From Haplodiscus bocki (taxonomy: Eukaryota), in the NCBI GenBank assembly GCA_965655095.1, contig OZ296649.1:38626001-38690000 (forward strand): a stretch of 64,000 nt of DNA. Reading direction: 5' to 3'. Under the pieces are notes generated by a model. The model did no database searches. It saw only the letters and a list, made by a program, of their open reading frames with translations, and was not told the origin of the DNA. Position numbers and translations under genes: made by a program. Of this stretch, positions 1 to 64,000 are shown piece after piece. The first letter of the stretch is position 1, and each line of letters starts with the position of its first letter.

Positions 1-3000
1 ATTCAATGATTTTCACGCACACGAAAACAGTACCGTGCTGAGTTGGGCAAAATTTGTGGGCAACAATGGCGACTTGACAAATCCAATGCATTTTTGCATA
101 AAAACAGACTTTATCGAGTCGTACACTAGAGAAAGGATGAACAGAAAGTTGAAATTCTACAAAATGACAAATCTAACTAAGCTTGCCACTCTAATCAAAG
201 AAGTGCCAATGGGTTGCAAAGATACTCTTTGACTCAAACTGATGCTGAAAAATCGCAATTTGAAGTCTCACACTTGAAGAGATTACACGACAACAATGTA
301 ACAACAATTTTTGACTCCTTCGTGCTCCTGTTCTTTTCCATTTGAACGGAAATCAAAAAGAACAAACACAAAATATTCAGTTTTTTCTATGAATACAGAT
401 GATGCACTCAGCCCCATTCAGTTCAAAGGAGTCCAGTTGAACGTTTTTGCGAGTTTTGAGGATCTGCAAACACTCAAGGTTATTCTATGGTATAGAAAAT
501 TCGGTTCGGAATTTTTTCGAGAAACTTGCCTGACAAATTGTTCAGTAGTACGGAAATACTGTGCGGTCTATGAGAGATAACAACTATGATTGCCAGGTCA
601 CGAACATTATTGCTCTGGTCAAAAATTGTTTCGTTGTCCGACACGTTTGTTTTCTTCGACAAAACAGGAAATTTGGGCAGACATTAAACCAGATGCAGTG
701 AACGAGTCAAAAATGTTTATCTTAAGAAAGTCTACAAAATCCGAAACCTGCTTTGAAAAATGGACTGTTTCGGTTACAAAATCACGATTCAAAAAAAATT
801 GTTCAGAACTCTTGCAACACTTGACTTCTATTCCAGTTGTGTTCATGATGAGGCTTTTAAAAAACACAGGAAGAACGTGGATAGGGAAACGTGTCGCAAA
901 AAAAGTATCCATTCCCTCGAACCTTGTGAGGGAGCCATAATCTTTTGCAACTCTTATCTGCATCTCGTTGCTCCACTTATCGAAGCTCTGCAAGTTCCGG
1001 CATCACAGAGCCGAGGGCAATTGAAGACTTCTTTCTATGATATTGAGAGAACGATGAAGAACAACGTGGGCAATATCTTGTAGAAACTCAACAAACGTCA
1101 AAGTCGACAGTAGCATGTCAGAGCAAACGCCATCAATTCTGATGATTGTGAGTACAAAAGTTCTACCTTTACTCAGTCCTAACACATACAAAAGAATCTT
1201 TTTTTTTAGATCTGCAGTAGTCTTTGGAACCTTACTGCAATGTTCTGCCTGTGTGTGTTTTCAACAATGCAAAGTATGTTATAATTTTAACCAATCCCTC
1301 TTTGCTACCCATTCCTGTTAAGGACAAAGACATTGAACGAATTGTTATCAAAAAAGCGACGCAGTTCATCTCTTTCATGTGTGGTGAACTCTTGGAGTTG
1401 AAGAATTTTTCTCCATCGGAGCAGCAAGTTTTGATCCCTTCCTGGAAACATACAAAATTGAAAACACTTCTTTTCACGTACGAATGTTTCGAACACCCCG
1501 GCAAACTCAAAAACACAAAACTTCCCCCGTTTTACGCCTTCTACAGTAAGCTTCGTAGCTGTAATCTTCTCGAAGCCGATTAAAAAAACTATGATAACAT
1601 ATTGAAAAGCGCAATGACCACAAAACCAGCTGTCATCCAATTATAACTATCAAATCTGCAACCTAGTGGAATTGACAACTACCAATATCCGGAAAAAAGT
1701 TGGAAAAGGAACAAGTGAGTTTCAAAAAAAAATTGCACTGGTATGAAAGATGTGGTCCCAACTTTCGAAGCAGTGAAAAAAGCTGACTTTTTGTCACCAT
1801 AGAGAAGTTTGGTTGTACTTTACCAAAGTAGGCCAACTTTTGTCTACACAAATCTACCGATGAAAACTTTTTTCCCATCATGGAAAGAGGTAAAGACCCA
1901 TCTGGAAAAATTTGAGAAACTGTTGTTGATGATCCACCTACTTTTTTCACACGGAAAGCACTTGATGAAACAATTGGTCGAAACCCAGTGATTTTACGGA
2001 AATCAATTGCGGGGACCGAAGCTAGCCAACTTTACACGCACTCGGTGTATCGACCCATGACGACAGAACTTTATACGCGGTGATCTTGAATCAGAAACAG
2101 CTAGAGTCATACCGTGAAGAAACAGAACGCTTAGTTTTGAAAACATGGAGATGTCCTACGTTGAAAGAACGACACCAAATCACATAACCGAAAGTTTGCC
2201 TAGAACAGGCAGACAGAAGGGATATGAATGCTTCAGTATTGATGGATTTTGTTAAAACTGCAACATTGTTTGGAGCAGTGGGTGGATATCACCATTGTTC
2301 CCCGTCAAGGAGAGCGTCCGTCTCTCACTGAAAAAATTCAGCTGGCATTCATTGAGCTCGATGAATTGGGACGACGCCATATACAGGAAAGCTTCACCGT
2401 CGTTGAAATGTGGGAGTGTTAATGGTGGACACTGTACAAGACAACCACTAATCTTAAGCAACGTATCGGAGAAAATTTTCATTACAGAGGTTCACATACA
2501 GGTTACCAACTCCCTGAAATCAAGAACCGAAAATTGTTTCGTTATGTTCAATGCGACAATGAAGTACTTGAAAACTTAGGAATAAACTTTGCTAATTTAC
2601 CTCTGTCCTTGATTTTCCTTTTTTAGCTGGAACGACATAGGCGATCTACTGGAAACTTATGCTGAAGAATTAAGGTCTCAACTTCGTAAAATGTTGATCT
2701 CGTGATTTACGTTTCAAAACAATACACCGGTCACTTCTTTCACTCTATATTGAGGTGTGTCTTGTTGGTACACAAACACCCGAAAAAAGTTTCAACTGCT
2801 TTGTACAGTCAGCAGTAGATGCAAGAAGGCAAAAGGGTGACAATCCTGATTAAAGTATGGTGGCAGAGACAAGGAAGGTGCAAACCACTAACTCCTATGG
2901 CTATCAGAATATGGATCGCAATCGACACAATGATGAAATACCTAGACGGCGAAGAGACCCACACCGCCTCAATTAGTAAACTGTTCAAGAACTATATCAC

Positions 3001-3650
3001 GTGAAGAGAGCATTATATGAAGTTGAAGTCGTGAAAGCAAGTATTGCACACAAAGAACCAATCAAGGTCCTGTTTTTATCCTTCAACACGGAAAATGCAG
3101 ATCTCTGGACTTCTACTAAAACTTCACAAAATTTTGTGATGTAAACAAGCTCGAAGAGGTGAAGATGGGCAGAGAGCTTCGGTATCGTCCTCTTGCTGAG
3201 ACCAAACTAGAAGATTGTAGCCGATTTGGAATGAGAGCACGTGGCAGCGATTGGGAGCAATGGATTGTAATGATAGTTTCTTTGCTGCTCATGTTGGAAG
3301 TTTTTCTCCGGAACTTGCTGTCAGACACAGAAAAAACAGGGCAAGGGAGAGCCTGGTCCATCCAAAGAAGACTTCAGATGTACAGAGATGTTAAGTTTAT
3401 GTAGCATGTTGTTGTTTCTACGTTACCTAAAAAAACGGTAGTAAAAGTCTGAACAAACGTTTACTAGAAGCGAGGCGATGGACCCTTGGAAGAGCATAGC
3501 CGCGTCCGAAGGAAAAAGTTAAACTTTAAGCCAGCAAACAGAGGTTTCCGAACGAACAATCACGCTGTTGCTACATTTGAACACATCATCAAGATAGGAC
3601 TCTCCTTTTTTCAAAGACTTGTAGAGAGTGATGGAAACCAAACGCAAACT
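1..3650 (+). mobile_element. Decayed Polinton/Maverick (adintovirus-like) protein-primed B-family DNA polymerase with an inserted VSR-like nuclease segment
   Basis: Motifs occur in the correct order across frameshifts and stops: ExoI-like LDFYSS (~820); ExoII-like FNNAKY (~1260); FTYECFEHPGKLKNTKLPPFYAFYSKL (~1473-1553); motif A GTEASQLY (~2012-2035, from DxxSLY); VSR-like IDGFC and FTVVEMWEC*WW (~2238-2430); motif B VAETRK..TNSYGYQ (~2859-2907, from KLxxNSxYG); degraded motif C near 3155-3185. Confidence 0.85.
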
Positions 3651-4496
3651 TAATGTGTAAATTTAGTGACAATTGAATCTTGTTTCATCGTTTTTATACT
3701 CTCCAACTTTTTAAACTTTAGGTCAATCTTTTTACTTAGCAAAGTCACAACAGTATTGGCGGCTGTCTGCCGAACGTCTCTGGCTTCCTTCCGCCAGCGC
3801 ATACTTAATTAAACAACTGCAGAAGTATATGTTCCGAACCGTGTTAATTCTCCACCCGGCGGTGGGCATAACGAACAAGATAAAAAAAATCGTGTCTCAC
3901 AGTGCCGGAAAAGTCATTAAACCCAACTCCCTATCTTTTTACATCGCAAAACCCTTTTACGTATAATGATACATTACTGGACTCCTGAACACCATTTCCC
4001 ATCTTAATACATCACTGAAATTTCGCGCATAACAAAAGTAGGCAGCCACTCAATGGAGCACGAAAACCCTAAACCATCGTCAGGCAAACAGAATCGAGTA
4101 TCACTACGCCCAAAAATGACCCGAGAGCTTTCGACTACGGAGGAGGCCCTTTGTTGGTTGGGATGGAGTGGGCCCGCAATAGCCTATTTTAAAACAATGG
4201 GGGCTTATACCCCTTCGCTCTTCTCCTCCCGCCTCTCACCTGATCAGCTCCGACATATACTGTTTGTAGAATTCCTATTTTTTGCATTTGTCGAAAGATA
4301 AAAGTTTCATCGATTCATTTTACTTTTCCTCCGAGACCACCAAGTGTGCTCCGAAGACCTAATGAATGCTGCGTTGTCCTGTACTCGACCTAGGACTGAA
4401 ACTCTGGGTGCATCCTAGAGATATACGGCGGGTTTTAGTTTAGTGTTTATTGTTTGGTGAATAATGGTTTTGAGAAATTTCGAAAACTTTCCACTT

Positions 4497-4572
4497 TTCG
4501 TTCACCTAGGCTCGAACCGTGGCCTTGTAGAAAACCATTCCATCCCCTAGGCCTCGCTAGTTAACTGAGGTA
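4497..4572 (-). mobile_element. Possible tRNA-derived SINE head (Pol III A/B boxes)
   Basis: Minus strand has a B-box GGTTCGAGCC (4518-4509) and an A-box-like TACCTCAGTTAAC about 50 nt upstream. It does not fold as a full cloverleaf. Confidence 0.3.
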
Positions 4573-5485
4573 TCGATGATGTTTGAATAATCTGTACTAC
4601 GAAATGAGTTCGTATGTAGGTCCTCCATTATCAGAATTAAAATTAGCTTTTGTGGACTTTGGCCAGCTGTCAAAGTCGTCATGAAGTTAAAGTGCGGGTT
4701 CGCAGAGTACTAATAATGTAGAATGGAACAGCAGACCTACAACTAGTTGAAGCATTTGCAATTCGAATATTAAACTATCATCTTGCATGCAGTACGAAAC
4801 TGTGCGGTAACCCCTTCCTCTATGTATGCTACCGTTCTCGCTCCCGCATAAATAAGGGCGGAAAACAGAAACCCAAAAGAATTTCTACAGCGCAGCCCAG
4901 ATTAAATTACTTCACCAAGGAAAAAACGATATCATGAAAAATTAAAACCCTAAAATAGAAAAATTAAGAATGCTGAATGAAACTTCCAAAAAAACCAAGA
5001 GAAGGCGAGAAAGCACCTTTAAGCACCATCATTATACAGGTAACAATAGGAAACTGATCAACAGTAAATGAATAGCAGAAGTAATCGTCAGAAAAAAGAT
5101 GCACATTTGATAAATTAGAACATGATTGTTCGAGTATACACAAAATAAATACAAAGAAATTTGAGCTTGAGATACCTCGACGAAATTTCGGCAAATCACG
5201 TTATGGTGACAAAATAATGAACAGCAAGATATTAGAACTTATATACCGAGATCATATGTTCTGAGGGCAGCAGCGCAAAACTTTTGACAAAATCATCTAT
5301 ACCTGTTCTCGCAACATAATGGGTAATGAATCAAAAGAGCCAGTAAAATTTCATATTATTTCTCTGCAATCCAACCATTCGAGCCAAAAATGAAATGAAT
5401 CATCTTTTGTTCGATCAGATCCGAATGAATCCTACAGACATCAAGATTTGCTGAGAACAGGTTACACTAGAAATGGCATATATTT

Positions 5486-5963
5486 TCACTGCAATTTGCT
5501 CCATGTTATTTTCTGGAAAGCAATTGTTTCACCATTGCTTTTATCTTTTAAAGCATGTTCAGCCATCAGTGTGTTTGGATCCGTTTTGTAGTACAAGATT
5601 TCAATCCTCTGATTCGGTGAGATTGTCTTGAGATCCGTCAGTGATAGACTGTACATCAAAAACTAAAGTGGAGTCTTTGCATCTCACTTGCGCTATCCCA
5701 TAAAGGCTAGGTGTGAGACGAAGGTAGAAACCAGTTCCGTCTGTTCTGAATTTATAGATGTCATCAAACTGAAATGGCCCAACTTTCATAGTTCCGTGAA
5801 AAGTGTATTCACAGCTTTCGCTGTCGCGCGACAAAGTCATATAAGGCATTGGAGCAGCAGGAATAAGTTTGAGCAGTAATGAGTTGATGTGAAGATGGCG
5901 ACAATACTCAACTGCATTGTCCATTTTAGTACAGCGGTACTCGCCAACAAGATCACAATCCAT
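5486..5963 (-). CDS. Divergent fatty-acid-binding protein (FABP/calycin)-like protein, about 158 aa, interrupted by a 1-nt frameshift near 5645
   Basis: ATG at 5963 follows a 3' splice-like site (CTCCCTTTATCTCAG). The N-terminus MDCDLVGEYRCTKMDNAVEYCRHLHINSLLLKL..PYMTLS matches the FABP pattern GxY/W....N..EY...L.....L.K....P...I. QVRCKDSTLVFDVQ resembles FABP beta-strands. The shifted frame continues RIEILYYKTDPNTLMAEHALKDKSNGETIAFQKITWSKLQ* to TGA at 5488-5486. Confidence 0.6.
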
Positions 5964-6818
5964 ATCTGAGATAAAGGGAGACACTACATATATTAAAATC
6001 GAAATAACATAAAATCTTCGTGCATTTAATTGTTTCTAAAATTATATCTGTAATGTACTATAGGTAAAGAAAGCGAATCGTCTCAATGAAATGAAAAGAC
6101 AGAATGAAACAAAGCTTTTTATACGACAGTTAAATAAAATAGTATTTAGGAAGAATCCACAGTATAGGAAACCTAAGATAATTTTAAAAAATAATCGGAT
6201 TTAGAAAAGGCCAAATCATCTAATTTACGACCGGTGATGAAAAAATATTTACGTGACAAACCAAAAAACCGGGCTTTCGAGTTTGGTAGCCTTCGCAAAG
6301 CCACTACGGGTTTTGACAGAGAAGATTTCGGCGGACCACGTGAAGAGACTATAACTATTGTCCGATAAAGGCGAGTTTTGCCAAAAAATCATAAAGTTAA
6401 TGGCTTTACACGTGTATTGAGAAATCGGCTATTTGTTTCGTTGCCTTGAACCCTACGTCTATTAATCTCTACCTTCATCCTCATTCTTAATCTCGAAACG
6501 AAACATTTAAAAATTTGAAACCTCGCAAAATATTTTCACCCTAGTTCCAACGAACGCCATCATCTCCAGCAAGCGAAAGAAATTTGGCTGTTTGACCGGT
6601 ATTCCCAAAAATGATTTAGGCGTGTCTAGACGGATATTTTCAGCCAGAAAACCTTTTTTGTATTTTCCAAAATTTCAATTTTTTGGACTTTGAGCGAAAA
6701 AAGTTTTTGGTTAGTGTTCTCAACGTGTCCAGAGGATCATTTTGCGAAAACATTTGAAAAAAAATGAATTATAATTTTTTCGGACTTTGAGCGACAAATT
6801 TTCGGCTGGTGTTTTCAA

Positions 6819-7816
6819 GGGAAAGCAAGAAACAACATCTTGGGGAACAAGATCTAATTGGCAAACACGATTAAGATCTAATGGAATATGCTCTAAAGGA
6901 AATTACTTCGAGAATTAGATCTAAGGAAATAAGTTCTGATGGATTAACATCTAATGTATTAATATCTGAGACAATCAGAGCTCGTACCTCTCAAAAAACG
7001 ACATTAACGGCCAAAATCAATCATCTCACAAAATTGCTTGTGGGCTATGAATTCATTTCAAAAGGTCATACAATAATGCAAAAATAAAACAAAATCATCA
7101 AAATGAAGCAGAATGAGAAAAACATGAAAAAGCTTATGCTAAATAGTCAAAAGCATTCCTTAGGTTATTGTCAATCGAAAATTTGATCTATGGCAAGAAA
7201 CAAGGCATCATACAGTTGTAACTTGGATGTCATAAAAGCAATGAACACAGGAGCTAACGTGTAAAAAAAAACAGGATGCATGGTAGAAACTTGATGAAAC
7301 TTTTTGCCACAAGTTTGAAAGCCCGTTTCAGATTCAGCAAATGTTGAATATTGGAATCCATGGCGGCATGACTATAATAAATGTGGAAGGTGAATCTGTT
7401 TTATTTTCACTTTCTACTTTTCTTGACGTCGAACAATTATGGTTCATGCTGTTATTTATTATTCAGATAAAAGTGGTTGTCTTGAGTGAAAGCCTAGAAC
7501 TTTCAGTCATCTCCCAATCGATTGCTCCTTATCGTTTTTGGAGCATCGGAATTTATTGTAAAAATGTAACAATCATCGCCAAAACTGACTGAAGCTTTAA
7601 GTTTGCCCTTTCGAAATTTGAAATTGTTAACTGAAAAAACACACAATTCTCGATGTTTAAGAATACTTTAGGTATTGTTCCATTCAGCATCTTATTCGAT
7701 TAGATCTTAGTCCACTTTTCATCTTAATCAACCAATATGCAACTGAGCCAGTCGAAATTTTTGGATCTTAATAATAATAATAATAATAATAATATTCTTT
7801 AAATCTTATTCCACCC
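6819..7816. mobile_element. Putative non-autonomous DNA transposon insertion (GGG...CCC ends, TCAA duplication)
   Basis: TCAA flanks both sides (6815-6818, 7817-7820). Both ends are rich in AGATCT(A/T)A motifs. The insertion appears to split an older repeat. The TIR similarity is weak. Confidence 0.35.
7769..7793. repeat. (TAA)n microsatellite
   Basis: About 8 perfect TAA units. Confidence 0.95.
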
Positions 7817-8754
7817 TCAACTTTTCAAGACTACATTCTGAGTCTCCAGAAGAACATCTTGGGGTTTTAGAAAGAATTCGAAAACTGAACCTGTTCACGA
7901 GGAAGGGGCAAATCACCGGAGATTAAATTTCCAAACTGAGGGAAAGATTTTTTTTCTGATAAACATTACGACAGAGAAAATACATTACGAAGGAAAAAAG
8001 TAGACGAAAAAACTCCTCGTACAAAACTCACGCGAAGACACATTTAACTTTTCAGTATGAATTCTCATTTTACCCCTGGAAACAAATCTCAAAATTGTGA
8101 AACCTCAAACTTTCGTAATTTTCAAATCATTAGATGGACGAAATAAAGTTTGCCCCAGTCCACTTTTGTCATACATGAACTGTGAAAAGTATCGGATGGA
8201 AAGAACTTCAAGAAAATTCGCCAATAGCGAAAATGTTTCCAAAATTTCTTTATTCAGTGCGCCAGAAGTAATGTTGCTACTACTGAGACTTCGTTGATCA
8301 ATTCCCAAGACTTTAAAATCAAAAATTTGTATTGTAATGATACCAAACAAGGTTTTAGAGCAGTAAACAAACTGTGATGAAAACCAATGAGCGTGGAGTT
8401 TTGTTGTTTTTGATGAGGATTCTCAGCATTTGCTGATGGGATGTCTCCCATTAGTCTTTTAACCAACTTTGTTCCATCTTCCTGCATTGTCCACAGTCGC
8501 AAACCCAAACCATGTGAGTTATTTTCGTCGAACTGGTTATTAAAATTCACCATTTCGCAGAGAAGTCTGTCTTTAAGACCAGTTGCGTTGCCGATCTCAA
8601 AACAATTATTGGTTTTGCTCTTAATTCTGCAACTTCTGAAGAAATTTCAGACTTTGTCAGTCCGGTGATTTTTGATTTGATATTCCATGGGTCTGCCTGC
8701 GCTACAAATCGTTTTGGTATGTATGTTCAGAAGGATCCCAAAGTTTCTTCTAGC

Positions 8755-9243
8755 GGCTACAGGTCACTTGCTATAATTATAGCTGTTCACTTGCTATAAT
8801 ATAGATTATAGCAAGTGACCAATATCTTTATAGCAAGCGACCAATAATTTTATAGAAAGTGACCAAATTTTAGAGCAAATATAACATCAAAATATGTCAA
8901 AATTCCATACTAACCCTAACCCTAACCCTAATCGTAACCCTTCGAACATATTCATAACACGACTGATTTCGCCTACAAATAATACCACAACATGCAATAT
9001 GTCAATGCAATTCCGAGAGAAAGAAACCCCGGGAGTCGCAGAGACAATAGCGCAGCCACAAGTGTTTGAATGTACATTTTAACGTTCATAACGAAATTTT
9101 TAAATATTGGTCAGTTGCTATAAAATAAATAGTCACTAGCTATAATATAGGTCACTTGCTATAATAAAATTCTAGCAAGTGACTTGCTATATTATAGGAT
9201 CCATTTTGGTCATTTGCTATATTATAGCAATTGACCTGCTCCC
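8755..9243 (+). mobile_element. MITE copy 1 (8-bp TSD, GG termini, internal telomere-like repeats; Merlin-like by end structure)
   Basis: Termini GGCTACAGGTCACTTGCTATAAT ... ATTATAGCAATTGACCTGCTCCC. TSD CTTCTAGC at 8747-8754 and 9244-9251. Many subterminal GGTCACTTGCTATA repeats. (TAACCC)n at 8911-8940. A near-identical inverted copy lies at 54782-55325. Confidence 0.9.
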
Positions 9244-9689
9244 CTTCTAGCGACTGAGGAGAAAAGCAAGTCGTTAGTCTGCACAAACAATGGTAGCGGT
9301 AAAATGTTCAGTAGTCTCAAACAGTTCGCGTAACTAGTCTGCTTGCCCATTTTCAATCCCACAGGTTTCTTTTGGAGCCTCACCAGAGTATTCGTGGTGC
9401 TTTTCGATAGTTTGGCTCTGAAAAGTCAGTAAATGGCAACTGGAAGCAGTAGAGTTAGAGGCTCCGTTTGATGTTGGTTTTAACATTGTAGGCGATGTTT
9501 CGCCTGAGAAACAAAAAAACAGTACAGGCTGTTTTTGACCTTTCGCTACCGAATGGATCAGTTGAGTTCTTTTTATACAAAGATACTCAAGTCTTTCACG
9601 TTTTCTGGGCCCTCGAAACTGATAATACCGAAAATATATTCCATGTAATTATATTCCATATTTATATTCCATGAAATGAAGTTTGTAGC

Positions 9690-10930
9690 GTTTGTCAGAT
9701 GCTGAAGTCATCCCAATTTTGTTAACCCAAATCGAGATAGCACTCAAGTACGATTGTATCTTTTCTTTTGTCTTTTCAAAAGCTAGGATTTTCAATTCAA
9801 CCGCAAAACCGTCGGCATCAAAAGATTACAGTGACTCTGGGAGGTTGCTTACTAGAACACAGAAGAGCAAGGAGCCCACAGGAGAATATTGGAGCTTTCC
9901 AATTATGGTTTCAAAAGCGTCAGAGACAGTATTTTCAACTCTAGCGTGCTGGGTTCTTTAATCCAAGTGGTCAAAAAGAATATCAATTAAGCAATCTCCA
10001 ACACCAATTGCACTCACTTTCTTTAACAGCTCATAATGTGGTACACAGTCAAACGATTTCGCATAATCGGTGCCAAAAGCAACTGCTGTATCACTGGAGT
10101 TTTTGTCCAAAGCTTCGAGTGCGTCTCCCAAACTTCAATATTTTTGTTGGAACTGACTTTCCACGGACAAGTCTGTGCTGGTTCCTGGAAGAAAAGCAGA
10201 GAAATGAAAATAGAACGGACAATACAAGGACTTCTGGAACACTTTGCTGTCAATAATTGAAAGTGACACTGGTCTGTAATTGTTTACTGGTTGCTTGTCT
10301 CCTCTCTTGTAGACAGGCAGGACAGGAGCCCTTTTTCAAGCACCTGGAAGTTTATATAGTCGTTAAACTTTCTTGAAAAGTTTGTTTAAAGAGTTACTCC
10401 TTTCTAGAGCAGTTTCTTTGAAAAAAACTGGGATGATTGTTTACACCTCTTTATTTGGTGATGAGTAGTAAATTGGTCGAGATACTTCGAAAATAGGCTT
10501 TTGAAAAGCCAATTTCTGTCAAAACAGATCATTCATTTCGAAAGTCACTCAATGTGTATGTTTTTTATGGGAGATAAACCGAGTGGAGGAACTCAGTTAA
10601 GAAGCGAGCTGCATTATTGTCGAATGACTGGTCTGATTATCTGTGTACGTTACCTTAAGAATGCAGTTCGTTTTGTTGAGAAATTTCCAAAGCCTGAGAT
10701 TTTTTTTCGGTAATGTGTGAGCTTCGCAGGTTTTCTTGGTGACTCAAGTGATCTATTTCACAGACCTTTACTACCACCTTTTCTAGTTCAGAAACTTAGT
10801 TGCTTCGGTATGCAGTGAGTTTTTCTCAAAACAGTTTTTTCTGAGTTTTCAGTTTGTTAATCAGAGTTCATATAGTTGGTGTTATCCATGACGGCACTTT
10901 CTGTCGATTTGTTGTTCTCAGTGGGACACA
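9690..10930 (-). mobile_element. Decayed CR1-group LINE reverse transcriptase fragment
   Basis: Minus-strand DYAKSFDCVPHYELLKKV (from DFxKAFDxVPH), RTQHARVENTVS, GKLQYSPVGSLLFCVLVSNLP (from GVPQGSVLGPLLF..YINDLP) and FAVELKI (from FADDxKI). Confidence 0.75.
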
Positions 10931-11630
10931 CTCTTGTACTGAAGTTTCAGTGTCTTGACACTTGAAAAGCCGCTAGCATTCCGGTTCAACGCCATTAACC
11001 TTCTTAATACCGTTAATACTAGAAAAAACCGCGCGTCTATTAAAAATCTCCTCCTTTTGTCATGAAGGTTTAAAAAGTTCTTGCCAAAAGTTTTGCAGTC
11101 GTGAAGACAACTTTTTTCAGGGCGTCATGGACTGTGATGAAAAACATGCTGTAGTAGAGGATCCAGCATTTTTGTTGTGATGGTTATATGTATTCGAAAG
11201 TAGTGAAAACTTTTTGGTTGACTCTGATCTTTTGCTTTATTTTACAGTTTTTTCGACTTCACTTTATATTCCCGTACTCGGAGGCTTTAAAGTTATTCTT
11301 TTAGATTTATTTTCCACAAATTGACTATTCAGAGCGTAGAAATGGAAAAAAACTATTCAACGCGCCAAAATTGAAATAGGCCATTCATTGGACCGATGTT
11401 TTGTGGACTAATCATTGCGGTAAACCTTTTCAAAGTAAACTTTCTGCCGAAAAATATCAAAGTCTTCGAAGCGTCGTTATTTTTTTCGAAAAATTGAATG
11501 AAGTACTGTTTGCAAACTTCTTTAGGTTTGACGCTAGCTGCTTTATTTATTTCGAAACATCAAATTCTTTTCGGTAACCTCAAGCAATTGTAGATCCGAA
11601 ATAATTTTCAATTGTCATTGAAGTTTTTTA

Positions 11631-12022
11631 TGGTACCCCCGCCGATTGCACTTTCCTCTCAACCAACCCAACCCTCAATTTTTCTTCAGCCTCTTTTCCA
11701 CAGTTTTGTAGAAAGAACGGGGGGAAGGTTGCAGTGGAGAAAGAATGGGGGAGTGAGGAATCAAAGAAGGAATAATCGAGATCTCTACTCCCCTCCCAAC
11801 TCTTTTCTTGATCCACTCCAAAAAATTTTGCAAAGAAACCCAGAAAAAGATCAAAATAATTATATATCCTGCAACCATTTGTTTTTTCTATCCCCCCTCA
11901 AATACATTTGGGTGAACTGGAGAAGTGGGACCAAGCTAATTTTTTTTTTATTTTATTATTTTGACGTTGATTCAATTTTTGGATCCTTTTTTCAGCATCC
12001 TAATAATTCGCATACCCATTTT

Positions 12023-12076
<54 letters not shown>

Positions 12077-12126
12077 GGGGGTGGGGGGAAGGAAAAAGAT
12101 CATAAAATCAGTGGGCGGTAGTATCA
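11631..12126. mobile_element. Possible MITE with imperfect 15-bp TIRs containing a (GT)n tract
   Basis: Left end TGGTACCCCCGCCGA versus reverse complement of the right end TGATACTACCGCCCA (11/15 match). No clear TSD. Confidence 0.3.
12024..12075. repeat. (GT)n microsatellite
   Basis: About 26 perfect GT units. Confidence 0.97.
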
Positions 12127-13699
12127 GAAAAGACCCATATTTTTTGGAGTAATGGCGAAAAAATCCTTTTTTGGAATAATAGGAGTAAAAATATGAATTC
12201 GTAGTAATTAATAGCAATCGCTTTGTTTGCATTCCAAAAAAAGTTTTCAAAAACTTTCGTTTCCTTTTGGTCGGCTTCAAAAGTTTTCTCTGCTACTTTT
12301 CAACGCTTTGCGTTGTTCGGAAGGTTTTGACGCAATGAATAGTCGGCGCAATGGGAAGTCACCTTCCTGATAGACTTTAAGAACACTTTAGACACTATTC
12401 TTCAGAGACTGTTCCTGATCCCTGATCCCCAAGTCAAAAATGTTACACTTCTGCGGGAAACAAGACGTTTAGTATTGCAAGTTCAAAAACATCTCCGTTG
12501 GCGTCCGTTTCAGATTCCAGTGTTGATCATGCTTCCTTTGACCGTATTTCAGTCGGAAAATTTAGATGTTCTTCCATTTTAGATTCTCTTCCATTGTAAA
12601 TTCTTGAACTTTTATTAATGGGAATAATAAAACAATAATGAGAGGTCTATGCGGGATATTAGAGCTTCTTCCGAGCCAGGGTTTCGTTTTTGTTTCCATT
12701 TTTTTTAGATCTGTTGATTTGAATAAAGATCCAAACAAATGTCTTAATGCCCTTACCCTCAATCTCAGCTGCATGTGGGCTTCGTCAATTGCGTTTCTTT
12801 TTGAGTTTTTCCGGCTGATTCTTGTGCGATAATGTGTGTCAAGATGTCGGAACTCCATGAATAGAAGCCGTTGAACTGACATATTTTGTGTCTTTCTATT
12901 GGTGAATCTTTTCAGATATTTGTTTTTTATTCAATAGTTGAACAAAATTCAGAAAAAAGCTTTTTAATTCCATTTCTTCATTTATTTGGAGTGTTTGCCT
13001 ACTACATTTTCCCTCTAAGGTTTTTGGACTCCAGTGTGATTTCACTTCCGGAATTTTTCGGTTGAGTGCCGTTAACTACGCTATTTTTCAAGTTAAACGC
13101 CGTTAACGTTGTTGTTTTTTTAATTGACAACTGCTTTTGTGGCTACTTTCGACCACCGTTAATACCCTTATACCCAAAAAAACTTCGGCCAATGTTTCAA
13201 CCCGGTTCGCCTGGTTACTCTATGATGCCATGTCAGTGATTCTATCTAAGTAAACACGAATTGTCATTTGTTGTGCTGTAAAAAAAGTTTTACGTGCCTC
13301 CAACATTGAATGAAAGTCTTTTCGTCCCATGTCCCATTTCACGGAAAACGGAAAAAATTGCTGTAATATTCTGGTGAGAATTTTATTCATTAATTTTTAG
13401 AAAGCATGATCAAAGTTGGATTCATTATTAGATCATCAATTCTTGGCGCTTCTAAATATGACGTATTTTGGAAGAAAACCTTCTGACAGCGGAGCCCCAC
13501 TCTAAAGTGAAATAAAAAAATCTGGATAAACAAACAATCATTAAACAAGGGGAAGAATACCCAATATCAGCATGGTAGTTCATTGCAATGAAGATTCTTT
13601 AGCATTGAACTTTTATTGATTTTCAATTTCCGCATAATGGGGAAAAGATATGAACTAAAGATGAAAACTGTCAACGAGAGTTGTGAAAGGAGAGCTCAA

Positions 13700-16600
13700 G
13701 CTAGGTGGCCACAGAACAGTTGATTGTAATCTTGAAACAGATTCTTCGCTTTTTCAGCAGAACTTTCCTCACGACACGCTATGAAGAGAACCACAGGAAA
13801 CTGAATTCAAGTCTCACAGCTGAGAAAGAAGCAAAACCTAAAGTCAAGCTGAAAAAACCGAAAATTTTTTACAGATATCTCCCTGATTAGATAGAGTTTC
13901 AGGCAAAGGACATTTACCTGCAGAATGTTCAGACAGTTTGGGAAGGCCTTTTACAATCAAAGTAGTGACTATTTAAAAATTGCAAAACTGAAGTTCAAAA
14001 CCGATCTGTCCTCAAAAATCGTCAAAAATAACATTCGCAAAAACATCAGTACATTCGAAGAGTTCCACGTATAACGCTGCAACCATTGAAACAATTTTCA
14101 TTCAAAATTGCCGGGAAAATCAAAGACACTGTGTCCATTGCTTTCGGTGAAAATATAAAAAAGTGAAAAACATAGGCACTAAGGTGCTTAGAGCAAAATT
14201 CGCAAAAGTACGCAACCTCTTTATTACTTTGTTAAAAACATGCTTATGCAATGCCGGAGAGCTTGAAGAAAAACCCAGACAGTTTAGGCACAGGACAAAC
14301 AAAAGAGATAACAGCGGAGTTTCAAGGTAGCTATCCTACCTTTAAGCAAAAATCAGCTGATAAAGTTTCGCCTTCTCAGAAGGCATAATACTCTCAACCC
14401 ATTTCGCGGAAAAGAAATTGAAAACTGGCCAGATTTCGAAAGTTTTCCCAGAAACCTCATAGATGTTGGCAATATACCGAACGCCAACTGACCGCTATTT
14501 CTCGAATTTCATTTTTTTGATCACGCCCTACATTTTCCCGAGTTTTTGCTCAACTAACTACATATGACTTTGAAGCAGCAGTAACGGCACTGTGAAATCA
14601 AATTTGCAACCCAAACATCCGAGAGTTTCAAAAACTACAGCTTCGCAACTCAAAACTTGACCACAAGAACGGTAGCCCCGAGGACTTCTTAGTACAAATG
14701 CAGATGAAAGCGACACAAGCTTATCTTGATTCAGAATTCCCACCTATTTCATCAAGTAACCCGTTGAAAAACCAAGAAGCAATTGGCAGAGCTCAAAACG
14801 CACAAGGCGCCACGTAGCGGCAATAGACAATACAGTTACAGAGCGAAACAGCAGAACCAAACAAAACCTTCACGAACGCCATGCCGAACTTCATCAAAAA
14901 AACTACTGGAGCGAAATGAACCAGCAACAGTGCACAAACACTGTAGGGTTGCAAAAGCCCCAATGGTTTTCTTCGAACTCTGCCCAAGTGACAACTGGAC
15001 AAGAGATGCCTACCATGAGGATAAGTCGACACTTTCAAAAACATAGTACGAACAAGAACAAAAATTACACATAAGCAAGATGAACTGAAACAGCAACAAA
15101 CTGGCTCGTTTAAGAAAATCAACACCCCGATTGTTCTGAATCATCAAAATCCAAATAACAGCAACAACAGTTTCAGCCCTCACGACGAAGTAACAACAGA
15201 TTTAGCAACCCACGAGGATTCCGAGGACGAAGTTAAAACATTAATAGAGTATGAGTTCGCTTCAATAACAGCAGAAGACACTCCAATTAAATTCAAAGCA
15301 GAAAAAACTACAACTCATAGTCCATTTATAACAACATAAATGCAAGAAACGACCAACCAAGAACATATAGCAGAAAAAATATGTTGAGGACAGGTATCTT
15401 ACAGTTGTGGCTACCTGAACAATTAGGCAAGAGATTGCAACCAAAGGAGAGCTGCAAATGGGAATCAACAAGTAGAATATCAAACCGCACCAAAAGAACA
15501 ACTGAAACCACGCCAGTATCAATAACAACCGTGGGAGACCAAGAATGAGCAGAATTAAAAAACTGCATGCATTTTTTTTATAGATGATGTTTCATCTTTT
15601 GTTCCTCTGAAGATCCCTAAAAACCAACAAAAGCATGCAAAAATAGATCCTGGTGCCTGTGGAAGTGCAATCAATGGAAAAGTCTACGAGTACTTGAAAT
15701 CATAAATCGGAACAACAGCAACCATCTCTCAACCATCTGAGGTCAGTAAAAATAAATTAACTTCGGGATAAGTTATACCTCTACCTCGTCAAATCCAACT
15801 CGAGCTTTCAAAAGCAAAAAGCCCTTTCTAAGAACAATTTTTAGTACCCTCAAACCCAAACATCAACGTTTTGGGAAATCCACTTTTCAAAAGCAACTCC
15901 CTTGACCTCCACCAAAGACAGAACTGGATTAAACTACCCGATTTATTGCTAAAGTTGAGCGGAAGATCAATACAAACAAACCAAATCGGAGAGCCGCAAC
16001 ACACTATCAGAACAAGGGAAAAAAACGTCATTGCTCCAAACCAACAATTAACAACAGGTTGTAACCTCCAAACGGAAACCAAACGATTTGCTGATGTATG
16101 TGGTATAGTCGAACCAAAAGTCAGTTTCGAGGAAAAGACTGGACAATGCGTGACTTTTTCCCCATAACGAATTAACTCCGGAAGAAATTTGTTTTATCTG
16201 TCTGAAACATCGAAACCAATGAGATCATTATTCTCTGAGACTTGGACAAGGCATACTTCAAATCTCTTTCACTACAACAAGCGGAGACATTAACCACGTT
16301 AGACCCCCAAGTACTAACTATGGCAAAATTCGAAAACCCAGACAACTTTGAGATTGAATTCAACCAGCTGATAATAGAAAAAGACTTTATTGTCAATTCA
16401 CACTAACCCAGGCCCAAACCAGACCACAAAATTTTTTTCCCAACAGCTGAAATATGCAAAAACTTAATTACACTGAGATGTTTTGAAAAAAGTATATAGA
16501 ATGAGTTACAGAAGCTACAAGTATTAGTTAGTAGTGACTCCCCTTGTCAACAGTGCAAACCATGATCAGGTTAAAGTGTCGGACATTTTTCACACACAGA

Positions 16601-19560
16601 TTTGATGTTGGATATATATCAGAAAATTCAATGAAGCTAACCACAGAGCATGAATAACCAGTCTATACCCAAATCCCGCTAACGCCGACTCAATTACGTA
16701 AGAAACTGAAAGCAAAACTTGCCCTCCTTCAATATTTTGCAAACATCACAAGCATCAACCATTCGAAAAAGAACAGTCAAATTTTTGCACACTGCAAACC
16801 AAATGGAAAATTCAGAAATCTAATGGATTTAGGCAGGATCAATCACCTTCTCTTAAAAAAATCCTATAACAACAACTTCCAGATTTCAACGATGGCAGAA
16901 ACAACAGCACGTTTTGCTGGTAAATCATTCTTTTGTAACTTCGGTTGCTCCCAAGCCTACCATTGTGAACAAACGGCCAACCCTTTTTCAGTACAACTAC
17001 TTGCATTCAATTTCAGTTCTAGATTTTTGGCTGAAAAGGGATTAGCTAGAGGTCTGAACAGATAAGCTACAGGGTTCAGTGCTTTTGTCAGAAACTACTT
17101 GCAACTATGCTTTTCTGCCAATCACTGCAAACAGTTCTTGGATGAAAATGGACGTGGAGTGGAGCCAATTGAGCATTTCATATCTAACTCACGACTCAAC
17201 TTCAGTCGCTCACGCAGATGAGGGCTCAAACTAACGCCAAAGAGATATCTTTTTGGATCAGAACAATTACTTTCCTTGAGAACGTTTTAACAAAAGAACG
17301 CCTTCAACCTGAATCGAATAACAATGAAAAGTTCCTGAGAAATGCCAAAATCAGTGGAGGAAATTAATTGATTAAGGCTTCCTTTAAATCTTTCGCCGTT
17401 TCTTCCCGAATCTGAGCTAACAGCTAATATTTTTTTTTACATTTTTTTGAAGGAAAATGTCTCATTTGAAAAAACAGGCGAAATCTAAACAACTTTCGAC
17501 ATGCTCTGAGAAGTACTCATAACCACCACAAACCAGGCACTTTGACTTGCTAAACCAGAATTCCAACATGCCATTTTATGTGACGCTAATGAACACTGGA
17601 GCGGTTTCGTATCTTTGATAGAACACTACACCAAGAGCATCAAAAGAAAAAATATTAAGTCTTAGCGTATGTGTCATTTGGATTGCAATTCTTCAATACA
17701 GTGGAACTGAAAATGTCAATATACTGGAACGAGTTCCTATCCCTCTACTTTGCCTCGGAAACTTTCTTCAATTCAAATGGGGAAATGAAAAATCAGACCT
17801 CGTGTTGACTGACACTAAATGTTTGACAAAGTTTCTTCGAACCGAGGCAATTCTTCCATCGCTTTGGATTTATGCACACAGAAAAAAAGCATTTAACATT
17901 GTAATTGCTCATATTCCATCGCAACCTAACGCTGCAGCAGATTTTCTGTATTGCTTGCAAAAAAACCGAAGGAAGCAAATGAATTTAAACTGTCAGATAG
18001 AATCTCGATCACACTGATAGAGACTGATAGACGAGCTGACCCACCATACAACACAATCTTTGAGCTCTTTGCTGACAATTTAACTGTTGACCCACTTCAA
18101 ATAGTGGATAGAAACTTTATGATAACCCTGAAACAATCAGGAAACTACCATAACGCATTGAACCAATAAAAAAACTGACATCAAACTCGCAATTATAACT
18201 AACATCTAACATAAAGCACAAACGAAAACAACAGAAACTAACGCAATTCAACATACCAAACCAACGAATGACTACTCCGTCTTTGAAACGACAATAGCTA
18301 ACCTCGAAAGGGAAAAAAATGTCACTCGTTGGGAAAAAAGTGATCTATTGGTTGGAAACCCATTCCGCATCTACAGCAAACAACTATTTTCTCGGAGAAG
18401 ATCAAAAGTACCTCGAGTCATTTCAACGAGCTTTTATAGAGGAAGGAATACTTTACAGACGCAATCTTTCACGAGATGGGAAATTGTTTTACAAACATTT
18501 GTGAGTAGTGAAAACAATACTAGATGGAATCATGTACAGAATACACAACTGGAGGACATTTGGGAATAATGCGAACTATTGAGGAATTCAGAGAACGGTT
18601 TTTTTGTCCAAGCTATGTGGAAATAGTCGCATACTTTAGCAGAAACCATTTTATATGCCTGCAAATGGAGCAAGTACAACCCTGAAGACCTAAAACAACC
18701 CTACAAGATGTTTTGACATTAAAGTCTTTCCCTGAAGACTTCCTGCAAAGAGACATTTTGGGACCCTTCCCATCGTCACCATACAAGTATGTTCTAACAA
18801 CTTCTGATCTTTTCACTAAGTATCTTTTTGCAGCACCACTGACTACAATAAGTGCACTATCAGCGGCAATAGCTTTTAGTCTCCATTATGTTCCAACACA
18901 AATATACACCACAGGAAATGCTCTCAGACTTGGGAACGCAGTTTTTGTCTGTAATTTTACAGGAGCTCACTCAACTACTAGAAATAAAACTTTCGCATGC
19001 ATTATTAAAACACCCAGAGACACCTGGAGTAGTGGAAAGGACACACGCAGCACTAACGAGAATAATGAAACTCAACAGCAACCAAACTTTCACCAACTGG
19101 CACAAAAAGTCTAAGTTAGCAACATTCATCCATAACACTTCTTATTATAGCTCAATCGGGTAAGCACCAACAGTTATTTTCTAAAGACAAGATCCAGTCA
19201 AACCTTTGGATTTTTGTTCTACAGTAACCGTATTGGAAAATCAGCCGTGAAATACGACTTCTTGGATTATCTATGTGACGAAATAATAAAGAAAATTCAG
19301 ACTACACAAGAGAGCCACACCAAATCATTCAACCAATGCAAGAGGTACTATGACCAAAAAGCAAGGGAGAAACCCCTTTTTGGAAAGAACATATTGTTTA
19401 CTGCTAAAACCTCGACCTATTGAACAGTCTGCCTTCAGCCCTAAATTATTCCAAAAATGGCTTGCTTTGTAAAGGTAAGAAGGAATGTTAACCAACTCTA
19501 ACTACCTTTTCAGAGAGATTGGAACGAACTAAGACAATTTTTCACCACTTTAGACCTGAA
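13700..19560 (+). mobile_element. Decayed Ty3/Gypsy LTR retrotransposon gag-pol (PR-RT-RH-IN order)
   Basis: Q/N/R-rich gag-like region. Protease IDPGACGSA (~15643). RT KPNGKFRNLMDLGRINH, FAGKSFFCNFGCSQAYH and QFLDE (~16795-17150). RNase H ILCDANEHWSG (~17572). Integrase DILGPFPSSPYKYVLTTSDLFTKYLFAAPL, SDLGTQF, HPETPGVVERTH and FIHNTSYYSSIG (~18750-19160). LTRs were not identified. Confidence 0.9.
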
Positions 19561-20233
19561 CATCAAAAAGCAGACATGGACATGGAAGATGTCAACTCCC
19601 AGAACCTTCAAACGGACACAACACTTGGGTTTTAACAAGGTGAACAGGACTTCTCTAACAACGGTTTTCCTTCTCTTCTGGATACCGATCAAGTTAGACA
19701 AGAAAAGAAAACTCCGAACGTGGACAGCCCAGTCCGTATCTGAATGTCTTTTGGTGTAAAACCCAAACAACCACTGCCGGCACAGGAGACAGTCAATCAA
19801 CCTGATCCTGTGCCCGTTGTTGCACAACTTTTACCTGCTCACCAAGCTCAGAGACCCAAGCAACCACGGAGGATACTTACACCACCACCATACCTGTCAA
19901 CAAATATACCTGAATCTTTAAAAGAGTCTGGTGGAAACGTTGAAAATAGTACAGAGCCGAGACGCTCGACAGGCGAGCAACAACAAGAGATCAATAGGTT
20001 TAACGAACAAGTTCTTGAATTGGCTGGACAACAACTTTAAGGAAACCGAAGTGCTAAACGCACAAACCAAAGACAATCGGTCGAAGCAAGAAGTTTTGTC
20101 GAAATCATTAACATGTCAAATGCAAATCATGTCGAATGCCATTCGTACAAAAACTAGTAGCAACACAAGGAGGGGTATCTCAAAAATAGACATGACATCA
20201 AAGAGATACAAGTAGATCAGAAAACCTCTCAAA

Positions 20234-20620
20234 ATGATAAAAATGGAGGACTATGTTTTAGGAAATTCTTCTAGCATGGGGCACTGTGTTTCTTCTCTTT
20301 TTTTCATGGGCACAGGCATTTGTAAGCGATCTGGCCGACTCTATCGACAAATGAAAAACAATGCTTCGGGACAACTCTCACCACAAGATGAGTCTTTGCA
20401 TTTTACCACCAAAATTCACGAAGATGTTGTATATTATTTGAAAACGAAAAAATCCGATTACTTTCATCAGCTTTCTCATTAGGCGCTGAAAGGCAGCCTC
20501 ACTATGATGCGCAACTACGATTGAGGTCATGGAGTGTAAAGATTCAACTACCAGATATTGGGTGTGGCTTGGAAAGTTCCAACCAATCAAAACGCACGAA
20601 AATCGACGTCAATTAATCTC
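20234..20620 (+). pseudogene. TARG1/OARD1 (Poa1p-like) macrodomain remnant, downstream of the Gypsy integrase
   Basis: SMGHCVSSLFFMGTGIC (cf. SLAHCISEDCRMGAGIA), VVYYLKTK (cf. YIYYLITK), ALKGSLTMMRN (cf. LQKSLEAMKS) and, after a frameshift, IQLPDIGCGLE at ~20542-20574 (cf. LSMPRIGCGLD). Confidence 0.8.
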
Positions 20621-21479
20621 CAAAGTCACAAGTAGCGATGCAAATCGGTGTGATAAGTAAAACTTTGGTTGAAAAAACAACTAGGCAGACATTGAAAGGA
20701 AAATATTTACAAAAAACAACACAGACGAAGTCAAATAGTAACAGCGAAACCAAAAAGGACCAAACTTTCTAAGAGTTGACGAACAAAAAACACCCCTGAA
20801 AACCTATCGAATGAAATTTATGGACAAATGAACATAGAGAGCAGGCCCATGCTAAGTTACACTGGAACCACAGACAAAAAACCGCAACTGAGAGATGCCT
20901 CATCCTCCCAACTCAAAAAACCTTGCCATCTCGACCACAAAAAACTTAAGTACCACGATACTGAAAATGGTCCCCACACGAAACTTATTAGTTTCTGCGT
21001 CCAATTGGGTAGTAAAGTAACCACGAAAGCTTACAAACGACAGGAAAATAAGAATAAACCGAAATTGTTTTGATATCGTGTACCCAAACACAGAGTAATT
21101 CAACCATGTAGACCAATCGGCGAAAGTAGGCCAAATTAGAAAAAAATACCCCAAAGAAAGCAAAAAAACAAGCGGGACGCAATAGGGTGGTTTGTGTGGG
21201 CGTACCAAAGCCCAGAACTACTTTTTGAACGACTTCATCGGATCTGCGATTTTGATAACTAGCCGACTACACAAATTCTCTCGGCTCGACTGAAGACAAC
21301 AATCACACCATGCCGTGCATTCCTATTTTAATGAACATTCTAGAGACGGCCAGACGACGAAATACAATGTAAAGAAATATACCTTTAGGTGCAAAAGAGC
21401 TCCGAAGGAAAAACTAACCCTGCTTTGAAGTAGTCGCCTTCCTCATCCTTGCCCCAAATCCTTTTATTGTAACACCACT

Positions 21480-22110
21480 TCAATTGCGACCCTGCACACC
21501 AGGAACCTTTCCACTTCGTGATTTTGCTAGACTCAAGGTGGTCATCTCTAAGACTAACGCCACGGTATCCTCCAATTTGATGTTACGAGAGAATAAAGCA
21601 TGCCGTTCGTTGGTTGCTGTTACAGAGAGTAAAAAATGTACACCTAATGCAGGACAAGACACAGCGGCAACCAAAAAATGGACGCCGAAAGATAAGTTTG
21701 GAAACTGAAAATGTATTAGGTCCTCAATGAATCTGTCTAAGTGGCTGTCAACCAGATCATTAGTGAGATGATTTGTGGCTGAAGAAAGATCAGGGGCAAA
21801 AATTCAGAGTTTTCTACCCATCAAAAGCGATGACACAATTGCAGTCGGCGGTTCCACGTCACGCTGCCAATCTGAACAATCATTACCACCTCCAAGGAAT
21901 AGAATGAGAGAACATACAATGTCCAAAGGTACAATAGTACTAATAAACCAAGTCTTTATTGGGTTGAAAAGACGAACTTTGGACATGAAATCGGAACTAA
22001 CTTCTGTCTCTGGAAAAGATACATTGACCCTGTTCTCCCCCGACATATTGAACTTGGAAAAGAAATGTTTTTTTTACCAGTAGAGGTTTCGCTAAAACGC
22101 CACAGCTCTT
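21480..22110 (-). mobile_element. Probable LTR-retrotransposon integrase (zinc-binding region) fragment
   Basis: Minus-strand H.G... followed by CVLSCIRC gives an HHCC-like spacing. Heavily decayed and truncated by the gap. Confidence 0.3.
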
Positions 22111-22111
22111 C

Positions 22112-22311
22112 NNNNNNNNNNNNNNNNNNNNNNNNNNNNNNNNNNNNNNNNNNNNNNNNNNNNNNNNNNNNNNNNNNNNNNNNNNNNNNNNNNNNNNNNN
22201 NNNNNNNNNNNNNNNNNNNNNNNNNNNNNNNNNNNNNNNNNNNNNNNNNNNNNNNNNNNNNNNNNNNNNNNNNNNNNNNNNNNNNNNNNNNNNNNNNNNN
22301 NNNNNNNNNNN
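22112..22311. other. Assembly gap (200 N)
   Basis: Run of N. Confidence 1.
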
Positions 22312-23309
22312 AGATATCATCGAAGTAAAGGAGATTTTATTTATCTTCAAAAATTGGGACGATTTTTTAAAAATCGAGCGCTGATTTATTTGTTAAAACG
22401 AAAATTATTATAAAATCTATACTCCATCAGGAATTATGAACTATAATATATTATAAAGTTTCAAGATCAATCCAAAATGTGAATGGAATAGTGTCATGAT
22501 AAATGTTAAGAGCCTTGTTATCAATCGACATCCAAAGTCATATAAAATGAGAAGTCCAAAATCTCAGTGAACTTCTGAGATGGGTTAAAATTCAAAAACG
22601 AGTTTTACTATAGATTACTATGTTTGGTTTCTTAGTCTAGAGCGAATGTTCTGTTATTCGCGTTTTCTAGCTCTGTTGGTTTTGTTTTGTTTAGGTTCTG
22701 GTTAGGTTTTGTCTTTTACTTTTATTTTATCTAATATGTATTATCTATTCCTTTGTCTACACGCTGTAACTGGCAATTCACCGTCAACGGGTTGGGGTTC
22801 TTTAGTTTTTTTCCAAATATCCAAACCGTGAATAAATCTCCGGATTTATTGGCGTGGTTTGGTTTATTTTATGTTTTATCTAAGATTCAGGTAAAAGCTC
22901 GCCTCTGGCGGCAACCTGGTGAGTTTTGCTTAGTCCCTTTTTCTCCAAATGAGATTTTTGTCTAGTGGACCTTATGGAGGGGATTCAGAAAAAAAATATT
23001 AGGATTGACCAGAGAAATATACTCATTCTGGACTAGAAAATTTTTTGATTAACGGGTATTGTTGATTTGTTGATGGAGTCGGGTGACCTGCGTGTTAATC
23101 TGGGACTCTCCTCTTGTAAATCTGACCTGCAAAAGGACTGAATGGGAATTTTGGAACAAGAATTGGTTTATAATGTTTGTAAAAGGGACGGTTTCTGCAT
23201 ATTTAATTCCGTATCTAGGAAAGTAGAATAAACTCTAACTTACTACGGCAGGAGACGAAGTGAGATTGGATCTATGTAACGTCAATTCTCTTTGGAGGTA
23301 CCTCGTGAG

Positions 23310-23571
23310 GGTTGTGCAACTTAATATTTGCTCTTGCCTGAGAACTGGAGCTCGTCAGCGGAATCCGCACACGCTAATACCGAAGCTAGCGTTAGTGGAC
23401 ACTGTCTAGACTCCAGCGGCAAGAGTATAGAATAGGTAAGAGGTTGTGCAATTTAGGATTCAATCTTGTTTCAGAACCGAAGTTCGTCCACGGAATCAGC
23501 ACACGCTAATACCGAGCTAGCGTTAGTAGACACTGTTTAGACTTCAGCGGCAAGATTATAGAATAAGTAAG
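23310..23571. repeat. Two-unit tandem repeat, period 132 bp
   Basis: GGTTGTGCAA...CACACGCTAATACCGA(A)GCTAGCGTTAGT.GACACTGT.TAGACT.CAGCGGCAAGA.TATAGAATA.GTAAG starts at 23310 and again at 23442. Confidence 0.9.
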
Positions 23572-26500
23572 CGAAAAAAGGGAATTTTTTAAATCAGAAG
23601 GAAAATGGGACTTAGAATATTTTTGTGGATTCAGAGTTGGACTTGAATTTTTTTCATCAAGGAAAAGCAAAGAGAAGAGGGAGTTTTGACTAAGACTTAT
23701 TTTGTCCGAAGAAAAAAGGGAAGAGGAATTGGACTTAGAACAATTTTGTCCAAGAGAGTAAGAGGGAGAAAGGGAGTTGGACTTGGAATAATTTGTCCCA
23801 GTAAAGGGGAGAAGAAGAGTAAAGTAAAGCAAGTCAGAGGAGGAGTGAGGAGTCCCGTCCGTTAAGCGGGAAGGAAAATTATGATCGAGTCCGTTTCCCA
23901 GATCGGCTCCAAAATAACAGCATGCTGCCATGTCATGCAACCATTAAAAAAACGGCTTGTACCAAGTATGTAAGCACCGGGAGCCAATAGGAAAATAGCT
24001 CTTGTTAGAATTTTTTGTAAAAATGATTTGTGCAACTCTAACGGTTTATTCATTCCATCAGCTTTTTTACTCTTTTTTATTCAATTCTTACCGCCACCGG
24101 CATCATCGCAAAAGGTTAGTTTTCATTAATTAACCTTTTATTTATATAACGTTCAAGCGTTGTGTGTAACGCGATAATACATAAGTGATCCATTATAGGA
24201 GATGCTTTCAGGTTGGTATAGTCGTTTTTTAGTGGAAAGGAAGCTAATAGCAGTTTTTATCCCACCATGTCTTTTACTGAACGTTGCATGATGTCAAACC
24301 TCTTCATAACGCGTTCTTTTAGAGCATGAGCTCGAATGCGAAGAAGGAGTGGTTCAGCCAGGAGTTGGTTGATGTTTCTTCTTGCGTTTACTGGCCTCAA
24401 CTGGCGAAACGGCTGCGGGCTCACCTCATTACGAATTTAGTTGAAAATAAAAGCGTATGTCCTTGCACAGGGTCCCGTTCATCTTCGCGTTTGATGAGCG
24501 CGGACGCGCTTGCATTCTTCGTAAGATAGTTGATCAATAAGAATATTCTTTTGTTTCGATCTAATTAATCTGGTTTATGCAAGTAAAATTTCCTATTTGT
24601 GCTGCATTAGTCAATGTCCCCATCAGGTTGAATAATTTTCCAGCAACGTACTCAACTGGTTCGGGTTCATGGGCAAGAGTTTCTTTCCGTCCGGTGGGAC
24701 TGTGGTAGTGGTTCAATAAGTTGATCAGATTGTCACCAGTGCTTCAACCAGCCTCCATAGATTAGGCCTTCTTTGAAACTGTTAATCCAGGATGCTCTCT
24801 TGATAAGGAGCGAGCAGAGTTTTTTTAAAAAAAATTGGATCGGCCGGTTTAACATGCGTTATGTACCTGTCGTCGAACAGGCCAGATTGGTCCTTCTGAT
24901 TGGGCACCAAGGTTACCCTGTGGTTTGGGATGGCAAGCCGAATGTATATTTTTGAAGGGAGATCGTGGACATCCAAAGTTGCTGAAGACAATTATCTTCT
25001 CCTAGAGGATCATTTAGCGCGTGCGAAGTTGCCCATGGTGATAGTCAGATTCAGAATGGACGAATTAGGAGGCTTTTCAGCTGTACCTCCAACAATTTGA
25101 GTTTCAACTGTCTTCAACTCAATTGCTACTGGAGGTCAACTTTACACTTGTTCGGCCACAACTTTTCGTATTTCCACCGTATGTTGCTTTGTTGATGAAA
25201 AGCGCGCAGCACGGTTGTTTTCCTAGTACAAAAAGTATCAGCGTAATTGTTTATGTACCTTTGGCAAGCACTACTGACCGAATTGGTTTTTTTGCGGGGG
25301 AAACTCTGTTCGGATCTCGGACCAAACGTACTCAAAGGCTTTTTTCAACTCTTGATCAACCTGAGTAATTTCAATAGCTGCCAAATCTTAATGCTTCATG
25401 AGAATTAATGACATGGTCAAAAATTGGTGTTTGTTTGAGTTTTGTTAGCCTCTAGTTCAGCCAACTGCCTTCTAAAAGGTACAGAGTTTACCGTTGTTTG
25501 GTCTTCGGAATCCTATCAGTCAATAACAAGCGTAGAGTTAGCACCCCAATTGCTACATAAAACAGCAGATGACTGGGAGGGACTACCGTGCCAAACTTGG
25601 TGCTTCGTTTTATTTTAATTCAGTCTTGTCATCTGCTCCACAGTTGCCCGAGCGCAAATTGCGACATTTGACCTCGTTACCTATGATTAAAAGTTTCTGC
25701 AAATTTTTCAAAAGATATGAAATGTCATTCTCAAACTGGCTTATACTAACTTTTAGGAGAGTATCGCGTACCTGGCGAGTCCGACGTACGACTATTTCAG
25801 ACAAACTAGGCCGGCGAAAACTACTTCTAGTTCCAATTTTGCAGTCACGCAATCAGCAAAAATCCAGATCGTGTAAAACAACCAGCCGCCAATGGGCAGA
25901 GTCAAAATTACTTGCACTGATTTTTGAGAAGAAATTCTGATTGCCACAGTTAACCACTGAATACACTTGACAAGATGTTGACTTGAACGTCTTCCATATC
26001 TTGCCAAATCACCCCATAAAAAAACTTAGCATAGTGGCAAAATGATCATAGGCCCGTCCCTGGTCTTCATAATCACCATGTTTGTCTATTTATCACGAAC
26101 TTGAAAACACAAAAGCAGCATTTTTTGTGACAGAAGTTATCGAGAAAATCATATTCTGAAGAAAACATTCTGAAGTGACTATGTGCTTGCCTGTTGATGC
26201 TTTCTGTACTTGAAGTGACTATCCCGATGAGTTAACCTTTATTTGGTTGCATGTCACTTTTCGGGTTCCTGGCGGCTAAATTAGCGTAAAAATGATTTTT
26301 CAGAATGTCCTTCTTATTTTTATTTGCCTCAGACTGGCATTTTGTGTGGACAAAGTAGCTCTATTTGTAGTAACTGTTCGATTTCATTGTACGGAAACGC
26401 TCGAGGATGCTTGAAAATTCATAAGCTTCATTAACTTTCCAGTCTCATAGCGATTGTGAAGCCACCTACCTTCCGTGTGACCTCTAGCCCATCATCTTCA

Positions 26501-29070
26501 AGAAACCTAATACTAACTACAACTCAGTTTAGTGCATGTGAAAATGGTCTTCCTCTAGTTTCAACCCCAATCCTTACAAAGATCACCTTTCTGTGCTATA
26601 ATGACAAGAACTTCAGCTTTTCTGGACTAAAAAAAGTTTTCGTGAAGTGCTTCCGGAAAATATCTTCAAAATTTCGTGTTCCTCTTGTGCCTCAATAAGG
26701 CCATAACGAACTTCCGATAGGGGTCCATCGCCCCGGCAAAACAAGTGACTCGCAACTACATCTTACTTTCTTCATGGTTAATAAGAACCAAATTGAAAAC
26801 AACATTGATAATAAATGAAGGAGGATTTACCAAACAGTGTTTCGCCCTCTACAATAAATGACCGATTTTGAGTTTGTGTTATGTTCATTCTGTTCACTTA
26901 TTGGTTTCAATCGTTGTTTTTTCTCTTGGCTCTCAAAGTATTAGTATTAGTGACAGGTGTTGCCGCAAAGGTTGAACTTTCAAGTCTCAAAACTATAATT
27001 GTTCTAGTCAAAACATCTGTTCCAAGTAATTGCCTTTCTTTTCCTATCAAAAAACATGACCAAGTGCCTTGTCCAATCTCCACATCATCATGTTCTTTGA
27101 TAATCGTGTGCCGAAAGAAACCAATTGATAGCTTCTGGAGGTTGCCAGAAGTCTGTTTTAATGAAGTCAACTCAGACTAGATCGAAAGACAAGACGAATA
27201 GGCAATTTTTTCACCTTCGTGTGAAAAGTTGAACGTTTTATGGTTCTCCCGAGTGTTTTGTATTGGCACCTCGAAAAGCAACACTGAAGTCTCCTTGAGG
27301 GTCATCGTTTTTCGTTACACTAGAATAAAAGTTGATTGGCCATAGCGTTGCTGGATGAAGTCATTTCCATATTCTGATTTCGATCAAGATTTTTGTTTTT
27401 CGGATTAACTATGGTGGAGGTTAAGTCCCTGACCAACTCGCTCGAAATGTAACTCTACTTGTTTATTCTGTCATGCTTCAATGTCAAGTAAACCGCATTG
27501 CGAGTTCGAACATCCGCATTGCATACAAGAGCTGCTGGTCAAAAATCATGCTTTTCTTGCGCTGAAATGTTAACCAGTTGAGAACATTGCTCCAACTCTT
27601 CTCCAGTGGAAATACTTCAAAAGTGAACAATTTGAAATGAATTGATATCGGTACAAAAACACGTAGTACTAACTTGATACTTGTTACAAAAGCAAATAAT
27701 AATGGGAATCGTTTAGAAGACTTTGGCTTTTGTTGGCATTGAGAGGCACCATGGCGTTTGACGGAAACAGAGTTTTTGTCCCATTCACTTCAGTGAACTT
27801 GTTGAAGGACTACAAGATGATTGTTGTGTTTTTTTTCATTAGCAGTATTGTTGCTTTTCTTTCATTTTTATTATATCGAAAGAAAATCATCCACTCAAAT
27901 GGTGCATTTTTCTACCCGATTTTTGCCAACTGCGTTCACGTTGTTACGGATGCTCGTTCACGTTTGGAAAAAAATTTTGAAACGCCCAAAATGTTCGTCT
28001 GGACAAGTAGAATGCAGTTTTGTCAACCCTGTCGAAAACTTCTCGCAAAAGGTCCGACAAATTTTTTGCTCGTAGTCAGAAAATAGTTATAAAATTATAA
28101 GTTCCTCAAGAAAATGTTGTACTTGAAAAAGTTCTTCCAGACAGGTAAGTTATTCCGAAAGTTATTCGCTCGAAGTCCAAAAATAATTATTTATAAAATT
28201 GTGCTTTTTCGAGAAAAAAATCATTTTTTTTCTCATAAAGAACTCCTCGAGGAAGCAGTATTTTTTTTAAAAAATGATTTCATCCTTTCAAAAGGCATCT
28301 TGAACAAATTAGTGGGTGCAAAGTTCACCCGTGCAAGCCGGCCGTCTTGTTTGAAACGTTGTTCCAATCAATAGAGCTCTCAACTCTTGGGATTAATGTA
28401 GAAGGAGCGCTGAGAGGGTTTCTCCGTCCGTTAATCTGCCACCAGAATTTCTGATACAAGCAATGGATTTGGATTGAGGTTTTTCTATGCTATGTTAAAT
28501 CCATCAACGGATTCAATTAGAGTGACTCTCAATTTCGACAGAACGTCGATGACAGCTAAATGTTTCGAATAAGATGTAAGCATTATTATAGAGAAACTTC
28601 AGACAACGCAATTGATGTTTTGAGGGAAAAATTTTTGAGATTGCTAAAATATTGACTCCATAAGGAGCTAACATACCATATCATGTTTTCTTTTATTGGT
28701 GCTTAAATCTAATTAGCTGAAGTTTCGCGATTTGGTTTTTCAGGTTAATCGTACCATTCAAGGAACTTCTTTTGGTTATAAAGGTGACTGAAAATTTGAT
28801 CCATCAAAGAGTTTCTATTTTTGGAAGATGTCTCTTTTGTTCACTTGCTATCAGCTTGAGTTCACGAGATAGATTACAGCAAGTTCTGCCATGGGATGGT
28901 TTTTGTTCGGAGAGAAACCGTCGCCGCACGTCTGCGAGGCTTGTGGACAGTCGTTCCATGAACCGAAGGGCATCCCAGACTCGTCGTCAACAAACTGAAA
29001 ACTGAAGACTGAAAACTTCACACATATATTTTTCATTCTTTTCATAAGTTGCATATAAATAATACGTAGT

Positions 29071-29626
29071 AGTTACGTATCAACCCCATGCACACATATG
29101 TAATTCATGTAAGCGATACCTAGTGCTTACGTTTCGTTTCATTTTTATCACTTCATGCAAAAGGCACGTATCCTATACGTGCAATTCTGGTGTACTGATC
29201 CCGATTGGGACGGTAAGACTACGGAACAAACAGATACTCACTTATTTCCCTCATTGTTTTTTTATATGATTAAAATGTGTTACAGTTATAATTAATTTAC
29301 ATATTTATTATATAAATCCCACTTTTTGATAAATGGTGCAGTAATTGACAATCTCAATAAGTTTGCTGTATGACTGTTACTTGAAGCGTCACTTTAAAAG
29401 TGATTAATTGTTGCGTATGTGTTCCGTCGCAACCAATCTGGTGACGTCATTCAAATTTAATCCAATCGCTGTGCTAGTACGCTGTGTCATTTTGGACGAA
29501 CACGGAACGGTTACGTAGCCATCCATTTCATTCCTCTCAGCAGCACTGCGGAGAGCAGTTCTACAAGCGCCTACGTAGTCGTTCCGGAACGCTTCGGCCA
29601 AAATGTGGAACCAGCTGGAAGTAACA
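29071..29626. mobile_element. Possible solo LTR
   Basis: Ends AGTTAC ... GTAACA (near TGTTAC/GTAACA inverted termini), with internal TATAAA and AATAA. No TSD found. Confidence 0.25.
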
Positions 29627-31729
29627 AAGAACGGGTTAGGAAAAAGCCTAGCCCTGTTCCAAAAGCGGATTTAATCGATGCAATAGTATTCCCAAGCATG
29701 TAATTATGATTTTTCTATGAAAATTTTAGTGCAATTCTCAGTACTTTCCCCTTATGGAAAATCTTTTTGATCTTTTGTTCATGTTGTTATTCATTGTGTC
29801 GGCGCGGGAATGAGCACTTTATGATGAATTACACCCTTACATTTTTCTGTCAAAAGATGGAAGAGACGCGGTCTACGAAGGAAAAAATGGACGGAAAGGT
29901 TTTTTTCTCACCAGAGTCGGCATTTCTCCTTTGTAATAAATTTGATAAAAGTATTTTTGCATAATTGTACATTGAATTGGCGTGTAAACAATTATGCTTC
30001 CCGCCAAAGAAAGTTACAGATAAGAGACGAAAATACTATTTTTATTATATAAAGTGCAGCCTTGGGTACTGTTGAAGGAAGTCTTCTCCATTATTAACTG
30101 TTTGTACTGATTGAAAGTTTTCCTCTCTAAAATAGGAGATTGCTTTTCGCTAAAACATCAACTGATATTAAAAATAAGAAACTCTAATTCAGTCCTAAAA
30201 ACTGCAGAGCTTTTCCTTCTTCCGCGTTATGGCAACACTAAGGAAGAAGTGAAAGTTAGCAGCCGTTTCGAGAGATACACAGAAAACTGCTAGGAACGGC
30301 CAGTCACAGAACATTTTCATTCCGGCAATGACTGAAGAGTACATTACCCAAGTGTCAGAGGAAAAAGAAAGGAGGAACACTTAAAAATTGTCTCAGGAAT
30401 TTAGTCGGTCGGAGTCACGCATTATCAGTGCTTTGTCAAAGGTCGACGGATTTCTTCTGAACCCGCCAGTACAGACTTGCTCCGGAACCTCTCCGGGAAC
30501 ATCCCGAAACAACGATCCAAAAAACCAGGAACCCACTGGGAATTGTTCCCTGAATGATCGCTATCCCGAAGTGGAGTTTTCTGTTCGTACTTCAGTTGAT
30601 TCAGACCGGGACGAGACCTCTCAAAGAAACACAAAAAAAGTTTTCGTTACTTAGAGAAACCAACAAACTACTCAACATAAATTTTTACTGTTTTCTGTAG
30701 CTGTCAAAGTAATTCAAGTGAATCCCAACCAGCACCGTGTTTAAAGAAGCTCAACAGCTTGTGATTTTCGCCTATGAGAGGCGATTAACAATTTTATGTT
30801 CAGAAAATTTGAGTTGTTGCGACTACAAAAAAATTGTATGCACATGTCCAAATGGTGCGCTGTATTAACCAGTAACTTCCGGTATTAAACGTGGGCACTG
30901 CCACCAATTTCACTTGTCAGAGTTTTCTTCTAAGCTTTCTGTGAGCAATTCGCAAAATTCTTTTCAATTTTTGTTGAAAATTGATGCGCATAGTTTTGAA
31001 TTGCAATGAAAATTTTAATGAATCAGAGTGATAAATTCTTGTGGATTATTGTATGATGAGGAAAAGTACCGCGCATCTTGTTAAGTATTGACTCTATTTT
31101 CTCAACAGAAAGCTGCAATCACCTTTAGTTTCAGTTTTTTCAGCGGAACTTGGGGAAAGCCATTTTGGTCTATTCAACTTGTTTCTTGATGATATGGATT
31201 GTCTGCTGTCTTTCCCAAGTGAGAAGCTTGAGGGCCAGGGATGCTCATGAGTGGGTTTGTGGCGCAATTCCAATTGGCGCAGATGCTTGTTGAACAGTTT
31301 GTTTTTCTGATCTTCTGTTTGAACTTTCTGCATGTTGTGGGTTTCAGTGGCGATGATGATTGAATTGATGATGTGGAGTAGTTATTTCCTCATCTGAATG
31401 CATTTTGGATGCGCCGTGGAAACTTCACCAGGACCGACTAAAAAAATGATTGGTTTGTTTCTGTTCGACTCCAAAAAAAGACAAAGTCTGGCGAAGTTGA
31501 AGAAAAGTTCTCGTTTCATCTCAAAGTTTTTTTTCGAAGACTTTGTTGTCTCCATTGTAATGCAGTAGCTTTGTTCCAAGTGAAATAAAATTAAGCGGGT
31601 GCAACCAATTGTTCCAAAATTGAGGCCGAGCTGAATGCGAGCTAAAACCGAAGTATTTAAACTCTCTTGAAGCATAGAAATGAAGAGAAAATTCCACTTT
31701 TTTCAACTGTAGTTCAAGCAAAAGGGTTT

Positions 31730-32480
31730 TTAATCATGAATTCATTTCCCACCTAAAAAGTAGGGAGCATCCCATTGTTGTTGACTTATTTCGAGAAGCT
31801 AGTGGTACTTTTGTGTTTATCATACAAAAAGAAACTGACAGGCAAAATAGGTTTTGTGATAATGCTTGCATTCTACCATGCAAAACCATTCGCCAATCAC
31901 TACCAAATGTCTTGTGACAAAACGATATTTCGTAGTGACACGGCTTGCCCGGAAGCACAACCTAAGTTTTGGAACTGGCAAAAGAATCGATGCTGTATCT
32001 TTGTTTTTTTTGCTATCTACACTGATTTAAAAGCGCCGATGGATACAGAGCCGGTCAGTGGGAGAAGTTCAAATTTTGTTCTGGAAAAGGAGCTTCCATT
32101 TCACTATGGTGTGGCAAATATTGATTCCGGTGTATAAAAGTTATGAAAAGTCTCTCCACTTTGCACTAAACAAAATGATCAGATTGAATTATTTCATGGA
32201 ATTTGCTTGACGGTTGTGATAGAGCAAGCCAAACATACCGCCAACTAAATAAGGTAATAAACATAAGCAAGAAAGGCGGAGACTTTTGTCAACTGACAGA
32301 ATATGTTCCTTCTGCAGAATTGAAAATTAAAGAAAGCAACTCTCCATCAAAAATTTGGAACCATTCAGCAACAAACGCCTTTTCATTTTGAATGTAAATT
32401 GAAAGCTAATAGAGCTAAGTTCTTGACTGTTTCCTCCCACAATCTTTAAAGATATGATACGCAGCATGTTTTGAGATCCT
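31730..32480 (+). mobile_element. Decayed Polinton pPolB N-terminal/exonuclease fragment with an HNH (endonuclease VII)-like insert
   Basis: FAIYTDLKA (ExoI, from YADFE), a CxxC...NH...H.EC.L segment (from C..C...DHCH...AH..CNL) and TVSSHNL*RYDTQH (ExoII, from FHNL..YD.H). Confidence 0.65.
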
Positions 32481-32949
32481 TTTAGCTATGAACAACGGAA
32501 AAATTTTCACTCATAAAACGTAAGGATAAAAACTCCGCGAGAAAATCACACTTCGGAAAAAACGTCTATACAAGGAACCAACTATCCTTTATGCCTTGAA
32601 AAATTATCTCTGGACTGTTTTTTAATTAATGTTTCAATAACTTAACGGTCTCGCTGAAAAATCATTTTTACTCCGTGGTAAACAGCTGTCTTGTAGGATT
32701 ATTTGAGTATCTTCGCGAGTTTTCAGCACTTTTTATATTTTCCGGAAACACTGGGAGCAAAAAAAGTCTAGAGTAGCAAAACAAGTCAATGACAAAGAGA
32801 GCCAGGATAGTTCTGGATATCTAACAATTGTCATAAGTTGCTGGGCTTAGCTATCATCCTTTTCTTTTCTTCACTCCTGGTTAGTAACTCTCAGTTGACA
32901 TAGTTGAGAAGTTTTGCTTCGTCTCACGTTATGTTTGAAATTGATCGCC

Positions 32950-34331
32950 AAATCTTCTGATCTCAACTATCATTTTTAGTTTGGTGTCGATTTCGGCTAC
33001 AAACAAGGTAAAACAACAACTGTTTCCGAAAACAGATACGCGTCTTTTCAGTGAAAACTCCATCAAGGAAGTAGGTTGTCTTCGAAGCTGTAATGGAAGA
33101 AACGGAAAAGCAATTCTTCAATGTAACTGAACCCCCAGTCTTTTACTCATTTTACTCAATGTTTTTTTTAGCTGTGAGCTCTCTATAAACTGCACGTATG
33201 GAGCAACTTCTTCCCATCGGCAAATCTTTCTTGCAGATTTGAGATGACTATGAAAGACTTTTTTCTGCAGGTCGTCTTAGTGATGTTTGGATGCCCGATT
33301 GCAATAACCAGCGTTCTTCTGATTTCTCATATAAATTTTAGTTTGTCCATGTTACCTCAGGAACATCAGTTAGAACTCAACTCTTTTTTTATCTGCAACG
33401 TTTTTCGGGGTGAAAAATCCCCGGACACCTAAATTGGTTGAAATTATGTTTGACAAAAACAAGTAGACTTGTTATAAAACGATCAATAGTTTTACGTTGC
33501 GCGAAACTTGCAGCCACAAGCTCTTCAAAGAGTGCTGCCTTCCAAGCATAGCTTTTGTCTTTCAATTAAAACATGCCTGACTACATCAAGGTAAAACGGC
33601 TCCACTTCAAGTTTTCAACAACTTTTTCTAAAAAAAAATCTTGCTCTATGCGCTTTGTGGAATAGCAAGGAAAATTGAAAAATCCAGAAGATCGTATTGA
33701 ATGCGGAACAACCCAAAAAGGTAACCTTCACACCCAATTTGCAAGCAGTCAACATTATCCAATCAGGACGTAAATTCTGTTGTCTACAGTTTGAAATAAG
33801 CCCACCAAAAAAGTTTCTCATCCTACGGTTTTTAGAAATCTGCTTTAGACGTCTTTCACCGTTGTAAAAGGGATCCCAGATGTGGCGGTTCTCTGACTGT
33901 CGTTTATAAGGACACTTTATCTCACCGAAACACTTCAGATGTTTGTTGAGATTGAAAAGTTAATCCAACTTTTAGAAAAGTCTTTTTGCCCAAAGAAACG
34001 GCAAACTTGACGACTCAAAGAATCAAAAAAAGGTCAGAGTGACAGATGAGTTGGGCTGTTTTGATTCTGGAAGGGCTTGTTTTCTTTATAACAAGCAAAC
34101 AAAGCATCATAAACGGTATTGTGTGCAAGCAGAAGGCTGCAGGATTTAGACATTGCGGAAAAGACACAAGCTTAACCACATTCGTTGCCAACTCCATTAC
34201 GCTGCCAGCCTATGTGAACTACTCCAATGGGATTCTTGAAACAATAATTGCTGTCAACCGAATGAAGTTTGTAGAAGTGGTTCCACCAGAAACGTAATTT
34301 TTTGGACTGTGGAATCAAACCATTGGCAGAA
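32950..34331 (-). mobile_element. Decayed Gypsy-like RNase H/integrase fragment
   Basis: Minus-strand DNVDCL (end of RNase H), IAIGHPN (from AYHPQ) and RWEEVAPYVQF (from W...LP.V.FA). Confidence 0.4.
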
Positions 34332-34884
34332 NNNNNNNNNNNNNNNNNNNNNNNNNNNNNNNNNNNNNNNNNNNNNNNNNNNNNNNNNNNNNNNNNNNNN
34401 NNNNNNNNNNNNNNNNNNNNNNNNNNNNNNNNNNNNNNNNNNNNNNNNNNNNNNNNNNNNNNNNNNNNNNNNNNNNNNNNNNNNNNNNNNNNNNNNNNNN
34501 NNNNNNNNNNNNNNNNNNNNNNNNNNNNNNNNNNNNNNNNNNNNNNNNNNNNNNNNNNNNNNNNNNNNNNNNNNNNNNNNNNNNNNNNNNNNNNNNNNNN
34601 NNNNNNNNNNNNNNNNNNNNNNNNNNNNNNNNNNNNNNNNNNNNNNNNNNNNNNNNNNNNNNNNNNNNNNNNNNNNNNNNNNNNNNNNNNNNNNNNNNNN
34701 NNNNNNNNNNNNNNNNNNNNNNNNNNNNNNNNNNNNNNNNNNNNNNNNNNNNNNNNNNNNNNNNNNNNNNNNNNNNNNNNNNNNNNNNNNNNNNNNNNNN
34801 NNNNNNNNNNNNNNNNNNNNNNNNNNNNNNNNNNNNNNNNNNNNNNNNNNNNNNNNNNNNNNNNNNNNNNNNNNNNNNNNNNNN
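34332..34884. other. Assembly gap
   Basis: Run of N. Confidence 1.
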
Positions 34885-35499
34885 TAAGTGGTGTTGTCTG
34901 CTACTAATACAGTGTGGAGATTTTAGCGGCCTTACTTCAGTCAACCTCAATTGTATCACTTAGCAGTTCGCTTTCCCATCTCCTTCCCCTGTAAAACCTT
35001 GAATTTCTGTTTCCTACAAGTCATTAAGTTCGTCCAGGGTTTTAGTTTCCATTGGAAATGGTTTTATCATCTGGTCCAAGAAAGAAGCAACTGAATCGGA
35101 TTCTTTGTTTTTTTGAGTTTGGAAAACTAACTGATTTATATGAAAGCGATGAGTTCGATTAGTTGAATAAAACATGCAAACATCCCTCAACTGAATTCGA
35201 AGTTGCTGGAAACTATGAGACGGTGGATTGACACTGAGATAGCATTTTTTGAGTTTGACTGAATTCCCCAACAGTTGAGAAAAAATTTTCGCTGAAATAT
35301 TTGCTTTTTCGTTTGCACTCAAAATTTCCCTCGTCTTGAGCAAAACCTGTTTCTTTTACTTTTGTTGCAACGGAAAATTGATATCCAAATGTATCGCCCA
35401 ACTAGTACAAAATGTTTGGACGATATCCATTTTAGTTCTTTGTTTTAATTTTTGGTCCAGTAATTTCTTTTCCTAAGTTATTTTCACTTATAGGTAGTC

Positions 35500-36800
35500 T
35501 CCCAACAGAAAAAATTAGAGTCCGGAAAGACATAAATTTGTACTTCTGGAAGGATTCTAGAAAAAGTGTCTGAGCAACGGTAGATGAGAAAAAGGTACCA
35601 TAAATACAAGTGATGCTAATGAAAGACACAAAATAGAAGCCAATGTTGACACTGCTGGCTGAAGGCTGACGCATGTGGGGTTCAAACCAAACCAGATGTC
35701 CTCAATCAATTGGAATGGCTTTTTTCCCATTTTTGTATTTTTTGTTTTTTTTCCTTTATAAAGACTCTTCGCCAGTCTGACACCTCTATTGATCATCCGT
35801 CTGTGGGAGTTTGCTTTGAGGACTGCACTTTTGAAGTCATCCCTCAAACATTGCTTCTCCACCTTTTTAACAGGACGAGTCCTTATAGGAAGTTAGAAGA
35901 CCTCGTTGACATAGGTTGCAACAATTGAATAAGAAGATTAATTGCGAGACTGGAACCAGTCGGCTGGTTTTAACCGTCAAGCAGTTGATACCAGGCTTTG
36001 ATGAGGTCAAGTCCAACGGGAGAAAAGAAGTGATCAAATCCATATTTTTCAAGGCAACGTTTTTTCCATCTTTTTTGTGAACCCGAGCAAAAAAAATTGT
36101 TGCAGCGAACGGTTCCCGCAAATTTTTGAACAGGATAAGGCCTTTTCTCGCCAAACCCCATCAAACCGTCATTCGTGCGCTTCGGTTTCTGTGTTTTTAA
36201 GGTAATGTTCTATTGGTTGGGCAGTTGAATTGCAAACATAATGATAGCCCAGGCAATAGAGGCTGTTCACGGTGGACGTAGTTACCGCAAGAGTCTAACA
36301 ATTGAATTTTTGAAATCTTTTTTGCTGGTTTTTTCAAAAAGCTTCATTACAATTTTGTCATTTTTTTCCTTTCTTGGCCACTCTTGCAATGTTACTTTAC
36401 CACGGGGTTGTATCGTCAATTTCCGCTGTGAACAGAGATTCCATAAATTTCGATAGCTATGAACCGTGCCTTGCAAAACCAATTTGATATTCGATGCAGC
36501 TCTAGGATGAAAAAAGCGTGTGAAGTACTTTCCTGCCGAACATAAGTTGGTCAACATTGAGTGAATTGTTTGCCTTTTGTCACTCATGTAGCTTCCAGGT
36601 GTAAAGTGAATTTCGGGAAGTCTACAATTTTGAACAACTTGATGTGCATGATGCAGAATTTCAACGACTTGATCTTGTCACTTTTCTTTTCTGTGACATG
36701 GTAGACCTTTTCCCTCACATCATTTCGCGGAGTTCTGTCATCTTTGCACGGATCATATAACATTTGAGCCTAGTTCAGGTCTCTCTGCAAGCCACCACAG
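35500..36800 (-). mobile_element. Decayed DNA transposase, possibly Sola2-like
   Basis: Ordered weak matches VTLQEW, MGFGEK (from DFAEN), LLDG (from SDG) and NSHRRMINRGVRLAK (from SHGK...DG.GG..K). Confidence 0.35.
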
Positions 36801-37244
36801 ACAGTTTGCACAACATACTGAAATAGAGAATACATTTGTTAACTTCATACACTGAAGATTCAAACTCAAATCAGGTGAAGACAGCAGCAATCCATTTAAA
36901 AAGGTTTACCACAACAACTAGGGTTGAGCGGTACCTTGAAATTAATTATTCTAAGAAGTTCTAATACCTGGTCAAAATCTAAATTGATTCCACTACAAAA
37001 AATAATTGAAAAATGCAGTATTATCTCAATTTTTTGCAATAAAATATAGCTGCTGCAATCGAAATTGAAGTAAATTTGACAGGTAAAGCCAGTGGAATCT
37101 CTTAGTAGTGCCGCTGCCCGTTCTTTCTAGAATCTGCTTTGGTTCTCCGTATATCAAATTCATTTACGGAGTCGCTCTAAGCAGGGAAGATTATGTTTGT
37201 TTAACAAAAGTGACAATATTGCCAATATGGCAACAAGAAGTCTG

Positions 37245-37472
37245 AGTTTTCATTTGTTTCAAAATTTCGGATGCGAGGACGGTTGTTTTGAAAAGGTTCT
37301 TTTGGGATTTTCCTTGGGATTGTTTTAATGAAAAATACTTAAATTAAAAAAATTGAATTTAATTTCGGGTATATAAAAGTCCATTTAGATAGTACTCTGG
37401 CGTAGAAACCACAAGAGAGAAACACAGACAAGTTTACAAGCCACAGAGATAAAACTTTTCAGAGACATGTTT

Positions 37473-37512
<40 letters not shown>

Positions 37513-37820
37513 TTTTTGTGCTGATCAAGTTTCGGTGTCGAATGATGATGATTTTTAAGGCTCACAGTTTTCAATTTTTGTTGAGGACAAGAATTTTCAA
37601 AAGAATTCTCATGCCGGGGCTCCGAGCACAAACATGCAAGAAACGCAACAAGACTGTTGTTAAAAATACATATTATCGGAAGTTATGCAAAAAGGCACAT
37701 GAATTGAGGGGCTCGGTTGAAAGTTTCAGTAAAGTGAGAAAAGACAAGAATGTTTGAAAATTTCGCTTGATTTTTTTCTCTTTCTTCCTTTGGCTTAATT
37801 TTGTTTTCGCTTGCATTGCC
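37245..37820 (+). repeat. Dispersed repeat copy A, containing (GA)n at 37479-37507
   Basis: Collinear with 41250-41830 (TCGGATGCG.GGACGGTTG, ACTCTGGCGT.GAAACC, ATGCAAGAAACGCAACAAGA, TAAAGTGAGAAA). Confidence 0.8.
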
Positions 37821-38249
37821 TCTTGCTTTGTTTGTCCACGCCTCCGCTTGCTACAGCCATCTTTCCCACGTGAGATTGTTTGCATCGAAAGTGAACGGGA
37901 ACTCCAATGATTCCTTTCACAGCTGTGGGAAGGCCATTTGCGGCTCTCAGATTCCGGGTGCAAGTTTTCAAGGTATTTTGACATAATTATTTCAGGTCAT
38001 TGTGAATTTCCGGTCTCAAATATGACACAATTGCTCCACAATCAAAATACTGCATCTACAATTTTGTCAAAATTTTTCATTTCTACGAAGACACTGCCAA
38101 GGTCAACCACTTAATTCAGAGTTACAGTTTGTTGGGGGACATTTGAGGCGTTCACATCGGTACGAAAGCTCTTTTGTGTAGAATGTTGAAATTTTCCTGT
38201 TTAGCTCTTGGGCCTCGACACTCCCGTTGGAAGTGACCAACGCGAACGC

Positions 38250-39275
38250 AAGTGAAACAAGTCTTAGTTCATTGGAAACATGGTTTTTACATTTATAGTG
38301 CCACCATTTCCCGATCTGGCTTCTGGTGCTGCTACCAATGTGGTTTTTGTTACCCGATTTGTTGTTTCTCTGCCTTAACGTCCCGTTGTTGTTCTGTGGT
38401 AGGTTGTTGCTGGTTACTCGCTTGTCACTATTCCATACTCGTTTCTCATGCCGCTTACGACCAGGGTCCTCTGGGAATCGAACTGATCGCGATTTTAAGC
38501 CACCGTTTCGGTTTCGCGAATTACAGTGATTTTCCTAATTACGAGATCTTTGTTCTCCATTTCTTTCCTTAGAGCCGTATCGATTTCCTGTTTTCTGCCT
38601 AAAATCACTCTTATTCTGATTTTGGTCATCTGGGTTTTACTGCTGGTAGTCTTGTTCCGGAGAATCCTTTCTCCAACAGATCGGCGACTTCAACTTTTCG
38701 GTTTCGTTGCGTAGTAAAGGAACCACTTGGTCGGTGGTGTCTGCCTCAGATTTGCTTGCTGCGACTTGGTTCACACTAATGGTCATTGGAGTGTAAATTG
38801 GGGTATTGTTTCGACCCTTGAGAGCGAATAAGAATTCCAGCTCAGTGGCCAGAGTTGGAGCTGCAGTGGCCGCCGTTGAAAAATGCAGGGCGTTTTCTCT
38901 TAATCGCAGAGTAAAAGACCTGGGACGTGATCATATCAGAAGTAGTATCAATTTTGCAACATCGCTGCTGTATTGATTGGCTAGATGTTATCCGAAGATT
39001 TTTTCGGAACCGGTAAACGGTTCAGGCAAGAGGCAAAAAGGAGGCGTAACTGTGGTGCTGGGAAATGCTCAAGAGTAAGCACCCATGGATGCAAAACGTG
39101 GAGCTCCAGGTCCTGGAGTTGTTGAGAAATGTTGTCCCGTTGATGTTCCCGTATGCAATCCTAGAGTCGAGTAGGATCCGGAAGTAACAACATTTTCAGG
39201 AAGGATAGCTAAATTTAAATCTCATGCTGCTAATTGGTCAGCAATTGTTTCAGTTTCACTATCAACGTCGACCAT
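38250..39275 (-). mobile_element. Decayed Gypsy-like gag fragment
   Basis: Starts MVDVDSETETIADQL and contains LPEPFTG, typical of retrotransposon gag N-termini; broken by stops. Confidence 0.45.
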
Positions 39276-41249
39276 GGTAATGGAGCTCTGGCGGTGATTT
39301 TGAGTATGAATAATTTTCACTCATTGAAAGGTGGTCTGTGAGTTAACCAAAGCGTGCTCAATTACAAAGTCTTGTTTACGTATATGGCGTTATTCAGCTA
39401 ATCGCGAATAAAATCAAGTCAAATTGAGAGTAAGAGGAAAATTTTTCAGGTCGACAATTTTCTGGAGGAACATTTGGACGTGATAGTTGAAAAGTTTGAT
39501 TGAGTCTCCGTAATCGTTCCGGCCGTTTTTGTTGATAAAAAGTAGAGCGTGAGATGGACACTTGCGAGTGCAATTGACAAAGTGTTTACCGTCCTCCTGA
39601 GTCATGCCATTAGAACGTCAGATGACGCCAGTCAATGCGGGGGCTCTAATCTTACTTGTTCCGTTACGAGCGGGAAGCTAGCAAAGATGGAAATGTGAGC
39701 AGTTGCTATCGGTTAGAAAAGTGCGCAAAACAGTAAGATTGATTGCTCAAATCTCGGCTAAGCGCGTATGGGAAGCTTCTAGTTGAGTTTTTTTGCTCGT
39801 ACCTAATAACTGTTTCAAAGTATCCTTGAGAAAGTTTGTGTGATCCAGACAATGGTCAGGGAAGTTAAATTCCTCAAGATATGACTCTAGGAGGACTTCA
39901 GGTTGGTCAAAAGAAAGCAGGTTATGGTTTTAGGGGTAATACTTGAGAGTAATTGGAGATTCATCCACCTGGCAGTGATATCAGAGGCTTACGAGTGGGC
40001 TCTTTGGCAGGTTTGTAACTGGTGATGCTACAAGAAAAAAAATTCTAATGGACTACGTTGTGGGGGCAAAATTTAGAACCTTACATTGTTTCTCAGATTC
40101 CGTGGAAATTTTTTGTTGAATTTAATAAGCTTGCACCAGGAAACTTCTGTTATTCTGCGCCCGTGGTACAGAAAATTAAAATTGGCATCAATGCGACGTA
40201 TTTTTACAACCAAGTTTCTAGCTAATTGAAAGAAAACAAAAGTTGTGGATGTGCAGGCCAATGCTGTTTCTCGCCTAATTTATGTGACTCAGAAAGTTAG
40301 ATGTGTGCTGACTGTCGTGGAGTAGCAAAAGATTTATTTACAGAAATGAAAGTTCCGATGTTGATTGGAACGTTTGTTCTGTGTTCTCCTCGAGGTGTTG
40401 AATCAAGCCAGAGGTTTCAATTAGGTAGAAAATACAGACTTTTCGTGGGATTTTGTATTGGGGACAAAAATTTTGGTTGAGAAGTTGAGGCAAAGTGATG
40501 CAACCGTTAGTCGAGTCAAAAGAAGAGAAAACATTGCAAATTTTGATCAAAAAGCGACCAAGTTTTCATTGGTGTGATGGCGCAGCTAGCAGCTATAATT
40601 TTGAATTGCGCGAGAATGAAGGCTTGTCCTAGTAGTACCAGTCGTAGAAGAAACGGCCCGCAAAAAAAGAAAAAGGCAATGAAACAGACAGATGTGATGT
40701 CAAAACCTGTTCTTCTGGAGTCGTTTTGGGAGTAACGTGGCGGAGGGTCAACGGGTTGGCTGCGGTTTAAGACATACATAGTAATTCGACTGATAAGGTT
40801 ATGAAACACTATTAAGAATTGTGAAAAAACTAAAAGTCTAAATGCAAGCCCTCCCAGTGTTCTATACATGGTTAAAATTGAATACCGATGAACCAAACAA
40901 ACATAAAATAGTTTCTCATGTTTATATGTTCGATAAAAACTAAAAAGAAGACAATTAAATTTAACATTTTCAAAGAATCATTCAGAAAAAGAACGACAAC
41001 TTTTCCGAACTCAATTGATTTTGCCTACCTACGCGCCTTATCTGCCGTCTCAATTAGATTTCGAAAGTGGAACATAAACTAGCGGTGGCGCGAGACAAAT
41101 CCTGGGGAAGAGATCTTGAGGCAGTTTTTTGGAAAGTTACAGTCACGCTACATTAAGATGTTTTCAGTTAAAATGATTTGGAACAATCCCACTCCTGTCA
41201 CCAAGCTAACAAATGCGTTAATAGCGCCAATTAAGCAACAAGAGGTTTG

Positions 41250-41830
41250 AGCTTTCATTCGTTTCAAGAACTCGGATGCGGGGACGGTTGCCTTAAGGAA
41301 GTTTCCATAGGATTTCCTTTGAGATTATTGCAATTGAAAAACGATTTTATATACAAAATTGAATTCAATTTTGGGTAAATACGAAGTCCACTGAGATGGC
41401 ACTCTGGCGTGGAAACCTCAAGAGATGAGAACAGAGAGGTTAACAAGCTGCAGAAAGGATACTTGTCAGAGCTAAAATGAGAGGGAGAGAAAAAGGAGAG
41501 AGAGAGAAAGAAAGAAAGAGAGAAAAAGAGAGAGAGAAAGAGAGAGTGAGTGAGAGAAAAGAGGTCTTTCTGTTCATCATGTTTTTTGTCAAATGTTGAT
41601 GATTTTTTTGGCTCGCAGTTTTCATGATTTCTTGAATACCAGAAATTTTACAAATTTTTTCTTGCTGGGTCTCGGTGTGCAACTATGCAAGAAACGCAAC
41701 AAGAATAAAATTCTAAAGTAGGCAATAATGGAAGTTATTTGTAGAGGCACTTGAGTTGTGTGGGCTGGGTGAGAACATCTTTAAAGTGAGAAAGGAATAC
41801 TTTTGGAATTTTTCTCCGGTTTTGTTCTTT
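41250..41830 (+). repeat. Dispersed repeat copy B, with a compound GA-rich tract (~41478-41560)
   Basis: Homologous to 37245-37820. Confidence 0.8.
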
Positions 41831-43149
41831 TTGTCTCTTGTTTTTGCTTGTTTATGTTTCCGTGTTTTCGATAGCATGGTCTCTGGTTTTGTTTGTCCAG
41901 TCTTCCGCTCGCTACACTTGAACCTTGAGTGGTTCGATGTATCCCAAATTGAAAACTCTATTTGTTTTCAACTCGTTATATTGTTCATCCCTCTTTGGTT
42001 CAAAAAAATAGTTTTCCAAAGACATTTTCACAAAGGGTACAATATGCGCATTTCTATCATTTTCCATGAATTTTGTATAGCAATCTTTAATTTGGTATTT
42101 AAGACTAAAAACATTGCTTGGAGTCGTGTCACCAAAGTTGTTCGCGGCTTGGGAAATTTGTTTAGATTCCTTTCAGCTCTATTTCTTTGCATTAGAGTCT
42201 AGATAGCGTGGTGGGCTGCTATAGTGGTTGTACTGAGATGGACGGTTCGTGCCAATGCTGTTCTTTTGGTTGTTCCTTGGGTTGTGATAGGGCAGAAAAT
42301 CCTCTGAGAAGGGGGAAAATAGCAAGCACTAAGTTTGTTTTTATGTATGGACAGATCGCTTGCGAATCAAAGCTCTAGTGTAACTGTAGGCAAACTAGGT
42401 GGCATTTTGAGAAAATCATTTCAACTGGAATTTATTGCCTCAGTGTCCAGATGGTGTCGCGGGTTGCTGTACTCGGGTCGAAGTTTCCTGCAAATAGAAC
42501 ACTATCCAGAAAGTAAATGCAATGTTTGGACAATTCAGCAGGAATTAATTCGAATGACTTGAATAGATCCACGTAGAGAAGAACCACATTTGTGTAGATT
42601 GCAGGGTCTTCCTACACAAAAACATTCTATGCACATTGTAAATAAGTTTGAACTATTGACAAGACTGAAGTTTACTCGTTTTTTGAAAATTCACGTGTCC
42701 GTCAATTGTGTCAAAGATCTGGTTTTCGGACGACTCGCATGTGATGATTTTGATTTTGAGTATCAAAGACTTGGATGAGATTGTAGGCAATATACGTGAA
42801 GCCTACGTCAGAAAAATGCTAGAAGGTGGGTCAAAAAGGGCGTGCGGAAATCATCAAAAAACTTTCTGCATTGTTTTTTGGTAATTCTGAGGCCCCGAAA
42901 AGTTTCGTTTTGAAGATTTGCTTCCCTTAAACTGATCTTTGTTCATATATATCGTCAAAAATTGAAACCTTAATAAACAATTGGATTGTCAAAACACGGA
43001 CATCTATAAAACTGAGCACAACAAAATTTTTCTCGAATGCGCGTAGGAAAACGTGAGCAATCTGAATATAGTGAGATTAAGTCAAAAGTCAAATAAAACT
43101 AAGGCAATTTCCAAAAATCTCAACATTAAAAACCATCAAATTCTGAATT

Positions 43150-43950
43150 GTTGACTAAATTGCCTGTTCAGTTTAGTTTAGTTGTGATTCTCGATTTGTG
43201 AATAGCACGCAAATTGACTCCCGGTTGGTACTGATTTTCCAAAGCTCGTTCCAAAAACATACCTGAAGCTTCGTTGAAGTCTTCCAAAAGGCTTGAAAAA
43301 GACCTCAAAACATCCAAAGAAATTACCAATATATTTGTCTCTGCCATGGGAGATGTCCATCAATTGGGAAAATTTGATCTTCGTCACGCCAAGCGCAGGC
43401 CTCTGTGAGTTTCGATCCCAGACACTTAGGATCAAAGAATAGTAACACTAAGATCAGGCAAGCTCTAAAGCACCGACCACTTCTTTAGGCAAACGCTGAT
43501 TCTCCAGATGAGATGAGGGTTCTAGAGAAACAGTTGCTCCAAGTTCGTTTTCATATGTAAAATTTTGGAAGTCCTAACGACGAGTTGAAACTGATCAACC
43601 AGAACTGTATTCTAATCTTGATTTTGTCGGACCACATAAAAAAACGTTGATGTTATTGCGGAGAGAGTTCTTAGGAACTGACTACCTGATATTTCTTATA
43701 TGTCAATGCTGTTTTTCAATCATTGTGGCATCCATTCTTTGGAAGAGAAGACAGCTGTTGTTGCCTGACTCCGAGAACACGAGCCTATTTCTGTGTTTCA
43801 TACTAAGACGCAGTTGGACACCACGGTCAGCAAAATCGGTTTGTCTGCTTCCGGTTCGTTTAGTGTTATTGTCTGAAATAAGCGTTTATATAGCTGCCAT
43901 GGTGCTGCTTCTATCTTGGGTAGCACATATTCTACAGCATGGGCTGATTC
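43150..43950 (-). mobile_element. BEL/Pao-like gag/protease fragment
   Basis: Minus-strand AFA*RSGRCFRA (knuckle start, from R..F.....CF.CL) and TKIKFSQL.....DKYIG (from L..I.FP......LIG). Confidence 0.35.
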
Positions 43951-44599
43951 CCTAAATGACGCTAATTTCGTTGACTATCAATTTTGATCAGTAGTTTTTC
44001 TCAAGCTCAATCATTGTTTAATCATTTCCTTCATGTCTACATATCATCCCTGTGGATTTAAAAAGAAATCAGTATAAACTGGTTAGCAAATCCTTTGACG
44101 GAACCGTATTCTTTTTTTGCAGCATTTTTGGTAAAAATATATCCCTCACTCTACCACATATTTCTGCTTGTTGACTTCAATTTTCGTTGGGCTCCTCCAT
44201 CAATTTTCAGTTCCACAATAGTGCGAGAGTCCTTGTTTTTAAGCGTCTTCTCTGTTTTTGTATTGATTACCATCATGTTCGATTCTACTCAGACAAATTG
44301 CGATTGTCTTGACAAGGTCCTAGTTCCCTGTCAATTTAGTAATGACATGGTTTCATCTGTTCCTCCATTCAGTCTTCGTCGGATCGTGCTCCCACTGCCC
44401 TCAGTTTTTGGACAATCGCGAATCCAACAGTCTAACAGCGTCCATACTTTAAAAATGGCAAAACCGTTTTTGCATTGTTTTTTTTTCATTTTGGCGGCAA
44501 TTCAGTCTTTTAATTTATCCTCCGCAGAAACATTTTGTTTTTTTTTCTAAACATGTTATTTCGTAATTTCCGTGGCAAACTCTACCGAAGAGTAACATG

Positions 44600-46000
44600 A
44601 TTCACAGCCTCGCTAGTTTGTTTAACACTATTTATGCAATGCACACTGCCATATGAGAAATCGCCTTCAATCATGTTTAAGTCAGAGTCTTTGAGGCTCT
44701 TATCGAGCAATGTTCGGAATTTGATGAATTTCTTTTGTCGCAAACCCAGAATTTTCTGATATGAAGTTTTGCTTGAACTTATCTCCAGTATTCAGGACAA
44801 AAACCAGAGAATCACAATGTTTTCTCAGTATGGAAAACTCTGTCTCTGGACAGAGACTGCCAACGCATTCAACAATTTCTCATCTTCAATTTTCAACCTT
44901 AGTGGGTAAGCTATTGGAGCATTGAATGAAAGAAAAATTATCTTTTCGGCTGATTTTTACAGATTATTCAACTCTAATGACCATGAGACCCGCATGAAGG
45001 TAAAGAACAAAATTGTATATTGGATTTTTGATGAGTTTCCTAATGGCTTCTTAGGAAAAGGTTCGGGATTGTTCTCGACTCCTTTCTGTTCCATCTTGCG
45101 CTGTGTAAACTTGACTGATGAGTTGCTTTAAAGACAAAACTCGTCTTGTTTGAACTCTTGGAACAAAAGGGAAAGCAGTAACCGACTTTGCAATTCATCG
45201 TTCAATTAATCCTCTTACAAAATTAGTTTTCCTATTTTGTGAAAAATTAATGCATAGGGTCTCGGTAGAGGAAATAAAAGATAAGGTTTCTCACAGGTAT
45301 TTTGGATTCCCATCCCACGAATCAACTGTTTTTCAGCCTTCAGAAAAATCAAAACACTTGTCCTTTAATGAAAATGACGTCCACTTCTCAATCAAATATG
45401 ACTTTGAGGGTTTAACACATTCATGCCAAGAAAACTAGAGAAACGTTGGCCTTTTCTCTATTTTCATCTGTTTTGTACTAGTTATGCCTCTGAAAGTTCT
45501 AAAATACTACAGAGAACGGAGTTGCTTCTAAAGACAGTGGAGTAATGACTGGTGTACCACAATGCTCAAATCTTGTGCCTTTGTTGTTCTTGTTACATAT
45601 AAGGGAGTTACCTAGTAACCTTGGACAGCCTTGTGTGGTTGTTTGCTGGTGATGCAAAACTTGTCTTCAATTCTCTGACATTTAATGAAGATCTGGTTAT
45701 ATTCTTCCATTGGACTCAGACTAGAAGAACGATGGTGAATGCCGGAAAAAGTGGGTGCTTTTTTTGGGTCCACTGAGCCAATTGATGAATATGCCGGAAA
45801 CAGCACATATTCTCAGGGCAAGGTGGAAGATCCAATTTTTTCCACTCAGATAAAACATTGTGCACACCTTACATACAGAATAACATTGCAAACAGCAGAT
45901 GAGATTTTTTTTGCAATTGAGAAGCAGAAGTTCCTTGAGAAAGAAATTTTCTATGAAGTTGAAGTTCTTTAATAAATTTGTGACGCCCATACTCTTTCAC
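44600..46000 (-). mobile_element. Possible decayed hAT transposase (Buster/GTF2IRD2-like)
   Basis: Weak ordered matches CITS...G, VVHQSLL (from C.IHQ..L), a W-containing RW-like segment and LNLKI. Highly decayed. Confidence 0.25.
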
Positions 46001-47349
46001 TGTTTTCAGATTTAGTCCCTAATGTAGAGCTCTTGTGAGGTTCCAAGAGAAATGAATGAAGTGTTTCTTTGGCAAAAAGTAAAGTCAGACGGTTTCACTC
46101 CTTAAGATAAGTTAAGGTAAAAACCTTACCAGTCATATAGACTGCAAACTGATGGTTGTTGCTTTTTCATCCACCTTTTTGATGTAATAAAGTTGAAAGA
46201 TTGTTTCATGAAATATTGTGAACAGTTGTTCAACGCCTGTACCAGACGTGGGCTTGCTATTTTGGATGGAAGCATTCGTGCCCAATGTGGTGATTGAATC
46301 AAACCAGTTCAAGGATGGATTGCTTGTGATGTCTATGATAAGTCGTATCATATTAGATGTTTTCGGCTCAGAACGGATTAGCTATCTGTAGCTCATGCCA
46401 CTGAAGCTAAAACAATAGTGTTTCTCTGTGACTCGTATCGTGTTAAAAAACCTAGAAAAAATTTCCCCGAAAGTTCCAGTTCTCAATGGTAATTTGATAG
46501 AAATTTTACCAGACCTGCTTCACAACATTTTAGACAAAATGAAACTTGGAGAACCTAGGCAACTACTTGAAAAATTACAGATTGGTGTTACGATATCAAT
46601 GTTATACTACAATACAAGAGAAAACATTATGGTCACCCAGTGAGCAAGGATAATAATCAGAAGCATTGGAAATTTTTAATTGCTTCAGAGTCCTATGAAG
46701 AGCTTTCCCATTCGTTTAAACAGCCTCAATTGTCCTTTGAATAGGATGGCTGCAGAACCAAGGTACTGGATTTACCGACATCAAACATTGCTCCAAACGT
46801 GAAAAATCCTTCACAATAAAACGTTTTACAAACAGAACTTGTAATTCAAAATGTTCCCTGAAAACTTTCTGAAAGCCACCCCGTAAATTCTTCACCTATT
46901 TTTTTAGTAGTGTATCATATGGTGTTCATTCAGGAAAATCGAAGGAAAATCAGGAAGTACTTTCTTTCTCCATAAAATTTTTTTTGTTTAAAGAATTACT
47001 GCAATGCCTCGAATGCGATCCAGTTAGAATGCTCAATTTCAAAGTCTTCCTATTGTCAATCATGAAGTCTGTGAATTCGGTGAACATCTAAATTGGCCTA
47101 CTTTTAAAGCTCTGAAGAAACTTAGGCTAAGGGATGCTGCTCAAGAGTGGTTGAAAACAAAACCATGTATTGCAAAGCCAAAAAACAACGGACTATCAGA
47201 AGTCTGACTATCATTTTGGTCCCTGTTCTAGGCAGCATCTATTCAGAAAAGTGTTTTCACATCTACTTAGTAACAACGTTCAGGAATATTGATTTGTTAA
47301 CTCTGAAAGACAGTTTTGCCACAATTTTGGCTGACTCGTGTAAACCAAT

Positions 47350-49450
47350 GCTTAGAGGACCGTTATAGCCCCTTGAACCTACTATTCTGGTGGATGCAAC
47401 ATCATTATATAGAGATTGTTATATGATGCCAAATAACTGAATTTCTTCTGTATATAGGATCGACAGTACTTTCACATCAATGTGGGCAAAATGCTTTATC
47501 TGTTTGGTATTAAATGTTATCGACCACCTAAATTTAATGTTGACGTCATTGTTTTCAGACTTGCCGACTATAGGGAAAAGTTTATTTTCGGTGATTGTTA
47601 AACTTCTAGGAGATTTCAATCTACAGGACGGAAATCATCTGACTGATTTCGACGACTCTGGTGATACTCTGAATTAACATGTTTTTTTTTCAGTTTTTTT
47701 CATTTCCAACCGCTCTGGTGGCACATTGCTAAGCCTCATTGTCTCGAAATGTCACCTTAGACAAAAAGACTTTGTTGTTTTCATTGATTTCAGTTCCGGT
47801 CAATTAGATGTTATTTTTTCTCGTGACTCCATCTCATGTTCGTGACATTCCAGTGAATTTCTATTGATGAGATGATGCCAAGCGGTTCAGTTGGAATGAT
47901 GAGCTTGAGTGCGAGTGTGTTCTTTTGAAGCCGTCAGGTTGGGTTGATGCAAAAACAAACAGACTGATGTACCAGATGTTCACATCAATTGACATACGGG
48001 AAATGATAAGCTTGTCCCATTCCAAAAGAAATGAAAATTAAAAGCACAGTGGTCCCTTTTTTGATACAAACCACATCACTGCAGAATAAAAGAGGAAAAA
48101 GGTGGCACTAAGGCTGATGCCAGCAGTTTGACACCTGTTTTAATTTCCACGAAAATATTAAAGAGCATAGTTTCGATATAGATAATCAGGAGTATTTATG
48201 CTACTTCAAATCAAAGCTGATGTTTTTGAATTGAACACGGCTAAATCGCTTTTCATCCTGCTATGTTCTGTGCAACTCTTCAGTTTCATTCAAACTCACA
48301 ACAATGATATTTGAAATCTACAATGAAACTTTACTCAAAAGTTGGACGATTTTTCATCATTGATGATTGCTCAAGTGTTCACCTTCCAATTGTTGTTCCA
48401 AATCTACAAAAATTTCATTAAAATAAATGGCTGTAAGCTAGGTTCACATAATATGGTCTCTAAACCAAGTATCAGCAGCCACGCGAAAAAAACAATCTGT
48501 AACCTTTAATTTTCCCAAACCATCCAAATTACAGTAACAGCTCCCAACAGTTGAAAAGCTTTATCGCCTAAAGAAGGTGTGTTAACCTTTGCTCTGGAAC
48601 ATAGTTTAATCAACACGAACTTTAAAAGCGGTGAACTATTTGCGCCCTCACACAACCGGTCACTTACAAAATCACATTTGTTGTCAACAGCGGAGAGAAA
48701 TTGATTGTCTCGCAACTAATAAAAATCTCAAGTGGCTACTTTTTAATTGACGACGTACAAAGAACCCACATAGCTTGTTATACCACTGACAATACTCCAA
48801 TTCACATTCAAAATCCAGCCCGAAAGTTCATTAGCAATAGACTTGGACTTTTTATCTGCTTCCAACTGCTTGAATTTCGATAGTGTATTAAAGAGAGTGC
48901 TGGTTTCCTTTGAAAGACGCTAGCTTCCATTAGGTCACAGTTAACGGATCAAAGTTAATCAGGACTGTTTGATGGATATAATTTTTTCCCGAGTAATTGT
49001 TGCAAAGGCGATTCACGGGTTTCTGTGCTAAGAACACCTTTGTTTCTGGTTTAATTGACGCTGTTAAATAGATTACTACCACCCCATGAACTAATTATAA
49101 TCGTCTATGCAGTTGACAGAAATTGATTTGCGAAAAGTGACCTCAGTTCAAATGGTGATTCTACTTTTTGTTCGACTTGGAAATCAGCTAATTTTACTGG
49201 CACTTTTCTGCTCCTGAGTTTTTTGTCGGTGGTAAAGAAATACAATGCAGGTTGGTTTCTACTATTGGATCTTTGAATACAGAAACCATTATGCTCCTTG
49301 CTCAAAGTTGTCCACGCTCATGTCTTCAAAACTCTCATGTCTGTTCCCTGACAGCACTTTTGTGTTATTGAGCATGTAATAACAATTTTTTCACCTTGTT
49401 AATTTCATCCACGCAAAAAATATTGGACCAGACATCTGGTGATCTGAGTT
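47350..49450 (+). mobile_element. Decayed CR1-group LINE (APE + RT)
   Basis: LLGDFNL (APE, ~47603), FDSV (~48875), an HGFLC/PLFL remnant of QGSVLGPLLF (~49010) and VYAVD (from YADD, ~49103). Confidence 0.65.
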
Positions 49451-50379
49451 CCTCTGGAAGAATACGTTAGATCGTTTGTATTTACTTGTCTGTATGTTTA
49501 CAATTCTCTATTCCAAGGCATTCCAGGAGACTTTTTCTGAAATTACAATGAATTCGAAATTGTGGAGCTCATCTCATAATTTGCTTTGTTGAAATCACTG
49601 TTGTATAAGCTTTTTTACAGAAGCTTCACTGGTTAGAAGTGATGAAAGTATTCACCACAAAATCTGCATCCCCATGTTCCCAGTCTTTCATTTTCAACCG
49701 TGTGCCGTTCGCCATGGTAATTTTTCTACCAAGGAAGGTGAATCCATGTACCCTAGTCTGCGTGACAAGTTTCTATTCTTGGGTTGAAGAGGATTTGAAA
49801 ATTTTAAGAACCGCATTTTTAAACATCTGATGCAGGTCTTTGGAATGCTCTTCCTGAATCCCTTAAAAAACACTGAGGCTTTGAACGCTTGTCAGAGAAA
49901 ACTGAAATCTCATCTGTTTTTGGTTGATGGCCTTTTTTGTGTTTCATAAAAGAATGAAATATAATGAAGCAATCTAGCGCCGAAAAGGCGACTAGTATTT
50001 TTCGAGAAGTTGATAGAAATAATTCTTCCGAATGTTAAAAAAGAAAGTGAGAGAATGAAAATAATTTGAGATGTAATGTGGCAACGGTTTCCCTTATGAA
50101 AGTTCGGTGGATTCAATCAATTATTCCTATCTTAATGATGTTATCAAAACCGGGTCTGAAATCTATTTTTTTTACTGCTGCAAACCGATGCCATTGGTTT
50201 GTCTTTTGCTTTTGCCCTGTTTGTGCTAGTAGTGTTAGTTTTAAATGAAATGACTTTTGTTGGCACTTTGGAATTCTTTTTCTCTCTTTCTCTCGCTCTC
50301 TCTACAAGTCAAACACCGATAAAGTGAGAAACCAAATACAATGGCGAGCAATTTTTTAGCCAAAACAGCATGCTGCAAG

Positions 50380-52270
50380 CACAGTGCCGAATAGAGGAAA
50401 AGCTCCGTTATTTCAGCAACGTTTCAGTAATTTACATGTTAGGTCGTTCACAGCAGCCGTTGGAACAAGAGTTATAAGCGACGGTTGTGATAACAGAAAA
50501 ATTGAACTGTTCCTCATTTTCCTCGAAAATCACACTATCGAATTCTCGTCCGTTGTCGCTCGAAACTGCATTGGGCGTCTGAAGAGGAATGTCCAAGCCC
50601 TGTTAAAATCAATAACCATAGTGTCTGCAGTTTTGTTGAAATTCATGCACGTCTGATTGAATCTGGTATAAAAGTCAATGACATGTATATAGCATTTACT
50701 TCTGGCCAACTCTGTTAGGTCGTATAAGGCGATGGTGACCACGTCATTGAATTCACCCGACAAATGAAATGAGACACACGATTTATCCTGTTTGCGTCCA
50801 AACTTCTGGCATATGCTTCATTCCTCGCAAACACGATCCACAGGTTCTAACACCTGATGTGGCTGTTTTCCTGCCGATTTCAGTATATCTTTCAGTTTTA
50901 CTAATGGGCAGAGGCCAAATCCTTTGTACAGTTTCTCCAAAATCTGAAGATTTTTCTCTGACGTCAACAGTACAACTTCATTGTTATTCTGTGGCACAAT
51001 AGAAATAGCAGTTTGTGCTGATTGCAAAGTCTCAACAGCAACTGACACGCCGGCCTAGTCGATTGTCAAAACAACCAACTGAAAGCTTCAACTTTGCGCC
51101 CATCTACTTCATTGTGCCAATCGAAAGGAGGAACGGCAGAAATCCGTCAAATATTTGAGATCTTGACCGAAAAACGAAACTGCCTGTCAATAAAATTATG
51201 TCTAGGCAAAATAGGGCCTTAACTTTTGTTCCTCCCCAAGCATAATTTCCACTCTAGATGCATTCTTCGCCATGCTTTTTCTTTTTAGTGCAGTTAGCAT
51301 ACTAATTTAGTCAGAAAACCATTCCTATCCTGCGACGCTGGTTGTGCACGCAGTTTCCAAACTAGCCTCGCCAAGGCATTTCTTTGATAATGCACCAGGC
51401 AACGAGGCAGAGGTAGGGTAAACTTCATCATTTTCGGAATTCTTCCTCTGCTTCTTTTTTCTATGTTACTGACCGGATTTTTCAGGACTGTCTGGGCATT
51501 TCATAGCATAGTGGTTACGAGAACCGCAAATCGCACATGCAGTCACATTTCCTTCCGCATCTCTTGGGTTTCTTCCTGCATTCTTGAAGTTAACCCGTCC
51601 TCGTCCACTTTGGTACTGCCACGTTTCATTGCGCCGTTTATCTACTGAAAAAGCCGGCTCCTATCTCTTAGTGCTTCCATCAGAAGCAACAAGAGCGCTC
51701 TTTTTCGGAGGTCCTGTCCAACACGAAAGAGCGCTTGCAGTAACATTCAAAATCTGTTTAATCGAGGACTTCATCATACTGTATTCGAGTTTTTTCGTGG
51801 TTGAAACTACCGTTAATCGCTCTTTGGCATTAATTTTCGAGGGATACAGTAACTTGCATGCCAAGACATTGTCGGGAACTGTCATATTGTATTCCCCAAG
51901 TCTGGCATGCGCCCTGTCGGATTCTAGAAAGTATGTAATCATGTCAAAACCATCTGCACGTCGTATTGACCTAATTTTTAAGTAGTCCTGGAACGCAACG
52001 TCGACGGCCTCCTTATCAAATGTGGCTTTGCGCTTTGTCAGAAGTTTGGCCAAACCATCTGCTTTCAACTCCTGCAACCTAGGCTCTTTTGAGACTCTCG
52101 CTTCTGATGGTCCAGTGTCAGCGTCACGGCTGGCGCTTGTTGCTCCTTTTTCAAATCGGTCACTGCGATCAATAAATGAATCTCTGCCTTCCACGATTCG
52201 AAGATCATGTCCGCAGTCCATGCGGGTGGGGATTTGTACGAGCTCCTCATGCTCCTGCTACCATGTAAAA
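50380..52270 (-). mobile_element. Decayed Ty1/Copia LTR retrotransposon (GalEa-like), gag-PR-IN
   Basis: Gag FESWKAEIHL...KKEQQAPAVTLTL and VPDNVLACKLL. Knuckle CAICGSRNHYAMKC (CX2CX4HX4C, ~51495-51540). Protease-like VLETACTTSVAG*EW. Integrase FNDVVTI...IHVIDFYTRF and SNGCCER directly after the protease (Copia order). Confidence 0.85.
52252..52263 (-). promoter_or_regulatory. Primer-binding site for initiator tRNA-Met
   Basis: Minus-strand ...TTACA|TGGTAGCAGGAG follows an LTR-like CA end and precedes gag. It matches the complement of the tRNAi-Met 3' end (TGGTAGCAGAG) with one extra G. Confidence 0.75.
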
Positions 52271-52757
52271 ATTGCCAGAGCTACAACATTGAATTGAAGC
52301 CCCACGACATTATAACTAAAATAGTGACTCATTAATAATTTACACAATGCTTCACTCTGATCTTTAGTGTATTTTCTTTTTCTACTCAACCTAAATTTGG
52401 CCTTTTTCGAACCGCAGATGGTCAATTGTTTGGTGGTTTATCAAGTCTGGTCGGGATGTTTGCGTGACTTTGTTGAAATTTGCTTTAGGTTTCCCAAACT
52501 TTTGATGCTTGTTATTCAGTTGTGCGGGTTCTCGGACATGACCTATAAACTGAATTTTCTTTCATGGGTGTATTCATATTTTTTGTAACGCCGGCTCTGC
52601 GCGTTTATTCTACATTTTCATCTTATACTGAGTAATTTCTGCATATTTTTATCCTTAATTTCTGATAAAGCTGCTTTTCACATCTGGCTTCGTGATTACG
52701 TGTTTTCCAGGTTTAATTGTTTCCGTTTGATGGGTTGCATTTGCAAATTATATCGCA

Positions 52758-52848
52758 ATGGTTCACGTTTGTGTCATTATTCCTGTAAAAAATGGAGCTT
52801 TGTTGTTGGAGGAATGTCTGCTATCTATAGTCGATCAATCAGTGAGAT
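52758..52848 (+). CDS. B3GNTL1: B3GNTL1/QTGAL queuosine-tRNA galactosyltransferase (GT2), coding exon 1
   Basis: MVHVCVIIPVKNGALLLEECLLSIVDQSVR matches the GT2 N-terminus (VSIILPVHN..WL.ECL.S). Phase-1 donor GTAAGT at 52849. Confidence 0.85.
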
Positions 52849-52879
52849 GTAAGTCTAATGTCAAGTTCTCGACAAATTT

Positions 52880-55445
52880 ATAGTTTCTTGCCCACGGATT
52901 ATATCGACAGTTCAAACCGTTATTCCCACTGTTTCAACAGACCACGATTCAGTATTATGTTCTTTGCAGATTCCCATGAATGGAAAAAAAGTCTTCTATC
53001 TCAGACACCAACGTGAAAGTTGCCGCCAAATGTGTTACAAACTTCTTCGTTTATGCGAATTGTAACTGTGTGTACAGATCATTGGATCCCAACGAAGCTC
53101 TGGGTCAACTAAATTCTATCATGTATTCCGCATTTCACATCTCCTGTCCAACTCGCCAAGTGACTCTCCGTGATCGAGATCCCATCTACGTTACCCCTGC
53201 CGTCAAACTGCTAATAAAACAGCGAAACAAACAATTACGCAAACAAAATGCAGCTGAAGTTATAGATTTGAACGAGCGTATTCGAAAACTTGTTCAGAAG
53301 AACTGCCCAGTTCTCGATAAAATTGGCTCCCGCATTTGCTGGACACATATCAATAGTCTTTCGAAAGATAAACACCCTGCTTCGCCCGTCAACGTTGATG
53401 TGAATAACCTTAATTGGTATTTCAATTCGTTTTCAAATGACCATAACGGCCAGCCACAATTAGAGAAAATTGATTTTCCAACGAGGGACATCCCCTGTTT
53501 TTACCCTGTAGAAGTTTATCATTATCTGAAGAAACAAAAACAGACGTCACACGAATCTAGTGGTCTTCCGTTTTGGATATTTACTCACGCAGCTGAAACT
53601 TTAGCAGAACCCATTTGCTCGTTGTTTAATCTCATCTTACTCTCGCGCACTGTCCGTGACGTTTTCAAGATATCCAATATCGGACCTATTCCAAAAGTCG
53701 CTCGGTCAACACTTCCGAATCATTTTCGACCAATCGCAGTCACTCTAATATTGTCGAGGTTATTTGAACGCATGCTATACGATGAATACATAAAAAAGCC
53801 CTATATCACGTATATTTGCTCAAAACAATTTGGTTTTCGACAGAATAGTTCATTGTGCAGTGCCTTCATTAACCCACTTCATGACGTGTGTTCTCTGCGA
53901 AAAATTTACAACTATATTCGACTTATTACACTGGACATGTCAAAGGCCTTCGACACTATTCAACATTTGGAAATTTCCAAAGAAATCTCCCGATGTGTAC
54001 CTCCGCTTAACGAATATGTGGTGGACGTTTTAAAGTGTTTTCTGACTTCTCGCAGTCATTACACCTCCTTGGGTTCCAGATTTTCGCCGCCGGCTTCAAC
54101 TAATCTTGGTGTTCCCCACGGGACAAAAACGGTTCCTATTTTCTTCAATTATGCCGTCAATGGCACCTTTCGATGAAAATGTTTAAAGTCACCTAGCACA
54201 GGAATCACAGTATATGCTGATGATAACACTCCTTTGATAGGCGGCACTTATACAGGCGGAGACAACGCACTCGATATTATACATAAATTTGGTGACCACT
54301 TCTGCACCAAGAACCTCTCTTTCAACGCTGACAAAAGCTCTGAAATGCTGTTGAATTTTGGTCGAGATGACGTTCCACTTATCTCTGGCATCGACAGAAA
54401 GTCTTCTGTTAAATTACTTGGCATCTTATTCGACGAAAAGTTGAGTTTTAATGATCATGTGAAATGCATCACAAAACAAGCCACTGCCAAGTTATACGTT
54501 GTTTTTCGGTCAAGTAGACTTGGGTTCTCTACTCGTGAATTAACACTTCTTTATAAGGCTTCGGTATTACCCACACTTACGTATTGCTGCTCAGTTTGGG
54601 GCGGAATATCTGATGAGAGCCTCCGAAACCTTGACAGAGTTCAGTCTAAAGCAGTTCGTCTCGGGATCATCAACGAGTTCACTCCTATAAAAGACATCAT
54701 TCGTATCTCCGATAAAAAACTATAGAGACAGATCCTTGACGAAGGTGAGAATCATGTCCTCAACGAAATACTGCCAAAAAGGGGAGCAGGTCACTTGCTA
54801 TAATATAGCAAATGACCAAAATGGATCCTATAATATAGCAACTCACTTGCTATAATTTTATTATAGCAAGTGACCTTCTTTTTTATAGCAAGTGACTTTT
54901 TATTTTATAGCAACTGACCAATATTTAAAAATTTTGTTATGAACGTTAAAATATACATTCAAACACTTGTGGCTGCGCTGTTGTCTCTGCGACTCCCGGG
55001 GTTTCTTTCTCTCGGAATTGCATTGACATATTGCATGTTGTGGTAATATTTATAGGCGAAATCAGTCGTGTTATGAATACTGTTTGAAGAGCCCAATTCA
55101 TAGCAAATGGCAAATGTTCGAAGGGTTACGGTTAGGGTTAGGGTTAGGGTTAGTATGGAATTTTGACATATTTTGATGTTATATTTGCTCTAAGATTTGG
55201 TCACTTGCTATAAAATTATTGGTCACTTGCTATAAAGTTATTGGTCACTTGCTATAATCTATATTATAGCAAGTGACCAGCTATAATTATAGCAAGTGAC
55301 CAGTTATAGCAAGTGACCTGTAGCCCCAAAAAGAGCCCCAGGCACGTCCGGTTTACGAGAAAAAAGACCACCAGTTGAGGCAACCAAATTTGAACCAGAA
55401 CTAAGACTATTTCCCTCTCGTATACTGCGTTCTTATCAGATATAA
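52880..55445 (+). mobile_element. 5'-truncated L2/Crack-group LINE ORF2 in intron 1 of B3GNTL1 (interrupted by MITE copy 2)
   Basis: End of APE (TDHDSV). ORF 52980-54176 has PIPK, FRPIAVT, QFGFR, LDMSKAFD and GVPHGT. VYADD at ~54208. ORF 54234-54725 has VKLLGILFD..LSF..HV and LTYCCSVWGG. After removing the MITE the frame reads HVLNEILPKRAP...LR...FPSR to TAA at 55443-55445. Confidence 0.9.
54782..55325 (-). mobile_element. MITE copy 2 (inverted relative to copy 1)
   Basis: Termini GGGAGCAGGTCACTTGC ... GCAAGTGACCTGTAGCC. TSD CCAAAAAG at 54774-54781 and 55326-55333. (TTAGGG)n at ~55123-55153. Confidence 0.9.
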
Positions 55446-55497
55446 TGTTTATGTTTCCTAGTGAAAATGGATGCTCTATCTGTTTTTGAATGAAAAG

Positions 55498-55778
55498 TTC
55501 TTCTAAGCGTGTCCGTTTTCGATGTTGCTTCCGATGACAATTCGTTAGATATACTTCTACTGTGGCAAAAAAGTTTGCCACAATTTGCCATTGATTGCTA
55601 CTTAAACTCAATTTCGCCGCCTTCAAAAGGTGTTGGTTTTGCTCGCAACCGTGCCGTTGAAATGGTTTTGGCCGACTTTTTCTGTTTTCTGGATTGTGAC
55701 GACATCATGCATCCAAATCGTATTGAAAAACAATTGAAACTGTGCCAAGAGAATAAAACAGCTCTAGTTGGATGCCAG
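55498..55778 (+). CDS. B3GNTL1: B3GNTL1/QTGAL coding exon 2
   Basis: SVFDVASDDNSLDIL..W...KGVGFARNRAV.....FFCFLDCDDIMHPNRIEKQ...LVGCQ, with the DxD motif. Acceptor AG at 55496-55497 (phase 1), donor GT at 55779. Confidence 0.9.
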
Positions 55779-55847
55779 GTTGTTGCAGATTTTTGCATTG
55801 TTTCTAGTTATTTCTTCAATTTTGAGTGAAAGTTTTTCATTTTTTAG

Positions 55848-56192
55848 TTCTGCAGAAACGATAATTCAACGGAGCGTTTTACTCAATGGTGCAACAATTT
55901 ACCGGAAAACAAACTTTCAGTAGAAATATATACCTCTCATGGGCCCACTGTGACAATGCCCACTTGGTTTCTGCACAAATCAAAGCTTTTGAAGTTCGCC
56001 GAAGATGGGCATGGTACACCTGAAGATCTCATCTATTTTTACTCTCATCTGGATGGTGGAGGTTCCGTACGTCGTGTTGATGATGACTTGTTGTTGTATC
56101 GCTATCACGTTTCGAATACAACTTTTGCAATTAAGGTGGAAACTATTTGGGAGCAGAGATTGGGATATTTTCAAAAACGAGTATTGAATGAG
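55848..56192 (+). CDS. B3GNTL1: B3GNTL1/QTGAL coding exon 3
   Basis: NSTERFTQW..L, YTSHGPTVTMPTWF, GTPEDLIYFYSHL.GGG.V.RVD..LLLYRYH and ETIW..R are diagnostic B3GNTL1 motifs. It follows a 69-nt intron ending TTTTTAG; donor GT at 56193. Confidence 0.92.
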
Positions 56193-57099
56193 GTTTGCTT
56201 TTTCGATTGGTTAATTTGGGTCTCGATGAGAGTGGGGTGCTTAACTAAGGTTTTATTTAGTTCACTTGACTATTACTTGATGAATTAGAGATGCAGGATT
56301 GAAATGGAGAACAGTTTTCTTTACAAGTTATTGGGAAAATTCAGGAAAGTAAATCTTTTTGTTTGTGAGCTTTCTCTGTCGATTTGTTTCCGAGGTCGAA
56401 CGGTTTTTGAAAAAATTTGCCGTAGAGTTTCTAAGATCGCTTGGTTGCCTCCTGAGAGGCGGGGAAATGTTTGACCGGAGTTATCTTCGGTCAATGTGAA
56501 GAAACATGCTAATATAAGAATCATTGCTAATAATTGTTCTGAAAGAAGCGAGCCAATCAATAATTGGCTAAATGGTCAGAAAGTATTCCATTATTGCAAT
56601 TGCTATTAGTTTCAAAAATATTGGCAAATGGAATGACGTGAATTAAAATCAGAAGCACGTAACAAACTTCAACAAACAGCAAACTTCATTCATTATTTAC
56701 ATCGACTACATCTCAAGTGCTACAAAAGTTGTGGTTCATTTTGAGGTAGCTGTTGTTCCCGGTGCTGTGGAGTTAAATACTGTCGAAGGTCATTTAGGAT
56801 ATAAATAGCTTGGCTCAAAAACCTGTCATTATAATGGAAGTGGGTGAAATGAAGTGGCTGCTCAAATGCAGCGAATCCCCGGAACTCGTAGTTCTTCAAG
56901 GTGTTAGGGAATATCTGGCCAACGCACTTTATGACCGCTTCCCTCCAAACAACTCTGGGGGAATGTTTGCCGAGAGAAACAGTGTCCGCTAAAGGAGACC
57001 CGGGGCGCAGGTCACTCCAGGGAAAATAAACAAATATAAGGAAAAAGTAAAAGAACCTGTCTAGCGTTCCTCGAGATGGAAGCAGGATGGTTTCGGTCA

Positions 57100-60000
57100 G
57101 GATTCTATCAGGGTGGTTCGAGACACAATGCCATGTGAATATCGAATGGGCTTCTATTTCTTGGACATTTATGTTCACGCATTCCGATGGGACCAAATTT
57201 TACAAGGGTCACACACAATTGATCACTGTCTGAAAGTTATAGCTTGTCAACATTTGCCGCATGGATGTTTCGGTTGTTTTTCTTTCTGTTGCGCTTTGAT
57301 GTTCTCATGGTCTATCCTTGCAGTTCTTTTTGTGTCTTGCACTGCTGGATATGCTCTGATTCTTTCGACACTCAGGGCACTTTCCCCGTTCTATGCTGTC
57401 ACATGTTTTCAAGTGCACTGAGAGCTTTGCTTGGCACTTGAAAACTGCCTTACACTTCGACCATTCCATCTCATCTCTATTTTCCTTTTCATTTGTCTCA
57501 TATCATGTGGATCTCAGCCCCAAGGCGATTCTTCAGTTTTTTTGTACATACTGCGCAGACGCTTGATGATTCCAGTTGATCGTTTTGACTTTTGGACTTT
57601 ACCGTGATTCTGTCTGCTTGGTCTTCTCCCATAACCTTACGCGTCCGATTTGTTCTTTTATCGTTCTTCATCTTTTCCGATCTTTTACTAGATGTTAATT
57701 TGTCCGGTTATATGCCAGCTTCTTTTAGCGTCTTTTTTAAGTATTCCAGCGTGGTTTGGGTTCTTTTTGATTGTTTCATGGAGCCTGCAGATCATCCCAG
57801 TATAACTTGTTTCGCGAGGTGCTGGCTGTCTAATCTCAGCACATGTCTTTGGAAGACTCTTCAGCTAATCTCAATCTGCTGACCAATATCCCAAGTGGTG
57901 ATCTTATACCGTACATGTTGACCAATTTGGTTCTCGTATCTATCAAAGATAGCGTTTTCTAGCGCTACAATATGTATCTGTACACCTTGTTGATGGATGG
58001 CTGCACTTTTAATTTCCGACTTCTGCCAAGTTCTGATTTGGGCGTCAGATTGAACAGTTGACTCAGCACCGCTCGAATGACGTTCGCTTGGGACGCTTCC
58101 GACATTTTGGAGCGCTTCAATCTTTCCCTATAGTCCATGTTGCTCTCATCGTTTTTTGGTTATTTTCAAATCGTGTTCTGTCCCCGTGTTTGTCCATAGC
58201 ATTTTGATTCTTGCAGTCGTTTCCGAGATTCAGATGTTCTTTCATAGTAGGACAGACCTTTTGAAGCTCGTTCGCGGCATTTTGGATGGTTTCTTCGTCT
58301 GTGCCGCATTGAGTTGTATCGTCTGCGAATAGGGAACCGTTCTACATAATAGTTTTTGTTAGTGGGTTTCTTCGCGTTTTTGTGCTGTCTTTCGTTAAGA
58401 GTGAGTGACCTGGTATGAGGTGTCATGATATGCCTAGCTCGCGTCATTATTTTCGGTGTGCATTGCTCTTTTCCGCAGATGACTGTCTAGTGGTAGATAC
58501 TGAAGAGTTTTGGAGATGTAGCGCGTACCATTCTGAGACCCCTTTTGCTAATCCAACTGGTATTTGTTGTCTCGTTACCTTTGATCATGTACCCAGTGGT
58601 CTCGTGGATGCCCTCTAGAGAACAGGGCTTTCGTCTTTTCTTGCTATTTTCAATTTTTGCCTCAGTTGTTTCTTAACTGGGGTATGCTTTTTTGATATCT
58701 TGCAACGTTATAAGAAGGTCCGTTGTTTTGGCTTCTCTTCTCACTCGTCTTGATTTCTTCGTGCATTCTTTTCAAGACTTGTCCCGTGTCTGTGGTTGTC
58801 CTCCCAACTCGGAACATTTGTTCGTTTTCGTTCATAAGCCTCCATGGTTCCCACTTAAATTTTTTGGCTATTGATTTCGCCAAAATCTTGGAAGCCATTG
58901 TGAGGAGACACACGCCCCTGTATTTGTTCAGGTCCTTCCGGTCTGCTTTCTTTGACAATGTTCTACTAGGCACGCTGGTGTATAGCTCTCATTTTTATGC
59001 GGGGGGAGAGGTGTCAAACGTTCGTACCGGCTAGATGCTCCACCGGTGACGGGCCTTCATCATGTTGGTGAAATGCTAATCGAGTTTCTTGTGTCCCCGT
59101 TCCTCTTGGTACCTCGTTCACTAAGTCTTTTATTTTCTCAAAAGGCTGTTCAAATCTTTCCGCTCCCACTTTGGCTATGTGTTTTTGTCTTCTTCATGGA
59201 AAAATAGTCATCTTGGTCTTCCTGATTTCATATCTTTTACGACCAGTTTCATCAAGACAATATGGAACATACCAAAATCTTTCTCTTGTGCTTCTTTGGG
59301 TTCTTGAAGCATCCTGTCCCAGTATTTTTGCCATTTCTTTTTAGCTTTGTTATTTTTTCTTTCAGCTGCATATTATCTTCATCCTCACATAGCTGCCGAA
59401 CTGCAGTAATGATGTTTTTCCACAATCTTTCGATATCATCTTCCGTACCTATCATCGACGTCATTTCAACGCTCTCACTGGCTCTTTCAGACGTTTCCAT
59501 GGCTGCTTCCCGAAGGGTACAATTCGCTTGAGCTGTGCTTGTTGCTTCTTCATTCCTTTTCCTGTTAACCCGTTCATGGAATTGTCCCGTTTCCTCTTCG
59601 TTTAGTTTTATTTTAACTTTCAGTATTTAGGGGTTCACATCATTTCACATTAGTCGTTGTTTTTCTGGGTCTGCGATCCTCATGAACAACTTTGATCGTT
59701 GACTAAGCTCGTTCTCTGGTTCTGTCTTAGGAATCCCTCCAGTTCAATATTTTTCTTGTTCCTATTGAACAGCGTTCCGCTCTTATTGATGTTGTAGTGA
59801 CGAGTCACTCCAGAACAATCCATTCCGTTGATACCAGTTTCGCAGCGATGTGCCAGCATTATCTGTTGCCATGCCATTCCGACTGCAAGTTTCCTAACAG
59901 AAACGGATCGGATGTTTTCCTTTCTTCCGCTGACTGAATTGTCTCCATTTTGATTCAATGCCTTTTTGGTATGCTGTGATGTTGGCTGGTTGCACGAAAT

Positions 60001-60600
60001 CAATTTCAGATTTCCCACTTTCACTGCTGTAACTCCAGCTTTCGTAATCATCGCTTCTGTCCGGGTGCCGGCCTATTCACAAGCTAGTTTTATGGCGAAC
60101 TTCCTCGAATGTGTCACATTCTTTGATTTTTTGGCTGCCCAGTTGGATTACTCCGTCTTTGTTACCCTAATTTCGGATACTAACAATTGTCTATTTTTTT
60201 CTGAGCAGAAAAGAGATACCTTTCCCTGTTTCAATCTGCTATTTGGGTTCAATGACTTTTTTTGGAGATTCGATGTTATTACTTTTGTTTGTTTCGCGCT
60301 TTTCCATTTCGCAATCAACCATGTGTTGATTCTTCGTCTCCTGAACCTCCTTTCTTTCTGGTCCAGGTTTTGGATCTTGATTTTTTTCACGGGTCGTCTA
60401 TCCCGTGATAAAAGAACCCCTTTTTGTCTATCACTCAGGCTTGTTTGTGTGGAGCCAAAAGTTCGTGTAAGGTGTTTGACCCATGTCTCGCTGCTGTCTT
60501 CGCTTTTGATTGTATCTACGCTTACCACCGTCAGGAGTTCTGAGAAGCATGACCAAGCATTTCGTAGCTCCTGTTGAACACAGTAGTGTCGGAGTCCTCT
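57100..60600 (-). mobile_element. Decayed RTE-clade LINE ORF2 (APE-RT) with C-terminal zinc fingers and a PHD finger
   Basis: APE-like LISCNQPT. RT KKADRKDLNKYRGVCLLTMASKILAK..FRVGRTTTD. RTE-type tail HVLRLDSQHLAKQVILG...LKKTLKEAGI. Then CAVC..H, (C)SKC..H...C, CPEC..H...C and a PHD-like C4HC3 pattern. Confidence 0.8.
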
Positions 60601-63599
60601 TTGGTAGCATCATTTATTTCATCATCATCATCACATCCTCACATGCATTTTTCTGTCAAATTCATCTCTTGTTTACGACCATTTTTCTGGTGATCCGTTT
60701 ACCAAGTGATTGTTTACCGCATTCTCATTAATTGCCGCCTGTTATTCCTTAACTCGCCTATTTCCACATCCTTCGTTAATGTTCCTGCAATACCGCGTAA
60801 CCCGAACCTTCTGTCACGCAATATTTCACGCTGATTGATTTTTTTCACACTCCATTTTCGTACAAGGAAACCTTTTTGGTGATCAAGCAAACGTACGAAT
60901 GTTGATATGCGGTTTTTTTCCTGACATCTTTTCATGCTCTGTTTGCAGAATCAAAAATTGTTCCATTTTCGAGTCGTTTTTTTTGGCTGAGTATTAAATG
61001 AACTTACTGGCTTCCGTCATTCAGTACGATCGTCATGGCGGCATAAGCGAACCCCAATCGCTGAATTTTTTCATTGGCTTGTTATTTTCATTTGTTTGCT
61101 TCGTTCCTTCGGCAACGTCAGAAAAATTTTGTCAATTTTGAAAAGCTGAGACACGGTTCACTAGATCCCTTTTATATATGATGTATTGTGTGCTTTATCA
61201 CTCTAATTTTCACGCCGCGATTAATCGACCGGTCTGTCTGTATCCAGATCTTCTTGCCTGAATCCAGATTGTCCGGCAGAATGTTTTAATTTTACGTTAG
61301 ATTGAGTCGTTTCAACGTTAAGTCATTCTTTCTAAGGGACTATAGAACAATACAGCTGGCCACCGCAGGCATGTTTTCCGCACTCCAACGTTGCTAGAGA
61401 TACCTTTCGTATGAATGGAAGCATTTTATTGAAAAACGTTATCTTCCGCAAATATTTATTATTCTTCCAAATTTAAAGTTTTTCTGATTTCTGCAAAGAG
61501 CATTCAATTGAGTTGGCAAAAAGACATTTTAATGAAATGTTCTTATTTGATGGGAAATAATATCGTTTGATACGCATTCTACAGCAAGTTCGCCACCTTT
61601 ACCGATTTAAAAAAAAATTAAGTTTTTTTCAAAAGAAGGAATAGTTTATTATAGAAAAACCCAAATTTTTTACGTTTTGAGATGTATATATGTCAGTCGC
61701 ATTCTACACCAATTTTGCTATGTATTGGTGATAACCGAACTTCAGGTTCAGAACAGACGGTCATTCATACATCATCAATTGGCAAACAACGTGAGAAATT
61801 GTCGATATTGGGTGTTCTGGGTGGATGACTTTCCTTCCATATGATAAATATAGGCAGAAAATAATTATTACATTTTGTGCCCTCTGTATATTTTTCAATA
61901 CATAATGTGGCTGAAAGAATGAATGTTTCGAAAACCAGCCTATGTATAGTTTATTTTCCTGTCCAACAGTTCCTTTTTGTGCCGTCATCAGAGGTTCTAA
62001 TCATCTAGTGTAAATGGTCAGAAGGGCTCTTTTTGAGACATCTTGGTTGGCACTTCTGTTATTCGCGTTCTGTCAAGTAGTTTTTTTAAACATTGGTTTA
62101 AAAATGTCATGTACTGAAACAAAAGCTTTGGTTGGGAAGTAACGAACCAGATATTTGAACCCGAGATGCCTTGACATTTGAACAATTTAAATATGCTAAA
62201 TGATCTTTAAACGATCTCAATTGTTTGTTCATACTGTTTATACAATCATTGAAGAAAACTGAGCGACAGAAAACCAGCTCAGAAGAGAGACTAACTCGAA
62301 ATTGAATGCTTTATGTTTTGGGAATAGTAACCAACCAGAGGATTATGATCCTTGCATCCAGGATTCTTGTATGCTCTCCAAAACTATTCGCCACAATGTA
62401 AATCAGTAAAATCAATACCTGAATAGTTAAACATTTTAAGTTGGTGACAGGATGGAACCAATCCTATCACGCAATACTGTGAAAGACTATTCTTCTTGGG
62501 TTGAAGGCCCCGCTTGTGCTCCTTACCTACCACCAACTGCAATCCCTTCACGTAATCCTCGGCCAGTTTCACATTCAATGAGCTTTGACAGTAGATCAAA
62601 AAAAGGATCGGCAGTATCTACGTAAATTGACAACCCATACAACATTGTCTGACGTCTTGTGGATAATTTTCAAAATTTGGAAACATTCCGCCTTTCGCCT
62701 TCGATGCGAGTGATGCAAATTGGAGACTTCTGGCTGGAATTTCGATTGATGCGTGCTCGATTTGTTCAGTCTAGGGAATCACTCTTTTGGAGAAACCAAC
62801 TTATCGACAGCAGCAGACTGTGCAATAATTGAGACTGCTGATGTTGAACAATTCCCCTTCAATTCGAGAACTACTTACAGATTTGGAATTCATTTCTTTT
62901 TCAAATGACGCTTGACAGTTTTTTTCAAGTCATTTGAATTGAAAAGCGTTGGAGAGTTCAAAGCCCGTTTTGACGCTGTAAATTTTGTTGTTTTAGTCGA
63001 TCCTAGTCTTTCAACTGCTTTCACTCCAATTGGAACACTGTCTCACATTATTAGCTTTTTTTCTTTAAATCGTTTCAACACTTTTCTAACTACTTTTCTA
63101 CGAAGTTCTGATGTTCATTTTTTAAAGTAAAAATTGAGTTGTGAACACCTCTGAAATTTCTGTTTAGTTTGTTTGGGTGGTACTATCGCTGTTCTCTCCA
63201 TTTTCTTCACCTTCTGTTGGCTTTCCCTTTGTTTTTACAAAAAGAGACAAACGTTTCATAGAACTTTTGGGGCTGTAGTTTATGGTTTTCCAAGGAATTT
63301 TTCTCTCGCAACAACTTTGTTCTGAGCAGTTGCTTTTCTCTTTCAACTTCTACTTTTCAATCAATTTTTACTTTCTGTTCTTTTTTATAATTTAATGATT
63401 TATTTCTGTAACTTCAACGCTCACTGATTTTTAACCTAACGGTAAATAATTACTCAACTTGAACTTACACCTAATCCTTATGTTGGCTCAGAGGTAGGGA
63501 ATTTTTAGATTTTTGAAGATTTATTTCGGAATAGTTCGGCTGTAGCTGCAATTCCTGCTTCTCTACGAGCCATTTTTCTGCAGACCCCTCATTGAGAAC

Positions 63600-64000
63600 G
63601 ATTTATCCAAACTTTGCCTTTATCTACGCATCGATACTTAGAACTATCACTAGCTTTTCTTTGTGACCTATTTTGCAATCGTCAGCTACAAGAACTACTT
63701 GTTTTACACTTGGAAAATCTCCAATTTGACTCGGATATTGACAATCTGGAAAGTTTCCTAGTAACTTTGCGAATAAAGGCAATGAAAACCTCTCCGAATG
63801 CAATTCCTCTGCCGGTTGCACCAATTGAAGCACATGCCCTGGATGCGGCAATTGAACGAACTAGGTTTGACGAAGACACAGCGCGTCGCGCAGAAGTAAT
63901 GAGTTCTGCTCAGGAAGCACATTCAGTTCAAGTTGGGCTTCAATTTATGAAAAATATGCCTCGCTGGCTGCGTGCAAAGTTGCTCAAGCAACCTTAAAAT
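63600..64000 (+). mobile_element. Probable LTR-retrotransposon gag fragment
   Basis: ORF 63614-63997 has DNLESFLVTLR.KA and FMKNMPRWLRAKL, resembling gag capsid-like motifs (F...L...A; F..GLP..LR..L). Confidence 0.4.

Follow-up and report, generated by a model that had tools for sequence, protein, structure and literature searches.

What a short coding stretch downstream of the integrase of a decayed Gypsy retrotransposon encodes, and whether it belongs to the element at all, is the question raised by this locus. In the window, i.e., the whole stretch of 64,000 nucleotides analysed here, a first-pass annotation had recognised a TARG1/OARD1-type ADP-ribose hydrolase macrodomain at this place and viewed it as cargo in the env-like position of the element. 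The question can be further discriminated into (i) the identity of the domain, (ii) its position respective to pol, and (iii) the role it could play there.

The Gypsy element and its surroundings

The presence of a Gypsy pol upstream of the domain, as originally claimed, is borne out by intact relatives, namely proteins with RVT_1, RT_RNaseH, Integrase_H2C2 and rve in that order, which align by tblastn along 15595-19526 in the order protease (PR), reverse transcriptase (RT), RNase H (RH) and integrase (IN). The decayed pol as a whole spans 15595-19680 on the + strand and comprises the following features:

15595..16538, + strand: protease and dUTPase-like stretch, decayed (tblastn with P0015 residues 47-230 and 269-363)
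16586..17352, + strand: reverse transcriptase, decayed (128/255 identical to P0015; one frameshift, three stops)
17376..17966, + strand: RNase H, decayed (93/191 identical to P0015; three frameshifts, four stops)
18334..19608, + strand: integrase with zinc-binding part, core and C-terminal part, decayed (alignments with P0015 and P0001)

In P0015, an aspartyl protease is recognised at residues 51-144 (E 7.7e-5), together with RVT_1 (E 1.8e-20) and RT_RNaseH. For the integrase, identity amounts to 198/446 with P0015 over 18334-19680 and to 180/271 with P0001. By its pol domain order, its Gypsy-type RNase H and its integrase zinc domain, the element is classified as Ty3/Gypsy. A search with the integrase core returned 19 relatives, 59-77% identical, and nothing was found for the integrase in prokaryote genome scans. 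In the integrase tree of 17 rows, made of the window and retrieved relatives minus three short matches, the window clusters with 11 short or truncated proteins and is separated from the five long ones with 100/99 support. Between protease and reverse transcriptase, a dUTPase-like stretch can be discerned at residues 184-269 of P0015 (Pfam E 0.032, below the cut-off), corresponding to about 16000-16140 in the window. Other LTR retrotransposons are known to have such a domain between protease and RT (PMC6431247, excerpt). The present lineage may have two nucleotide-related accessory domains, i.e., a dUTPase-like one and a macrodomain.

Past the macrodomain segment, two further features occur before the sequence of the element is lost:

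21415..22070, + strand: low-stop frame with hydrophobic start, decayed (three stops in 218 codons, 2/3000 shuffles, for a region picked after inspection)
22112..22311, no strand: assembly gap of 200 N, which removes the 3' end of the element

The downstream frame exhibits its hydrophobic stretch near 21415-21490 and returned no meaningful match in Pfam, PDB or PHROGs; it may be the ORF that truly occupies the env position of the element, or else an unrelated insert. Neither the repeat finder nor self-BLAST revealed an LTR-like repeat pair around the element, the 3' end of which falls in the gap at 22112, and no convincing primer-binding site was found at the element. As for gag, the region 13900-15650 contains no Pfam gag family and its stop depletion is weak (173/3000 shuffles).

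Several other repeats and remnants are found in the window. Just past the 200-N gap, a 131-nt unit occurs as two adjacent copies (84% identical) at 23310-23571, in a region where the GC skew has the opposite sign to that seen within the element. Inverted copies, 89% identical, at 8759-9246 and 54779-55304 correspond to a MITE-like element of ~500 nt with internal 22-nt repeats, and a reverse transcriptase remnant, of non-LTR type by eye, lies in two adjacent frames at 52980-54722 on the + strand (RVT_1 E 4.5e-12). A diverged direct repeat at 37202-37855 and 41207-41916, 68% identical over 715 columns and with its copies about 4 kb apart, could be the old LTRs of another element, and a second assembly gap of 553 N is present at 34332-34884.

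A broken macrodomain and its sister proteins

All the TARG1 signature blocks previously claimed were found in order on the + strand at 20282-20571, within a domain interrupted by stops and frameshifts:

about 20222-20643, + strand: broken TARG1/OARD1-type (ALC1-like, Poa1p-like) macrodomain, as matched by the sisters-only profile (75.3 bits)
20282-20293, + strand: HCVS block, sharing its frame with the MGTGI, YYLKTK and LKGSLTMM blocks
20306-20320, + strand: MGTGI block, HCVS frame
20432-20449, + strand: YYLKTK block, HCVS frame
20447-20449, + strand: Lys codon at the position of the TARG1 catalytic Lys84 (YYLKTKK aligned to TARG1 YYLITKK; numbering counted on the 2lgr_A alignment)
20486-20509, + strand: LKGSLTMM block, HCVS frame
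20548-20571, + strand: LPDIGCGL block or loop (loop entry to 20574), in a frame differing from that of the other four

The profile was made of 10 sister proteins with the window row omitted; it matches 20222-20548 in one frame at 75.3 bits and continues in a second frame as far as 20643. The location initially given, i.e., 20234..20620, stands, except that the match begins slightly earlier and ends slightly later. Since the best of 20 shuffled windows reached only 0.2 bits against the same profile, the match is more than chance; no second macrodomain copy was found with it within the 64-kb window. Inside the domain, stops are located at 20480 and 20522 and frameshifts near 20230, 20375-20390, 20428, 20537 and 20572; which frameshifts are called depends on the reference protein, the break at ~20572 being obtained with P0028. 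Taken alone, this copy is hardly recognised by the usual collections: eight single-frame pieces gave zero Pfam families, which is a matter of decay rather than absence, the macrodomain piece gave zero matches in PHROGs, and in the PDB human OARD1/TARG1 filled the best five rows at E values of 0.28-0.36, which are not significant. Decay had been judged similar to that of pol, and it is indeed of the same order, perhaps slightly higher, with 10-14 breaks per kb in linker and macrodomain vs 5-12 in RT, RNase H and integrase, a comparison that is approximate as the reference proteins differ between regions. The window copy is a dead element, which itself does nothing.

The identity of the domain is clearer from its relatives. 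In a full-library search, 10 proteins matched the 96-residue main frame at E up to 1e-3 with 34-50% identity, and these sister copies, which have the TARG1 motifs in common, come from different 50%-identity clusters. The family profile, built from the 10 sisters and the window row, aligns with human TARG1 along the entire domain (E 1.7e-22; profile positions 73-214 on 2lgr_A 17-158), the next protein other than TARG1 appearing only at E 0.007, and P0025 alone matches human TARG1 at E 2.9e-18. Where the window copy on its own remains below significance in the Pfam and PDB comparison, the family sustains the TARG1/OARD1-class identity first put forward, and on these profile alignments the family domain is assigned to the TARG1/ALC1-like class, its macrodomain fold being predicted from sequence. 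General models respond unevenly, Pfam Macro being weak (1/10 sister proteins, E 0.058), the DarG model matching P0021 (E 1.6e-6) and P0025 (E 2.3e-5) far below its cut-off, and phrog_335 responding to the family macrodomain at E 9.9e-17. AlphaFold2 models of P0025 (n=2) were of low confidence, with mean pLDDT of 38 and 49 and the sheet not formed.

Regarding the origin of the domain, the family profile scores human TARG1 at 83 bits and four phage proteins at 66, 62, 60 and 29 bits, and the Atlas clusters nearest to the family macrodomain are mostly phage. The macrodomain tree (12 rows, without animal TARG1) is poorly supported, with one of nine inner branches starred; compatible with single or multiple capture and with a host or a phage donor, it neither shows nor excludes any of these. 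In the prokaryote genome scan, one macrodomain locus was discarded as a chance match falling within the last part of an unrelated gene.

Continuity with Pol and catalytic residues

Between the integrase and the macrodomain, two features can be delineated:

19609..19690, + strand: conserved post-integrase tail motif of Pol (matches P0025 from residue 9 onward)
19691..20221, + strand: Pro-rich then basic/polar linker, assigned as a decayed coding part of Pol (few stops)

What was taken at first for a Pro-rich spacer is in fact a decayed coding linker, as two frames of the region 19522-20121 contain 2-3 stops per 200 codons, where shuffles average 8.1 in the best frame, a depletion equalled in 10/3000 shuffles. 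In the window family, the linker is Pro-rich and about 200 residues long; that of the window is matched by 4/10 sisters, namely those reaching far enough upstream, and its last 200 nt match P0021 (39/66) and P0026 (32/66). P0025, a 349-aa ORF starting after the integrase core and stemming from a decayed copy, extends from the post-integrase tail through the macrodomain end (domain at about residues 205-349) without a stop and is the sole fusion example in the window's own subfamily. Its post-integrase stretch matches the tails of all five long Pol proteins (15.0 bits vs at most 5.8 bits in 1000 shuffles).

In three of these five long Pol proteins, the ORF also encodes a macro-like domain at its end, and the degenerate macrodomains at the Pol ends of this sister clade are located, with their scores against the sisters-only profile, as follows:

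P0011, residues 1006-1142: 38 bits
P0013, residues 1445-1591: 31 bits
P0015, residues 1704-1774: 22 bits

As a macrodomain, the tail of P0013 obtains an hhalign probability of 93.7 and falls among the Atlas Macro clusters (0.93, 193/256 features), and the tail of P0011 matches the DarG model at E 0.0024. By the sisters-only profile, the other two long Pol proteins, P0012 and P0014, end without a macrodomain, and the remaining 14 integrase relatives (211-530 aa) show no match, the best reaching 4.4 bits. No intact full-length Pol with a canonical TARG1-type domain was found in two word-index searches, both weak ones: that with the window macrodomain piece retrieved no longer proteins, nor did that with the family alignment (612-2000 aa, 8000 candidates scored). 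On the strength of the fusion in P0025, the stop-poor linker and the same-ORF domain in 3/5 long Pol proteins, the macrodomain is placed as the C-terminal domain of Pol, in the predicted architecture PR-(dUTPase-like)-RT-RH-IN-linker-macrodomain.

For catalysis, the acidic residue of TARG1 at position 125 is taken here to be Asp125. The PDB sequence of TARG1, in the alignment with P0025, shows Asp at this position, written Glu125 in an excerpt of PMC7050489, according to which TARG1 requires Lys84 together with the acidic residue at 125. The catalytic Lys is present in the window and in 4/5 sisters covering the position, and the catalytic Asp in 3/3 sisters reaching it. In the window, the codon of the acidic partner, right after LPDIGCGL, falls on a probable frameshift, so that the Glu read there is only apparent. 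Neither the catalytic Lys nor the catalytic Asp is found in any of the intact Pol tails of P0011, P0013 and P0015 (0/3), from which it follows that hydrolysis would be dispensable in the best-preserved clade. Every dyad-bearing copy found is short or broken. As judged from the alignments, the family exists in two states, namely (i) enzyme-like domains, in short or broken copies only, and (ii) degenerate domains, with which long open Pol proteins terminate.

Possible roles and known systems

The domain of this Gypsy family probably undoes or exploits host ADP-ribose marks, the role of eraser being ranked likeliest and that of a reader targeting integration being the bold rival. As part of Pol, the macrodomain would be made and packaged with the integrase, would either stay attached to it or be freed by the protease of the element, and would accompany the cDNA. 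Within the subfamily of the window, it would act as an active Lys/Asp eraser of host ADP-ribose marks carried by the cDNA, the ends of the genomic RNA or acidic residues of element proteins, and also by nucleic-acid bases, and by removing such marks it would keep PARP-type interference away from reverse transcription and integration. The sister clade, the long ORFs of which are intact, would still translate the domain, although the catalytic pair has been lost there. This overall explanation, i.e., a packaged, Pol-borne TARG1-type domain acting as a putative ADP-ribose eraser in the window's subfamily, is held with moderate confidence. It is established that RNA viruses use macrodomains against antiviral defence based on ADP-ribose; to our knowledge, no host ADP-ribosylation of elements such as the present one has been described. 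The substrates of TARG1 comprise protein-, nucleic-acid-end- and thymidine-linked ADP-ribose (PMC7050489, PMC8501950, excerpts), host ADP-ribosylation is countered by viral macrodomains (PMC7729036, excerpt), and the control of L1 has been tied to ADP-ribosylation through SIRT6 and KAP1 (PMC4695847, excerpt); no link between ADP-ribosylation and Gypsy control was found in the portions of the literature searched.

Alternatively, the domain could be mainly an ADP-ribose reader at the C-terminus of the integrase, the place of the chromodomain in chromoviruses, tethering the integration complex to ADP-ribosylated chromatin or DNA breaks with catalysis being dispensable, a reading considered rather doubtful. 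Its position behind the integrase, from which a flexible linker separates it, would suit such a function, and in the intact Pol proteins the domain stays open and can still be recognised although the dyad is gone, the clusters counting 25, 20 and 41 member sequences. However, the alignments reveal that these intact tails are altered in their Gly-rich loops and also in the Asp before the first loop, i.e., the parts that bind ADP-ribose in macrodomains, and the catalytic pair is retained in the window's subfamily. The ALC1-like class includes both readers and erasers (PMC7050489, excerpt), and chromodomains direct Gypsy integration (PMC9289625, excerpt). In a bolder combination, deemed improbable, one clade would encode an eraser acting on the cDNA or integration complex and the sister clade a dead reader steering integration to PARP-marked chromatin or breaks. 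If true, this would be the ADP-ribose counterpart of the chromovirus chromodomain, and such a two-clade family would bring indirect evidence of a host PARP-type defence against LTR retrotransposons.

It is likewise unlikely that the domain is a mere passenger, captured once, formerly useful or neutral and now drifting, or kept as a folded spacer or interaction module. The intact tails do show long branches and motif loss, and 2/5 long Pol proteins have no macrodomain. Respective to identity with the window, the domain presents no excess conservation over the linker (38/115 vs 29/97 for P0025, 60/125 vs 39/66 for P0021), so recent purifying selection is not supported. On the contrary side, the domain retains its full length and an open frame in three divergent Pol proteins, which occupy both sub-branches of the clade split from that of the window at 100/99, and the TARG1 motifs are common to ten copies of distinct 50%-identity clusters.

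The layout initially proposed, in which the cargo would have an ORF of its own in the env-like position, appears highly unlikely. While 5/10 sister proteins begin at a Met just ahead of the macrodomain and the window exhibits stops and frameshifts between integrase and domain, 4/10 sisters read through this position from upstream, the Met not being kept in all, the linker is poor in stops, and the domain is continuous with pol in P0025, P0011, P0013 and P0015; besides, the frame at 21415-22070 further downstream is a better candidate for the env position than the macrodomain. Scarcely credible, finally, is a processed copy of host OARD1 absent from sister elements, a case the first-pass annotation had itself envisaged, or an unrelated insert within one dead element: for all the lack of introns in the window macrodomain and the higher family-profile score of human TARG1 than of the four phage proteins, a lone processed host gene is ruled out since four of ten related copies share the pol-derived linker, the domain also ends intact Pol proteins and its decay is of the same order as that of pol, and by this common linker the reading can be regarded as already largely refuted.

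A TARG1-type domain at the end of a Gypsy Pol suggests that LTR retrotransposons met an ADP-ribose defence, or learned to use the mark. Dyad-bearing and dyad-less domains at the same position offer a natural comparison for this eraser-or-reader question. A retroelement with a macrodomain is already known; for a TARG1-type domain at the tail of a Gypsy integrase in two states, as delineated here from sequence comparison, no description was found in the literature searched. Poa1p-like macrodomains have been annotated automatically on polyproteins of animal retroelements, and the combination of Gypsy and macrodomain may hence already be recorded in databases, be it repeat databases, or in papers. 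A search confined to titles and abstract openings of mostly non-subscription literature revealed no Gypsy element with a macrodomain. Macrodomains are not mentioned in PMC6431247 or PMC9289625, nor are retrotransposons in the macrodomain passages of PMC4245714 and PMC7729036.

Among the closest known systems is human TARG1/OARD1/C6orf130 (PDB 2lgr, 2l8r, 4j5q, 4j5r, 2eee). As a full-length minimal macrodomain, it shows its motifs in the same order, and its catalytic Lys and Asp positions are kept in the window's subfamily. However, TARG1 is a stand-alone cellular enzyme, whereas the Gypsy domain forms the tail of a retrotransposon Pol and has, by eye, about one third of its residues identical to TARG1; unlike TARG1, the latter is broken in the window copy and its dyad is absent from the intact sister clade. 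Among viruses, TARG1-like homologues occur in many genomes, few with all catalytic residues (PMC4245714, excerpt). As for the Poa1p-like and TARG1-like proteins of phages and bacteria, P0025 is matched by 76 records from phages at E up to 1e-3, with 26-30% identity among the matches listed; in three annotated loci, phage macrodomains are short separate genes, and none is tied to an integrase polyprotein. In ray-finned fish, epsilon-like endogenous retroviruses are reported to carry macro domain ORFs (Basta et al., 2009, cited in PMC4977317, excerpt) and, like the present element, are LTR retroelements with a macrodomain beside core genes; these fish elements nonetheless belong to the Retroviridae and, by the review's description, bear additional ORFs, whereas the window contains a Ty3/Gypsy element with a predicted in-frame Pol fusion. 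Finally, chromoviruses with their chromodomain and an orchid Gypsy element with AlkB illustrate that a captured reader or eraser of a mark can be kept by a Gypsy lineage (PMC9289625, excerpt); AlkB of the orchid element is encoded by a separate ORF and its activity was shown, whereas the present macrodomain corresponds to a Pol fusion with a putative activity, for which the mark would be ADP-ribose.
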